From: an uncultured Bacilli bacterium
GTDB lineage: Bacteria; Bacillota_I; Bacilli_A; RF39; UBA660
Assembly: GCA_947598325.1 (NCBI GenBank)
Contig: CANQFD010000001.1
Span: 138,570 to 202,569, forward strand
DNA: 64,000 bases
Direction of reading: 5' to 3'
Shown: in pieces, positions 1-64,000 of the stretch
Layout: each line of letters starts with the position of its first letter
Position numbering within the stretch: position 1 is the first letter of the stretch
Notes under the pieces: model-generated
Seen by the model: only the letters and a program-made list of their open reading frames with translations
Database searches by the model: none
Told to the model about the DNA's origin: nothing
Translations under genes and position numbers: made by a program

Positions 1-1099
1 AATACGTTATAACATCAGTTAGTTTTGAACCTCCAATTTTTACTATGTAGGTACCTTGCCCGTATATTGTCCCTAGTTTTTTAGAATTATACATTAAATC
101 AACAGTTTTATCTGAATCCCAGCGAACTAATCCAATTGAACTTAAATTTGTCTCATTAGTTAAATATCCATTAGAATCTATTATTGTTTTGAAATTTTCT
201 GCTTCATATCCGCTAAATTTATAATCTGTAGATTGACCAATTGGAAATACTGGTATAAGAATAGGATTTTGTGGGTGACTTGTTGTACCAATTCGAAATT
301 GTCCCCATGGATCTCTACAGTAAGTTCCTAAGCAACTATAAATTTTTGTTGTTCCATCAACTGTGGAGACATTTCCATTTGATATATTTATTCCTTGTGT
401 TTCCATTTTAGAATAAATTTCACCTCCTAATATTGGATATATATAGAGACCTGACCTAGACCTAACAAATAATAATTGACTTTTTTCGAGACCTCCTAAA
501 TAATCTCTAAAAGTTAGAGTAGTCCCAGAACTTTCATCAGTACTTTCTATTGGATCAATCTTTTGACATTGAAAACCATCACAATCAACAGAAGCACCAT
601 TTGTTCCGTAATCTGTAAATGGAAAAGTATTTGGTTCATATAAATTAAATGCTTCTAAAGACTCTTGATATTTTTGTAATAGAGAACTTATATACTTATG
701 TTCATTGGTAGCTAGTCGTTTTGCTAACTTATCCATGTAATCTCTAGTTTCAAAATATAGGTACGCTGCTGCAACTGCTCTATCTAAATTAACTTTTCTA
801 TTATCAGCTCCAGCACCTCCAGTACCATCAGCAGTTAATAAAAAGGAAAATTCATAATCGTCTGGTTTTCTTATCTTAATCTCATTCCTATAAGGTGGAA
901 CTGTTCTTGAAATTAAAGCATTATAACTATCATCTAACCAATGTTTTCCTGCTGCTTTTGGCTTATCTACTACTAGTTTAATAGTAATACCTAGTGCTAG
1001 TACTAAAAATATCATTCCAATAATTAATATTTTCTTTTTATTTGTACTTAATTTGTGTTCTTCAATTTTTTTCTTAATAAAGTTTATCCTATCTCTCAT
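1..1099 (-). CDS. Secreted or membrane-anchored surface protein, N-terminal 366 codons only (runs off the window start; absent from the ORF track)
   Basis: Manual translation from ATG at 1099 gives MRDRINFIKKKIEEHKLSTNKKKILIIGMIFLVLALGITIKLVVDKPKAAG..., open to position 2. A basic N-terminus and one hydrophobic helix precede a Thr/Ser/Gly-rich region. Confidence 0.75.
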   Translation of the reverse strand, partial: MRDRINFIKKKIEEHKLSTNKKKILIIGMIFLVLALGITIKLVVDKPKAAGKHWLDDSYNALISRTVPPYRNEIKIRKPDDYEFSFLLTADGTGGAGADNRKVNLDRAVAAAYLYFETRDYMDKLAKRLATNEHKYISSLLQKYQESLEAFNLYEPNTFPFTDYGTNGASVDCDGFQCQKIDPIESTDESSGTTLTFRDYLGGLEKSQLLFVRSRSGLYIYPILGGEIYSKMETQGINISNGNVSTVDGTTKIYSCLGTYCRDPWGQFRIGTTSHPQNPILIPVFPIGQSTDYKFSGYEAENFKTIIDSNGYLTNETNLSSIGLVRWDSDKTVDLMYNSKKLGTIYGQGTYIVKIGGSKLTDVITY

Positions 1100-1222
1100 A
1101 TTATCATATCCTTACTATATTTTTAGTATATCTTTTTTTATTTTTTATGTCAACATGTTGATAACAAATCGCGTCAACTTTTGTATATTTATCATATAAT
1201 ATTTATATAAGGAGGTATATTA

Positions 1223-1537
1223 ATGTTTAATCCTAGTAATATGTACATGCCACTTAGATCACTTGCGCCACTTGCTAGAAAAGGTATAAACTGGGCAGGA
1301 CTACTTACTAATACTCAAAAAACCTTAAATATAGTAAATCAAGCTATACCACTTGTATATCAGGCAAAACCAATAATAAGTAATGCTAGAACAATGTTTA
1401 AAATAGCTAATGAATTTACTAAGAGTAATTCTAAGGGATCAAGTGTTAATAAAAGTAATAATATAAATGTTAGTAATAGTAATATTGAAAATAAAAGTTA
1501 TGATGATTCTGATAATCAACCATATTTTTTCATTTAA
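1223..1537 (+). CDS. VrrA/YqfQ-family protein
   Basis: Core INWAGLLTNTQKTLNIVNQAIPLVYQAKPIISNARTMFKI followed by a low-complexity Asn/Ser tail. GGAGG RBS. Lies near trmK, as yqfQ does in Bacillus. Confidence 0.6.
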   Translation: MFNPSNMYMPLRSLAPLARKGINWAGLLTNTQKTLNIVNQAIPLVYQAKPIISNARTMFKIANEFTKSNSKGSSVNKSNNINVSNSNIENKSYDDSDNQPYFFI

Positions 1538-1566
1538 AAAATCAAAGAATAACGTCTTTGATTTTT
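1536..1566. terminator. Bidirectional intrinsic terminator
   Basis: AAAAATCAAAGA-ataacg-TCTTTGATTTTT hairpin between convergent genes. Confidence 0.75.
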
Positions 1567-1738
1567 ATTTTAAAACTGTATAATGAAGAGTATATGGTTT
1601 TTCTTCTTTTTTACTTATATGACTTTTTTTATCTAAATTAGTTTTAATCTTTTTTTGTAATAATATAAGAAGTGTTGTATCAACAGTAGCTAAAACTAAT
1701 GATAGTTTTAATAATTCTAATTTTCTTTTTTTCTCCAT
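1565..1738 (-). CDS. Small hypothetical protein, 57 aa (absent from the ORF track)
   Basis: MEKKRKLELLKLSLVLATVDTTLLILLQKKIKTNLDKKSHISKKEEKPYTLHYTVLK. AGAGGA RBS, TTGCTT-17-TAGTAT promoter with extended TG, ends at the shared terminator. Confidence 0.55.
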   Translation of the reverse strand: MEKKRKLELLKLSLVLATVDTTLLILLQKKIKTNLDKKSHISKKEEKPYTLHYTVLK

Positions 1739-1796
1739 GTAAATTCCTCTTTTCTAGAAAATTATACTATCATATAACAATGTAAAAAGCAACTAT

Positions 1797-2489
1797 TTAT
1801 TTATTAATATTTTGGTACTCTAATTGTTTTTTTATCATTTTTATAAGTCTACTATGATGAATTTTTGCATATATTCCTGATTGTGGTAATTGAAGTAATA
1901 GATTTTCATACTTTAATAATTTTTTATTATAATATTCATAGAATAAATCATCTTTATTTTCTAATATTCTTGGTCCAAAATACATTTGTTCATATGTATA
2001 CTTTTCTTTTCCCTTTGTAAATTCTATTATGGTATATATTATTTCTTTTTCTTTTACCATTACTTCTCTTTCTATTTTATAACCAAGACTTATTACCATC
2101 TTTCTTAATTTAACAATATCAGTATTAGATTGAACAATTATTTTTTCAACACTTTCTAATTTATCTGTATCACTTAATATTTTTTTTATATTATTATATC
2201 CCATCCCAGATATGATAATAGTATCTATTTCATTTTTATTTACAACAGATAGACCATCTCCATATCTAAGATTTATTTTATCTTCTAAATTATATCTTTT
2301 TATATTATTCTTCGCTATTTTTATTGCACCCTCATGTATATCAGAAGCAATCACACTAACATTTTTAAAGTTTTGATATATATATATATCTAAAAGTGCA
2401 TGATCACAACCAATATCAATTATTTTTGAATTATCTGAAATAAATCCAGTTATTGCTTTTAATCTTTTTGAAATTCTCATATTAGTCAA
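1797..2489 (-). CDS. trmK: tRNA (adenine22-N1)-methyltransferase TrmK
   Basis: ISKRL...[21 protein letters not shown] and VQSN motifs; directly downstream of sigA. Confidence 0.9.
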
Positions 2490-3570
2490 CCAAATAATCT
2501 TTTAACTTTCTACTTCTTGAAGGGTGGCGAAGTTTTCTTAGTGCTTTAGCTTCTATCTGTCTTATTCTTTCTCTTGTAACACCGAATATTGTTCCAACTT
2601 CTTCTAGAGTTCTACAAGTTCCATCTACAAGTCCAAATCTTAATTTTATTACTTGTTCTTCTCTTTCAGTTAATGTAAGAAGTAATTCTGATATTTCATC
2701 TTTTAATACCTCATTAATTGCATATTCTTCTGGACTTAATGAATTATCGTCTCTAACAAAGTCTCCAAGATGTGAATCCTCTTCTTCTCCAATTGGTGTT
2801 TCAAGTGATAGTGGATCAAGTGATATTTTAATTATTTCTCTTACCTTTTCTTCTGTTATATTAAGTTCTTTTGCAAGTTCCTCTTCTGTTGGTTCTCTAT
2901 CTAATTCTAATGTTAATTGTCTTTGTACTCTCTTTAGTTTATTTATTGTTTCAACCATATGTACTGGAACTCTTATTGTTTTTGCTTGATCAGCGATTGC
3001 TCTTGTTATAGCTTGTCTAATCCACCAAGTTGCATATGTTGAAAATTTATATCCTTTTGATGAATCAAATTTATCAACGGCTTTCATAAGTCCTATATTT
3101 CCTTCTTGTATAAGATCTAAAAATGATAAATTTCTACCTACATATCTTTTTGCTATTGAAACAACTAATCTTAAATTTGATTCAGCAAGAATTGCTTTGG
3201 CTTCTTCATCACCTTCTTCAATTCTTTTAGAAAGTTCTAATTCTTCTTCTAATGATAAAAGACTTATTCTACCTATTTCTTTTAAATACATTCTAACAGG
3301 GTCATTTATACTTAAATTTTTTGGAAGAGATTCTTCATCTAAATCAAAATCTCCATCACTAGCTTCATCATCTGAATCATCTGGTTCACCTTCCGCTACT
3401 ACTTCTATATTGTTATCATGAAATGCATTATAAAGTTCATCTAAACTTTCTGTATCCATCTCAAGATCTTTTAAACACTCTGCAAGTTCTTCAAATGTTA
3501 AAAATCCTTGTTTTTTACCTTTTTCTAATAATTCCTTTTTTCTTTGTTCAAATGTTTTAATCTCTTTCAT
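2482..3570 (-). CDS. rpoD: Primary sigma factor SigA (RpoD)
   Basis: [56 protein letters not shown] and [20 protein letters not shown]. Confidence 0.98.
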
Positions 3571-3571
3571 A

Positions 3572-5302
3572 TTACATACTCTCCTTTAGTTTTATTTCTA
3601 CAATTTTTTTTGCTATTTCTTTTCTTTTTATTTCATTTGATGTACTCTTTAGTTCATTTTGAAGATTATTTATTTTTGTACTAGATAAATATTCCTTTAT
3701 TGTTTTAAAATAACTTTGTAAATCATTTTCATTTTCACAAATTAATAAATCCATACTATCTATTTCAATTAGCAAATTAATTAATTCTTTTTTATCACCT
3801 AAATAAACAATAAAATCATTTAAATTAAAGCTATTAAATTTTTTATAAAAAAGAACTATTTCATTAGCTAATTTTCTATCTATTTCATTTGGTAAAAATG
3901 ATAAATTGTCAAAATAATATAATATATAATTATTATTTTTTATCATATTATAAATAATATATTTTGAAGCTTTATTATATTTATCACCCTTACCTGATTT
4001 AATTTTATATCTATTTACTATTATGTCTTTTTTCTTAACATTTATTTTTGAATTTAATACTTCTATAGAAACATTAGTTAGTTTAGATAATTTAGATATT
4101 TCTAAATTTCTAACTATGTCATCATCTATATTTTCTATTTCTTTTAGTGACAAATTAATATATTTTGATACATCCTGACTATTATTAAAATCAATATTTT
4201 TTTTATAACTTTCCATTTTATAATCAAATACACTAACTGCGTGTTTTAAATGATATATCATTTTATCTTTACCATTTTTTAATATATATTCATCAGGATC
4301 ATAGTTGTTTTCTAATCTTACTATTTTTAAACATTCATAATTACCAAATAATTCTATAAAAGATTTTGTCGCTTTATCACCAGCATCATCTCCATCAAAC
4401 ATAACAATTATTTCTTTAGCAAGTCTTTTTATTAGACTTATTTGTTCTTTTGTTACTGCGGTTCCCATAGTAGCTACTACATTATTTATACCTATGGTGC
4501 TAAGTCTTATAACGTCCATAAATCCTTCTACTATAATTATTGATTGATTTTTTCTTGCTTCTTTTTTAGCATTATGATAGTTATAAAGAAGATTTCCTTT
4601 TTTAAATATTTTTGTTTCCATTGTATTAATATATTTACTCTCATCTACATCTTCATATATTCTTCCTGAAAAAGCAACTATATTTCCCTGTAAATCTGTT
4701 AATGGAAACATAATTCTATTTTTATATAAATCATGTATATAATTATTATTTTTAATACATACACCAGATTCTAAAATATCTTCTTCAGTAAATCCTTTAT
4801 TTTTTAAAATATTTATAAGTTCATTATTTGTAGTAGAAAGACCTATATTAAATTTTTGAATTATATCATCATTTATTTTTCTATTTTTTAAGTATAATTT
4901 AGCTTTCTTACCATATGAAGTATTTAAATTATTTTGATATACTTTAGAAGATATATCATATATATCATATAATGGTGATTTTATAATTTTAGTTTTATCT
5001 TCATTATCAATAGAAATATTTATACCTATTTTATTTGCTACTACTTTAACTGCTTCAAAGTAAGATACTTTTTCATATTCAGAAACAAAGTTAAATACAT
5101 TCCCAGCTGCTCCACAAACAAAACATTTATACATTTGTTTTTCACTTGATACACTCATAGACGGATTATGATCATCGTGAAATGGACATATTCCAAAATA
5201 ATTTTTTCCTTTTTTTGTTAAGGCAACATAGTCTTGTACTATATCTTCTATTTTTACTTTTCTTTGAATACTAAGTATCTCTTCATAAGAAATATTAGTC
5301 AT
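3572..5302 (-). CDS. dnaG: DNA primase (likely start MTNISY at 5302; ORF open from 5365)
   Basis: CHC2 zinc finger [10 protein letters not shown]...CFVC, NRIMFP, SKYINT, TOPRIM VEGFMDV and FDGDDAG; in a dnaG-sigA operon. Confidence 0.97.
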
Positions 5303-5431
5303 TGAAAAACCACTTCCAAAGTATATATTCTCCATTTTTTTATAAAAATCCACTATAATCTGCAAAAAAGTTTCATTTTTTACATAATTTAGTAAAATTT
5401 ACATTATATTTATTAAGAAGGTGAAACAAAA

Positions 5432-5968
5432 ATGAATGTAAAAAAAATAAAAATATTATCTACTATTTGTATATTTCTTTTAAGTTTTATAACTCATTAT
5501 GGGTATGATATTTTTCCAAATGTAGTAACATCCATCTTCTTTCCTGTAAATGAATCTATCTTTGAACACATGAAAATGATATTTACAAGTTATATTTTAT
5601 TTAGCTTTTTTGAATATATTTTATTAAAGAAATATACAAATAATACTAAAAACTTTAAAGGTTCTTTATTTTTATCTTTATTATTTAATATAGTTTTTTT
5701 CTTAATTATATATATACCTATTTATAATATTTTTGGTCATAATTTAATTATGACATTAATAATTTATTTTATAAGTATTATGGTATCTCAAATTATAAGT
5801 TATATAATTTTAATTACAAATAAGAATATAGACAAAATTAATAAATATTCATATTTTCTTATATTTATATTATTACTTATATTAATATATTTAACGTATT
5901 TTCCTATAAAAAATGATTTATTTATTGATAAAAATAAAAATATGATTGGGCTTAATAACTATTATTAA
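5432..5968 (+). CDS. Multi-pass membrane protein, DUF6512-like
   Basis: About five hydrophobic helices and an H...FFPVNESIFEHMK motif. Confidence 0.55.
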   Translation: MNVKKIKILSTICIFLLSFITHYGYDIFPNVVTSIFFPVNESIFEHMKMIFTSYILFSFFEYILLKKYTNNTKNFKGSLFLSLLFNIVFFLIIYIPIYNIFGHNLIMTLIIYFISIMVSQIISYIILITNKNIDKINKYSYFLIFILLLILIYLTYFPIKNDLFIDKNKNMIGLNNYY

Positions 5969-5987
5969 ATAATATAATAGTAACATA

Positions 5988-6020
5988 AAAATCTACACGT
6001 TTTTATTTCGTGTAGATTTT
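5988..6020. terminator. Bidirectional intrinsic terminator
   Basis: AAAATCTACACG-9 nt-CGTGTAGATTTT between convergent genes. Confidence 0.8.
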
Positions 6021-6030
6021 CTTATTAGAA

Positions 6031-9000
6031 CTACTCTTTATCTATTTTTTTATTTACTACTACTAATGATAGAATTACTAATATTAAAATTAAGAATACT
6101 AAGAATAAATTTCTTACAATTATTCCTGTTTGGATACTTGTTATTACTAGTGCTTCAGCACTTGATAATATATCTGATTTATTTTTATAATTTTCTTTTA
6201 TGTTACCAACTAAATTACCATTATCTTCTACTTTGAAAATTAATTCATTTTTATTATCATCAATTAATCTATAGTCACCTTTTCCTATGTTATTTAAATA
6301 TATTTTTCCATTTATTGGTTTCATATCATAGTTTTTACTATTTTCGTTTATGACATATCTTCCAACATCTTCTAATAATTCGTCAACACCTAAGGTTATA
6401 TACTCATTATTTTTATAAATTTGTAATTTATAATTATTTATTAATGATAAGTTATCTCCATTATCCATCATACTTAGTATTAAATTTTTTGAATAGTTAG
6501 ATTCATCATTAGCATTAAGAAGTTTTTTTATACTAGCTAGTAATCCTTCTGGAACTGCTCCATCTAGAATATTAAATTGTCCTTCTCCAGTTATTGAAAA
6601 TTCTCCTTTATTAAAGTTAAATGAATTAGTGTAAAAATTAATTATTTTCCCGCTTGGAACAACTATATTGCTTTCAAGAGTATAATCTGCATAAAGTACC
6701 ATATTAGTTGTATCATTTTCTGGGGCTGCATTTACTGCATCTTGTAAGTTTGTATAGTTTATTCCTCCAGATACTATTACTTTTTGAACATCACCATCTG
6801 CAATTAATGTTATAGTATCGTAATCATCTATTACACTTCTACTTAGTTTATAGTAATCTGGAATATTAACAATTCTAGCTATATCATCTATTGCAACGCT
6901 TCCTTTTATAACTCCATCATAGAAATTTACTGTATAAGTAGAATAACTTGAACTTGATAAAGATATGCCTCCTGTTATTTCTGGTGTAGTTGGACTAACA
7001 TCTTGATCATTTACTCCTAATGTAAGATTTGATTGTCCTAATTCTACTTTATTAATTGATCCTCCTGTTACTAGTATTTCCTCTACTGAATTTGCTACTA
7101 ATTTAGTCATAATTAATCCTGAAGTCATTTTTATATTATTAATTCTAGAATATTCTGTTTTTAAAGTTCCAATAGTTGCGCCGCTTATTATACAATTAAC
7201 ATTTTTATATGAGCTATCTTTATTTTCAGCTGCTTCAAAATTAGTAATTGTTCCTCCATTAAGAATATAAGTACTTTCACCTGTTATAGATCCAACTATA
7301 TTAAATTTATTAACAGTGCCTCCATCAATTTGATAATAGCTTCCTTTAGTATATAAATTTTTAATAATACCATCATTATTTATTGATATAGAAAGATCAT
7401 CTGCTCTTGATGTTGTTTCATCATATAATGAATCAACAGTACCTCCAGTTATTGTTACTTTTCCATCATTATTTAGTGCATAATTTTTTGAATAATCATC
7501 AAAAATACTTTTTTCTCTTGTACTTAATCCATTATAACTTAAATCTGCTGTTTCTATAAGTGCATTTTCTGTAACTAAAACTGTACCTGATTTATTATTT
7601 TTAACTCCGTAATAGCTTGAATATTCTGCAAAACTACCTGTTTCTGTATAATCACTTATAGTGTCTTCTTTTATTCCATTTAAACGTCCATCAACTTTAC
7701 CACCTGATATATTAAGAATTCCAAAATTATCAATACCAATTGATTCATTAGAAATTAATTCATAAGATGGACTTATAGTTTCTGTTATATTATATGAATA
7801 GTTAATTATATTACCAGATTTTAGGTTATATGTTGCTCTTTCATTATTTTTTACACTAATGGTTCCATAAGTATTATTATTGCCTTGTATATTACCTGAG
7901 TTTTGATTAACTTCCCCATTATTTACAATTCCAATTGTTAATGAATTTATAGTAATATTTGAATTTTCAATTGTAAATTGTCCATTATTTATTATTGCTT
8001 GTGTATTTTTATTAAGAGTATTTAATGTGATATTTTCAAAAGTCATATTATTATTATTTAAAACTGGATTTTGTGATTGTGAATTAAATACTGTATTTTT
8101 AAGTACTACTGTTCCATTATTTTCAATAAAGTTATTAATTGAATTAGAAATATTATAATTATCAAAATCAACTGTAACATTTAAATCTCTAGGTATTTGA
8201 ATTTGTTCTGTAAAATCTGTTAAATCATTTCTAAATTTTAATGTATGATTTTGTAAACCTTTAGAAACTAAATCCTGTATTGCAGAAGCAAATGTTAAAT
8301 ATATTTCATTAGTTTCTATATCATAAACTATTCCTGGTGAGTATTCTATCGTAGAAACATATTTACTACCATCCATATCTGTTTTTAATTTATAATCTTT
8401 TTTAGTAAATATCTTTTTTGAATCTACTACTATTCCTGGTTCATTATCATTTTTTACAACACCATCATAGAAATATAATTCTCCAGTAGTTGAGCAGTCT
8501 ATTTTTCCATTAATTTCAGGTGTTACTACGCTAACATCATCATTATCTACTCCTAGAGTAAGTTTAGAATCATAACCATTGTTATTAATATTTCCTATTA
8601 TAGTAGCATCTTCTATAGTCATTTCTTTATTATTAGTGATATTACCTGTTACTGATGAATTTCCTTTTAAAGTTACATTATAGTAATCATTATTTACTAT
8701 ATTACCATTAATTGTTGTATTATTGATAGTTGTATATATAGGGTTATCTAGTATATCTCCAGATAAATTAACGTCCCCTGTTATTGAAGAACCACTTATA
8801 TTAAAGCCTCTTCCTTCTATTTTAGAATTTATTGTTGAGCTATCAGCTGTAAATTGATTTTTACTATAAATTGAATTATAAGCTTCTAATGTACCAGAAT
8901 TCATATTAACAGTTCCATCATTTTCAATAGAATAGTATTTTTTACCTAATGTGTCTTTTTGAACTTTTGAATATTGGAAGTCTTTAAAGACTGTTGGTTT

Positions 9001-12000
9001 AAGTTCGCTACTAGTATAATTTTTAAAAGTAATTTGACCATTACTAGCATTATAAATATCTCTTGAGCAAATGCTATCAATAAGAAGTTTCTCTGTATAT
9101 ACAACCTTTCCATCTTCCATATGCCCTTCTGAAGATCGAACAGTAAATGATAAATATGATCTATTTTGAAAATTTATTTTTTCTATATTCAATATACCAC
9201 TATTATTTATTCCAGTAGATGTTATATTACCTATTTCAGTAGGTGTTGATGAAGATGAAGATCCACGATTTCCAATAACTGAAGTTCTAAATGTACCATC
9301 ATTTACTTCTAATGTACCTGAATTATTAATTGCACTACGTTCTATTTTCTTATTTCTATCTGTATTGGATGTAATATTATGAATTGCATATGATGAATAT
9401 GTTCCACCATTTATTGTAATTTTTCCTGAATTTGTTATAAATGGATCTGCTGAAGCAGTACCATTTGATAAATCATTAAATGTACCCTTCTCAATAGTTA
9501 ATGTTCCTGGTTGAACATTAGTAATTTTTGTATTAAATGTTCCTGTTGTAATACTCATTTGACCTGAATTTGTAATAGAATGATCTATATTTGCATTTGA
9601 AATGTTAAATGTTGCATCTTCATTATTTATTATTTCTGCATCTCCAGATGTCATATTAACTATACCTGAATTTGTTATAGTGTAATCATCACCAGAATAT
9701 GTTAATGTTGCCTCTTTGTTATTAGTTAATTCTTCACCTTTACTACTTATTACAGTCATTTCTTTGCTATTATTAATAACTGGCACAGTATCTGAATTAA
9801 ATTTTGCATTCCCTAAATTTTCAACTCTTCCTGTATATGTAGTACTATTTGAATTAATAATTCCTCTTTCATTATTTTTTATAGCTATATCTGAACTAGA
9901 AATTGTTGTTCCAACTCTTGTATTGAATGTACCATTATTTTCAAGAAATTTTGCATTTTCACCAGTAATTGTATAAGTACCATTAGTAATAGTTAATGTA
10001 CCATTGTTTTCAAATAATGATGAGATATCTGTACCTGTTATTTGACCATTTGTAAAGGTTACTGTTCCATTTACAATAAATAATTTATCAGCTGTTGTTT
10101 TTATTTCTTTATTATTTAAATCAATAGTTAAATTTTTAATACTTATAGGTATTTCTATACTACTTTGATCTCCATCAAATACCCGATTTGATATTAGTTT
10201 AATTGTTTCATTTTCTAGATTTTCTCTTGTTATATATTCTAATGCTTCTTCCAAGGTTTTATATTTTGAGTGATCAGATAGAATTTCATAATTTGATGTT
10301 GATTCTAATTCTATAGTTTCATATGATGTTTCTCTATCTACAGTTCTTTTAATTGCAAAGTCATCAGGAGTTTTGATATTTATATCATCTCCTATATATG
10401 CAGGATTACCAGTTATTAATCCATCATATAAATTTACTGTTCCTGTATTATTAACAGTTCCATATATTTTTGGTTTAGATACATCAACATCTGAATCATC
10501 ATTTCCTATACTTAGTGTACGTGTATTTTTAATTACTGTTATATCTTTTATATCACTATTTATAGTAAAATCATTTATTTGATATGTTCCATTATTTTCT
10601 ACACCAATACTTGATTTAACAGTCATTGATCCACCAGACATTTTTAATGTACCATTATTAATAATTTTTCCTTCATTAATAATAAGTGTACCATTACTAA
10701 TATTTAAAATACCATTTACAGTAATATTTGAATCAATTGTATAATTATGACTTGATAAATTAAGTGTAAATTCTTTTACTGCTTCGTCATTAGGAATAGT
10801 TATATTTCCATCATCAGAATATGCATATTCATCATTAGTAATTTCAATTATAGGCTTATCTATTCTTTGATTACTGTGATTTTGATTTTGTGATATTTCA
10901 AAATCTATTGCTTCTTGAAGAGTATAAAATTCTTTCCATTGTAATTGATCAACTGAATCTTTATATTGTGCTCTAACACCTTGTGGTGCCTTTATTAAAC
11001 TTAAACTATTATTTTCATTATTTAAAACATATCTCTTTCTTATTTTTTCAGGATTATTTCCTTTTAATGGGTTACGCATATTTGATATATGTCCATTATA
11101 AAATTGTAGATTTCCTTTATTATTAATACCTGTATTTCCTGAATAAGCTGTCCCACCAGAAATTGTTTTTATTGTTGGTACATCACTAACTTCAATATCA
11201 GGTGAACCTAATATTAATGTTGCATTTTCATTATTTAAAACTGCAAGAGGTGTTGCATTCTTTGTTTCATAAGTTCCCCCTAGTAATTTAAGAATTCCAT
11301 TATTATTAATTATAGGTTCATCTCCTGTATAGCTATATTTATATTTATCAGCGTTTATAATTATACTTTGATTATTAGATATAACTATATTATCAGTTGC
11401 TACTATATCACATAAAAGATTTATAGTTACAGGTATAATTTCATGGTCTTCATCTGGAACCTTACCAACTGAAATATTTTGTGGTCCAGTCACAGGTTGT
11501 TTTCCTAAAACTAGATTTCTTACATGCATTTTTGCTTCATTTGAATAATTAGAAAAATATATATGTAAATAATATGTTGATCCTCCTGTTACTGTAGTTT
11601 GATATGTTGCATAATCCTTTGTTCCAGAAATACTTGCAAATCTTGAAGAAGAATCACTTGTACTTGGAACTGCATTTGATGAAGTTATATATGCATATGA
11701 CTTATCAGATGAACTATATTCTCCAACAGTACTTATGTCTAATGATATTGGTATAATATCTTCTTCTGTATAATTTGTATAATCTAATTCTAGATAAGCA
11801 GAAGATTCATCTGTCCTAGATGTTGAATTTGAAATTAATTCATTACCTACTAGATCAAATCCAAATGTTCCAGAAGTTACAAAGTTTGGAAAATATGAAT
11901 CTTCGTATTTATCTTTTAGTACAACGTTATTTACTGTATCTATAGCATCTTTTAAAGATGTATATTTATCATCACCTATTTGGGCAACATAATTTTTTCC

Positions 12001-15000
12001 AAGGTAATACACATATAATTCTGATTCTCCTCCTATTGGAGTACCTCTTGATGAAATTAAATTTAGTCCTTCTCTAGTTTCTTCAAAGTTACCAGCATAT
12101 GCACCTTTACCTCCAAATATTTTACCATCATAGAAATAAGTTTTTCCGACTATATCTATACCATAATCTGATTTATTTACAATTTGTGGGTAATTCTCAT
12201 TGAAATCAGTATTTTTATTACCAAGAACAAGGTCAGCATTTCTTGCATAAACACCTGAAACTGTACTTTCTCCTTCAATATTTATACTACTAGTATATGA
12301 AGGATCTGCATATATTTCCATTCTTCTTTTTATTTTTGAATTATTTATGTGTATCTCTCTTGATTTCATTAATTTATATATATCACCTTGATATATTCCA
12401 TAACTTTCAGAGCTATTATACTCAATATCTCCATACCAATAAACATCGCTATTAACTGTTGAACCATTAAGAGTTAATTTTGATTTAAAACTAGCATCTT
12501 CAATATCATAAGATTGAGTAATAGATGATATAGTTGATCTATTTGATGTCAAATTAGATCCAGAATAAGCTTCATCAGTTATATCATTAATTGTTGCGTC
12601 ATTTAAAGTAATATCAGTCCCTGTACTTTTTATATTACGAATACCAGCATTAAATGTTCCACCGTCAACAAGTAAGGTTCCTCCTCTTAAGATAAAATCT
12701 GAGTTATTATAAGTTACACCAGTTAAATTTATTGTTCCTTCAGAATAATCTTCTTCTTCTTCACCTTTTAATATTACATAACCAGATTCTAAATTTGAAG
12801 AAGATACATTTATTACACCTTTTTCTGAAGATATATTTCCGTTTAATGTAACATTACTAATATTAAAATTACCTTTTCCCTTTGAAACTATTGAAGGTAG
12901 ATAGAATGTCTTTCTTAAAACATTTATATAACTTAAATAGTTATCTACTATTCCACCATTCATATTAATATCTTTTGAACTATAATTATAAATAGCTGAT
13001 GAAGACTCATCATCTTCCTTATTACCAAAACTTCCTCCATTTATAGTAATTGTTCCCTTATCTCTGTTAAAAATATCTCCTTTATAAGTTCCATTTTCTA
13101 TTGTTAAAGTACCATCGTTATCAATTTTATTAGACTCACTATTATCAATTGTCATAGTTCCACTATTTGTATTAGTTCCTGTTATAGTCATATTATTTAT
13201 ATGAATATTACCTGAAGAATTATTAATTTCACTAAAATTAGCATTTTCAACAAGAACAGTTCCACCTTTATTATAATAAGCTCCTACTAAGTTAGCTGAG
13301 TTAATAGTTGTATTACTATTAGAATTTGTAAGTAAACTATCTCCAGATTGACCTAGTGATGAATTTTCAATATATAACTCTCTATTATTAACAACGCCAT
13401 ATTTTTTATTTGAATAATATTTACCACCTTTTATTTTAAGAGAATTATTATTTTCTATTGCATTTGCATTTATAGAAGTAATGCTTCCAGTAGTATCTAA
13501 AGGTAAAGAATCTTCTTCATTCATTGATGATGAATCTATAATTTCTGTTTTACCTGAATTTATAAATCCAACAAAATCTTCCTTAGTAGAAATATTATTT
13601 CCATTTAAATCAAGAATAAAGTTAGAATTTTCTTTATTTATTAACGTAGTATCTAATGTGACATTTTTAAGTACTACAATTGTATCACGTGAAGAATCAT
13701 CTTCTACTATTTTTGCTTCATCTACTGCTTCTTGTAGTTTCATATAATAAATACCGTCAATTCTAGCTTCTGGATCAGCTAAATGCACAAGTGTTGCCTC
13801 TTTTATATCTTCTTTTGTTTGTACGTTAGCGCCATAATGGTCTGGTGTACTTGTAACTTTTCCATTTATTGCTAGATGTCCTGAAACTATACCATCATAA
13901 AAATTTAGAGTGCTTACTGTTTTAATACCAGCAGTTGTACCTTTAATTATAGGTTTAGTAACACTAACATCTGGACCATTTTCACCAAGTGTAAGTACCC
14001 CTTTATTTTCAATTCCAACAGAACTTGTATTTAATATCATACCAGTTTCAGGGTCTTTTTCTTCACTATTATCTATAACTGTAAAGTTACCATTATTTTC
14101 TATTGTATAAGCTTCATTAGATGATACTACAAACCCATTTAAATCTAATATTATATCCTGTGAATCTGATATTGTATTACTCTCCTCAGTATTATCAATC
14201 ATTTGTATTGTACAATGTGTTGAAGCACAGTAATCAATCGCATCTTCTAAATATGTATAGTATAAATAATCTTGCTCTTCTAAATCCTCATTATCTAACT
14301 CAATTATTCTTGCAACATATTTATTTGTATCTTTAGTTGTAACCTCCATTTCATCAGAAGTTACAAAGTTTCCAACTCTATCATAAAGTTCTATATAAAT
14401 TGTATATGTTGTTGATGAATTTAAATCATTAAATTCATACACATCTTCTATTACTTCATTTGCTTCTTGTTGTGTTAGATCTTCATAAATCAAAGTTCCC
14501 GTTAAGCTACCATCTTTAAATATTTTTATAGTTCCAACTCCTGATTCATTATCCTGAACTTTCATATTTAAACTAAATGAAGTTTGTTTTAAATTTGATG
14601 TTGTCATTTGTATTATTTTTGGATTAATTTTATCTATATTTGTTACTAAATGATCTGTTGTATTTCCCTTTTCATTAGTTTTCTTTTTTGATAATCTTGC
14701 TTTTAAACTACAGTTTTCTTCTACTATAAATGGTTTACTATATTTAATATACTCATTTCCATCATCTATTACATATTCTATATCATAATTTTCTTTTATA
14801 ATATTTTCTTGATACTCTACACCATCTTTATCAACTCTTGTTATTGTATCTGGAATTGTCATTGTTACCGTAACATTATTTCTTGTCCATTCAACTGGTA
14901 AATGTGATATATCAACCAAAGCTATTTCTTTAAATGTTGAATAATAAGTTTTATCTTCAAAAATTGGTTCATCAGGATCTATTTCATCGCCATTTTCATC

Positions 15001-16584
15001 AACCCAAGAAACAAATTCATTGAATTTTTTTTCTGGAATCCTATCTGGAATTTCTGGGGTACCACCGTAAGGTATTATTTTAGTGTCAAAAACTTCATAC
15101 TCTGATGTTTCTTCATTAAAATGTTTAAAAGTTAATGTATGATCATCATTTGATTGTATTTTACTCCATTTTGCATATATTACCATATCTTTTTCTATTC
15201 TTGTATTAAAATCAAATTCATTTTCACCCTTTTTATCTAAATACCAACCCTCAAATTTATAGTTTTCCTTACTTGGAGATGATACTTTTTTAACTATATC
15301 GCTATCTAAAACTTCTTGCTCATTAAATATTTCATCATCACTTACAAATACTACAGTATGGTATACCTCACCTGTTAATAATACTTTATTTAAATATGTT
15401 TTTGCTTCCTTTTGATCTTTTAAATCTAAAGTTATTGTTAATGTTTTTTCTTCACCAACTTTTAGTTTTTTAGAAGATAATGTTTTATTATATAACTTTC
15501 CATCACTAAATATCCAGTCTTTATTTTCATCATAGTTAGCATTAAAAGTTAATCCTTCTGGAATATCTTCTTTTACTACTTTTGCATATCCTTCTTTTGT
15601 ACCTGTATTTACAATTTTAAACTCATATGTAATTTTAGCAGATACGTTATCTAATTTTTTAACAGATAATGCTACTTTATTTAAATTATCATAATCATAT
15701 ACTTTTTCAGATCCATTTTCATTTAATACAATTTTCTTTACATATTTTGTTATCTTTGCATTAAATTCCCCACTATTTATAATATTCAAATCAAATTTTT
15801 TACTTTCATTATTAATTTGTATATAATTATTATCTATTTTATAATTTTCATTATTTACAGGTTCAATTTTATATGTACCATTTTCTAAATCACCAAATAC
15901 ATAACTACCATCATCTTTTGTAAATACTGTTTTTATTTTATTACATGTATTTTCATTTTCTACTTTACAAATAGCAAGTTCAATACTATTTAAAATCTCA
16001 TTAGTTTCACTATCTCTAGCTATTCCAGAAATACTTAATGTGCTTACTTTACTATTTGCATTAGTTACTACATCCTTTTCTTCATTTGTACTTTCATTTA
16101 CTTTTACAATTGGGCTAAATACATAATCATTTGGAGCACCTGTTACACTTAAAACTACTTGAGTAACATTTTCTTTATTTGTTTCTACATTTTCTATTAT
16201 TAACTCTAATGTTTTACCACCATCAATTATTCTACTTTTTATATTTTCTTCTTCTTTTAAATTCCAAGAAGCATATTTCAAATCTTCTTCTTTTAATGTT
16301 GCCAAAATAACTAATGTTCTTTTAGTATTTATTTCATCAGTTTTACCTTCTAAAACATATCTAATATCATATGTTATTTTATCGAAACTTTTTACAGTTT
16401 TTGCATCAGACACACTGGAAGCTAATTGTTTCATACTAACATTTGATACTTTTATATCATTTTTATATTTATCAAAATCTGACATTTTTAGTTTTAGTAA
16501 ACCTATTAAAACTACAAAAATTAACAATATTGCTAATATTAATTTCTTATTATTTTTTACAGTATATTCTTTATTTAAGCCCAT
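6031..16584 (-). CDS. Giant (3517 aa) cell-surface adhesin-like protein: CnaB/SpaA-like, DUF11-like, InlB B-repeat and FN3-like domains, repeated beta-helix modules and a C-terminal sorting signal
   Basis: N-terminal hydrophobic helix. TKDDGSYVFGDLENGTYKI (CnaB-like), ITYEFKIVNTG...EDIPEGLTF (DUF11-like), PSKENYKFEGWY...VIYAKW (B-repeat), DLNSSTTYTIYIELYDRVGN (FN3-like) and many I-x-N-x-G-x-L-x-I turns. Ends SIQTG + hydrophobic helix + KKIDKE. Confidence 0.8.
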   Translation of the reverse strand: MGLNKEYTVKNNKKLILAILLIFVVLIGLLKLKMSDFDKYKNDIKVSNVSMKQLASSVSDAKTVKSFDKITYDIRYVLEGKTDEINTKRTLVILATLKEEDLKYASWNLKEEENIKSRIIDGGKTLELIIENVETNKENVTQVVLSVTGAPNDYVFSPIVKVNESTNEEKDVVTNANSKVSTLSISGIARDSETNEILNSIELAICKVENENTCNKIKTVFTKDDGSYVFGDLENGTYKIEPVNNENYKIDNNYIQINNESKKFDLNIINSGEFNAKITKYVKKIVLNENGSEKVYDYDNLNKVALSVKKLDNVSAKITYEFKIVNTGTKEGYAKVVKEDIPEGLTFNANYDENKDWIFSDGKLYNKTLSSKKLKVGEEKTLTITLDLKDQKEAKTYLNKVLLTGEVYHTVVFVSDDEIFNEQEVLDSDIVKKVSSPSKENYKFEGWYLDKKGENEFDFNTRIEKDMVIYAKWSKIQSNDDHTLTFKHFNEETSEYEVFDTKIIPYGGTPEIPDRIPEKKFNEFVSWVDENGDEIDPDEPIFEDKTYYSTFKEIALVDISHLPVEWTRNNVTVTMTIPDTITRVDKDGVEYQENIIKENYDIEYVIDDGNEYIKYSKPFIVEENCSLKARLSKKKTNEKGNTTDHLVTNIDKINPKIIQMTTSNLKQTSFSLNMKVQDNESGVGTIKIFKDGSLTGTLIYEDLTQQEANEVIEDVYEFNDLNSSTTYTIYIELYDRVGNFVTSDEMEVTTKDTNKYVARIIELDNEDLEEQDYLYYTYLEDAIDYCASTHCTIQMIDNTEESNTISDSQDIILDLNGFVVSSNEAYTIENNGNFTVIDNSEEKDPETGMILNTSSVGIENKGVLTLGENGPDVSVTKPIIKGTTAGIKTVSTLNFYDGIVSGHLAINGKVTSTPDHYGANVQTKEDIKEATLVHLADPEARIDGIYYMKLQEAVDEAKIVEDDSSRDTIVVLKNVTLDTTLINKENSNFILDLNGNNISTKEDFVGFINSGKTEIIDSSSMNEEDSLPLDTTGSITSINANAIENNNSLKIKGGKYYSNKKYGVVNNRELYIENSSLGQSGDSLLTNSNSNTTINSANLVGAYYNKGGTVLVENANFSEINNSSGNIHINNMTITGTNTNSGTMTIDNSESNKIDNDGTLTIENGTYKGDIFNRDKGTITINGGSFGNKEDDESSSAIYNYSSKDINMNGGIVDNYLSYINVLRKTFYLPSIVSKGKGNFNISNVTLNGNISSEKGVINVSSSNLESGYVILKGEEEEDYSEGTINLTGVTYNNSDFILRGGTLLVDGGTFNAGIRNIKSTGTDITLNDATINDITDEAYSGSNLTSNRSTISSITQSYDIEDASFKSKLTLNGSTVNSDVYWYGDIEYNSSESYGIYQGDIYKLMKSREIHINNSKIKRRMEIYADPSYTSSINIEGESTVSGVYARNADLVLGNKNTDFNENYPQIVNKSDYGIDIVGKTYFYDGKIFGGKGAYAGNFEETREGLNLISSRGTPIGGESELYVYYLGKNYVAQIGDDKYTSLKDAIDTVNNVVLKDKYEDSYFPNFVTSGTFGFDLVGNELISNSTSRTDESSAYLELDYTNYTEEDIIPISLDISTVGEYSSSDKSYAYITSSNAVPSTSDSSSRFASISGTKDYATYQTTVTGGSTYYLHIYFSNYSNEAKMHVRNLVLGKQPVTGPQNISVGKVPDEDHEIIPVTINLLCDIVATDNIVISNNQSIIINADKYKYSYTGDEPIINNNGILKLLGGTYETKNATPLAVLNNENATLILGSPDIEVSDVPTIKTISGGTAYSGNTGINNKGNLQFYNGHISNMRNPLKGNNPEKIRKRYVLNNENNSLSLIKAPQGVRAQYKDSVDQLQWKEFYTLQEAIDFEISQNQNHSNQRIDKPIIEITNDEYAYSDDGNITIPNDEAVKEFTLNLSSHNYTIDSNITVNGILNISNGTLIINEGKIINNGTLKMSGGSMTVKSSIGVENNGTYQINDFTINSDIKDITVIKNTRTLSIGNDDSDVDVSKPKIYGTVNNTGTVNLYDGLITGNPAYIGDDINIKTPDDFAIKRTVDRETSYETIELESTSNYEILSDHSKYKTLEEALEYITRENLENETIKLISNRVFDGDQSSIEIPISIKNLTIDLNNKEIKTTADKLFIVNGTVTFTNGQITGTDISSLFENNGTLTITNGTYTITGENAKFLENNGTFNTRVGTTISSSDIAIKNNERGIINSNSTTYTGRVENLGNAKFNSDTVPVINNSKEMTVISSKGEELTNNKEATLTYSGDDYTITNSGIVNMTSGDAEIINNEDATFNISNANIDHSITNSGQMSITTGTFNTKITNVQPGTLTIEKGTFNDLSNGTASADPFITNSGKITINGGTYSSYAIHNITSNTDRNKKIERSAINNSGTLEVNDGTFRTSVIGNRGSSSSSTPTEIGNITSTGINNSGILNIEKINFQNRSYLSFTVRSSEGHMEDGKVVYTEKLLIDSICSRDIYNASNGQITFKNYTSSELKPTVFKDFQYSKVQKDTLGKKYYSIENDGTVNMNSGTLEAYNSIYSKNQFTADSSTINSKIEGRGFNISGSSITGDVNLSGDILDNPIYTTINNTTINGNIVNNDYYNVTLKGNSSVTGNITNNKEMTIEDATIIGNINNNGYDSKLTLGVDNDDVSVVTPEINGKIDCSTTGELYFYDGVVKNDNEPGIVVDSKKIFTKKDYKLKTDMDGSKYVSTIEYSPGIVYDIETNEIYLTFASAIQDLVSKGLQNHTLKFRNDLTDFTEQIQIPRDLNVTVDFDNYNISNSINNFIENNGTVVLKNTVFNSQSQNPVLNNNNMTFENITLNTLNKNTQAIINNGQFTIENSNITINSLTIGIVNNGEVNQNSGNIQGNNNTYGTISVKNNERATYNLKSGNIINYSYNITETISPSYELISNESIGIDNFGILNISGGKVDGRLNGIKEDTISDYTETGSFAEYSSYYGVKNNKSGTVLVTENALIETADLSYNGLSTREKSIFDDYSKNYALNNDGKVTITGGTVDSLYDETTSRADDLSISINNDGIIKNLYTKGSYYQIDGGTVNKFNIVGSITGESTYILNGGTITNFEAAENKDSSYKNVNCIISGATIGTLKTEYSRINNIKMTSGLIMTKLVANSVEEILVTGGSINKVELGQSNLTLGVNDQDVSPTTPEITGGISLSSSSYSTYTVNFYDGVIKGSVAIDDIARIVNIPDYYKLSRSVIDDYDTITLIADGDVQKVIVSGGINYTNLQDAVNAAPENDTTNMVLYADYTLESNIVVPSGKIINFYTNSFNFNKGEFSITGEGQFNILDGAVPEGLLASIKKLLNANDESNYSKNLILSMMDNGDNLSLINNYKLQIYKNNEYITLGVDELLEDVGRYVINENSKNYDMKPINGKIYLNNIGKGDYRLIDDNKNELIFKVEDNGNLVGNIKENYKNKSDILSSAEALVITSIQTGIIVRNLFLVFLILILVILSLVVVNKKIDKE

Positions 16585-16765
16585 AATAGCTACACTCCTA
16601 TTTTAAAATTCTATATTATATATATCAATTTTATCATAAAAAGTTATAAAAATATATATTTAGTAAACAAAAAATTATAAATTTCTAATTATATAATAAT
16701 TTTATTTAAAAAAAAGGACATATTATACAAATTTGTCCTCATTTTAGTATACATAAGTTTTATTA

Positions 16766-18685
16766 TTATTTTGCTACATATAACTCATATAAATGATTTT
16801 TACTATCTAGTTTTTTAACTATAATTAAAGCATGACCATCTTCTTTATTTATATTAATTGATGATATTTGTGCATTATTTATATTTCTTATAACCTTTGC
16901 TTTTGAATTTAGTATTTTTACAGTTTTTTCATTTGGATTATTTATAAATACTGCGCCTCTATATGGAGCTACTAGTTTTGATTCTAAATTAATTAGTTCC
17001 TCATTTTTTTCCATCTCATAGTATTTTGTTTCATTATTATTTACATTATATATACATAATTTATTATCATCTAAATATATAATATTATTATTACTATATG
17101 TAATATAAGAAGTTATATCAATATTTATTATTTCTTTTCCCTCTGAATCACAAATAATAGTTTTATCATCTTTTATATATTTATACAAAGTTTTATCTTC
17201 AAATTTTATTTTACTAGCGCTACTATCTTCGCTATTTATCTTTTTATTAGTAGTTGTATTGTATAATATTAAATACGTATTCGGAGTTTTTCCAATAATT
17301 AATTTTTTATCTACTAATACTATTGAAGATGATTCTGTTAATAAAATTTTATCATTTTTATCCATTAATACAGATTTGCCTCTTAAATCTTCATTACTTG
17401 ATGAATTTGAATAATTTATAACTTTATAACCATCTTCATACTCTGTATATTCTGATATAATTAAATCATTTCCTTTAGCGCTATATATTTCTTTATTTTC
17501 ATCAAGATTATATATTATGCTATTTGCTTCATCACAATTGTATGAAGAGCAGTTTATATAAACAACTGAAGAATTTTTTGAATCTAATTTTGATAAAGAA
17601 GAATAATAATATGTTTTTTCTGCATTATATGAATACATTTTGTTATAATCATTTGTTTTTAAGTTTAATACACCAAAAGATTTATCTTCCATATTATCAA
17701 CAAAAACATTTTCTTGATTAGAACTTTCAATACCATATGAATATAAATTATATTTTTTATCATCTATTTTTGATCTAATTTTTTTAACTAAATTTGAATT
17801 ATTTTCCTTATCATTATCTGATAATTTTTTTTGTATTCCTTTTTCATTTAGTCTATATTTTATATTTTCATTTTTAATAACCCTTGTTATTAACATTTCA
17901 TTTTTTATTTTTGATTCTTTGTAATTAATAAAAGAATTACCAACTATTTTTTCTTTATTTAAATTATAATAATAATATAAATTATTTTTTTGATTTTTAA
18001 CTATTAAATAAATTAAATCTCCATTTTCATCATTTACTTCTTTATCAATAATATAATTAGATAATACTTGTTTACCATCTTCATTTAATACATAGTATTT
18101 ATCACTAATTTTTATCATTAAGTATTGTCCATTTGCATAAATTTTATAATCAGAAATTGATGTATACTTTGTTTTACCCTTTTTATCAATTATTACATAA
18201 TTATTTGTATCATTTTCATATAATGCATAATTATCATTAATCTTAATTATTTTTTTATTTGTTGAATATAATTCTTTTCCATTAGTAGTTCTCATAACAT
18301 AATTATATGTTTTATCATTTATCTTTTCTCTAGTTACAATATAATTTTTAGTAGCTTGAACAACAGTTATCTTTTTTTGTCCTTTTTTACTGTAATCTAC
18401 ATTATATTTAGCTATTTTCTTTCCGTTGGAATTAAAAACACTATATGATGCTTTTTTATTTAGATTCCCGCTTACTGCGACTACATATTTACATGATTTA
18501 TCAACGCAATCTATTTCTAAATATTTTGCACTCAATACTTTTTTAACCTTAGTTATATCCTCGTTAATATATGACTTATCTGATGTTCCTCCTAAAATGA
18601 AATTAATTAGCAATATAACTAAAATTATTACAGCTATTATAATTAATATCAAACTATTATTTACTTTTTTATCTTTCTTATTCAT
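16766..18685 (-). CDS. Membrane-anchored extracellular protein, probable beta-propeller
   Basis: A single N-terminal helix followed by repeated beta-strand units such as YSVFNSNGKKI, YVIIDKKGK, YYVLNEDGKQ and IICDSEGKEI. Confidence 0.55.
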   Translation of the reverse strand: MNKKDKKVNNSLILIIIAVIILVILLINFILGGTSDKSYINEDITKVKKVLSAKYLEIDCVDKSCKYVVAVSGNLNKKASYSVFNSNGKKIAKYNVDYSKKGQKKITVVQATKNYIVTREKINDKTYNYVMRTTNGKELYSTNKKIIKINDNYALYENDTNNYVIIDKKGKTKYTSISDYKIYANGQYLMIKISDKYYVLNEDGKQVLSNYIIDKEVNDENGDLIYLIVKNQKNNLYYYYNLNKEKIVGNSFINYKESKIKNEMLITRVIKNENIKYRLNEKGIQKKLSDNDKENNSNLVKKIRSKIDDKKYNLYSYGIESSNQENVFVDNMEDKSFGVLNLKTNDYNKMYSYNAEKTYYYSSLSKLDSKNSSVVYINCSSYNCDEANSIIYNLDENKEIYSAKGNDLIISEYTEYEDGYKVINYSNSSSNEDLRGKSVLMDKNDKILLTESSSIVLVDKKLIIGKTPNTYLILYNTTTNKKINSEDSSASKIKFEDKTLYKYIKDDKTIICDSEGKEIINIDITSYITYSNNNIIYLDDNKLCIYNVNNNETKYYEMEKNEELINLESKLVAPYRGAVFINNPNEKTVKILNSKAKVIRNINNAQISSININKEDGHALIIVKKLDSKNHLYELYVAK

Positions 18686-18747
18686 TAAAACTCCTCCAGT
18701 ACTAAATGTTTTATATTATAAAACAAAACTAATAATTATAATTAGTC

Positions 18748-20046
18748 TTATTTTTTTGTTTTCTTTTCTTTCGCTTCTTTTTTATTCTTTTTTATAACTT
18801 CATCGCTTACTTTTTTTGCATCTATTTCTATAGTATTTGATAATTTATTATCATCTAATACTGACTTTTGTTTTGGTCTTTTTTTAAATATTTTCTTTAA
18901 TACATCCTTCTTGCAAGTAAAGAAACCTAGAACAATTCCTAATGTAAAGGTGAAAAGCATAAGTGAAGAAAATAGTATCCATTCTCTTGAACTTGTAACA
19001 TCTGGACAAGTTTGTACAATTTTCTTTTCTTCTTTTTGTCTCGTTACTGATAAAGTATATACTTCAGTATTTTCATTGTCTTCACTTGTTACATTTATTT
19101 TTATAATATTCTTCCCTACTTTTAAGTTTGTTGTCCCTTCTAACTTTATAGTTGCTTTTTCATTTTCAGGTTTTGCATCTAATTTTATTTTTTTTACTTT
19201 ATATGGAACAGTTAAATTATATTTTTTTATTTCACTAGAAAATTCTATATCATAACCTTTTACTTTTAATTTTTTCAATAATGCATTTGCTTTAAATAAT
19301 TCTTCTTCTGTTGGAGTCATAGTCAAATTTACATTTATTACATATGTTTTAGTTGTAGAGCCATCTTCTGCGGTTACTGTTATCTTAATAATATTTTCGC
19401 CCTTAACAAGTCTTTTATAATTATCTGAAATTAATATTCTAGAGCCTGATGATGAGGCAGAGGCATTAATTGTAAGTTCAGTTATATCTTTAATATCTGC
19501 GGTATATTCATATACATTTTTTGAAAATGAAGGTTTTAATGTTGCATTTGGTATTTTAAGTGAATTTAATGTTGCATCTGAACTTAATGCTTCTATATTA
19601 ACCATAGAACTTGTATTAGTTGCTTGTACATTTTTTCCACTTAAAGATACTAAATTTGAACTATTTAATGTTAAATTAGTACTTCCTGATTTAGCATTTG
19701 ATTTAGCTATAAAAACCAAGGTAGCAAGAGTTCCATTCCCAGATATATTATTAGCTCCTCTTGTTATAGTTATTGGATTACCCGCTGATATATTTGCAAT
19801 ATCACTAGCTCCATTTTTATATTCTAATTTTGATGAATCATATGATAATGTTAAATTGTAATTTTGTATTGAATCAGCTTCAATAGATGATGCATCTGAA
19901 ACATTTATATAAACTGTTACTTCTCCTCCTGGTTTTATAGAATCAGTATTTCTTTCAACTTTAAAGTTCAATGCAAAAGTACTTTTTGGAAAGCAAAACA
20001 TAATAGTTAATATCAAAAATAATTTTAATATAGCCCCTTTTTTCAT
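18748..20046 (-). CDS. Surface protein with a cohesin-like domain, two cadherin-like beta-sandwich domains and a C-terminal membrane anchor
   Basis: Signal peptide ending TFA. IKPGGEVTVYINV...LSYDSSKLEY (cohesin-like). LSSDATLNSL...VTAEDGSTTKTYVINV and NALLKKL...VTSEDNENTEVYTLSV (cadherin-like). TM helix WILFSSLMLFTFTLGIVLGFF. Confidence 0.7.
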   Translation of the reverse strand: MKKGAILKLFLILTIMFCFPKSTFALNFKVERNTDSIKPGGEVTVYINVSDASSIEADSIQNYNLTLSYDSSKLEYKNGASDIANISAGNPITITRGANNISGNGTLATLVFIAKSNAKSGSTNLTLNSSNLVSLSGKNVQATNTSSMVNIEALSSDATLNSLKIPNATLKPSFSKNVYEYTADIKDITELTINASASSSGSRILISDNYKRLVKGENIIKITVTAEDGSTTKTYVINVNLTMTPTEEELFKANALLKKLKVKGYDIEFSSEIKKYNLTVPYKVKKIKLDAKPENEKATIKLEGTTNLKVGKNIIKINVTSEDNENTEVYTLSVTRQKEEKKIVQTCPDVTSSREWILFSSLMLFTFTLGIVLGFFTCKKDVLKKIFKKRPKQKSVLDDNKLSNTIEIDAKKVSDEVIKKNKKEAKEKKTKK

Positions 20047-20061
20047 TTTTATCCTTCTTTC

Positions 20062-21078
20062 TCAAATCAATGATTTGCGTTTATAAATACCTACATTATT
20101 TAAAGTATAAATTCTTAAATGTGCCTTTTTTGTTATTTTTATAAAACATAAACCATTTATTACAATATCCTGTGAGCCATCAACCATAACAGTTGTCATC
20201 TTTAAATCCATTCCTCTTTTGTTCGTCACAGTATTTATTCTACTTACAATTATATCATTTGATATATAAAATGTAAAACTATTTTTCTCACCATTTACGT
20301 ATTCTATACGAAGCAAATTGTCAACCAATAAAGTTTTTCCTTCCTCTAGTTGATATGTTATAGGTCTTATTTCACTTTTAGGCATTACTTTTTTTAGTAT
20401 TTTTGCGGGAATAAAATTACTGATATTATCTTTTTCTATAAAACCTGGTGTATCAATAAGTGTAATATCTTTATTTAATTTTATTTTATTAATATTTATT
20501 GTAGTAGATGGCAAAATACTAGTAGTTAATTTTACATCATTATCTGAATAATTTTTAAGCATCTTGTTTATTAAAGTACTTTTACCTGCATTTGTATTAC
20601 CAGTTACATATACATTATTACTTAACTTATAATTATTAATCATATTAAATAATAAATCCATATTATAATTTGTTTTACTACTTACTAAAATAACATCTAC
20701 TATATTTTTATTAAAATTATATTCCATGAGTCTTGATTTAATTTTATTATCATTTACTGATTTTGGTAATATATCATATTTTGTTACTACTATAATTATA
20801 TTGTTATCAATATACTTATTAACAATATTTATTGAATCATTAATATTAAATACATCTACTAAAAATAATACTAAATCATTAGTTTTATTTATCTGTTTAT
20901 ATATTTCAATATATTCATCAGAATCAGTTTCTACCCTATTTAATTCACCATAATTAATTATTTTAAAACATCTTTCGCATAATTTAGCATCAAGTATCTT
21001 ATCTTCTCTTATATATCCTACTTCATTTTTATTTTCACACTGAAGATAGGCACCACATCCCATGCATTTTTTATTCAT
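20062..21078 (-). CDS. yqeH: Ribosome biogenesis GTPase YqeH
   Basis: N-terminal CMGCG...CERCF zinc finger; circularly permuted order TKYD, GNTNAGKSTLIN, DTPG; adjacent to yqeG. Confidence 0.9.
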   Translation of the reverse strand: MNKKCMGCGAYLQCENKNEVGYIREDKILDAKLCERCFKIINYGELNRVETDSDEYIEIYKQINKTNDLVLFLVDVFNINDSINIVNKYIDNNIIIVVTKYDILPKSVNDNKIKSRLMEYNFNKNIVDVILVSSKTNYNMDLLFNMINNYKLSNNVYVTGNTNAGKSTLINKMLKNYSDNDVKLTTSILPSTTININKIKLNKDITLIDTPGFIEKDNISNFIPAKILKKVMPKSEIRPITYQLEEGKTLLVDNLLRIEYVNGEKNSFTFYISNDIIVSRINTVTNKRGMDLKMTTVMVDGSQDIVINGLCFIKITKKAHLRIYTLNNVGIYKRKSLI

Positions 21079-21586
21079 AATATTTTCCTTTTATTAATTT
21101 ATTTTGTTTTTTATATTTTTTTAAAATAATTCTTTCAAAAAATCTCCAAAATTTAGTATATATAGGTTCTCTATCATCAATCCTATCTACAAAAATAACA
21201 TATAAATCATTTCTTTTTGCTCCTATTACATCAGTCATTATTTGATCACCAATAAATACACATTTATCTTTATCATATTTTTTTATTATTTTTTTATAAT
21301 TTTTCTTTAAAGGTTTCATACTACCAGTAAATATTTCTACATTAAGTTTTTCCTTAAATGGTATTAATCTTTTGTTATTAGAGTTTGAAAATATAAAGCA
21401 TTTAAATCCCATTTTATTTAATTTATTAAATAATTTGATATTTTCATCTGTTGGAATATTATCTAAATAACTTATAAGAGTATTATCAAGATCAAAAAAT
21501 AAATATTTCATGCCCATTTGTTTTAATTTTTTATAATTAATATCGTATATACTTTTTTTATACATATTTGGAATATATTTTTCCAT
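21071..21586 (-). CDS. yqeG: YqeG-family HAD IIIA phosphatase
   Basis: FDLDNTL, FSNS, MKP and IGDQIMTDVIGA motifs. Confidence 0.9.
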   Translation of the reverse strand: MEKYIPNMYKKSIYDINYKKLKQMGMKYLFFDLDNTLISYLDNIPTDENIKLFNKLNKMGFKCFIFSNSNNKRLIPFKEKLNVEIFTGSMKPLKKNYKKIIKKYDKDKCVFIGDQIMTDVIGAKRNDLYVIFVDRIDDREPIYTKFWRFFERIILKKYKKQNKLIKGKYYE

Positions 21587-21620
21587 AAAATTTCTCCTTT
21601 AATTAATTATATAATATTTT

Positions 21621-22457
21621 TTAATAATTATAAATATCAATATTATTTATTTTATTATTATACTCTCCTTTTGTCATTAAAAATTTATATTTTTTTGGGT
21701 AAATATCATCATTTATAAATACATTATTTAATTTTACTGTTCTCTTTATATACATAACACCAAGTGTATAGATAGATAATATAAACATAAGTACAACAAA
21801 TAGGAAAACATTTGAATTTTTAAACAATAATACTATAATTGAAAAAAATACATTATAAATAGAATGAACTAATGTAGGCACAAAAAGGCTTTTTGTTATT
21901 TTTCTTATTTTGAAAATTTTAGTTTTTGAAAATTTTTCAATTGCAACATAATATCCCATTATTATTCCACATACTAAATGAAGTGGTATCGTTGTAAAAT
22001 TTCTAAGTATAGCAAGAGAACTCATTGATGAAAAATTTGGTTCATTAAATACATATGTAAGTGTTTCCATTGCTGCGAATGAAAGTGCTATTATAGCAGA
22101 ATATACAAAACCATCATATATATCATCAAAGTTTCTGTTATGTGATATAAAGCAATATAATACAAATAATTTAGCATATTCTTCAACCATTGCTAATATT
22201 ATTATTTTAAATATATTAAACTGTGTATCTGTAAATAGTCCTTCACTTATTATATTTAAGTTAGGTAAAATAACCTGACCAATAAGTAATGATAAACCAA
22301 TTGTAAAAACTCCAGAAGATGCACATATAAGTATAAAAATTAATGGTTCTCTTGATTTTCTATCTGAATATAAAATTAGAGATAATAATATAAATGTTGG
22401 AACCAAAGATAGCAATAATACAATCAAAAAAGATGTAACATCTAAATTTTCAAACAT
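21621..22457 (-). CDS. prsW: PrsW-family intramembrane metalloprotease
   Basis: YSDRKSREP, VEEYAK, FAAMET, HLVCG and HSIYN motifs in a multi-TM protein. Confidence 0.85.
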   Translation of the reverse strand: MFENLDVTSFLIVLLLSLVPTFILLSLILYSDRKSREPLIFILICASSGVFTIGLSLLIGQVILPNLNIISEGLFTDTQFNIFKIIILAMVEEYAKLFVLYCFISHNRNFDDIYDGFVYSAIIALSFAAMETLTYVFNEPNFSSMSSLAILRNFTTIPLHLVCGIIMGYYVAIEKFSKTKIFKIRKITKSLFVPTLVHSIYNVFFSIIVLLFKNSNVFLFVVLMFILSIYTLGVMYIKRTVKLNNVFINDDIYPKKYKFLMTKGEYNNKINNIDIYNY

Positions 22458-22510
22458 AAAATTACCTCCTACTATTTAAATAAATTATAACACATAAAAA
22501 TTTATAAATT

Positions 22511-22539
22511 TAATATTTAATCAAAACTAGACATATACT
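22511..22539 (+). promoter_or_regulatory. SigE-type promoter of sigK
   Basis: TAATATT-14 bp-CATATACT just upstream of the RBS matches the Bacillus sigma-E consensus in both boxes and spacing. Confidence 0.6.
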
Positions 22540-22557
22540 TTACTAGGAAGTGATATT

Positions 22558-23274
22558 TTGTTTTTAACAGTTTTGACTACTATTATAAAAAGTATGATCT
22601 GTTTTACTGGGAGTTATTCAAATAATATATTCCCAGATCCATTAAGTAAAGAAGAAGAAGAAAAATATATAAGTTTACATCTAAATGGTGATAAAGATGC
22701 TAGAAATAAATTGATAGAACATAATCTTAGATTAGTCGCGCACATTGTAAAAAAGTATGAAACATCAAGAAATGATATTGATGATTTAATTAGTATAGGT
22801 ATCATAGGTTTAATTAAGGGTATTGATACATATAAAAGTGATAAAAATATAAAACTTGCAACATATGCATCAAAGTGTATAGACAATGAAATTCTTATGC
22901 ATTTTAGAAATGATAAAAAAAATAGTAAAAATATAAGTATTGATGAATCAATAGGATATGATAAAGATGGTAATGAAATAACTATTATGGAAATATTAAA
23001 AACTCCAAAACCTGATTTTTTAGAAGATATTCATATAAAAAATAATATTTCATTGCTTTCTAAATATATGAATGTTTTATCAGATAGAGAAAAAATTATA
23101 ATATATAAAAGATATGGATTAAATAATGAAGATGAACAAACTCAAAAAGAAATTGCTAAAACACTTGGTATTTCTAGAAGTTATGTTTCAAGAATAGAAA
23201 AAAGAGCTTTAACAAAGCTCTTAAGAGAATTTATTAGAAATAATCAATACAATGATGAAAATGCTCAAAATTAG
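22558..23274 (+). CDS. sigK: Sporulation sigma factor pro-SigK (uninterrupted)
   Basis: Hydrophobic pro-sequence, then FPDPLSKEEE, LIEHNLRLVAHIVKKYE, DDLISIGIIGLIKGI, KLATYASKCIDNEILMHFR and TQKEIAKTLGISRSYVSRIEKRAL. Confidence 0.92.
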   Translation: MFLTVLTTIIKSMICFTGSYSNNIFPDPLSKEEEEKYISLHLNGDKDARNKLIEHNLRLVAHIVKKYETSRNDIDDLISIGIIGLIKGIDTYKSDKNIKLATYASKCIDNEILMHFRNDKKNSKNISIDESIGYDKDGNEITIMEILKTPKPDFLEDIHIKNNISLLSKYMNVLSDREKIIIYKRYGLNNEDEQTQKEIAKTLGISRSYVSRIEKRALTKLLREFIRNNQYNDENAQN

Positions 23275-23281
23275 CATTTTT

Positions 23282-23446
23282 TTACATTACATAAGTATTG
23301 ATTTTAGATAGTTTTTCTTTAGTTTCTTCATATTTTTTAATTTCGTAGTTATTTAAACCACATGATAGTTTTTTTAAACGATAATAATATACTAATTTTT
23401 TAAGTGAATCAATTTTATTTTTATTTAACTCATCATCCATGTACAT
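23282..23446 (-). CDS. Small hypothetical protein, 54 aa (absent from the ORF track)
   Basis: MYMDDELNKNKIDSLKKLVYYYRLKKLSCGLNNYEIKKYEETKEKLSKINTYVM. AAGGAGGG RBS and TTGACT-17-TAGTAT promoter. Confidence 0.65.
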   Translation of the reverse strand: MYMDDELNKNKIDSLKKLVYYYRLKKLSCGLNNYEIKKYEETKEKLSKINTYVM

Positions 23447-23641
23447 AATATCCCCTCCTTTTTAAGGCAACGAAATTAATACTATCATATAAATACTAAA
23501 AAGTCAATAAATATGACATTTCAAGTACATATAATATAATATTTCAAAATTCTATAAAAATGAAAAAAAATAAATTTTAAAATTTATTTTTTTAACTTTT
23601 TAATTAATTTTATTGTTCTATTATCATTTTCAATATTAGAG

Positions 23642-26600
23642 TTAAATCTTTTGAACATCAAGTTTAACTTCTATTCCATTTAAATTATAACTATCAGTTA
23701 GATTATCACTTTTAATTATATCATTAGATAATGTTTCTATTTTTATATATTCATTAAAATCAGTTATTATATTTTCTATATCTCCGTTATAATATAATTT
23801 AATTCTATCTGCTACATCGAAATTTTTAAGTTTTCTTAAATTTTGAACCTTTGATACAAGTTCTCTTGCTATACCCTCATTTAATAAATCATCTGTTAAT
23901 GTTGTATTTAATATAATAAAATTATTATTTCCCATAGCGGCATCAAATCCATCTTTAGATTTTATTCTAACTTCTATCATATCAGGAGTTATTTTAATAT
24001 CTTCATCATTTAATTTTGTATCTATGCTTTCTTTACATACTAATTTACTAATCTCATTTTCTGTTAAATTATTAAGTAATTTTACATAATCACCCATTTT
24101 AGATCCTAACATTGAGCCACAAACTCTAAAATTAGGTTTAATTTCATAATTCATATATTTGGATAGATCATCTTCATAAACCACATTTTTAACATTTAAT
24201 TCTTCTTTAATAAGTTCAGTTAAGTCTCCAATTATATCTTTATTTTTACCATCAAGTATAACCTCGCTTATTGGTTGACGTACTTTTATTTTAACTTCCT
24301 CTCTTGCATTTCTACCAAGAGAAATTAAATCTCTTATTAAATCCATTTTTGTTTCTATTTTTTCATTTATCATAGAGTCATCATATTTTGGATAATCTTC
24401 TAGATGTACAGAAGTTTTTCCTGTTAATTTAATATAAATTTCTTCTGTTATAAATGGAATTATAGGTGCTAATAACTTACATAGTCCAATTAAAATATTA
24501 TAAGTTGTTTTATATACTGCTTTTTTACTATTATCTAAAGTAGAAGACCAAAATCTTCTTCTATTTCTCCTTATATACCAATTTGATAAGTCATCATTTA
24601 AAAATGTAAAGAAATATTTTGTTGCCTTATTTAAATCATATTCTTCAAATGCATTTGTCACATTTTTTATTAACTTATTATATTTTGAAATAAACCATTT
24701 ATCAATTTCTTCTAAATCGTCATAACTTACATCAAAGTCTCTTGGATCTACATTATCAGTATTAGCATACATTTCAAAAAACGTATAAGTGTTTTTTAAA
24801 GTTCCAATGATTTTAGAATTAATTTCTTTAACTCCTTCTTCATCAAATCTAAGTGGTGTCCATACTGGTGATGCATTAAGCATATAAAATCTAATTGGAT
24901 CTGCACCGTATTTTGTCATAACTTCTTCTGGATCAATAATATTACCAACAGATTTGCTCATCTTTTTTCCATGAGCATCAAGCATCATATCGTTTACAAC
25001 AACATTTTTATAACTTGATACACCAGAAACTAAAGTAGATATGCAAATTAATGAATTAAACCATCCTCTTGTTTGATCTACTCCTTCAGCAATAAAATCA
25101 GCTGGGAATTGACTTTCAAATAATTCTTTATTTTCAAAAGGATAATGATATTGTGCATATGGCATTGCACCAGAATCAAACCAAACATCCATTACATCAC
25201 TTACTCTATTCATTACTTTGCCACATTTATCACATTTAATATGAACATTATCTATATATGGTCTATGAAGTTCAATGTTTTCAATATCGATATCATCTAT
25301 GCATTTTTCTTTTAATTCTTTTATTGAACCAATACAAGTTACATTCCCACATTCACAAGTCCAAATTGGCATAGGACATCCCCAATATCTATTTCTAGAA
25401 ATACCCCAATCTACCATATTTTCAAGCCAGTTAGCAAATCTTTTTTCACCAACGTAACTAGGATACCATTTGACTTTTTTATTAGCATTTATTATTTCTT
25501 GTTTTCTTTCTGTTGTTTTTATATACCACGCAGGTTTAGCATAATAAATTAATGGATTTTTACATCTCCAACAATGAGGATAATCGTGTTTAATTTTTAT
25601 CTTTTTAAATAATTTATCATGTTCTTTTAAATATTTAATTATTTCTATTTCTAGATTGCTATCTGTTACTAAACTACCCTCCCAAGGACCTATAGTATAT
25701 TTTCCTTCTTTATCAACTGAATTTACAAAAGCAATATTATTTATTTTACATACTCTATTATCATCTTCACCATATGCAGGAGCTAAATGTACTATACCAG
25801 TTCCATCTATATCAGTAACATAATTATCACAAAGTACTTTAAATGCATTTTTATCTACTTTAGCAAATGGTAAAAATTGTTCATACTCAATTCTTTCTAA
25901 TTCTTTACCTTTAAATTCAGATAAAATTTTATAGTCTTCTCCTAAAACTTTATCTGCAAGAGTTTTACCTACTATAAATTTAAAACCTTTAGATTCAACT
26001 TTTAAATAATCTAATGTAGGATTAACGCAAGCCGCAACATTATCTATAAGTGTCCATGGAGTTGTTGTCCAAACAAGTAAATAAGTATCATCATCTTTTA
26101 ATTTAAATGGAACTATTACAGTATTAACACTTACCTCTTTATAGCCTTGTGACACTTCATTTGCAGATAATTCTGTACCACATCTTGGACAATATGGTAA
26201 AACTTTATTTCCATAATATATTAATCCTTGATCAAAAATATTTTTTATAAGCCACCATTCAGATTCAATAAATTCATTTTTGCATGTAATATAAGGATTT
26301 TCCATATCAATAAATTGACCCATCTGATCTGTTACTTTTTTTACTATATCAATGTTTTTATCAGTCTCTTTATTACACTCTTTGCAAAAATTTTCAATAC
26401 CAAAATTTTCTATATCAATTTTAGATTTAAAACCTAGTTTTTTTTCTACATTAACCTCAATTGGAAGTCCATGGGTATCAAGTCCTATTTTTCTTAAAAC
26501 TCTGTATCCTTTCATTGTTCTATATTTACAAATAGAATCTTTAATCGTTTTTGCAAATACATGATGAATTCCAGGTTTTGCATTTGCATATATTGGTCCA

Positions 26601-26737
26601 TCATAAAAAACAAAATCTTTATTTCCTTCTCTATTTTTAATTGTTTTATCTAAAATATTTTCATCTTTCCATTTTTTTTGTATTCTTTCTTCTAATTTTG
26701 AATTTTCTTCTTTTTGTAAACTTTCAAATATTTTCAC
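23642..26737 (-). CDS. ileS: Isoleucyl-tRNA synthetase, type 2
   Basis: FYDGPIYANAKPGIHH, GLDTHGLPIE, WTTTPWTL, HDYPHCWRC, DWGISRNRYWG, EGVDQTRGWF and KMSKS; type-2 C-terminus RELVSKVQNLRK. Confidence 0.96.
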   Translation of the reverse strand: MKIFESLQKEENSKLEERIQKKWKDENILDKTIKNREGNKDFVFYDGPIYANAKPGIHHVFAKTIKDSICKYRTMKGYRVLRKIGLDTHGLPIEVNVEKKLGFKSKIDIENFGIENFCKECNKETDKNIDIVKKVTDQMGQFIDMENPYITCKNEFIESEWWLIKNIFDQGLIYYGNKVLPYCPRCGTELSANEVSQGYKEVSVNTVIVPFKLKDDDTYLLVWTTTPWTLIDNVAACVNPTLDYLKVESKGFKFIVGKTLADKVLGEDYKILSEFKGKELERIEYEQFLPFAKVDKNAFKVLCDNYVTDIDGTGIVHLAPAYGEDDNRVCKINNIAFVNSVDKEGKYTIGPWEGSLVTDSNLEIEIIKYLKEHDKLFKKIKIKHDYPHCWRCKNPLIYYAKPAWYIKTTERKQEIINANKKVKWYPSYVGEKRFANWLENMVDWGISRNRYWGCPMPIWTCECGNVTCIGSIKELKEKCIDDIDIENIELHRPYIDNVHIKCDKCGKVMNRVSDVMDVWFDSGAMPYAQYHYPFENKELFESQFPADFIAEGVDQTRGWFNSLICISTLVSGVSSYKNVVVNDMMLDAHGKKMSKSVGNIIDPEEVMTKYGADPIRFYMLNASPVWTPLRFDEEGVKEINSKIIGTLKNTYTFFEMYANTDNVDPRDFDVSYDDLEEIDKWFISKYNKLIKNVTNAFEEYDLNKATKYFFTFLNDDLSNWYIRRNRRRFWSSTLDNSKKAVYKTTYNILIGLCKLLAPIIPFITEEIYIKLTGKTSVHLEDYPKYDDSMINEKIETKMDLIRDLISLGRNAREEVKIKVRQPISEVILDGKNKDIIGDLTELIKEELNVKNVVYEDDLSKYMNYEIKPNFRVCGSMLGSKMGDYVKLLNNLTENEISKLVCKESIDTKLNDEDIKITPDMIEVRIKSKDGFDAAMGNNNFIILNTTLTDDLLNEGIARELVSKVQNLRKLKNFDVADRIKLYYNGDIENIITDFNEYIKIETLSNDIIKSDNLTDSYNLNGIEVKLDVQKI

Positions 26738-27696
26738 TAATTTATACCTCCTACAATTACATAACTATAATAAACAATAAATATAATAAGCATTATCATT
26801 CCTTCGCCTTTATCAATTTTCCTTTTCTTAAATGTTAATATAAATAAAAGGATAGCAGATAATATCATCATTAGCATATCTATATAATTAAATGATGATG
26901 CGCTAATATTACCTATAAATAATGCAGGAATGCCTACTACAATTCCAATATTAAAAATATTACTACCTATTATATTTCCTATTGCAATATCATTTTCACC
27001 TTTTCTAGCAGCTTGAACACTTGTAACTAATTCTGGAAGTGATGTTCCTAACGCTACTATAGTAAGTGATATCATTTTTTCACTTACATTCAATGTTTTA
27101 GCTATTAAGGATGCATTATCTACAACCATATTACTTCCAAATACAATTGATACTAAACCAACAATAACATATATTATTGACTTTAAAATACCATATTTAG
27201 GATTTTCTATATCTTTTTTATTGCCTTTCTTTGTAACACTAAATAAATAATATATAAAGATTGTAAAAAATAGAAGTATAACAATACCATCATTTCTTGT
27301 TATTTCATTTTTTAAATTACTAACAAATATGTTATCAAATGCTAATGTTGAAAGAAGTATAGAAAATAAAATCGTAAGTGGTATTTCTTTTTTTACAGTA
27401 TTATCCTTTACACACATAGATGAAAACAAACTAGATACACCAAGTATTAATAATATATTAATTATATTACTTCCTAATACATTTCCAAGTACTATATCAG
27501 AATTACCAGATAATGTAGCCTTAATTGAAACTGCAAGTTCTGGAGCACTAGTTCCAAATGCTACTATTGTAAGTGCAATTACCATTTTTGGAATTTTTAA
27601 ATTTTGTGCAATGGATGAAGAACCATCAACAAAAACATCAGCTCCTTTAATTAATAATACAAATCCAATTATTAAAAATAATATATATATTAACAT
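26737..27696 (-). CDS. Calcium/sodium antiporter (YrbG family, CaCA superfamily)
   Basis: Alpha repeats GTSAPEL...GNVLGSNIINI and GTSLPEL...GNIIGSNIFNI. Its stop overlaps the ileS start. Confidence 0.92.
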   Translation of the reverse strand: MLIYILFLIIGFVLLIKGADVFVDGSSSIAQNLKIPKMVIALTIVAFGTSAPELAVSIKATLSGNSDIVLGNVLGSNIINILLILGVSSLFSSMCVKDNTVKKEIPLTILFSILLSTLAFDNIFVSNLKNEITRNDGIVILLFFTIFIYYLFSVTKKGNKKDIENPKYGILKSIIYVIVGLVSIVFGSNMVVDNASLIAKTLNVSEKMISLTIVALGTSLPELVTSVQAARKGENDIAIGNIIGSNIFNIGIVVGIPALFIGNISASSFNYIDMLMMILSAILLFILTFKKRKIDKGEGMIMLIIFIVYYSYVIVGGIN

Positions 27697-27930
27697 AAAA
27701 ATCCTCCTTCCATATATAAAAAGATCTATGAATATAAGGACGAAATATTTTTCCGTGGTACCACCCTACTTCATAGACTCTTCTATGCACTCAAATTATT
27801 AACGCTAATTTACGTTTTATCCTACAAAAATTCAGATAAAAATATCAAGAGTGATCTAATATTTAAATGTTTATGTATTTACACCAACCATACACTCTCT
27901 TTTAAACATTATTAAATATTCGTCTCCATC
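27697..27930 (-). promoter_or_regulatory. Ile-specific T-box riboswitch
   Basis: On the minus strand: T-box AGGGTGGTACCACGG (27753-27767) followed by TTTCGTCCTT; stem I with AGAGAG and GGTGTAA loops; specifier ATC (27853-27855) in GATCACTC; downstream hairpin and U tract. Confidence 0.88.
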
Positions 27931-27935
27931 ATATA

Positions 27936-28412
27936 TTATATATTTATATCTTCTATGACTTCTATCTCATCAACCATTTTTAGTTGTTCTTCAAGATTCA
28001 TCTTTAATTTTCTTTTGAACATAACTATATTTTTTCTAAGGATTGACATCTCATACTCTATTTTTTGAGATCTAATCAAAGCATCATTAATTATAATACT
28101 AGCATTTTTATTTGCTTCTTCTATTAATAAATCTCTTTCTTGTTTTGCAACCCTTCTAATATGTTCTCCAGTATCTTCTGCCATAACAATTGCCCTATTT
28201 AAGGTTTTTTCAAGTTCATCGAATTTTCTAGCCTTTTCAATAATTTCAGTTGATTCAGTTTTTTTTGCAAGTTTTTCTCTTAACATTAAAATTTCTTCAT
28301 TTTTTTGTCTATTTGAATCTACCATTTTTTCAACCCTTGAAATTATTTCATCAATGAAATTATTAACCTCATCAGGATTATAGCCATGAAGTGTTCTACT
28401 AAATTTTTCCAT
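27936..28412 (-). CDS. divIVA: Cell division protein DivIVA
   Basis: FSRTLHGYNPDEVNNFIDEI followed by coiled coil; between sepF and ileS. Confidence 0.88.
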   Translation of the reverse strand: MEKFSRTLHGYNPDEVNNFIDEIISRVEKMVDSNRQKNEEILMLREKLAKKTESTEIIEKARKFDELEKTLNRAIVMAEDTGEHIRRVAKQERDLLIEEANKNASIIINDALIRSQKIEYEMSILRKNIVMFKRKLKMNLEEQLKMVDEIEVIEDINI

Positions 28413-28472
28413 TAAATCACCTCTTTAGCTATGCGTTATATATTAACACCTTTTATTCTTTTTGTCCATATA

Positions 28473-28874
28473 TTAATTATCTAAATCATCATTTTTTGTT
28501 CTTCTTGATTTATCTTCTTCTTCAGTTATTTTACCTTGTACATTAATATTTTTTGGAGTACATAAAAATATTCCTGGTCCAAGTTTTTGTAAATCTCCTC
28601 CAATTGCATATAAAGTACCACTTAAAAAATCAACTATTCTTTTTGCTTGTTCTGGAGTTACCCTTTTTAAATTAACTACTACTGTATTTCTCTTTTTTAA
28701 ATGATCCGCAATTTGTTGACTTTCTGAATATGCTCTTGGTTCAAGTAAAATCATTTTATTTCCTTCACTATTAGAATCTTTATAAGCTTCATCAATTCCT
28801 AGTGAATAATATTCATCTTCTGATATTTCTCCACCATTTATCTCTTTTCCTAAAATTTTATCTAACATTCCCAT
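28473..28874 (-). CDS. sepF: Cell division protein SepF
   Basis: [44 protein letters not shown] and IFLCTP. Confidence 0.92.
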
Positions 28875-29022
28875 ATTATCCTCCTATATTATAGCTATAA
28901 TGATTTTATCATATTTTCTAGTAAAATTAAATAGATTTTTACAAATTTTATAATAAAATAATTGATAATCAATAAATAAATTAAAAATAGGAGCTTTTTA
29001 TATAAAATAGCAATATAAAAAA

Positions 29023-29058
29023 ATTTATAATTAATTTTTTAAAAAATTAATTATAAAT
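29023..29058. repeat. Perfect 36-bp all-A/T palindrome (terminator or cruciform)
   Basis: ATTTATAATTAATTTTTT-AAAAAATTAATTATAAAT immediately after the stop of 29060..29455. Confidence 0.8.
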
Positions 29059-29059
29059 C

Positions 29060-29455
29060 TTATAATACATTTCGTCTAAATGAAAAAACTACTGTATCTT
29101 CTATTGTTTTATCAATAAGATGACTTTCATTAATATCAAAATTTTTATCTTCAAGTACTTTTCCATATATTGTCATTATCCCTTTTAATTTTTTATATAA
29201 AAGAATACTATCACTATATTTTTCTTTTTTTAGCATAGATCCTTTTTTTAATAATAGTAAGGATTTTTCATAACCATCTGTTATAAGATCACCTTCAAGA
29301 TGAATCTTATATACATTTCCATTTGCCTCTTTATTAGAAAGCTTAGTATAGTTTTTAAGTATTTGTATAGGATAATAAGGAAGAATATCCTTTACAGATT
29401 GTGGTACATTATTTATAAATTCTAATATAATTGATAAATCTTCATTATTTTTCAT
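29060..29455 (-). CDS. Hypothetical protein, 131 aa
   Basis: ORF with an AAGGGGAG RBS; no recognised motif. Confidence 0.6.
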   Translation of the reverse strand: MKNNEDLSIILEFINNVPQSVKDILPYYPIQILKNYTKLSNKEANGNVYKIHLEGDLITDGYEKSLLLLKKGSMLKKEKYSDSILLYKKLKGIMTIYGKVLEDKNFDINESHLIDKTIEDTVVFSFRRNVL

Positions 29456-29521
29456 AATAACTCCCCTTTCAATAGTAAACTATACTAACATATTATTTAA
29501 TTATATACAAGAAATTTTTAT

Positions 29522-30901
29522 TTATAAATTTATTTTTTCTTGTACATAATCTTTTACTTCGGATATATTAACTACTATTTGATTCATAGTATCTCTATCT
29601 CTAATTGTTACTGTATTATTTTTTATAGTATCATCATCTATAGTAATACAATAAGGAACTCCTATAACATCACATCTTCTATATCTTTTTCCTATATTTC
29701 CATTTTCATCATAAATGCACATAAAATATTTACTCAAAGTATTATATATTTCTTCAGCTTTTTCCTTATGATATTTTTTAACAAGTGGTAAGATACCTAC
29801 TTTATATGGCGCTATTACTGGACTAAATCTCATTATTTCTCTTATTGATCCATCTTCTAACACTTCTTCATCATATGAATCTGATAAAACTGCTAGTGTG
29901 AGTCTATCACAACCAACAGATGGTTCTATTACATATGGAGTATATTTTTCATTTGTTTCTGGATCTAAATATATTAAATTAGTATTAGAAGAATTTGAAT
30001 GAACTTTTAAATCATAATCCGTTCTATCTGCTATACCCCAAAGTTCACCCCATCCATGAGGATAATTATATTCTATATCTGTAGTTGCTTTACTATAAAA
30101 TACAAGTTCCTCTTTTTTATGTTTTCTAAGTCTTAAATTTTCTTTTTTAAGTCCAATATCAGTTAAAAAATTCATCGCATATTCTTGATAATATTCAAAC
30201 CATTTTAGATCTTCTTTTGGTTTACAAAAAAATTCATATTCCATTTGTTCAAACTCTCTAGTTCTAAATGTAAAATTACCTGGTGTTATTTCATTTCTAA
30301 AAGCTTTACCTATTTGACCTATACCAAATGGAAGTTTTGCCCTCATAGTTCTTTGTACATTTAAAAAATTTACAAATATTCCTTGAGCTGTTTCTCCTCT
30401 TAAATATACCTTATTTTTGGTATCTTCAGTAACACCCATATGAGTTTCAAATAAAAGATTAAATTGCCTTATTGAAGTGAAATCTGACTCTCCACATTTT
30501 GGGCATTTTATTTTATTATCTTTAATATATTTTTCTAGTTTTTCATTATCCCAGCCATCTGCGGTTTCTTCTCCTTTTGTAAATTCTTCAATAAGCTTAT
30601 CAGCTCTATGTCTAGATTTGCATTTTTTACAATCAATAAGTGGATCAGAAAAAGATGAAACATGACCTGATGCTACCCAAACTTCAGGATTCATAAGAAT
30701 AGCTGCATCAAGTCCATAACTATTTGGATTTTCTTCTATAAATCTCTTCCACCATGCTTTTTTAATGTTATTTTTAAGTTCAACACCTATTGGACCATAG
30801 TCCCATGTATTAGCAAGTCCTCCATATATTTCACTTCCTTGGAATATAAAACCATACTGTTTACATATATTTGTAAGTTTTTCCATTGTTAATTTTTCCA
30901 T
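29522..30901 (-). CDS. glyS: Glycyl-tRNA synthetase, homodimeric alpha2 type (start MEKLTME at 30901)
   Basis: GFIFQGSEIYGG, DYGPIG, YLRGETAQGIF, GKAFRNEITP, FRTREFEQME and VIEPSVGCDR. Confidence 0.96.
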   Translation of the reverse strand: MEKLTMEKLTNICKQYGFIFQGSEIYGGLANTWDYGPIGVELKNNIKKAWWKRFIEENPNSYGLDAAILMNPEVWVASGHVSSFSDPLIDCKKCKSRHRADKLIEEFTKGEETADGWDNEKLEKYIKDNKIKCPKCGESDFTSIRQFNLLFETHMGVTEDTKNKVYLRGETAQGIFVNFLNVQRTMRAKLPFGIGQIGKAFRNEITPGNFTFRTREFEQMEYEFFCKPKEDLKWFEYYQEYAMNFLTDIGLKKENLRLRKHKKEELVFYSKATTDIEYNYPHGWGELWGIADRTDYDLKVHSNSSNTNLIYLDPETNEKYTPYVIEPSVGCDRLTLAVLSDSYDEEVLEDGSIREIMRFSPVIAPYKVGILPLVKKYHKEKAEEIYNTLSKYFMCIYDENGNIGKRYRRCDVIGVPYCITIDDDTIKNNTVTIRDRDTMNQIVVNISEVKDYVQEKINL

Positions 30902-31005
30902 TTTTATCTCTCCTTTTATGAAAAAAGACAATTCATATTTCCAAGAAAATAGTGCATCTATATTTATGAATTATCCTTGTTTTAATTACTGTTTAACTAA
31001 ATACA

Positions 31006-31479
31006 TTAACTATTTAAATATATATATTTTTTAATATTTTCATCAAATTCTTCTTTAGAATATTCTTCAATACATTTTTCTATCTTTACTATCATATCAA
31101 CAATCATATTCATAAGTAATTTTGTTCTGTCATCATATTTATTTAATTTATCTTCTATTTTTGACATATCTACCTTTGTATGTATTTCATCTTTTTTTAT
31201 ATCAAATTTGTATTCATCTCTCCAATATTTCTTTAAAGTAGAATTATCTAATAAATATATAAATTCATCTATTTTAAAATTTTTATTTTCATCTAATAAT
31301 TCGTTAAATTCATATCCAAATATATTAAATACATTTTTGCATATGTTTTTAAAATATTTAGAAATATACAAATCTCCATTTTCAGTTGCTTTTTTAGTAG
31401 AATAAGATGCAAAAAATAATTCTACAAAGTCTTCCATATTTTCTATTTTTTCTTTTCTTAATTGTACTTTCATATTCAA
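31006..31479 (-). CDS. Hypothetical protein, 157 aa
   Basis: Charged, helical-looking ORF with an AGGAAGG RBS; no recognised motif. Confidence 0.55.
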   Translation of the reverse strand: MNMKVQLRKEKIENMEDFVELFFASYSTKKATENGDLYISKYFKNICKNVFNIFGYEFNELLDENKNFKIDEFIYLLDNSTLKKYWRDEYKFDIKKDEIHTKVDMSKIEDKLNKYDDRTKLLMNMIVDMIVKIEKCIEEYSKEEFDENIKKYIYLNS

Positions 31480-31513
31480 AACCCTTCCTAGGTAATTATA
31501 ACATAAAAAAATA

Positions 31514-32260
31514 TTATATATAAGTATTTTTTATTGTTTTTAAAAAATTTCTAGATTTTAGATATAATCCTGCATACTTATCATAATATTCTCCTATAAA
31601 TTTATCTATTTCTTGCTTTACATCATTAGATACATTTATTTTTGATATTTTTTCTATATCAACATAATATAACATCCTAAGTAATTTTATTGATTTTGAA
31701 CTTATAATTGCTTCATTAGTATGACAATTACTACAGATGAATCCTCCTTTACTTGTTGAAACCGTAAGTATATTTATGCTTCCACAAACACAACATGAAT
31801 CAAGTATTGGTCTTATTCCTAAATAATTTAAATACTTTAATTCTACTATATTTTTAATTATAGTTGGGTCATAATTTTGTTCTATTTTTACTAGTGACTT
31901 AACTAAAATATCAAATATATCATTATTATTACTATGTTTAATTACTTGACTTGCTAATTCTGTTAAATACGTAGAATAACTTATTTTAATTAAATCTTTT
32001 TTTATATTAATAAATGGATTTATTAAATCTGCACATAATAAATTAGATAATTTATCTTTTTTATAATATATCTGAAAATTAGCATATGTTAATTTGCTTG
32101 TAAATGCTCTATTTTTATTTTTTAAACTTTTAGTACCTTTTGCAAGTACACTAATAAGTCCAAATTCTCTTGTAATTATATTTAAAAGTTTGCTAGTTTC
32201 TTTATAACTAGATTCACTAATTATTATCCCTTCTACTTTCGTTATTTCCAATTTTATCAA
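31514..32260 (-). CDS. recO: DNA repair protein RecO (likely TTG start at 32251)
   Basis: VEGIII...YKETSKLLNIITREFG...LAKG, plus a CCVCG...GGFICSNC zinc finger. Confidence 0.92.
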   Translation of the reverse strand: MIKLEITKVEGIIISESSYKETSKLLNIITREFGLISVLAKGTKSLKNKNRAFTSKLTYANFQIYYKKDKLSNLLCADLINPFINIKKDLIKISYSTYLTELASQVIKHSNNNDIFDILVKSLVKIEQNYDPTIIKNIVELKYLNYLGIRPILDSCCVCGSINILTVSTSKGGFICSNCHTNEAIISSKSIKLLRMLYYVDIEKISKINVSNDVKQEIDKFIGEYYDKYAGLYLKSRNFLKTIKNTYI

Positions 32261-32348
32261 TTCCTTTTTCGCACATTTCTCTATATTTAAGGAAATACTC
32301 TATTTTTCCTGTCATTTTAAATAAACTCCATATATCATTTCTATTCAT
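32217..32348 (-). CDS. yqzL: YqzL-family small protein, 43 aa (absent from the ORF track)
   Basis: MNRNDIWSLFKMTGKIEYFLKYREMCEKG... carries the W..F..TG.I..(Y/F)L.Y motif. AGGTGA RBS. Same era-recO position as Bacillus yqzL. Confidence 0.7.
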   Translation of the reverse strand: MNRNDIWSLFKMTGKIEYFLKYREMCEKGIDKIGNNESRRDNN

Positions 32349-32397
32349 ATTAATCACCTATTAATATACTGGTATATTAATAAGAATTTATTCAAAA

Positions 32398-32736
32398 TTA
32401 AAATCTTTTATTGTACTCCCAACAACATTTTTCCAAAACTTTATTATGATTTTTTTTATTAAATATATCATCTTCTTCAAATATTATAGCTTCAAATGAA
32501 GTTTCATAAACATAAGATAAAAGAGTAGAATATACTAAATCAAGCTCTTCATCAGTATATGAATCTAATATTATTTTTTTTAATTTTTCATTCAAATCAT
32601 CTTCTTTTAATATCACATATCTGTAATCAAACGGAAAATTTTCCTTACTTTTCTTTATATATTCTAATACGTTTTTTATTCTAAATACCTCTTCTAAATA
32701 AGTTATTACTTCATTGCTATTTTCACATTTTGTCAT
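32398..32736 (-). CDS. Hypothetical protein, 112 aa
   Basis: ORF directly after era with a GAGGAG RBS; no recognised motif. Confidence 0.55.
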   Translation of the reverse strand: MTKCENSNEVITYLEEVFRIKNVLEYIKKSKENFPFDYRYVILKEDDLNEKLKKIILDSYTDEELDLVYSTLLSYVYETSFEAIIFEEDDIFNKKNHNKVLEKCCWEYNKRF

Positions 32737-32744
32737 ATTAAACT

Positions 32745-33632
32745 TTACTCCTCAAATTCATTAAAACCAAATTCTGTTAAATATTTTTCTTTTTCTCTCC
32801 AGTTATTAATAGTTTTTACAAATAATTCTAAATAAACTTTTTTACCAAGTAATTTTTCTATATCATGTCTTGCTTCCATACCAATTTTTTTAATCATAGA
32901 ACCATTATGTCCCACTAATATTTTTTTAAGACCTTCTCTTTCTACTATTATAAGTACATTTATATGAATACTTAAACCGTTATCCTCATAACTTTCAAGT
33001 ATACAAGTTACAGCATGGGGAACTTCTTCCTTCGTTAAATTTAATACCTTTTCTCTAACTAATTCAGATATCATAAAATTTATACTTTTATTTGTATAAT
33101 AATCATCTGGATAGTATTTATCCCCTTCTTTTAAATACTTTTTTATTGTTTTTATTAAATCTTCAATATTATCTTTTTTTAATGCTGAAATCGGTATAAT
33201 TTCACTAAAATCATAAATATTTTTATATTCATCTATACACTTTAATAAATTCTCTTTAGGTATTTTATCTATTTTATTTAAAAGTAAAAATATAGGAGAT
33301 TTTAATTCTTTTAATTTATCTAATATAAATAAATCCCCTTTACCAAAACTAGCATTAGAATCTATCATAAATAAAATAATATCTGCATCTTCTAAAGAAT
33401 AATAAACTTGCTTATTCATATATTTTCCAAGTTTATGTTTAGGTTTATGTACACCTGGTGTATCTATAAATATAATTTGAGAGTCTTTGTCCGTATATAT
33501 TCCTTGTATACTATTTCTTGTTGTTTGTGCTTTATCTGAAACAATAGCAATCTTTGTTCCCATTATGGTATTAATTAACGTTGATTTGCCCGCATTGGGT
33601 CTTCCTACTATAGCTATAAATCCTGTTTTCAT
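32745..33632 (-). CDS. era: GTPase Era
   Basis: GRPNAGKSTL, QTTRN, DTPGVH, NKID, EEVPH and KH-domain VGHNGSMIKKIG. Confidence 0.97.
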   Translation of the reverse strand: MKTGFIAIVGRPNAGKSTLINTIMGTKIAIVSDKAQTTRNSIQGIYTDKDSQIIFIDTPGVHKPKHKLGKYMNKQVYYSLEDADIILFMIDSNASFGKGDLFILDKLKELKSPIFLLLNKIDKIPKENLLKCIDEYKNIYDFSEIIPISALKKDNIEDLIKTIKKYLKEGDKYYPDDYYTNKSINFMISELVREKVLNLTKEEVPHAVTCILESYEDNGLSIHINVLIIVEREGLKKILVGHNGSMIKKIGMEARHDIEKLLGKKVYLELFVKTINNWREKEKYLTEFGFNEFEE

Positions 33633-34018
33633 TATTTTAAATCTTCCGAACTAAATGGATATGGACAAAGATCTTTAACAGTAAATCTTTTTTCATCCTT
33701 TGATGTATTCATTAATATTATTTCTTTATCAGGATGAAAAAATTCAGCTATTATTTGTCTACATAAAAAACAACAAGTACTAATTTTATTACTATCGACC
33801 ATTATATATAATTTATTAAAGTCGCCCTTTTTATAACCGTTACTTATAGCGGATACAATGGCGCTCCTTTCTGCACATATAGTAGCACCATAAGATGCAT
33901 TTTCAACGTTTACACCATTAAATTCTGTCCCATCATTCATAACTACAATACAACTTACTCTAAATTTTGAATAAGGACTATATGAATTAACAAGCAAATT
34001 TTGTAATTTTTCTCTCAT
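33632..34018 (-). CDS. cdd: Cytidine deaminase (start MREKLQ at 34018)
   Basis: SYSPYSKFRV, GVNVENASYGATICAERSAI and CCFLCRQ; GGGGGAG RBS. Confidence 0.93.
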   Translation of the reverse strand: MREKLQNLLVNSYSPYSKFRVSCIVVMNDGTEFNGVNVENASYGATICAERSAIVSAISNGYKKGDFNKLYIMVDSNKISTCCFLCRQIIAEFFHPDKEIILMNTSKDEKRFTVKDLCPYPFSSEDLK

Positions 34019-34029
34019 ACATTCTCCCC

Positions 34030-34425
34030 CTAAATAAATAATTTTATAATTTGTGGTAAAAACACATATAAATATAATCCACATGCTAATAATGATGATA
34101 CAAAAGCTGCTGCTGAAGCACAATCTTTTGCTATTCTTGCAAGTTCATGATATTCTTTGGTAACTAGATCAACAGTTGCTTCAATAGCAGTGTTTAAAAG
34201 TTCTGTAACAATTATTATAGTCATAACAACAACAAGTATTGCCCACTGCATTTTAGAAATGTGAAAATAAAATCCTGATACCAATACAACTACTGTTAAT
34301 ATTGCATGAAGTGTTAAACTTTGTTCATTTAAATATGCATACTCAAGTCCTTTTATTGAATTTTTTATACTTGATATGAATCTTTTAAATCCTCTTTTTT
34401 TAATTTTTTTATTCTTTAATTCCAT
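34030..34425 (-). CDS. dgkA: Diacylglycerol/undecaprenol kinase
   Basis: ELLNTAIEATVDLVT and ARIAKDCASAA with three TM helices. Confidence 0.9.
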   Translation of the reverse strand: MELKNKKIKKRGFKRFISSIKNSIKGLEYAYLNEQSLTLHAILTVVVLVSGFYFHISKMQWAILVVVMTIIIVTELLNTAIEATVDLVTKEYHELARIAKDCASAAAFVSSLLACGLYLYVFLPQIIKLFI

Positions 34426-34855
34426 AACTATCTAATAACTCCTTTTGTAAATCAAACATTTCTTTTTCATCTTCTTTAGTCATATGATCATAACCTAATA
34501 AATGAAGTAATCCATGTGTTACTAAGAAACATAATTCTCTTTTTAGAGAATGGTTATATTCATCTTTTTGACTAATTGCTTTATCAATTGAAATATAAAT
34601 ATCTCCAAGAACTCTAAATTCACCTTTTGGAAATGTATTATTATCCTCTAATGCAAAACTTATTACATCAGTTTCCCTATCTATATTTCTATATTCTCTA
34701 TTTATTTTTCTTATTGTTTCATTATTAACAAAAATTATATTAAATACAGTATTTTCTAATTTTAGATAATTAACATAATAATTGACTAATTTTTCTATTT
34801 CATCTAGTAATTCTATATCTTTATTACTTTCATTAAATATACCTATATCATTCAT
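34409..34855 (-). CDS. ybeY: rRNA maturation endoribonuclease YbeY (likely start 34855)
   Basis: INREYRNIDRETDVISF, LGDIYIS and HGLLHLLGYDH. Confidence 0.95.
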   Translation of the reverse strand: MNDIGIFNESNKDIELLDEIEKLVNYYVNYLKLENTVFNIIFVNNETIRKINREYRNIDRETDVISFALEDNNTFPKGEFRVLGDIYISIDKAISQKDEYNHSLKRELCFLVTHGLLHLLGYDHMTKEDEKEMFDLQKELLDSYGIKE

Positions 34856-35469
34856 CTTAAAATACCCCATAAAGAATAGTTTGTATATATTAAAAACAAT
34901 ATTATTAAAACAACTATTATAGTTATATTCTTAAATGTATCAGACTTAAAAAATGAAGGTAAATGATCAGATATTACATCTAAAATTATATATATTAAAT
35001 AACCAACAAATCCTCCTATTACGTTAAGTATTATATCATCTATATCAAATGTTCTACCTATTTTAAGTTGTGTATACTCAATAACACCTGATGTTATTAG
35101 AGATATTATAATAATTGGAAATGTTCTTCTTGTTTTCATAATATATGAAACAAAAACACCAAATGGAATAAATAAAATTATATTACCAAGTATATTTTTT
35201 ATAAATAATTCAGATCCCATTTTATATCTAAATATTTCTTTAAATGGAACAATATTATTAGTACCGTAATTCACATCCTGAAATGTAACAACATAAAACA
35301 ATAATAATGCATATATCAAAAAAAGTAATAAAAATAATTCTTTATATAATATAAACTTTTCTTTATGTACAAATAAATATACTAATCTTATTGTTACTAT
35401 TACTGTTGTAAATATAAATAACATAGGCCAATTATTGTCTACTGCTTTTTGTAAAGTATTTTCAATCAT
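34852..35469 (-). CDS. VanZ-family membrane protein
   Basis: NIVPFKEI, NILGNIILFIPFG and IEYTQ...RTFDIDDIILNVIGG. Confidence 0.85.
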   Translation of the reverse strand: MIENTLQKAVDNNWPMLFIFTTVIVTIRLVYLFVHKEKFILYKELFLLLFLIYALLLFYVVTFQDVNYGTNNIVPFKEIFRYKMGSELFIKNILGNIILFIPFGVFVSYIMKTRRTFPIIIISLITSGVIEYTQLKIGRTFDIDDIILNVIGGFVGYLIYIILDVISDHLPSFFKSDTFKNITIIVVLIILFLIYTNYSLWGILR

Positions 35470-35482
35470 GCTTACACCTCTA

Positions 35483-36619
35483 TTACTCTGGAATTATTTT
35501 CTCTTTCTTTCCTATTTCTTCATAACAGGAAAAAAACACATCCATTATTATTTTACTATCTTTTGATGAAAAATTCAAAGTTTTTTGCAAAGTTATAAAT
35601 TCTCCTTTATCAAGAGACTGTAAAACTTTACTTTTTGCGTTTTCTAATGCCTTTATTTTAGCCTCATTTATAGAATATTTATCTTTAATTATTATTACCT
35701 CTCTTTGTTCTTCTATGCCTATTTCAAATGGGATTAATTTATTTTTTAAATTTACTATAGAATTTCTTTCAAAATTTTTAAAACGTTTTTTTGTTATATA
35801 TTTATTATTTATCTTTATATAAAAACTCTTTTTCTTATTATTTGTATATCTTTTTTCAATATAGTTAAGTGGAAACTCAATATTCACATTGTACCATACT
35901 TCTGCATAAACTTTTCCTTTTGCTTCAACAAATTTTTTTACCTTATCATCTTTTGTAATCGCACCACTAATTACTATGTCACCTTTATTCACATAAGTAT
36001 TTACATCTACTACCTTCATTCCATCTTCTGCATATATTTCTTTTATAACTCCTGACTTTTTAGCTACTATATTTGAATATTCTTCTTTTTTATCTTTTTT
36101 TGGTTTTTTTCTTTCAACTATTTTAATCTCATATTTTGTTCCTATATTTGTTATCTCAATCCATTCTATTTCATCATTATATTTTTCTAATAATATCTGT
36201 TTGATATTTGATATATCATCATATGATTTTTTTAATGAATATTTTTTTATCCCATATGCATTTAAATCATTTAATACTTTTTTATTAAGACTACTATTAG
36301 CGCTAATTATATTAATATTAAATATTATATTTGATAAATATATTAAAAATAATACACCTAAAAATGAAATTATAAGAAAATGTTTATTTTTATTTAACAA
36401 TTCTCTAAATTTTAAGTATCCTAAACTATCTATGATAGTAAGTTTATATATTGTTTTTATTTTATTTAATTTTTCATAATCATTATAGTTTATCTTAATA
36501 ATTATTTCTTTATACGATATTTTTTTTATATTAATAATATTTATATTATTTTTGTGACACTTATTTATAAAATTAGTTATATTACTTCCATTTACCTTTA
36601 TTATTAAATAACTATTCAT
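35483..36619 (-). CDS. yqfD: Sporulation protein YqfD (SpoIV)
   Basis: N-terminal FINKC, central TM, IEWIEI, NIVAKKSGVI, VNKGDIVISG and AKGKVYAEVWY; follows yqfC. Confidence 0.85.
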   Translation of the reverse strand: MNSYLIIKVNGSNITNFINKCHKNNINIINIKKISYKEIIIKINYNDYEKLNKIKTIYKLTIIDSLGYLKFRELLNKNKHFLIISFLGVLFLIYLSNIIFNINIISANSSLNKKVLNDLNAYGIKKYSLKKSYDDISNIKQILLEKYNDEIEWIEITNIGTKYEIKIVERKKPKKDKKEEYSNIVAKKSGVIKEIYAEDGMKVVDVNTYVNKGDIVISGAITKDDKVKKFVEAKGKVYAEVWYNVNIEFPLNYIEKRYTNNKKKSFYIKINNKYITKKRFKNFERNSIVNLKNKLIPFEIGIEEQREVIIIKDKYSINEAKIKALENAKSKVLQSLDKGEFITLQKTLNFSSKDSKIIMDVFFSCYEEIGKKEKIIPE

Positions 36620-36872
36620 TATTATCCTCTAATATTATTTGATTATATTTTCCAACAATAAGTATCTCATTATTTAGTAATTTATTTATACTTAATGATT
36701 TTCCTTTAATAATAATTTTTTGATTATTATTAAATATCTTAAGTTCATTTTCACTAATAGTATCTAACTGAGTATAATTTTGTATATCTATCATTTTATC
36801 TTTAAGAATTATCTTAAAATCGTTTTGTTTAACATAATTTTCTATATTTCTAACTAATCCCATTTTTATCAC
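36612..36872 (-). CDS. yqfC: YabP/YqfC-family sporulation protein (likely start 36863)
   Basis: IDIQNY...IIKGKSLSI...EILIVG; overlaps the yqfD start; sigma-E-type -10 CATATACT at 36880-36887. Confidence 0.75.
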   Translation of the reverse strand: MIKMGLVRNIENYVKQNDFKIILKDKMIDIQNYTQLDTISENELKIFNNNQKIIIKGKSLSINKLLNNEILIVGKYNQIILEDNNE

Positions 36873-36911
36873 CTATTAAAGTATATGAAAAAAAAAGAAC
36901 TTAAGAAGTCC

Positions 36912-37355
36912 TTAAAGTTTTGATAATTTATCTTTAATAATATTTGAAACATGTCCCATGTCAGCTCTTGATTTTAATTTCAAAGATACCTCTTTCATAA
37001 TTTTACCCATATCAGCTATTGAACTTGGATTAATAGATTTAAAGGCATCATCTATTATTTCATTTATTTCATCATCAGTTAATTGTTTTGGTAAATATTT
37101 ATTTAATATATTTATCTCTTCATTATACTGATTTATTAAATCATCTCTATTTGCTTTTTTAAAATCATTAATTGCATCATTTCTCATCTTAACTTGTTTC
37201 ACAATAATATTAGTAATCATTTCATCTGTTAATTCTTTTTTATTATTAATTTCTTCCATTTGAATTGATGCTTTAATTAATTTAATAACATCTAATGAAA
37301 TTTTATCATGGCTTTTCATAGCCTCAATCATATCTTTTTGTAATCTTTCTTTCAT
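36912..37355 (-). CDS. yqeY: GatB/YqeY domain protein
   Basis: LQKDMIEAMKS, VKQVKMR...DF, YLPKQL and DMGKIMKEV; follows rpsU. Confidence 0.9.
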   Translation of the reverse strand: MKERLQKDMIEAMKSHDKISLDVIKLIKASIQMEEINNKKELTDEMITNIIVKQVKMRNDAINDFKKANRDDLINQYNEEINILNKYLPKQLTDDEINEIIDDAFKSINPSSIADMGKIMKEVSLKLKSRADMGHVSNIIKDKLSKL

Positions 37356-37397
37356 ATATCCTCCTAAAACAAAAATAAAGTAGTATTCTACTTCATT

Positions 37398-37592
37398 TTA
37401 ATCTCTATCACGATTTTGTTTCTTTCTGCTGTTTTTTATACCTGCCTTTTTAGCTTCTCTTCTTTTAATACCTGGTTTAGAGTAATGTTCTCTTTTTTTA
37501 CATTCTGAAGGGATTCCACTTTTTGCTACTTTTTGTTTAAATTTTTTCAAAGCACCATCAACGTTTCCATTTCTTACTACAACTTTTGTCAT
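37398..37592 (-). CDS. rpsU: 30S ribosomal protein S21
   Basis: VVVRNGNVDGALKKFKQKV...KKREHYSKPGIKRR. Confidence 0.92.
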   Translation of the reverse strand: MTKVVVRNGNVDGALKKFKQKVAKSGIPSECKKREHYSKPGIKRREAKKAGIKNSRKKQNRDRD

Positions 37593-37623
37593 TTTTATCC
37601 CTCCCTTCGTTTTTACTAAATAG

Positions 37624-37652
37624 ATTATAACACTCTAAAAATTTTATTTCAA
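37624..37652 (-). promoter_or_regulatory. SigA-type promoter of rpsU
   Basis: TTGAAA-17 bp-TATAAT with extended TG. Confidence 0.7.
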
Positions 37653-37757
37653 CATTTTTTTCTTTTTTTTGATAGAAAAAGATGAAATATTAACAATTAT
37701 TGATAAATATGTATAAATTTTGTAACAGTATATTATGCTAAAGTTAAAAATAATTAA

Positions 37758-37782
37758 AAACAAGAGATTATTTCTCTTGTTT
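37758..37782 (-). terminator. Intrinsic terminator of the peptide operon
   Basis: AAACAAGAGA-aataa-TCTCTTGTTT followed by T residues, immediately after the second peptide stop. Confidence 0.8.
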
Positions 37783-37783
37783 A

Positions 37784-37951
37784 TTAATATCTGCATAAAT
37801 TTTTATCTATAATTCTTCTTATAGAAGATCCTAGATATCTACCTAAATCAGTAAATATGGTTACACCTTTAAATATAGAATTTACAAGAGTCCCTGTAAC
37901 TGATGCACCAGCATTTATTTTAAGCATTTCATTTTTATTTAATTCTTTCAT
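37784..37951 (-). CDS. Double-glycine-type leader peptide B, 55 aa, class IIb bacteriocin-like (absent from the ORF track)
   Basis: MKELNKNEMLKINAG / ASVTGTLVNSIFKGVTIFTDLGRYLGSSIRRIIDKNLCRY. GGGGG RBS and a GRYLG GxxxG motif. Confidence 0.85.
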   Translation of the reverse strand: MKELNKNEMLKINAGASVTGTLVNSIFKGVTIFTDLGRYLGSSIRRIIDKNLCRY

Positions 37952-37960
37952 TTTTCCCCC

Positions 37961-38101
37961 TTATCTACACTTATATGGTCTTACATATCCATCTAATATT
38001 CCAACTAAAAACGATATCCCCGCAACTATCGCTGCTACTGCACCCGCAGATATACTACCTGCATTCACATTAAGCATCTCTTCATTAGTTAATTCTCTCA
38101 T
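37961..38101 (-). CDS. Double-glycine-type leader peptide A, 46 aa, class IIb (lactobin A/cerein 7B-like) bacteriocin-like (absent from the ORF track)
   Basis: MRELTNEEMLNVNAG / SISAGAVAAIVAGISFLVGILDGYVRPYKCR. Starts 2 nt after the transporter stop; GILDG GxxxG motif. Confidence 0.85.
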   Translation of the reverse strand: MRELTNEEMLNVNAGSISAGAVAAIVAGISFLVGILDGYVRPYKCR

Positions 38102-38103
38102 TT

Positions 38104-40128
38104 TTACTCCCCCTTTACTGTTAATATTTCATCAAATAAATCACTATTATCATTTCTATGTGAAATTAAAACTAAAGTAAAATTAAAATTTTTCTTTATA
38201 TCCTCTATAATTTTTCTTTCACTTACTGCATCTATTTCATTCATTGTTTCATCTAATATTAATAAATTTGATCCCCTTAATAATGTTCTCGCTAATAATA
38301 TTTTTTGTCTTTCTCCTCCAGATAGATTATGTCCATTTTCTTCTAAAACAAAATCAAGGTTTATATTTCTATCATTTAATATTTTATCTATCATAGTTAT
38401 ACTTAATACACTACGTAATAACTCACTATCAATTTCCTTATACATTTTTATATTGTTAATTATCGTATCTGTAAATATATATTCATTTTGTGATACATAA
38501 CAAATATTATCAGTAATATCTTTACTACTTAGTTTATTTATATCTATGTTATCAATAAAAATAGTATTATCTTCACATTTTAATTGTTTGGTAAGTAATT
38601 TAAATATTGTTGATTTACCTATACCGCTTTCTCCTCTTACAAAAATATACTTGCCCTTTTCTATTTTAAAACTAATATTATTAAGTACATTATAATTCTG
38701 ATTATATGAATAAGAAACATTTTTAAAACATATTTCTTTATTAAATATTAACCCATAACAAGTAGGTTCATCTTCACTATTAGTAAGTATTGAATTAATT
38801 CTTTTATATGAGTTTTTTGCCTCTATTATTGAGTTATCAAATCTAATTAGATTTTTTATTGATGACAACTGATAAATTAATAATGAGTTAAATGCTATTA
38901 AAGAAGAAAATGTTATTAAGCCATTTTTAACAAAATTTATACCAAAAAATAATATAATTATTGTTCCAAATGAAGTTATAAAATCTTCAAATATATTCAC
39001 ATTTACTATTTTTCTATTAAATTTTATATTATTATCTAGTGCTAAACCATATATATTATTGTATTTATTATATATATCTTGTCTTATATTTAGATTATTT
39101 ATAGTATCTATTCCTAGAATACTTTCCATTATAAATGTATTAACCAATGAAGCATTCTCTTTATTTATAATTGATAAGTATTTTATATTAGATCTAATAA
39201 TTAAATAAGATAGAATATAAATTATTAATATAAATAATAAAATAATAAATAATTCTTTACTAAGTATAAGTAAAAAAATACTTATAACAATAGTAAATAT
39301 TAAATCTACTAAAAAAGAAAAGCTAAATTCATTAATAAAATTTTTTATATAAGATAAATCATTTAATCTAGATACAATATCTCCTACTGGTCTACTATGA
39401 TGAAATATAATTGGAAGAGATATAATTTTCCCATAGACTTTATTAGTTATTTTCTTATCAATTGTTTTACTAAAATTGAGTAAAATTGTACTTTTATGTT
39501 TATCTAATGATATTTTAAGAAAGAGAAATATTATAAATATAATTAATATTAATACTGATTTATTTTTATAATTATAAAGATTACTAAAATAAAAAGAATT
39601 AATACTAGATAGGAGTGAACAAATAATAGAAATTAAAAAAATATATATGATAATTTTTTTATATTTACTTAAATATATTAATATCTTTTTAAAATAGCCT
39701 AATTCTTTTTCTTTAACTATATAATCAGTTTTTTTAAATGTTATAACTATACCTGTCCATTCTTTAGAAAAATCATCCATTGAATATTTTAAAATTCCAC
39801 GTATAGGATCAAATATAATTATTTCATCATCTACTATTTTGTCTATTATAACAAAATGATAACAGTTATTCTCAAATTTTAAGTGCGCAATTGAAGGAAA
39901 ATTTAAAGACCAAAGATCATTTAATCCACATTTATAAGATTTTGCTTTTAATCCTAACTTAGAAGATGCTAAAACCATATTATATACGTTGGTTCCATTC
40001 TCATCTGTTTTAGTAAGTCTTCTTAACTTTTCTATATTTATACTACCACCATGATATTTAATGATATTATATAAAGTGCAAACTCCACAATCTTTAATTC
40101 CTTCTTGTTTTATATATCTATGGCGCAT
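38104..40128 (-). CDS. Peptidase-containing ABC transporter (C39 peptidase + TM domain + ATPase)
   Basis: QEGIKDCG (Cys), HFVI (His), FDP (Asp); TM domain; GESGIGKST, LSGGERQK and LILDE. Confidence 0.95.
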   Translation of the reverse strand: MRHRYIKQEGIKDCGVCTLYNIIKYHGGSINIEKLRRLTKTDENGTNVYNMVLASSKLGLKAKSYKCGLNDLWSLNFPSIAHLKFENNCYHFVIIDKIVDDEIIIFDPIRGILKYSMDDFSKEWTGIVITFKKTDYIVKEKELGYFKKILIYLSKYKKIIIYIFLISIICSLLSSINSFYFSNLYNYKNKSVLILIIFIIFLFLKISLDKHKSTILLNFSKTIDKKITNKVYGKIISLPIIFHHSRPVGDIVSRLNDLSYIKNFINEFSFSFLVDLIFTIVISIFLLILSKELFIILLFILIIYILSYLIIRSNIKYLSIINKENASLVNTFIMESILGIDTINNLNIRQDIYNKYNNIYGLALDNNIKFNRKIVNVNIFEDFITSFGTIIILFFGINFVKNGLITFSSLIAFNSLLIYQLSSIKNLIRFDNSIIEAKNSYKRINSILTNSEDEPTCYGLIFNKEICFKNVSYSYNQNYNVLNNISFKIEKGKYIFVRGESGIGKSTIFKLLTKQLKCEDNTIFIDNIDINKLSSKDITDNICYVSQNEYIFTDTIINNIKMYKEIDSELLRSVLSITMIDKILNDRNINLDFVLEENGHNLSGGERQKILLARTLLRGSNLLILDETMNEIDAVSERKIIEDIKKNFNFTLVLISHRNDNSDLFDEILTVKGE

Positions 40129-40189
40129 TTTATCTCCTCCATAGTATATATAAACTAAATAAAAAAAATATCCTCTAAAAGAGTGATAT

Positions 40190-40510
40190 TTAACTAATTA
40201 ATTTTTCTACAATTTTAAAACTTTTTTCTAAACCGTTTGTTAATCCACCATTTATTGCATCTGAAAATAAAGATCCTATATCGGTTATTTTATTGTCATA
40301 ATTTTTACTATCATCTACTAAATAATCTTTTATATTAACATTTTTCCCAGATGCTATATCTTTTTCAAATTCTTTAATTTTTTCTTCTGTAAAATTTGCT
40401 TTTTTCTCATTTTCATATTCGTAATAACCAGATTTAGAAGCTCCATATATAGATAAAAATATAACAAATAAACAAAAAACTATAGTATTAAATATTTTCT
40501 TTGGTTTCAT
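40190..40510 (-). CDS. Small membrane protein at the Bacillus yqxA position
   Basis: N-terminal TM helix and charged tail, 4 nt after spoIIP; family assigned by position only. Confidence 0.55.
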   Translation of the reverse strand: MKPKKIFNTIVFCLFVIFLSIYGASKSGYYEYENEKKANFTEEKIKEFEKDIASGKNVNIKDYLVDDSKNYDNKITDIGSLFSDAINGGLTNGLEKSFKIVEKLIS

Positions 40511-40514
40511 AAAT

Positions 40515-41549
40515 TTATCCTTTCATATATTTTTTTAAAACCTTACTTAGTGCATCAACTGTATTTAATACTTCATCTATCGTATTTTCCTTTGCACCTA
40601 CTTCTATAAGCATAACATTAGGAGATATATCTTGATTATATGCTACACTCCATCCTTTTGTTTCTCTTTTATATATTCCTCTTGACATACAAGGATATAG
40701 ATCATCTGATATATCATCTATTTTTCTTACTATTTTCTCATTTTCTGAGTATGTTTCATTTGATGTACCTATTACAAATAAAATTCTTGCATATTTTTTA
40801 CCATTTATTTCACAAGTTGAAATATTTTTATCAACGGAATCTCTATGTATATCAATAAAATACTTTAAACTAGGATTTTTTGTTTTGGCATTGTTAATAA
40901 AGATTCTAGAAGTCGCATAAACTTCACTATTTTCAAGATTTGATACTCTTATAAATTCAGCCATATTAGTATCTTCTACAATACTTGGAACGCCTAATTT
41001 TGTTAATTTTTCAGAAAGAAGATAGGATGTCATCATTATATTAGGAGTTACATTAAGATTTTCAATACCTCCATTTGAATAAGTTTCAAGTTGATGAGTA
41101 TTATATATATATACCTCTGGATTAGTTACTTCATCAATATTTGGATTATTTATATAAGATGTTAATTTTTCATATGTACTTATATCATAATCATCTTCTG
41201 CTGCCTTCGCATCTTTTTTTACATTATTATTATTTTTATTATCTAATGAACTAGTTATTGTAGTTATTTTAGAATCTAATATGGTATCTGGATTTGATAA
41301 GTCTAATTTTGTTAGTAGTTTTAAACTTTCATTTACTATAAATGTATAATTTGGCTTATCCGTCCTATATGACTCATTAAGCAAATAATTAACATATTTT
41401 TCATTTGTCATATCCATATTATTTTTTATAGAATATTTTAGGGTTAATGAATATGATATATATACTATTACTATTAAAAAAAGAAATTTAACCGAAAAAA
41501 ATTTAAATTTCTTTTTAGATGGATTTTTTTTAAGTTTTATTTTCTTCAT
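40515..41549 (-). CDS. spoIIP: Stage II sporulation protein P (autolysin)
   Basis: VYIYNTHQLETY, YATSR, YFIDIHRDS, YARILFVIG and LIEVGAKEN; follows gpr. Confidence 0.92.
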   Translation of the reverse strand: MKKIKLKKNPSKKKFKFFSVKFLFLIVIVYISYSLTLKYSIKNNMDMTNEKYVNYLLNESYRTDKPNYTFIVNESLKLLTKLDLSNPDTILDSKITTITSSLDNKNNNNVKKDAKAAEDDYDISTYEKLTSYINNPNIDEVTNPEVYIYNTHQLETYSNGGIENLNVTPNIMMTSYLLSEKLTKLGVPSIVEDTNMAEFIRVSNLENSEVYATSRIFINNAKTKNPSLKYFIDIHRDSVDKNISTCEINGKKYARILFVIGTSNETYSENEKIVRKIDDISDDLYPCMSRGIYKRETKGWSVAYNQDISPNVMLIEVGAKENTIDEVLNTVDALSKVLKKYMKG

Positions 41550-41639
41550 ATTATCACCTTTATTATATAATAAAATTATTTTAATAAAATATTTGTCGAT
41601 TATAATATAAAGATACTATTTTTTACTAAATCATATAAA

Positions 41640-42665
41640 TTATAATTCTGTTACTTTTTTATGTAATGCATTATTAATACCGTTTCCTATAATATCACTT
41701 AATTTTTCTATTTCAAAATCTATTTCTTTTGGTGTAACTATCATATTATATCCAAGTGGAATTAGAACTTCGTTTATTAATGATTTTATCTCTTCATCAT
41801 TTAAATTACCAATAAGACCAAATAATTGTTTTTTATCTTCTTCATTAACATTATTTTTATCAATATTTGTTCTAATTATTTTTAATTTTTCTTTTGGTTC
41901 ATCAATGTTATTTTTCATATAAGAAAAATTATTTGTTATATAATTAAATGTATCATTTACGATTGTTACTGTATCTACAACAGTTGGGATTCCAATAGCA
42001 ATTACTGGAATATTTAATACATCTTTGCTTATTTCTTTTCTATTATTTCCTATTCCACTTCCTGGATTTATACCTGCATCTGTTATTTGTACAGTTTTAT
42101 TTATTCTATCTATTGAAGATGCTTTTAGAGCATCTATAACAATTAAAAAGTCTGGTTTTACCTCTTTTACTACAGCAAATACTATATCGCTAGTTTCAAG
42201 TCCTGTTTGACCCATAACTCCTGGATTAAATGCTGCTGTACTTCTAAAGCCTTCTTCTACATTAATACCTAGTTCAAAAAAATGGTTAGTTACTATTATT
42301 TTATTTATCGATAATGGTCCTAAAGAATCAGGTGTACTTTTTTCATTTCCAAGTCCAATAATTAAACATTTAGCTTCATCTGAGATTTTAAGTTTATTTA
42401 ACATTAATTTTAATTCTTCTTCTAATACCTTTTCTATTTCTTTTTTATTATTATAATCAGTAGCATCTGTAAATTCTATAGTAATATATGTTCCTTCTTT
42501 TTTATTATATAAATCTTTATTTTTTTGATCTATAACAACGCTAGTAATGTTTATATTTCCATTTTGTTTTTTTTCTACTACAGTATTTTTATCTTCATCT
42601 TTTATTTCTTCAATAGCAAGGTCAGTTCTTATATTAAATAAACTTGAATCAATATTATGGCCCAT
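41640..42665 (-). CDS. gpr: Spore germination protease GPR
   Basis: RTDLAIE, IGLGNEKSTPDSLGP, PGVMGQTG, VIDAL, ITDAGINPGSGIGN and IVTPKEID. Confidence 0.95.
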   Translation of the reverse strand: MGHNIDSSLFNIRTDLAIEEIKDEDKNTVVEKKQNGNINITSVVIDQKNKDLYNKKEGTYITIEFTDATDYNNKKEIEKVLEEELKLMLNKLKISDEAKCLIIGLGNEKSTPDSLGPLSINKIIVTNHFFELGINVEEGFRSTAAFNPGVMGQTGLETSDIVFAVVKEVKPDFLIVIDALKASSIDRINKTVQITDAGINPGSGIGNNRKEISKDVLNIPVIAIGIPTVVDTVTIVNDTFNYITNNFSYMKNNIDEPKEKLKIIRTNIDKNNVNEEDKKQLFGLIGNLNDEEIKSLINEVLIPLGYNMIVTPKEIDFEIEKLSDIIGNGINNALHKKVTEL

Positions 42666-42682
42666 ATAACCACCTCCATTAC

Positions 42683-42712
42683 TATTTTTACCAAATATTA
42701 TAATAATTATTG
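42683..42712 (-). promoter_or_regulatory. Possible SigF-type promoter of gpr, overlapping the divergent SigA-type rpsT promoter (TTGATT-17-TAAAAT, 42710-42738)
   Basis: The -10 box GGTAAAAATA matches the sigma-F consensus; the -35 CAATA at 15 bp is a weak match. Confidence 0.4.
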
Positions 42713-42771
42713 ATTTTTTATTTATTATTTGATAAAATTATTAAAGCAAAACGTCATGGAGGTGAAATAAA

Positions 42772-43011
42772 GTGGCAAATATAAAAAGCGCAAAGAAAAG
42801 AATACTTGTTAATAGAACTAAACATTCAAATAATTTACCAATAAAATCTGCGATGAAAACAGCAGTAAAAAAAGCAATGGTAGATCCTAACGAAAATACT
42901 GGTAAAGAAGCAATGAAAAAAATCGATAAAGCACTATCTAGCGGAATAATTAAAAAGAATAAGGCTGCAAGATTAAAATCACGTGTATCAAAAAAAATGA
43001 ATAGTAAATAA
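42772..43011 (+). CDS. rpsT: 30S ribosomal protein S20
   Basis: MANIKSAKKRI...IDKALSSGIIKKNKAARLKSR. Confidence 0.95.
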   Translation: MANIKSAKKRILVNRTKHSNNLPIKSAMKTAVKKAMVDPNENTGKEAMKKIDKALSSGIIKKNKAARLKSRVSKKMNSK

Positions 43012-43090
43012 TATCTTTTAAGATATTTTTTTTATTTAAAAATTTTTTTAATTCATACTTCATATGATATAATTATAAGTAGGTGAAAAT

Positions 43091-44017
43091 ATGAAAAAAA
43101 TAATTGGAATAGTTTTTTGTGCACTTTTTTTTATAATAATGTTAGATGAGAAAATATTAAATGAAAGTATATATGATATATATAATAAATATTATAATAG
43201 AAAAACGTATAGTATTGTAACTAATTTAAAAGCTCTTTCACAAGGAAAATACACATATATGGATCATTCTAGTTATGTTCACTCAACAGAAAATTATTAT
43301 CCAAAAAATAAAAATGAATTACTAGATGTATACTATACTATATTAAATAATGGATGGGAAAACTTTTCTTATTATTGTTCTAATTCTTATGGCAAGTGTT
43401 TAAAAGACATTAGAGAATTATCAGATGAACTTGGTGAATTTTCTAGTATAAATCAAATTGTACATCCATATAATTCTTATAAAACTATACAATCAAATTA
43501 TAACAGTAATAAGCGTATTGATTTATCTATTACAAAAAAATATAGTAATGAGGATATAAATAAAATAGAAAAGAAGATGAATAAAATTATAAATGAACTT
43601 AAAATTAATAGTTATAGTTCTGTAGAAGATAAAATTAAAGTTTTTCATGATTATATTGCAAATACAAATAAATATGATGTAAACAAAATTAATGGAAATT
43701 CAAAATATAATTCTGATAGCGCAATTGGAACACTTTTTGAAGGATATTCTATATGTAGTGGATATACTGATACAATGGCTATATTTTTAAATATGATTGG
43801 ACTTGACAATGTTAGAGTTGCCAATGAAAATCACACATGGAATGTTGTTAAGATTAATAACAAATGGAAACATATAGATTTAACGTGGGATGATCCAATT
43901 ACTAATACTGGAGAAGATATTATTAGTTATGATTATTTTTTAATTAGTACTAATGAATTAATAAAAAAAGATGATAAAGAACATTATTTTAATGAAGAAA
44001 TATATGATTTTTTATAG
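43091..44017 (+). CDS. Secreted transglutaminase-like (Cys-His-Asp) protein
   Basis: N-terminal helix; ICSGY, HTWNVV and HIDLTWDD. Confidence 0.8.
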   Translation: MKKIIGIVFCALFFIIMLDEKILNESIYDIYNKYYNRKTYSIVTNLKALSQGKYTYMDHSSYVHSTENYYPKNKNELLDVYYTILNNGWENFSYYCSNSYGKCLKDIRELSDELGEFSSINQIVHPYNSYKTIQSNYNSNKRIDLSITKKYSNEDINKIEKKMNKIINELKINSYSSVEDKIKVFHDYIANTNKYDVNKINGNSKYNSDSAIGTLFEGYSICSGYTDTMAIFLNMIGLDNVRVANENHTWNVVKINNKWKHIDLTWDDPITNTGEDIISYDYFLISTNELIKKDDKEHYFNEEIYDFL

Positions 44018-44041
44018 ATTTAAATACCAATTTTACTTATA

Positions 44042-44911
44042 TTAATTATTATTTATATAGTTTTCTACATTTATTATGGTTTGATTAAAATTATCAAAAT
44101 TGACATCAAACCATTTTATTTTCATTTTATTATTAAACCATGTATATTGTCTTTTAGCATAATGTCTACTATTCTTCTTTATTAAATCTATTGCTTCTTC
44201 TTTTGATATTTTTCCATCAAAGTATTCAAATAATTCTTTATATCCAATAACAGTTTTTAAACTTTTAGCGTTTTTATCTAAATTATAAAAATATTTAGCT
44301 TCCTCTATCAAACCGTTTTTTATCATCTCATCTACCCTATTATTTATTCTATCATATAAATAATTTCTATCTGTAGTAAGACCTATAAAATATACATTAT
44401 CATAAAGTAACTTATCTCCATTTTTATTTTCAGATTTATTTTCTAGATTAATTAATTCACGTATTAATCTTCTTTTATTATTTTTATCTACCTTAGATTC
44501 ATTATTTATATTAAGTATTTTACTATATAACTCTTCTTTTGTTAGATTATCATAATCATTACTCTTTTCATCTTTATTAAATCTATAATCATATAATAGA
44601 GCCTTTATATAAAGTCCTGTGCCTCCAACTATAATTATATTTTTATTTTGATTTTGTAATTCTTTTATTTTATTTCTTGCATCTATTTGATAATCATATA
44701 CTGTATAATCTTCATTATAATCTTTTATATCTATTAAATGATGAACAATACCTTCTTTTTCATCCTCTGTAACTTTAGCAGATGCGATATCCATTTTTCT
44801 ATAAATTTGAACACTATCAGCATTAATAATTTCTGCATTATATTTTTTAGCTAAACTAATACTAAGTTTTGTTTTGCCAACTGCGGTTGGCCCAGTAATA
44901 ACAATAATCAT
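44042..44911 (-). CDS. miaA: tRNA dimethylallyltransferase
   Basis: GPTAVGKT, NADSVQIY, DIASAK, VGGTGLY and YAKRQYTW. Confidence 0.96.
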   Translation of the reverse strand: MIIVITGPTAVGKTKLSISLAKKYNAEIINADSVQIYRKMDIASAKVTEDEKEGIVHHLIDIKDYNEDYTVYDYQIDARNKIKELQNQNKNIIIVGGTGLYIKALLYDYRFNKDEKSNDYDNLTKEELYSKILNINNESKVDKNNKRRLIRELINLENKSENKNGDKLLYDNVYFIGLTTDRNYLYDRINNRVDEMIKNGLIEEAKYFYNLDKNAKSLKTVIGYKELFEYFDGKISKEEAIDLIKKNSRHYAKRQYTWFNNKMKIKWFDVNFDNFNQTIINVENYINNN

Positions 44912-45063
44912 AACTCATCCCTTTTTCAAAATATATTCTAAACTATTTTAGAATTATATTCAACATATTTTTATTCTAACAATTAAAAAAAAAAAGATTT
45001 ATTCTCTAGTACTTTTTGTTCTAAAAAAAAAGTTTTTAATTAAGCTCATAATAAATTATTTTT

Positions 45064-46371
45064 TTATTTTCTATCATTTTTTAATCTACTTTCTACATCT
45101 TTTCTAAGTGAAAATATCGCATATATATTTATAATTGCTTCAAATGCTACTAATATATCAACAAAATTCCATAATGTTGTAGATGAAACCATACATCCTA
45201 AAAATAGTATTATTATAGTTGATAATTTTAAATATAACAAATATCTTTTTTTAATATTTTTAGAGAAATATTTTAAACTAGCTTCCCCATCATAATAACC
45301 TGTTAGTATAGTTGTAAAAGAAAATAATATAATTGATATAAAAACTAAATAATTACCAATATCTCCTAAATGGTATGAAAATGCAAATTGTGTAATTTCT
45401 ATTCCATTTACATCATTTAATACTAAACTTCTATATGGTGAAGTTAATATTATTATTGCAGTAGAAGTACATATTAAAAGAGTTGTAATATAAACTCCAA
45501 TCATTTGAAGATATCCTTGGGATATACAATCTTTTGTTTCAACAGTTGAAGATGCAATTGCGCCTGTTCCAAGACCTGCTTCATTTGAAAAAATACCTCT
45601 TTGAATTCCCATTATCATAGTACCTAAAAATCCTCCTATAAAAGGTTTAAAATGAAAAGCATCCTCTACTATACTTTTTAATATTACTGGAATCATATCT
45701 ATATTTACAATGCATATGTATACTGCAATTAATACATAACCTATTGTCATGAATGGTACTGTTTTACTTGCAGTATTTGCAATTCTTTTAATTCCACCAA
45801 ATATAATGAATGATGTAACTACTGAAATTATAATTCCTATAAGTAATGGTGAAACTGTAGTTATTTCATTTATTGATTTAGTTATTGTATTTGATTGAAT
45901 ACTTAAAAATCCTCCTATATAACTAAAAATAACAATAATAGCATATACACCGCCTAAGAATTTATTATTTAAGCCTTTTTTTATGTAATAACTAGGTCCA
46001 CCTTTATAAATATCTTTTTCATCTTTTTCTTTGTATATAATTCCAAGTACTGTTTCAACAAAACTATTAGAAGCTCCAATAAAGGCAGTTAACCACATCC
46101 AAAATATAGATCCAAGCCCACCAAAATATATTGCAAGTGCAACACCAGCAATACTACCTACACCTATACGACCCGCTAAAACCATCATTAAGGTTTGATA
46201 TGGTTTAACACCTTTTGAATCTTTATTACTAAATAAACTTTTATACATTTTAGTAAATCTAAACTGTACACCTTTTAAAGAAAAAGAAAAATATAACCCC
46301 GAAAAAACAATTAAAAAAGCTGCAATTAACCATATAAAATTATTGATAGTATCTAACACTTTAATCACCAA
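45064..46371 (-). CDS. Alanine/glycine:cation symporter (AGCS, AlsT-like)
   Basis: RIGVGSIAGV, GSIFWMW, GGPSYY, GGIKRIA and RGIFSNEAGLG. Confidence 0.9.
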   Translation of the reverse strand: MVIKVLDTINNFIWLIAAFLIVFSGLYFSFSLKGVQFRFTKMYKSLFSNKDSKGVKPYQTLMMVLAGRIGVGSIAGVALAIYFGGLGSIFWMWLTAFIGASNSFVETVLGIIYKEKDEKDIYKGGPSYYIKKGLNNKFLGGVYAIIVIFSYIGGFLSIQSNTITKSINEITTVSPLLIGIIISVVTSFIIFGGIKRIANTASKTVPFMTIGYVLIAVYICIVNIDMIPVILKSIVEDAFHFKPFIGGFLGTMIMGIQRGIFSNEAGLGTGAIASSTVETKDCISQGYLQMIGVYITTLLICTSTAIIILTSPYRSLVLNDVNGIEITQFAFSYHLGDIGNYLVFISIILFSFTTILTGYYDGEASLKYFSKNIKKRYLLYLKLSTIIILFLGCMVSSTTLWNFVDILVAFEAIINIYAIFSLRKDVESRLKNDRK

Positions 46372-46426
46372 ATATATTTTAATATGTTTACAAGTTTTTA
46401 ATTGTCTTTATTTGTCATATTTTTAA

Positions 46427-48190
46427 TTATACTGCTCTTTTAAATAATTTATCTAATTCATATTTTGGATAATGTATTATTGTTGGTCTTCCATGTGCGC
46501 AGTTAAATGGATTTTCACACTCTTTTAATTTATCAATTAATTTTCTCATTTCTTCAATAGATATAAAGTCTCCTGCCTTTATAGATGCCTTACAAGCCAT
46601 CATCGCAGATATACTATCATTAAATCTTTCTAAATCAAAATTTTTATTCATAGTTATTATCTTTTCTAAAATATTTTTTATAAATACTTCTTCAAGGCCT
46701 TCTTTAAACCATGTTGGATGGGCTTTGATAATAAATGAATTTACACCAAATTCTTCAATATCTATACCTAAATTTTTAATAAAATCTAAGTGTTCAGTTA
46801 TGATTAAAAATTCTTCCTTTGGATATTCTATATTAATTGGAAATAACATACTTATTTTATCTTTTTTAGGGTTTGCCATAGCCTTTTTATATTTTTCATA
46901 ATTTATTCTCTCATCAGCAGCATGTTGATCCATTAAATACATTCCTTTTTCATTTTGACAAACTATATAAACACCTAAAACTTGTCCAACAGGTTCAAGA
47001 AGTGGAAATTCTCTTTTTTTAGGTTCATCTATAACATCAACTGGTTGGTAATTATAAGTATTTTCTTCTTCTTTAATAACATTCTCTGAACTAGAAAAAT
47101 CTAATACTAATTCTTTTATTTCTTCTTGATTTTTAGAATCACTTGTATCTATTTTATTTAATACATTATCGATTTTTATCATTTCATTAGATACAGTAGG
47201 CGCTAAAAAATTATTATTTAATGCTTCTTTTATCTTTTCAAATACAAGGTTTTTTAAATCATCAAAGTTACTGAATTTAATATCCATTTTAGATGGATGA
47301 ACATTAACATCTGTTAAACTAGAATCTACTGTAATATTAAGTACTATAATAGGATATCTATTATCAAATTTATATTTATGATATGCATCATTTATTGTTT
47401 TATTTAATTCAGAATTTCTTACTACCCTACCATTTACAATTGTAATAATATGATTTCTATTTGATTTAGTAATTTCAGGAAGTGATATATATCCATATAT
47501 CTCATAATCATCTGTTTCACCTTTTACCTCAAGCATCTTTTTAGATATTTTAACACCATATATATCATTAATAGTTTTAAGTAAATTACCGCTACCTGAT
47601 GTTTTTAAAATAGTTTTATTATCATTAATTAAAGTAAACCTAATATTTGTATGAGAAAGAGCAGCTCTATGAATAACACTAGTTATATTAGAAAGTTCTG
47701 TATATAAACTATTTAAATATTTAAGTCTTGCAGGTGTATTATAAAATAAGTCTTTAACTTCAATAGTAGTACCCTTTCTTAGATCTCCTAATTTTTGATT
47801 TACAAGTTTGCCTGCTTCTAATTCATAAATAATACTATCTTCTCCATCACATGTTTGAATAATAACATTAGAAACACTAGCAATTGATGGAAGTGCTTCA
47901 CCTCTAAAGCCAAGAGTATTAATATTATATAAATCATCTTCGTCTTTTATTTTACTAGTAGCATGACTTTGAAAACACATAATTGCATCCTCTTTATCCA
48001 TACCACATCCATTATCAGTTACCTTTATAGATTTAACACCTGACTGTATAAGTTCTACTTTTATTTCACTGCTTAAAGCATCAATACTATTTTCAATTAA
48101 TTCTTTTACAACAGAAGCACATTTTTCAACTACTTCACCTGCTGCTATTTTATTAGAAAGAGATTCACTCATTACCATTATTTTTCCCAT
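46427..48190 (-). CDS. mutL: DNA mismatch repair protein MutL (likely start 48190)
   Basis: IAAGEVVE, ELIENSIDA, DNGCGM, GFRGEAL, DQHAADER, ACK and CAHGRP. Confidence 0.96.
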   Translation of the reverse strand: MGKIMVMSESLSNKIAAGEVVEKCASVVKELIENSIDALSSEIKVELIQSGVKSIKVTDNGCGMDKEDAIMCFQSHATSKIKDEDDLYNINTLGFRGEALPSIASVSNVIIQTCDGEDSIIYELEAGKLVNQKLGDLRKGTTIEVKDLFYNTPARLKYLNSLYTELSNITSVIHRAALSHTNIRFTLINDNKTILKTSGSGNLLKTINDIYGVKISKKMLEVKGETDDYEIYGYISLPEITKSNRNHIITIVNGRVVRNSELNKTINDAYHKYKFDNRYPIIVLNITVDSSLTDVNVHPSKMDIKFSNFDDLKNLVFEKIKEALNNNFLAPTVSNEMIKIDNVLNKIDTSDSKNQEEIKELVLDFSSSENVIKEEENTYNYQPVDVIDEPKKREFPLLEPVGQVLGVYIVCQNEKGMYLMDQHAADERINYEKYKKAMANPKKDKISMLFPINIEYPKEEFLIITEHLDFIKNLGIDIEEFGVNSFIIKAHPTWFKEGLEEVFIKNILEKIITMNKNFDLERFNDSISAMMACKASIKAGDFISIEEMRKLIDKLKECENPFNCAHGRPTIIHYPKYELDKLFKRAV

Positions 48191-48257
48191 ACTATTCACC
48201 TAGCAAAATTATATCATAAATTTATTAAAACTTAAAATATAAAAAAAAGATAACTTA

Positions 48258-50024
48258 TTAATTATCTTCATTTAAAAATGTTCTTAAAGTATCAATTATA
48301 TTTTTAGGAATTATTTTAGAAAGTTCTTCATCTGATGCCTCTTTTATACCAGTTAGGGTTTTAAACTTCTTTATTAATTCTTTTCTTCTTTTTTCACCTA
48401 TTCCAGGTATATTATCTAATTTTGATGAAAGAGAGCCTTTACTTCTTATATCCTTATGATAATTAATTGTAAATCTATGAACTTCCTCACTTATCTTTTC
48501 TAAATAGTGAAATAAATCACTATTTTTTTCTATTTCTATTTCTTTTCCATCCTTATTAACAAGAGCACATATTCTATGTTTATCATTTTTTTGCATTCCA
48601 TAAACTGGAATATCTAAACATAAATTATCAAGTACTTCTAGACATGCATTAATCTGAATAATTCCGCCATCAGTTAATATTAAATCTGGTTTAACTAAAT
48701 TATCATTTATAACTCTTGAATATCTTCTTTCTATAACTTCAATCATTAAATGATAATCATCTTTAGCATTACCTTTTATTTTATATTTTCTATAATCCTT
48801 TTTGGATGCTTTTCCATCAACAAATACAACCATACCACTTACTGTATAATCACCAAATAAATGCGAATTATCAAATGATTCTATTCTATGTATATTAATA
48901 CCAAGTAATTTAGATAATTCTTCATTAGCATGAATGCTTCTATTTAAATCATTCTTGATTAAATCAAATTTTTCCTTAACTTTTATTTTTGCATTTTCAT
49001 ATGCCATATCAACTAATTTCTTTTTTGGACCTCTAGTAGGTACTAATACTTTTATACCAAGTATATCACTAAGTAAATTTGTATCTATATCATCTGGTAC
49101 TAATATTTCTTTTGGTAAATCTGATGAATTCTCATAAAATGATATTATAAAATTATTTATTACATCTAACTTATCTTCATTAAGTTCATAAATATAACTA
49201 TTTCTTTCTACTAAATTACCTCCCCTTGAATGAAGAACCTGGATTGATATAAAATCTTTGTATACAAAGTAGTTAAATATATCTCTATTAACATTATCAG
49301 TTAAATCTATTTTTTGTTTTTCTAATACCTTAGAAATATAATCAAGTAATTCTTTTATTTCTTTTGCTTTTTCAAAATTAAGTTTATTTGATGCTTCTAT
49401 CATATCTTGTTTTAATTTTTTAGTTATTTCATCATAATTACCATTTAAGAATGATGTTATTTCATGAACCATTTCATCCGTTTCATTCTTATCTATTTTA
49501 TTATGACAATATCCTAAACACTCACCTATATGGTAATAAAGACATGGTTTATCTTTAAAAGTTTTACATTTTTTAAGTGGATATATTCTATTAAGCATAT
49601 TAACAATATTTTTAGCAGCATAAGAATTTGGATATGGTCCAAATAATTTAACATTTTTTCTTTTTTTATTTTTTTTTGGTCTTACTACTTCAAGTTTTGG
49701 ATATTTATCATATTCAAGTGATATATATGGATATGTTTTATCATCTCTAAATATTATATTATATTTAGGATCATATTTTTTTATTAAGTTTATTTCAAGT
49801 AAAAATGCTTCTTTTTCTGATGATGTTACTATATATTCAAAGTTTGCTATATTAGAAACAAGTGCTTTTGTTTTACCAGTTTTTTCTCCTCTAAAATAAC
49901 TAGTTACCCTATTTTTTAAATTTTTAGCTTTACCTACATATATTACTACATCTGAATTATCTTTCATAAGATAACAACCTGGTAGTTTTGGAAGTAAAGA
50001 TAATTTTTGTTTTATGATATCCAT
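48258..50024 (-). CDS. uvrC: Excinuclease ABC subunit C (likely start MDIIK at 50024)
   Basis: PGCYLMK, YVGKAKNLKNRV, PKYN, CLYYHIGEC, IESFDNSH, SEEVHRF and IPGIG. Confidence 0.96.
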   Translation of the reverse strand: MDIIKQKLSLLPKLPGCYLMKDNSDVVIYVGKAKNLKNRVTSYFRGEKTGKTKALVSNIANFEYIVTSSEKEAFLLEINLIKKYDPKYNIIFRDDKTYPYISLEYDKYPKLEVVRPKKNKKRKNVKLFGPYPNSYAAKNIVNMLNRIYPLKKCKTFKDKPCLYYHIGECLGYCHNKIDKNETDEMVHEITSFLNGNYDEITKKLKQDMIEASNKLNFEKAKEIKELLDYISKVLEKQKIDLTDNVNRDIFNYFVYKDFISIQVLHSRGGNLVERNSYIYELNEDKLDVINNFIISFYENSSDLPKEILVPDDIDTNLLSDILGIKVLVPTRGPKKKLVDMAYENAKIKVKEKFDLIKNDLNRSIHANEELSKLLGINIHRIESFDNSHLFGDYTVSGMVVFVDGKASKKDYRKYKIKGNAKDDYHLMIEVIERRYSRVINDNLVKPDLILTDGGIIQINACLEVLDNLCLDIPVYGMQKNDKHRICALVNKDGKEIEIEKNSDLFHYLEKISEEVHRFTINYHKDIRSKGSLSSKLDNIPGIGEKRRKELIKKFKTLTGIKEASDEELSKIIPKNIIDTLRTFLNEDN

Positions 50025-50210
50025 AATATCACCTTTTCTTATTAAATTTAACTTATTTTCAATATCTATCAAACCTATTGTTTTAAATAATTCATATTAC
50101 TATAACTTTATTCTTCTTATCATTATAATAACAGTTAAATAGATATTAAAAATTACATACTTTAAATAAATTATATCATATTAATTATTTTTATTGTATA
50201 ATTAATTTAG

Positions 50211-50603
50211 GTGAAATTTATGTACGTAATAGATAAAGATATAGAAAACGAAATAGTTATTAAAAAGTCTAGATTTATAGCAAAACTTATATATATTGAT
50301 AATGTTAATGATGTCGATAATATTATTTATAATTTAAAAAAAGAATATAAGAAATCTACTCATATTGCTTACGCATATATAATAAATGGAAAAGAAAAGG
50401 CAGTTGATGATGGAGAACCAAATGGCACTGCAGGTAGACCCATTTTAAACGTTCTTCAAAAGAAAGATATTACAAATGTACTTGCAGTTGTTATTAGATA
50501 TTTTGGTGGCATAAAATTAGGTGCTGGTGGTCTTGTTAGGGCATATACAAATAGTATATCTGAAGCATTTAAATTAACTGAATTAATAGAAAAAGAATAT
50601 TAG
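50211..50603 (+). CDS. YigZ/IMPACT-family protein (N-terminal domain only)
   Basis: IKKSRFI, DDGEPNGTAGRP and RYFGGIKLGAGGLVRAY. Confidence 0.88.
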   Translation: MKFMYVIDKDIENEIVIKKSRFIAKLIYIDNVNDVDNIIYNLKKEYKKSTHIAYAYIINGKEKAVDDGEPNGTAGRPILNVLQKKDITNVLAVVIRYFGGIKLGAGGLVRAYTNSISEAFKLTELIEKEY

Positions 50604-50623
50604 AAAATAACTAATATTCTTTT

Positions 50624-53569
50624 TTAGTTTTTTAATTCTTCTAATTTTACACTAACAAGTTTAGAAACACCGGATTCTTGCATAGTTATACCATAAAGTA
50701 TATCAGCATACTCCATTGTTTTCTTTTTATGTGTAATTATTATAAACTGAGTATCACCTTTAAATTCAGTTAAATATTTACCAAAATTATCAACATTTGC
50801 TTCATCAAGTGCTGCCTCTACTTCGTCTAGTATACAAAATGGTACAGGTCTTGTTTTAAGTATTGCAAATAAAAGTGATATTGCAGTTAATGTTTTTTCT
50901 CCACCTGATAATAATGAAATGTGCTGAAGTTTTTTACCTGGTGGAAGAGCAACTATATCTATACCTGTTTCAAGTAAATTATGAGGATCAGTAAGTCTAA
51001 GTTCAGCATTACCTCCACCAAATAATTTTCTAAATATTTCTTTAAAATGAATTTGTACTACTTTAAATGTTTCATCGAATTTTTGTTTCATTACTTCATC
51101 CATTTCAGATATTATTTCAAGTAGCGTTTCTTCTGCGTTTATCAAATCACTTTTTTGTTTTTGTAAGAACTCGTATCTTTCTGATACTCTTTTATATTCA
51201 TCTATTGCTAGAACATTTACATCTCCAAGATTTCTAATTTCACTTTTTAATATATTAACACTTTTTCTTGCTTCATCTTCATTAATATCAAGTATATAGT
51301 TTTCTTTTGCTTTTTCATAGGTTATTGAATATTCTTCACTAAGTATATTAAGTAGATTATCTAATTTTACATCAAGTCTACTTATTTTTATTTCATGTTC
51401 TTTTAATTCATTTTGTAATTTATTAAACTCATAATTATTAGATTTAGCATTCGTTTCATTATTTACTAAATCATCTTTTTGTATTTCTAAATCTTTAATT
51501 ATTTCTTGTATTTCTATATTAAGTGTATCTCTTTCTTTTACAGTTTCATAATATTCATTTAATATTTCTTCTTCTTCATTTGTTACAACATTATTAATAG
51601 TATTTTCATTTGAATTAAGTTCTGATTCATATGAAGATTTTTGTCTTAATAATTCTTCTAGTTTCATATTTTTCTCATTTAAAGTATTAGAATTCGTTTC
51701 TATATTCAAAAGTATACTTTTCTTTTTATCTTCATAATTACTATATAATTCATCTATCTCATTTATTTTATTTTCTATTTCTTGTATTTCAGATTGTTTA
51801 CTATTCATTCTTTTAATAACATTTTCAAGTTCATATTTATCACTTATTATAGAACTTTTTTTAATGTTACCACCTGTTATGGATCCTCCTATATTTACTA
51901 CTTCTCCAGATAGAGTTACTACTTTATATCTATTTTTAATAGATTTTGATATATTATTTGCTGAATCAATATCTTTACATACTATTACTGTTCCAAGTAG
52001 ATTAAGCATTATATCTTTATATTTTATATCAAATTTTATAAGATTAGATGCGATATCAATAAAACCAGATTGCTTTTTTACTATATTATATACATCATTA
52101 TCTATACTTTTTGGTTTAATTACATTTAGTGGAAGAAATGTTGCTCTTCCTAAATTATTTTCTTTTAAATAGTTAATTGCTTCTTTAGCTGAAAGTTCAT
52201 TATCACAAATAATATGTGATGAAGCTGCTGCTAAAGCTATATCAATTGCAACACTATATTCTTCTTGTGTTTCAAATAATTTTGCTGCTACATTATGAAT
52301 ACCAGTAAGTCTAATATTATTAAGTACGTTTTTTACTCCATATGGAAGAGATGAATTATTCTCTAATGAATTAATTAATACTTCTCTCTTATGTTTTAAT
52401 TCTGTTACATTTCTAACTAATAAATTAAGTTCATTTAATAATCTATTTTTTTCATTTAAGGTAGTACTTAAATTATTGGAAATATTTTTTAATTTTTCTT
52501 CTAATTTTTTATTATCATCTGTATCACTTTTAAGTTCTTTATTTAATGTATCAATATTAGTATTAATACTTAATATTTTCTCTTTTAAATACAAGATATT
52601 ATCATGAAGTTTTATATCTTTTGAATTATATTTACCTCTTTCCTTAATAAGGTTTTTTTCACCTTCAAGTTTTGATACCTTTTCTGATATTTTAACAAGA
52701 TTTTGTTGTTTTTCATATAACTTATTATTTAAATTATTTATATTTAATTTTATTTGTTCTATATTTGCTTGTTCTTTTGATGATTTACTAATCATATTTG
52801 CAATTAAATCAGTTAAAGTTACAACTTTTTCTTTGCTATTTTTATATTCATAATTATATTTTTCTATATCATTTACAGTTAGAGCTATTTCTTTTTCTTT
52901 TAATTCTTCTTTTTTCTCTAAATACTTTTTAGCATCCTCTGATTGTTTTTTTAATGGTTCAATATTTATTTTTAATTCTTCTATTATATCATCTACTCTA
53001 GTCATATTATCATGAGTTTTATCAAGTTTTCTTAATGCTTCTATTTTTCTTTTTTTATATTTTATTACACCTGCTGCTTCCTCAAAAATTATCCTTCTAT
53101 CTTCTGATCTACTAGATAAGATATTTCCAACATCTCCTTGACTAATAATATTAAATGATTCTTTAGATGCTCCTGTATCTGTAAATAAATCAAGTATATC
53201 CTTAAGTCTTACTTTTTGATTATTAATAAAATATTCATTTTCACCAGATTTATATATAGTCCTTTTTATTACTACGTCATCTACATCAATATTTAAATAT
53301 CTATCGCTATTATCAAATATAAGCGTTACTGAAGCATAATTTGATGCCCTTCTACTCTTGCTACCAGAAAATATAACATCACTCATAGCTCCTTCTCCAC
53401 GTAGTTGTTTAACTGATTGTTCTCCAAGCACCCACCTAACAGCATCTACTATGTTACTTTTACCAGAACCATTTGGACCAACTATACCTGATATTTTATT
53501 TGTAAATTCAATATTAATTTGTTCTGCAAATGACTTAAAACCTACTGTTTTAATTGCTTTTAAATACAT
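50624..53569 (-). CDS. smc: Chromosome segregation protein SMC (short, 981 aa)
   Basis: [14 protein letters not shown], hinge [14 protein letters not shown] and LDEVEAALD. Confidence 0.96.
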
Positions 53570-53718
53570 ATTATCAACTTCCTACTTATTTTGTACTTAT
53601 ATATTATACAATAAAGATATCTTTTAAGCAAGAAACCAAATATAGGTAAAATATTTTATTTTAGGTTTAAAATAAATAAATAATATGTTAAAATAACAAT
53701 AATAAGGAGTCTTTTAGC

Positions 53719-54537
53719 ATGGTAAATAAGAAGAAATATATAATAATCATTATGTATGTATTATTTATATTATCACTAATTTTATTAATTACATTATTAA
53801 CTATACTTATTAATTGGAATAAAGATAATAAGAAGACTGATAAACAAGTTGATGAAATAAATGATATGGTTAAAATTAGAGAAATAGAAAAAGAAGATGA
53901 CAATGTAGAAAATGTTAATCCTCCAGTTAATAATGTTACAAGTGATTATTGGTATTATATAGGCATGAATTTACTTGATGTTGATTTTAATAATTTAATA
54001 GAAAAAAATAGTGATACAGTAGCTTGGCTTAATGTAGGAGGAACTAATATAAATTATCCAGTTGTGCAAACAAGTGATAATGATTATTATTTAAAGCATT
54101 CTTTTAAAAAAGAATATACTGATGCAGGATGGGTATTTATGGATTATAGAAATAATAAAGATTTTAATAATAAAAATACCATTATTTATGGTCATTCTAG
54201 ATTAAATAAAACAATGTTTGGTTCACTTAAAAATGTTATAACAAATAATTGGTTTAATAAAAAAGAAAATCATATAGTAAGAATATCTACTCCTTCTTAT
54301 AACTATCTATATCAAGTATTTAGTACATATAAGATTGAAACTGAAAATTATTATTTGACTACTGAATTTACAAATGAAGAATATATGTCATTTTTAGAAA
54401 ATATTAAAAGAAGAAGTGTATTTAAATATGATGTTGCTCTAAATGAAAATGATAAAATTATAACTTTATCTACTTGTTCAAGTAATAATACAAAAATAGT
54501 ATTACATGCAAAATTAATTAAACTACAAAAAAAATGA
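53719..54537 (+). CDS. srtB: Class B sortase
   Basis: N-terminal TM helix; VAWLNV.GTNINYPVVQ..DNDYYL, IYGH and TLSTC. Confidence 0.9.
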   Translation: MVNKKKYIIIIMYVLFILSLILLITLLTILINWNKDNKKTDKQVDEINDMVKIREIEKEDDNVENVNPPVNNVTSDYWYYIGMNLLDVDFNNLIEKNSDTVAWLNVGGTNINYPVVQTSDNDYYLKHSFKKEYTDAGWVFMDYRNNKDFNNKNTIIYGHSRLNKTMFGSLKNVITNNWFNKKENHIVRISTPSYNYLYQVFSTYKIETENYYLTTEFTNEEYMSFLENIKRRSVFKYDVALNENDKIITLSTCSSNNTKIVLHAKLIKLQKK

Positions 54538-54541
54538 TATT

Positions 54542-55207
54542 TCAATCATTTTTTATTTTTGCCTGTTTATTTAGTGCATCTTTTGCTGCCTCTTGTTCTG
54601 CTTCTTTTTTACTGTTTGCACTCCCCTTACCTAATATCATATCATCTACTTTTACAACAGCTGTAAATGTTTTGTTATGTGGCATTCCTACTTCACTGAT
54701 AACTTCATATGTTGCACTATTTTTATCTGTTTGAACTAGTTCTTGAAGAACTGATTTGTAATCATTAAAATAAAATTCTTCTTTATCTTCTATCGCTCTA
54801 ACTACCACATCATATATTATTTCTTTAACCTTTTCTAAACCGTAACTTAAATAAATAGCTGCTAAAAAAGCTTCAAATACATCCGCTAATATAGCCTTTC
54901 TATTTCTTCCTCCTGTTGCTTCTTCCCCTTTACCTAATCTTAAATATTTACCAAAATCAAGTTTTTTTGAATATTCATATAGAGCATTTTCACAAACATA
55001 GCATGCTCTAATCTTTGTCATTTCACCTTCTTTTAAATGTTCACTAATATATAGATATTCACTAATAACAAAATCAAGTATTTTATCACCTAAAAATTCT
55101 AATCTTTCATAGTCTTCACCTTTTTTATTTTCATTTACATATGAAGAATGTGTAAATGCTCTTTTTATTAAACTATTATTTAAATCTATATTGTATTTTT
55201 CAAGCAT
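54542..55207 (-). CDS. rnc: Ribonuclease III
   Basis: AFTHSSY, YERLEFLGD, ADVFEA, DYKSVLQE and SKKEAEQEAA. Confidence 0.97.
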   Translation of the reverse strand: MLEKYNIDLNNSLIKRAFTHSSYVNENKKGEDYERLEFLGDKILDFVISEYLYISEHLKEGEMTKIRACYVCENALYEYSKKLDFGKYLRLGKGEEATGGRNRKAILADVFEAFLAAIYLSYGLEKVKEIIYDVVVRAIEDKEEFYFNDYKSVLQELVQTDKNSATYEVISEVGMPHNKTFTAVVKVDDMILGKGSANSKKEAEQEAAKDALNKQAKIKND

Positions 55208-55360
55208 ATATAATCACCAAGATAATTTTAACACAATTTATATTAAAAATAAAGAAAGCATACTTGACTATTTTGGACATTTTTTCAAAAATTAAACTAT
55301 ATACTTTACGCATAATAAAAATAAAACTACTATTAAACTAGTTTTTATGTTAAAATATAG

Positions 55361-55591
55361 ATGGTGAAGAAAATGAAATATTTGATGATATTTTTAATAA
55401 AAGTTTATCAAAATATTCCAGGAGATTTCCATAATGCTTGTAGATTTACACCTACTTGTTCAAGTTATGCTATAGAAGCATATGAAAAATATGGATTTTT
55501 TAAGGGAAGTTTTTTAACACTAAAAAGATTAATAAAATGTACACCTTTTGGATCATATGGTTATGATCCTGTACCAAATAGGAGGAAATAA
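55361..55591 (+). CDS. yidD: Membrane protein insertion efficiency factor YidD
   Basis: [11 protein letters not shown]...[14 protein letters not shown]. Confidence 0.92.
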
Positions 55592-56454
55592 TGAAAAAAG
55601 TTTTTAGTTTTATTATATTATTTATAAGTATTTTTATGTTAACAGGGTGTTTTGAAGAAGATTCTATGGAGGATATAAAAATATATACTAGTCTTTATCC
55701 AATAGAATATGTATCTGAAAGATTATATAGTGATTACTCAAATATATCTAGTTTTTATCCAAATGATATTAATCCCTACTCATATAAATTAACAAACAAA
55801 CAATTAAAGGATTATAGTAAAAGTAACCTAATAATATATAATGGACTTGATAAAGAAAAAAATTATATTGTTAGTATGTTAAATAATAATAAAAATTTAA
55901 AAATAATTGATGCATCTGCTAGAATAGAATATACATATACTATGGATGAAATATGGATTAATCCATCTAATCTTTTAACAATAGCGCAAAATGTCAGAAA
56001 TGGACTTAAAGAATATATTGATAGTACATATTTAAAAAAAGAAATAGATAATAATTATGAGAATCTAAAACTTGAGATATCTACCATTGATGCTGAAATG
56101 AAGGAAATGGTACAAAATGCTAGTAATAAAACAATTATAGTAAGTAGTAATGATTTTAAATTTTTAGAAAAATATGGTTTTAATGTAGTATCTCTTGATG
56201 ATAGCACAATTACTGACAAAATAATATCTGATACAAAGAAATCTATTGCTAATAAAGAAGTTAGTTATATATTTATGAAAAAGGATGAAAAACAAAATAA
56301 TACAATAGTAGATATTAAAAAATCTTATCCAACTATTGAAATTATTAATATTGATATGTTAAATAACATATCTACTGATGATAAAAACAATAAAAAAGAT
56401 TATATAACAATTATGTATGAAAATATTGATAAATTTAAAAAAGAATTATATTAA
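55591..56454 (+). CDS. Lipoprotein of the ZnuA/TroA (cluster A-I) solute-binding fold, metal ligands degenerate
   Basis: Lipobox LTGC; IYTSLYPIEY, IIYNG, IWINP and YITIMYEN match the ZnuA layout; no His in the sequence. Confidence 0.75.
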   Translation: MKKVFSFIILFISIFMLTGCFEEDSMEDIKIYTSLYPIEYVSERLYSDYSNISSFYPNDINPYSYKLTNKQLKDYSKSNLIIYNGLDKEKNYIVSMLNNNKNLKIIDASARIEYTYTMDEIWINPSNLLTIAQNVRNGLKEYIDSTYLKKEIDNNYENLKLEISTIDAEMKEMVQNASNKTIIVSSNDFKFLEKYGFNVVSLDDSTITDKIISDTKKSIANKEVSYIFMKKDEKQNNTIVDIKKSYPTIEIINIDMLNNISTDDKNNKKDYITIMYENIDKFKKELY

Positions 56455-56478
56455 TTTAAGTTAAAAAAAGTATTATTT

Positions 56479-56514
56479 AAAACCTAGTTGAGTTTTATAT
56501 TCAACTAGGTTTTT
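56479..56514. terminator. Intrinsic terminator between convergent genes
   Basis: AAAACCTAGTTGA-loop-TCAACTAGGTTTT. Confidence 0.8.
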
Positions 56515-56653
56515 ATATTTATTTTATCAAAATAAAAGTATACACTTTTTTATGTACACTTTTATCTTACAACTTCAGCATTTAATAATCATTACCAATT
56601 TCTTTTTTTATCTTTTATTTCATATATAATTTTTTATAAAAATATCTACTTTT

Positions 56654-57640
56654 TTAAATAAATTTTAATAAAATCATAGCTAATACCGCTAAGGCATTTT
56701 GAAGAAAATGAAAGGATATATTACTCCATAAATTGTTAGTTTTATAATAAATTGATGCTAAAAAACATCCAAGTGTTCCATATGTAAACATATATAATAA
56801 CTCTATTGGAGTTTTAAAATCGTCAATAACATGTAGTATTCCAAATGTGAAACCACTTATTATTATAAATGCATACTTGTTTGATAAAAATTTTCTAAAA
56901 ACTCCCCTAAATAATAGTTCTTCTACAATTGGAGCATAAATTGTAGTTAAAATTATAACTAATATTGGGATATTATCAAACATTGTTTGTATACTTTGCT
57001 GATTTGTTGAATTGTCAGTATTTGTTATAAGTTGTACAGCAATATTTATTATTCCTACAAATAGTAATGATTTTAGCCAAGTTTTTAATACTAATGAACT
57101 ATATTCTTTAAAATATTCTTTAAAAATTTTAAAATCATGTATTAATTGTTTTCTAAATGGAATAGTTATACTAATAAATATTATTATATATATTACCCAA
57201 TTATAATTTTTATTTTTTATATAATTTGGAACTACAAACATTAAAAGCATACATATTATAAATATTATTAAACAAATCCATTTATTTGTATATTGTTCTA
57301 ACTTTATATCAGGAAGCATTCTTACTTCTCTTTTCTTTCCTTTATCCAAATTAGAATATACCATAATACCTAATATACCTGATATTAAATTTAGTAATAA
57401 AAATAATATAGAGAATATTAATATCGGTTTACTATGTTTATTTAAATCTATTTTTTTGTTTGTTAAAAAAATAAAATAAACTATACCTATCAAGGATATA
57501 ACAAATATAGAAATATTAAAAATATTATCAAATGTTTTATTAGTTATAATAGCTCCTTTATAGCTTAAATATATAATATTTAATATTACATATATTAGCA
57601 TGCATATAGATGCATATAACAATTTTTTCTTATCTTTCAT
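56654..57640 (-). CDS. CPBP (CAAX protease/Abi) family intramembrane metalloprotease
   Basis: APIVEELLFRG, FGILH and HFLQN, preceded by extra N-terminal TM helices. Confidence 0.9.
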   Translation of the reverse strand: MKDKKKLLYASICMLIYVILNIIYLSYKGAIITNKTFDNIFNISIFVISLIGIVYFIFLTNKKIDLNKHSKPILIFSILFLLLNLISGILGIMVYSNLDKGKKREVRMLPDIKLEQYTNKWICLIIFIICMLLMFVVPNYIKNKNYNWVIYIIIFISITIPFRKQLIHDFKIFKEYFKEYSSLVLKTWLKSLLFVGIINIAVQLITNTDNSTNQQSIQTMFDNIPILVIILTTIYAPIVEELLFRGVFRKFLSNKYAFIIISGFTFGILHVIDDFKTPIELLYMFTYGTLGCFLASIYYKTNNLWSNISFHFLQNALAVLAMILLKFI

Positions 57641-57668
57641 ATTAGCCTCCTATGAACTAATTATAACA

Positions 57669-57902
57669 CTATTTAATTAAAGTTTCTACTAAAATAACAT
57701 CTTCCCCTATTTTATTTATCTGATTCCAATATATTTCAATTTCATCTTGACTAGAAAACATAAATGAAAATTTCTTTTTTTCTAATATAAGTGATTCTAT
57801 TTTACCAGTTTCACTATTTACTTTAACATCAATAATATTTCCAACTTTTATACCTGTATTTATATTAATTACATCCATATTTTGTATTTCAGATAATCTC
57901 AT
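57669..57902 (-). CDS. ylmC: YlmC/YmxH-family sporulation PRC-barrel protein
   Basis: MRLSEIQNMDVININTG..VG.I.D...I.W.QI.KIGEDVILV; near sigG. Confidence 0.85.
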   Translation of the reverse strand: MRLSEIQNMDVININTGIKVGNIIDVKVNSETGKIESLILEKKKFSFMFSSQDEIEIYWNQINKIGEDVILVETLIK

Positions 57903-57961
57903 TACTACACCTCTAATATAGTTTATGATTAAATAAAAACAACAATGATTAATTGTTGTTT

Positions 57962-58855
57962 CTATTTAGTTTTTATTAATTTTTTATTATTTTCATCATA
58001 TAGTTTTTTTCCGTTTCTTAATTGATTTTCAGCACTTCTCATTAAATTTATCCAATGATGATTTATGCTATCTGGACAATATATATGTTCAATTTTTTCA
58101 TAAGTATTTAATCCTTTATCAAAATATCCTTGTTTTAAATTTAATAATCCTTCTAAAATTCCTTGTTCTAGACTATCAAATATTTTAAAATTCCCACTTT
58201 GTAATCTATATGAATATGGATTTTTATTATAAGTTGCTATATCAGCTGTAAAAAATCCAGATTCTCCGCATGCAATTGCAAGTGCCATATATCTATCTAT
58301 ATTAAAGGCATCAGCATATTTATATACCATCTGTCTGATACTTAAATCTGATTTATATTCTTCATCTAATGATATATCTTCCATATTATAACCATACAAA
58401 CTTGGATTTTCTGCTATTCTTTTTGAAAGTAATATAACCTGCATATCAAGTGTATCATAAATTTTGGAATCACCCATTATATTTTTATTTTTATATAATT
58501 CATTTTTAGTAACACCTGCTACATTATAGAATATTTCATTTATAACTATTTCTGGTTTAATATTAAATACATATGAATAGTCATAACACATTTCTATGCA
58601 CTCATCTATAATTGGACCCTTAGAAGATATTTCAAAGAATTCACATTCATTATTAGTACTAGAAACTGATATAGTGTCAGCATATACTTTTTTCTCATCA
58701 ATTTTATTAATATCAAATTTTACATAAGATAATGCTAAAACTGATGCAAATATTAATATTTTACTAGTATCTACTATCTTAACTCTTTTTTTAGGACATG
58801 TATCTCTTACTATAGTTATATTACTTATTCTTTTTTTATCTCTATATAATTTCAT
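57962..58855 (-). CDS. Membrane-anchored lysozyme-fold cell-wall hydrolase-like protein
   Basis: N-terminal hydrophobic segment; YADAFNIDRYMALAIACGESG and FDSLEQGI...GLNTYEKIEHIYCP...W; TTGCAT-17-TACAAT promoter. Confidence 0.6.
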   Translation of the reverse strand: MKLYRDKKRISNITIVRDTCPKKRVKIVDTSKILIFASVLALSYVKFDINKIDEKKVYADTISVSSTNNECEFFEISSKGPIIDECIEMCYDYSYVFNIKPEIVINEIFYNVAGVTKNELYKNKNIMGDSKIYDTLDMQVILLSKRIAENPSLYGYNMEDISLDEEYKSDLSIRQMVYKYADAFNIDRYMALAIACGESGFFTADIATYNKNPYSYRLQSGNFKIFDSLEQGILEGLLNLKQGYFDKGLNTYEKIEHIYCPDSINHHWINLMRSAENQLRNGKKLYDENNKKLIKTK

Positions 58856-58960
58856 ATTAACCCCCCCAAATACGTATAAAAACCAATTTTAGTTGGTATT
58901 GTATCATAAAATACTAATTAATGCAACATATTTGAGAGATTTTGCCCTTTAGATAATAAA

Positions 58961-59740
58961 TCATTTTATTAACTTTTTTACATTATTAATGGCATTTTTT
59001 TCTATTCTAGATACCTGAGCTTGACTAATTCCAAGTTCATCGCTTATTTCCATTTGAGTTCTACCCATAATAAATCTTTGTAGTAAAATAAATTGTTCCT
59101 TTTTTTTCAATTTATTAATAGCACTTTCAAGTAATATTTTGTTATCCCAATTATTACTTGATTCTTTTTTATTTTCAATTTGATCAACTAAATATATAGT
59201 TTCTCCTCCATCATCATATATAGGATCAAACATACTAATAATATTTTTTGTAGCTTCTAAAGCATTAACAATATCAATTTCATTTACACCAATTTTTTTT
59301 GATATTTCTTCATTTGTTGCCTCTCTTCCTAGTTCTATCATTATTTCTTCTTTTGTTTTTAATGCCTTATATGCGATATCTTTTAAACTCCTTGATACTC
59401 TAATTATACTATTATTATCTCTTAAATATCTTCTAACTTCTCCTATTATCATTGGAACTGCATATGTAGAAAATTTTACATTATATGATAGATCAAAATT
59501 ATCTATTGCTTTAACAAGTCCTACACATCCAACTTGGAATAAATCATCCATGTTGTCCGTTCTATTATTAAATCTTTTCAATATACTTAAAACTAGTCTC
59601 AAGTTTCCATTAATTAAATCTTCTCTTGCAAATTTATCTCCTTTTTTCATTTTTTCGAATAATTCTAAGTGTTGTTTTTGTGATAATGTTATTAAATTAG
59701 ATGTATTTATACCAGTTATATCTACTTTATGTTTTGCCAT
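58961..59740 (-). CDS. sigG: Forespore sigma factor SigG
   Basis: MAKHKVDITGINTSNL, LINGNLRLVLSILKRF, DDLFQVGCVGL, IIGEVRRYLRDN and TQMEISDELGISQAQVSR. Confidence 0.96.
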   Translation of the reverse strand: MAKHKVDITGINTSNLITLSQKQHLELFEKMKKGDKFAREDLINGNLRLVLSILKRFNNRTDNMDDLFQVGCVGLVKAIDNFDLSYNVKFSTYAVPMIIGEVRRYLRDNNSIIRVSRSLKDIAYKALKTKEEIMIELGREATNEEISKKIGVNEIDIVNALEATKNIISMFDPIYDDGGETIYLVDQIENKKESSNNWDNKILLESAINKLKKKEQFILLQRFIMGRTQMEISDELGISQAQVSRIEKNAINNVKKLIK

Positions 59741-59800
59741 AATGTTCTCCCTTCAAATAGATTTTGGATAAATACATAAAATTTATACATTAAAATGAAA

Positions 59801-59839
59801 AAAATAGATAAATTTATCTATTTTAAATTTATCTATTTT
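59801..59839. terminator. Long hairpin with an internal 15-bp tandem duplication
   Basis: AAAATAGATAAATTT pairs with AAATTTATCTATTTT, which occurs twice in tandem (59810-59824, 59825-59839). Confidence 0.7.
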
Positions 59840-59863
59840 TAGTATTATTAATTAGATTTTAAA

Positions 59864-62161
59864 TTATTCTACTCTAAGTGCTTCAACAGGATTCTTTTTA
59901 CTAGCTATTTTAGATGGTATAAGACCTCCTATTGTTGTTAAAACAACACTTATTATTATTAATAATATAGCATGAATTATATTTAATTTAGCAACAGATG
60001 AAAGTCCTGATAACTCTTCAATAACATTATTTATTGGGATTGTTAAAAATATTGCACATACTATTCCAATTAAGCCTGATGTTAAACCAATTATAAATGT
60101 TTCTGCATTAAATACTCTTGATATATCTTTTTTTCTAGCACCTATTGCTCTTAATATTCCAATTTCTTTTGTTCTTTCAAGTACTGATATATATATTATT
60201 ATACTTATCATTATTGTAGATACAATAAGTGAAATACATGAAAATGCTATTAATACTATTGTTATAGCATCCATAATATTTCCTGACATTTTTGTTATTA
60301 ATTCTGCCTGATCAAGATATAAAATTTTATCTTCTTTACTTTTTCCTTTATTATATTTATCTAAATAACTTATAAGTTTATCTTTACAACTGAAATTTTT
60401 TGGATATATTTGTATATAACTTGGTATATTATTTGCTCCTAAATATGATAAAATCTGCTCTTTTTGTTTTATACCATCTTTAGTATTTAGATCAAATTTT
60501 TCCATTGTAATAACATTATAATTTTTATTTAATTGATCTTTTGCAATATTAGAATTACTATTTTCTTTTATAACATAATCCATAAGAGATTTTTTATATA
60601 CTAATCCACTACCAGATAATTTAGCAAAATCACTACCTTTTTTACCTCTTATAATAGCTGATATTCTAAGAGTCAATGTATTTTTACTTTGATATAAGGT
60701 TTCATAGTCATCCCTAGGAATATAATTTAAACCTGTATTTTTATAAAATTCGTCATTTAACACTATTTTAAATTCTTTATTAATTAGTTCATTAAAATCA
60801 ATCTTTTTTCTTTTATCATACCCAAGTACTTGTAATAGTGATTCATTAACCCTATTTTTAGTATCAACAAGTAAAAATAAATCTTCTTTTTTATCATCTA
60901 AATTTCCTTCTATAACTTCAAAATTATCATTAACAACATTACTTATACTACCATCTAAATTGGTTGGAAGTTGAAATAATATTTTATTTGAATCAATATA
61001 TTTTACTTCATTATTTATTTTGGTTAGTAAATTTAAATTAGATATATTTTGGTAAGAAATACCTCCTATTAAATCCTTATCTATTTTATTTAAATAATTT
61101 ATATAATCTTCTGTAATTTTATTTTCGTGAATTGAACTTGATACTGATTTAAGAGGATATATTTCTTTCTTTTTTGTATATTCTTTTAAATTATTATCTT
61201 CTTTTATTGTTTGAACACTAGTATCCATTGTCTCTTCACTAATTATAATTGGAGCTTGAGATAAAGTATCTTTTTCAAATTTATCTATTTGGATTTTAAA
61301 TCCATTTGACAATGATAAAATAAGTGCGATTCCCATTATACCTATACTAGATGCGAATGCTGTTATAAGTGTTCTTCCTTTTTTAGTTAAAATATTATTG
61401 AAAGATAAATTAAGAGCTGTTAAAAAGTTCATTGATGTTTTATTTAATTTATATTCTTTTTTCTCATCTTCATCATGTATAGGATTAGTATCACCTATAA
61501 TTTCACCATCTTTTAAATTTATTATTCTACTTGAATATTCTTTAGCAATTTCTGGATTATGAGTTACCATAATAACTAATTTGTTCTTTGATATTTCCTT
61601 TATTAAATCCATAATTTGTTTACTAGTTTTTGAATCAAGTGCTCCTGTTGGTTCATCTGCTAAAATTATATCAGGGTTATTTACAAGTGCTCTTGCAATT
61701 GCAACTCTTTGCATTTGTCCTCCTGATAATTGATTTGGTTTTTTATGAATATGATCTTTTAATCCAACTTTATTTAGCGCATCTATTGCCCTTTTTCTTC
61801 TTTTCTTTTTAGAAACACCGCTTAATGTCATACAAAGTTCTACATTGCTTAATATTGACATGTGACTAATTAAATTATAATTTTGAAATATAAAACCTAT
61901 GCTATTATTTCTATATGAATCTAAATCTCTATTTTTAAAGTTTTTAGTAGATTTTCCATTTATAATAAGATCTCCACTATCATATTTATCTAGACCTCCT
62001 ATTATATTTAAAAGTGTTGTTTTACCACTTCCTGATGGTCCTAAAATTGATACAAATTCATTATCTCTAAAGCTTAAATTTATATTATTTAAAACTGTTT
62101 GATTGAAAGAATTTGTATTATAACTCTTCTTTAAATTTTTTAATATAAGCATATTAAACAC
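59864..62161 (-). CDS. Fused ABC ATPase and FtsX/MacB-type permease
   Basis: GPSGSGKTT, LSGGQMQR, ADEPTGALD and C-terminal SVLERTKEIGILRAIGA. Confidence 0.92.
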   Translation of the reverse strand: MFNMLILKNLKKSYNTNSFNQTVLNNINLSFRDNEFVSILGPSGSGKTTLLNIIGGLDKYDSGDLIINGKSTKNFKNRDLDSYRNNSIGFIFQNYNLISHMSILSNVELCMTLSGVSKKKRRKRAIDALNKVGLKDHIHKKPNQLSGGQMQRVAIARALVNNPDIILADEPTGALDSKTSKQIMDLIKEISKNKLVIMVTHNPEIAKEYSSRIINLKDGEIIGDTNPIHDEDEKKEYKLNKTSMNFLTALNLSFNNILTKKGRTLITAFASSIGIMGIALILSLSNGFKIQIDKFEKDTLSQAPIIISEETMDTSVQTIKEDNNLKEYTKKKEIYPLKSVSSSIHENKITEDYINYLNKIDKDLIGGISYQNISNLNLLTKINNEVKYIDSNKILFQLPTNLDGSISNVVNDNFEVIEGNLDDKKEDLFLLVDTKNRVNESLLQVLGYDKRKKIDFNELINKEFKIVLNDEFYKNTGLNYIPRDDYETLYQSKNTLTLRISAIIRGKKGSDFAKLSGSGLVYKKSLMDYVIKENSNSNIAKDQLNKNYNVITMEKFDLNTKDGIKQKEQILSYLGANNIPSYIQIYPKNFSCKDKLISYLDKYNKGKSKEDKILYLDQAELITKMSGNIMDAITIVLIAFSCISLIVSTIMISIIIYISVLERTKEIGILRAIGARKKDISRVFNAETFIIGLTSGLIGIVCAIFLTIPINNVIEELSGLSSVAKLNIIHAILLIIISVVLTTIGGLIPSKIASKKNPVEALRVE

Positions 62162-62273
62162 TCCCTATAATGTATTATTAATAATACTATATTTTTATTT
62201 AAATGTCTATAAAAGAAAATTGATATTATGTAGATGAAAAATACAGATATTATGTGCCAATATATCTGTATTT

Positions 62274-62972
62274 TTATATTTTTATCATACTACTTATTTT
62301 ACTTATTACTTTTTTCTCTATCCTAGAAATATAGCTTTGTGATATACCTAAAAGTTCCGCTACTTCTTTTTGAGTTAATTCTTCGTTATTATTTAAACCA
62401 TATCTAAGTACCATTATTTGTTTATCTCTTTCATTCAATTTTCCAATTTCTTTAAGCATTATCTTTCTCATATCATTTTCTTCTAAATCTTTAGTTACTA
62501 TATCAGATTCAGTTCCTAAAATATCTTCTAAATGTAATTCATTTCCTTCTGAATCAAAGCTAAGTGATTCATCTAAAGATACATCTGCTTTTCTTTTTTT
62601 ATTTTTTCTTAGATACATAAGTATTTCATTATCTATACATCTTGATGCATATGTTGCAAGTTTTATATTTTTATCATTTTTATATGTATTAATTCCTTTA
62701 ATTAATCCTATAGTTCCTATTGAAACTAGATCTTCTAATTCAACTTTTGTATTTTCATACTTTTTTGATAAATATACAACTAATCTAAGATTATGTTCAA
62801 TTAGTTTATCCTTTGCACGCATATCGCCATTTTGAAACATTAAAAAATATTTTTCTTCTTCTTCTCTTGATAATGGTTCTGGAAGTATATCTGTACTTCC
62901 AACAAAAAATAACTCATTATATTTTTTAAATAATCTGCCAAGTAATACTTTAATAATATTTATCATATTCAT
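62274..62972 (-). CDS. sigE: Mother-cell sigma factor pro-SigE
   Basis: Pro-sequence, then GSTDILPEPLS, LIEHNLRLVVY, LATYASRCIDNEILMYLR and GISQSYISRIEK; ATGA overlap with spoIIGA. Confidence 0.95.
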   Translation of the reverse strand: MNMINIIKVLLGRLFKKYNELFFVGSTDILPEPLSREEEEKYFLMFQNGDMRAKDKLIEHNLRLVVYLSKKYENTKVELEDLVSIGTIGLIKGINTYKNDKNIKLATYASRCIDNEILMYLRKNKKRKADVSLDESLSFDSEGNELHLEDILGTESDIVTKDLEENDMRKIMLKEIGKLNERDKQIMVLRYGLNNNEELTQKEVAELLGISQSYISRIEKKVISKISSMIKI

Positions 62973-63745
62973 CCCTCCAGTAACATTTCATTTAAAATAC
63001 AATCTACCCCATCTATATTTATAGATGATAATCCTATTAAAACGTTATTTCTAAAACCTATACCATCTATATATATTTTCTTAGGTTTAATACATTTTAG
63101 TAACCCTTCTCCATTTATAGTATGGTAAGGAACTAAGATAGTTTTTTCTAAATTTTTAATTTTTTCTTTATTAATAATTATTATTGGAAATTTTCTATAT
63201 GGATCTACTAATTTATTTCCAGTATCTAAAAATGCATTAAATTCATAATTTTTTCCATTTTTTAAATATATGATAATTTTATAATACTTATTATGATTTA
63301 TTTTTAATTTTTTTATTTCAATAATATATTTGACTAATATAATAATAGATAATAATATAGCCATTATTATATTTATACTAAAACCATTTGAAATAAATAA
63401 TAGTCCTTCATTTTTATACAAAAATTGAATTCTTATGAAATATAAAATACCTCCTAGAATAATACTTATCATATATAAATAATATAGATTTTTAAAAAAA
63501 TAACTGATATTTTTAAATCTAAAACTTATTAATATCATTATGATACTTATTATCAATTTAAAGAAAAATAATCCTATGGTGTTAAGTCTTATAAATAAAG
63601 AAAAAATTGTTAAACTTCCAAATAGTGCTCCTAAAATTATTCTTATCATTTTAGTATTTCTCTTTAGTATTATAGATGTAGAAGTTAATATTATGAAGTC
63701 AAATAAAAAATTTGTAATAAATATTAGATCTAAATAAATTTTCAT
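62969..63745 (-). CDS. spoIIGA: Pro-SigE processing aspartic protease SpoIIGA
   Basis: IYLDLIFITNFLFD, multiple TM helices, AFLDTGNKLVDP and LVPYHTI. Confidence 0.93.
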   Translation of the reverse strand: MKIYLDLIFITNFLFDFIILTSTSIILKRNTKMIRIILGALFGSLTIFSLFIRLNTIGLFFFKLIISIIMILISFRFKNISYFFKNLYYLYMISIILGGILYFIRIQFLYKNEGLLFISNGFSINIIMAILLSIIILVKYIIEIKKLKINHNKYYKIIIYLKNGKNYEFNAFLDTGNKLVDPYRKFPIIIINKEKIKNLEKTILVPYHTINGEGLLKCIKPKKIYIDGIGFRNNVLIGLSSINIDGVDCILNEMLLEG

Positions 63746-63762
63746 TTTTCTTCACCATTTAA

Positions 63763-63796
63763 ATTATAAATAATATAAATTATAAATATTGTCGTT
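63763..63796 (-). promoter_or_regulatory. Possible Spo0A-dependent spoIIG promoter
   Basis: AACGACA (0A-box-like, 2 mismatches from TTCGACA) 21 bp before TATAAT, resembling the long spacing of Bacillus spoIIG. The AT-rich background makes a chance match plausible. Confidence 0.3.
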
Positions 63797-63816
63797 TTAA
63801 ATATAAAAAAGATTAT

Positions 63817-64000
63817 TTATTGAAACTTCTTACCTAGTATAGATTCTTTGTTTTGAAGTCCATTTAAATAATCTTTTACATTTATCTTTTTCTTACCTTC
63901 AAATTGAAGTGTTGTAATTATTATTTCTCCATCTTTTGTTTTAACACCTATTCCATCTTTATATAGATTTATTATTTCCCCTGTTTTTCCACTTTTATTA
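63817..64000 (-). CDS. fmt: Methionyl-tRNA formyltransferase, C-terminal 60 aa (starts beyond the window end)
   Basis: GEIINLYKDGIGVKTKDGEIIITTLQFEGKKKINVKDYLNG matches the Fmt C-terminal domain. Confidence 0.8.
   Translation of the reverse strand, partial: NKSGKTGEIINLYKDGIGVKTKDGEIIITTLQFEGKKKINVKDYLNGLQNKESILGKKFQ

Follow-up and report, generated by a model that had tools for sequence, protein, structure and literature searches.

What does an uncultured gut bacterium do with a peptide exporter and two short leader peptides that are encoded beside sporulation genes? The locus that raises this question lies in a window of 64,000 nucleotides (the whole stretch of DNA that was analyzed). A C39 exporter, two leader peptides, and a terminator had been reported in a preliminary description, and all of these features were recovered on the minus strand, together with a candidate promoter (Table 1).

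Table 1 Positions of the three-gene operon, its promoter region, and the overlapping antisense ORF in the window.
Feature	Positions	Strand	Remarks
-35-like box AGAGGATAT	40168..40176	minus	3' arm of the hairpin after the upstream 106-aa ORF
-10-like region AGTTTATATATACT	40143..40156	minus	11 nt past the box; RNNGAATWW in some relatives
Exporter ribosome-binding site GGAGGAG	40134..40140	minus	read directly from the sequence
PCAT exporter gene	38104..40128	minus	674 aa; C39, six-TM ABC_membrane, and nucleotide-binding domain
pepA precursor	37961..38101	minus	46 aa; 15-aa double-glycine-type leader and 31-aa hydrophobic core
pepB precursor	37784..37951	minus	55 aa; 15-aa leader and 40-aa cationic amphipathic core
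Intrinsic terminator	37758..37782	minus	ends the three-gene operon; 1 found vs 0.3 expected
Antisense shadow ORF	37857..38180	plus	overlaps the peptide genes

The exporter matched Peptidase_C39 (PF03412; 119.7 bits, cut-off 22), ABC_membrane (PF00664; 101 bits), and ABC_tran (PF00005; 92 bits), all above the Pfam cut-offs. Its C39 domain spans residues 4-134, and Gln8, Cys14, His91, and Asp107 align with the catalytic residues of PCAT1 (4RY2), the oxyanion Gln included, in agreement with the earlier claim of an intact peptidase. The Walker A (GESGIGKST), signature (LSGGERQ), and Walker B (LLILDE) motifs of the nucleotide-binding domain are also intact. Judged by these domains and motifs, the exporter belongs to PCAT/AMS (C39, ABC_membrane, and ABC_tran). 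It scored 325.7 bits with TIGR01193 (bacteriocin_ABC subfamily), under the curated cut-off of 523.85 bits; by this score, it is a divergent relative of TIGR01193 outside the curated membership. The C39 domain of this exporter is the only one in the genome.

pepA starts 2 nt past the exporter stop codon and encodes the leader MRELTNEEMLNVNAG followed by the core SISAG...RPYKCR, with cleavage predicted after Ala14-Gly15. pepB starts 9 nt past the pepA stop codon and encodes the leader MKELNKNEMLKINAG followed by the core ASVTG...NLCRY. Each gene is preceded by a GGGGGA-type ribosome-binding site, and no other ORF of this genome carries a double-glycine-type leader. The two ORFs had been described as hidden under an antisense ORF; since homologues of both are found after the exporter at 79 of the 81 related loci examined, they are real genes and not chance ORFs. 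Calculated values describe the pepA core as a hydrophobic helix with a mean hydrophobicity of 0.7-0.9 and a charge of +2. The pepB core, which carries a GRxxGSxIRR motif, is amphipathic, with a helical moment of up to 0.84 and a charge of +4. Each peptide has one GxxxG motif, the columns of which were invariant across 34 genera (G34-G38 in pepA and G37-G41 in pepB). The description of one hydrophobic and one cationic amphipathic core, each with GxxxG, was therefore borne out, and the adjacent double-glycine-leader genes with GxxxG in each peptide agree with the proposed class IIb two-peptide architecture.

pepA scored 17.2 bits (E = 0.003) with TIGR03949, missing the cut-off of 21.5 bits. Across the family, TIGR03949 matched 24 of 34 pepA sequences at E < 0.01 (best, 4e-8), the lactococcin G-beta model matched 13 of 34 pepA, and the G-alpha model matched 5 of 34 pepB. 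The peptides form about 375 clusters at 50% identity and are unannotated; a protein of 2076 aa with 15 "matches" (P0030) was rejected as a spurious repeat protein. Both peptides have a conserved C-terminal cysteine (pepA Cys45 and pepB Cys53), which was present in both at 76 loci and in neither at three loci of one genus, with no discordant locus. This joint loss represents a single evolutionary event. Modelled with AlphaFold2, a natural fusion of pepA and pepB (P0129) showed two helices at low confidence (pLDDT 57), so the model is uninformative on helix packing. A literature search for RF39 bacteriocins and for inter-peptide disulfides in two-peptide bacteriocins found no paper on either.

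On one side, the operon is bordered by gpr, spoIIP, and a 106-aa ORF without assignment; on the other are rpsU, yqeY, yqfC, and yqfD, and rpsU has its own promoter past the operon terminator. The view that the unit is embedded in a sporulation locus was not upheld: spoIIP or gpr occurred within ca. 7 kb of the module in none of the 38 relatives examined. In at least five genomes of the same genus, the upstream neighbors are two other genes, whose homologues here are located ca. 75 kb away. The adjacency to spoIIP and gpr, unique to this genome, therefore results from a rearrangement specific to the species. Wide conservation among relatives is limited to the rpsU-yqeY-yqfC-yqfD side, with rpsU downstream of the module in about 22 of 38 related loci.

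A scan of the local neighborhood found no immunity-like, accessory, two-component, or mobile gene, and no recognizable immunity gene was found in the window, elsewhere in this genome, or in the genus. The 50-aa ORF at 37644-37796 was rejected as an immunity gene: it runs across both the terminator and the promoter of rpsU, relatives within the genus have no equivalent, and it did not match the paralogue model. The upstream 106-aa ORF was likewise rejected as an accessory protein, matching neither the accessory model nor a Pfam family. The earlier statement that immunity and accessory genes are missing thus holds for this genus but not for its relatives. Many of these carry a small one-TM accessory gene, which this genus lacks, and at 30 of 81 loci a leaderless, membrane-anchored ORF that matches the pepB model follows pepB (22 of these end in Cys). 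No Pfam family was found for either protein. We read the leaderless pepB paralogue as a candidate immunity protein of the decoy type. The ancestral module would probably also have held the one-TM accessory protein and this paralogue, both lost in this genus. The lack of an immunity gene in this genus is awkward for a self-toxic bacteriocin.

The full-length exporter was found in all 11 genomes of the genus and in nearly all of the 25 other genera sampled. pepB was present in 378 of 401 family genomes (290 of 298 high-quality genomes) and in 211 of 214 genera of this family, whose genomes are about 1 Mb in size; beyond the family, the class sample gave a single full-length match. Exporter distances correlated with those of Era, YqfD, and a 205-aa neighbor (rho 0.69-0.86, compared with 0.66 among the housekeeping genes themselves), and pepA distances correlated with pepB distances (0.71). 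The mean distance of pepA and pepB was 0.52-0.57, compared with 0.51 for YqfD. Decay was seen in G008 and G029, which have lost peptides, and in G037, in which the exporter is pseudogenized. Taken together, the module looks old, vertically inherited, and near-universal in the family and not like an accessory island. This distribution is the opposite of a patchy, mobile one and strongly favors the earlier guess that the module belongs to the core genome.

Upstream of the exporter, the family shares a -35 consensus, A(A/G)GGAATTT (conserved box, AGGAATTT), which agrees with the -35 element of the sigma-H consensus (RNAGGAWWW, 11-12 nt, RNNGAATWW; PMC8510167). The box was found upstream of the exporter in 27 of 37 cases and upstream of other genes in 38 of 480 (Fisher, 3e-19). 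Together with the -10 region, it also occurred upstream of an M23 murein hydrolase gene in all five of the genus genomes having this gene, and a SigH-like sigma factor gene is located in the canonical rlmB-sigH-nusG context. The -10 region in the genus is mostly TTAT, not GAAT, and the strict sigma-H consensus was not enriched genome-wide (32 found vs 35 expected). Scoring with a degenerate consensus discriminates poorly in DNA of 25% G+C; only the positional box test and the genus position-weight matrix were informative. spo0A, the positive control for the box, was negative; in the genus it carries 0A boxes together with a -10 of sigma-A-like type, and no 0A boxes were seen at the exporter promoter. 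We regard the exporter promoter as a conserved, non-sigma-A candidate of sigma-H-like type.

The explanation that we prefer, with slightly more confidence than doubt, is that the three-gene operon encodes a class-IIb-type two-peptide, membrane-active killing system similar to CibAB fratricide. The single PCAT would recognize the amphipathic leaders (hydrophobic at -4, -7, -12, and -15, with Glu at -8), cut after Ala-Gly, a site that is Gly-Gly in most relatives, and export the 31-aa pepA and the 40-aa pepB. The two peptides would pair helix-to-helix via their single invariant GxxxG motifs, and the C-terminal cysteines, adjacent in the complex, would probably form an inter-peptide disulfide or serve another joint function. 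The complex would then permeabilize the membranes of neighboring, probably related, cells. Whether a disulfide forms in the reducing gut is uncertain. Transcription would start at the conserved non-sigma-A promoter with its sigma-H-like -35 box. That the M23 hydrolase of the genus has the same promoter type suggests that killing and lysis are co-regulated as one programme. A heavily auxotrophic lineage might use such a programme to gain nutrients or to keep competitors out. Sibling killing remains plausible and draws indirect support from this common promoter. The occasional decay fits a dispensable social trait and was counted for the killing system.

It is conceivable, though rather doubtful, that the peptides are directed at the producer itself. 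They would stay on the outer face of the producer's membrane after export, and the heterodimer, joined by the anchored paralogue in genomes that have it, would serve envelope, channel, or sporulation physiology. Near-universal retention in such small genomes speaks for this, as do a genus that keeps the peptides despite losing the putative immunity gene and peptides that evolve no faster than ordinary genes. Additionally, the third ORF of relatives could be a third subunit instead of an immunity protein, and linkage of the locus to rpsU-yqfC-yqfD recurs in many genomes. However, the three cases of decay and the eight of 298 high-quality genomes without pepB indicate a dispensable function, and the features match those of known killing peptides. 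The lack of a conserved sporulation adjacency and the promoter common to a secreted murein hydrolase also argue against a role in the producer.

We give little credence to a signalling role, in which one or both peptides would be ComC/BlpC-type pheromones or a developmental signal, as proposed for HetC in Nostoc. Double-glycine leaders with a dedicated PCAT also occur in pheromone systems, the promoter resembles a transition-state type, and a PCAT has been reported to take part in cell differentiation (PMC10986499). On the other hand, no kinase or regulator lies near the locus, and the LytTR domain is absent from this genome and from 7 of 10 genus genomes. The transmembrane or amphipathic cores of 31-40 aa, with GxxxG kept across 200 genera, are also unlike pheromones, which diversify into pherotypes. 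These points make a pheromone role unlikely and weaken the developmental-signal or ComC-type reading offered in the preliminary description. It is very improbable that the operon is an ordinary accessory bacteriocin island, acquired horizontally and located here by chance. Its architecture is typical of such islands, and an ABC exporter with peptides is common mobile cargo, but the presence in nearly all genera, the conserved position, and distances congruent with those of neighboring genes oppose this origin, and no integrase or transposase was found nearby.

Bacteriocin loci are normally strain-variable accessory genes; this module has persisted, complete, throughout the evolution of a family that comprises more than 200 genera. 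The host genomes have lost the synthesis of fatty acids, amino acids, and vitamins yet keep it. Its retention in reduced genomes therefore implies that cell-cell interaction by peptides has been under strong and long-lasting selection in this prevalent, uncultured gut lineage. The family-wide distribution of pepB, the paired cysteines, the extra genes in relatives, and the promoter box are new. The leads that follow are the unannotated peptide family itself, two peptides that may be joined covalently, an immunity candidate derived from a toxin, and a candidate regulon of only a few genes under an alternative sigma factor. Synthesis of cores this short is feasible, so their function can be tested without culturing, and the mature peptides might help explain or manipulate RF39 ecology. 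RF39 is auxotrophic and a predicted muropeptide scavenger (PMC6784871, PMC10868615). A lineage-wide "kill-and-harvest" strategy is a tentative extension of the killing system, and we think it improbable in full. A sigma-H-family factor at stationary phase or sporulation entry would turn on a disulfide-linked permeabilizer and the M23 hydrolase, the genome-reduced, multiply auxotrophic RF39 would lyse its neighbors and scavenge lipids, amino acids, muropeptides, or DNA, and a membrane-anchored copy of a toxin peptide would confer immunity. If this is true, bacteriocin-type fratricide would be a core means of nutrition across a major uncultured clade of the gut and not a strain-level weapon.

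Among known exporters, PCAT1 of Acetivibrio thermocellus (4RY2; E = 5e-89) and ComA (8HF4; E = 4e-68) align full-length with the exporter and have the same three-domain layout and catalytic residues, at an identity of only ca. 30%; the cargo of PCAT1 is a larger protein, unlike the short pepA and pepB. Class IIb bacteriocins (lactococcin G/enterocin 1071, NF038034/NF038035; lactobin A/cerein 7B, TIGR03949) have the same adjacent leader-peptide genes, a dedicated C39 exporter, and one GxxxG in each of a hydrophobic and a cationic partner. Weak matches to the lactococcin G models fall out as expected for such a pair, with pepA hitting the beta model and pepB the alpha model. In contrast to these bacteriocins, the peptides of the window fall under the curated cut-offs, the exporter comes first in gene order, the genus has no immunity gene, and each peptide has one conserved C-terminal Cys. 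Class IIb bacteriocins are also strain-variable, whereas the system described here appears to be inherited vertically as a core trait of the whole family.

Skf and Sdp of Bacillus subtilis are sibling-killing toxins made at the onset of sporulation under the control of Spo0A. Sibling killing in a spore-former is the idea behind the reading in the preliminary description, but their peptides and export machinery are unrelated to those of the window. CibAB of pneumococcus is driven by the sigma-H-family factor ComX; it is an analogue of pepA/pepB, not a demonstrated homologue. CibAB uses the shared ComAB/BlpAB exporters, whereas the exporter of the window is dedicated and encoded in the same operon. 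Unlike CibC, the immunity candidate of this lineage is a paralogue of one toxin peptide, and regulation is here a prediction. CibAB is a near-core double-glycine pair with a TM immunity peptide and acts with co-regulated murein hydrolases (PMC7595303). The system of the window thus resembles CibAB-CibC with CbpD/LytA in its two-peptide double-glycine pair, and the small TM candidate of its relatives parallels CibC.

The exporter, a C39-peptidase ABC transporter (PCAT, peptidase-containing ABC transporter), and the two leader-bearing peptide genes pepA and pepB form a three-gene unit closed by an intrinsic terminator. The exporter aligned end to end with the solved structures of PCAT1 (4RY2, E 5e-89) and ComA, in which Gln8, Cys14, His91, and Asp107 occupied the catalytic positions, and all of its nucleotide-binding motifs were intact. 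Across this genome (0.94 Mb, 24.9% G+C, 89% complete), the exporter's C39 domain is the only one, and no ORFs other than pepA and pepB carry a double-glycine-type leader. The preliminary description of the exporter, peptides, and terminator was right in each checkable detail, and its interpretation was supported in part.

Features of the exporter unit and of genes discussed with it (C-numbers, contigs of the same genome; L124, a fetched locus)
Feature	Position	Strand	Description
Exporter ORF	window 38104..40128	minus	674 aa; Peptidase_C39, ABC_membrane, and ABC_tran, each above the Pfam cut-off
pepA	window 37961..38101	minus	46 aa; begins 2 nt past the exporter stop codon; strong ribosome-binding site
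pepB	window 37784..37951	minus	55 aa; begins 9 nt past the pepA stop codon; strong ribosome-binding site
Intrinsic terminator	window 37782..37758	minus	ends the three-gene unit
M23 murein hydrolase	C5:57371-59335		654 aa, membrane-anchored; Listeria-Bacteroides repeats, C-terminal M23 peptidase domain; top matrix site
Surface protein	C2:104011-105744		577 aa; top matrix site
Membrane protein	C1:65909-66382		157 aa, upstream of radC; top matrix site
SigH-like sigma factor	C9:26580-27170 (L124 1492-2094)	minus	200 aa; canonical sigH context, with nusG on one side and an rlmB-type methyltransferase gene on the other

The leaders of pepA and pepB (MRELTNEEMLNVNAG and MKELNKNEMLKINAG, respectively) are hydrophobic at −4, −7, −12, and −15 and carry Glu at −8, which is the double-glycine pattern. 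The 31-aa core of pepA (charge +2) is a hydrophobic helix; that of pepB (40 aa, charge +4) is amphipathic, its helical moment reaching 0.84. Over 34 genera, the sole invariant core residues were G34/G38 of pepA and G37/G41 of pepB, each pair four apart; class IIb two-peptide bacteriocins characteristically have GxxxG as their helix-helix motif. When sequences were scanned singly, 24 of 34 pepA matched TIGR03949, the lactobin A/cerein 7B family model (best 4e-8), and 13 matched the lactococcin G-beta model, while the lactococcin G-alpha model was matched by 5 of 34 pepB; the window's own pepA and pepB fell under the cut-offs of these models.

Each peptide has one conserved Cys close to the C-terminus, in RPxKC (pepA) and NxC (pepB). 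Among the 79 loci with both peptides, Cys was present in both at 76 and in neither at 3, with no discordant locus; the three Cys-free loci represent one genus with two diverged peptide sets. The pairing would suit a shared function, for example a disulfide between the two peptides, but the co-loss is a single event; in the literature searched, we met no report of such a disulfide in a two-peptide bacteriocin. In genus g4 (L034, L150, and L152), where the C-terminal Cys is gone from both peptides, a third short peptide with a double-glycine leader has been gained upstream of pepA. The cleavage dipeptides of pepA/pepB were GG/GG at 66 loci, AG/AG at 6, and mixed at 7; because of the mixed loci, their matching hints only faintly at one shared protease. 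A metagenomic protein of 102 aa (P0129) is an in-frame pepA-pepB fusion with Gln in place of the pepA stop, either natural or a sequencing error; AlphaFold2 gave a low-confidence model of two helices for it.

The 11 other genus genomes all had a full-length exporter with a C39 domain (47–58% identity), as did nearly all of the 25 other family genera sampled (26–38% identity), and pepA and pepB homologues followed it in all of 38 neighbourhoods except two decayed ones. In a profile search, 378 of 401 family genomes had pepB (290 of the 298 of high quality), and 211 of 214 genera were represented. In a class sample of 400 genomes, a single genome beyond the family, belonging to a different one, gave full-length pepB matches; the remaining matches covered the leader alone. 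The same profile retrieved 375 clusters from 1.84 billion representative proteins (66 at E ≤ 1e-10), almost all of 50–57 aa, and for none did public sources hold a name. Correlation of exporter distances with Era, YqfD, and 205-aa neighbour distances (rho 0.69–0.86) was no weaker than that between YqfD and Era (0.66), and pepA distances correlated with pepB distances (0.71). Since distances correlate and position is conserved, these comparisons indicate vertical inheritance of the module, and the earlier proposal of a core-genome peptide pair was borne out. Decay was also seen: G008 and G029 have lost the peptides and G037 the exporter, and pepB is missing from eight high-quality genomes. At the G037 locus (L059; same order but a different family), several stop codons interrupt the exporter, now a pseudogene, beside an intact pepB and leaderless paralogue. 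Five complete genomes of about 0.8 Mb from another family of the class (f12; G047, G434, G526, G541, and G651) carry ORFs of 139 aa that match, at the N-terminus, the double-glycine leader section of the pepB profile; these are possibly cargo of Mbov_0121-type cleaving ABC transporters in mycoplasma-like genomes.

The preliminary description had the unit embedded in a sporulation locus, a setting that proved largely accidental. Neither spoIIP nor gpr lay upstream of the exporter in any of the 38 neighbourhoods. The two usual upstream genes (196 and 199 aa), present in five checked genomes of the genus and with the same layout in a sixth (G003), have their homologues about 75 kb away in this genome (C1:100631-101807); therefore, a rearrangement breakpoint lies just upstream of the exporter promoter, at about 40168-40190 of the window. 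The −35-like box of the exporter is now the 3′ arm of a hairpin after a 106-aa ORF. Downstream, rpsU adjoins the module in about 22 of 38 loci, followed by yqeY, yqfC, and yqfD, so this side is ancestral; past the operon terminator, a strong sigma-A-type promoter serves rpsU separately.

An A(A/G)GGAATTT box precedes 27 of 37 exporter genes vs 38 of 480 other genes at the same loci (Fisher 3e-19; GGAATT alone, 17 of 37 vs 14 of 480). It lies straight after the upstream terminator, about 45–55 nt ahead of the start codon, and is real and specific. A −10-like element, RNNGAATWW in several genomes, follows 11–12 nt beyond it, and both fit the sigma-H consensus RNAGGAWWW/RNNGAATWW (PMC8510167). 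However, spo0A (C2:88647-89390) lacks the exporter-type box in the genus, the exporter −10 is mostly TTAT in the genus, and the strict consensus was not enriched genome-wide; assignment of the box to SigH is therefore about evenly balanced. Upstream of spo0A in the genus (L155–L164) stand TTCGACA 0A boxes, two or three in tandem, together with an extended TGTTGTATAAT −10, which implies autoregulation from a sigma-A-type promoter. With a position-weight matrix trained on genus promoters, top sites in this genome occurred at four genes only, those of the exporter and M23 murein hydrolase being training sequences. The M23 promoter repeats the exporter arrangement (T-run, AGGGGAATTT, and −10) in all five genus genomes having the gene (L128–L132). 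Because the 577-aa and 157-aa protein genes were the sole other strong matches, a very small regulon is suggested.

The order RF39 comprises gut bacteria with highly reduced genomes and multiple auxotrophies (PMC6784871); sporulation has been predicted for it, as has a need to scavenge muropeptides (PMC10868615). MAGs of close relatives came from the gut of rabbit, Hadza human, water deer, and cattle. This genome encodes Spo0A, a SigH-like factor, SpoIIGA-SigE, SigK, Gpr, SpoIIP, YqfC, and YqfD, consistent with the predicted sporulation. A SigH-model search of the 89%-complete assembly returned five sigma genes only (SigH-like, SigA, SigE, SigK, and one of 437 aa), with no match to SigF or SigG. 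A 308-aa protein of the window (43091-44017, plus strand) weakly matched the MAG6410 family, transglutaminase-related lipoproteins known from mycoplasmas.

The claim that the unit lacks an immunity gene and accessory held for this genome and genus but not for relatives. In 16 of 27 loci outside the genus, a 110–166-aa protein with one TM helix is encoded between exporter and pepA, and in 30 of 81 loci a leaderless ORF of 48–58 aa directly follows pepB. The latter combines a basic N-terminus with one TM helix and with a G-x-x-x-G-x-x-x-R segment at the C-terminal end that scores on the pepB model, and a terminal Cys stands at the pepB-equivalent place in 22 of 30; it is probably a pepB paralogue anchored in the membrane, for which a decoy-type immunity protein is the simplest reading. 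No Pfam family was found for either protein. Neither has a detectable homologue in this genome, and the genus therefore has a minimal three-gene version of the system.

Taken together, the unit is best explained as a putative membrane-active two-peptide system of class IIb type with a PCAT of its own, a core and vertically inherited trait, whose exported peptides would probably act by killing or lysing cells nearby. The peptides are unlikely to be pheromones: no kinase or regulator is nearby, the LytTR domain is absent from this genome and most of the genus, and the cores resemble transmembrane and amphipathic helices. Less probably, the peptides act on the producer's own envelope, a role favoured by loss of the immunity candidate in the genus and by their ordinary rate of evolution. 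For the membrane-active system, the occasional decay (G008, G029, G037, and the eight genomes without pepB) points to a social function that can be dispensed with, not to an essential one. Literature searches found no such system described in RF39, and it is of interest for belonging to the core genome of a major uncultured gut clade, for its paired cysteines, and for an immunity candidate derived from the toxin. The nearest functional analogue is CibAB/CibC of pneumococcus, in which a near-core pair of double-glycine peptides is accompanied by a small TM immunity peptide and which works with the murein hydrolases CbpD, LytA, and LytC (PMC7595303).
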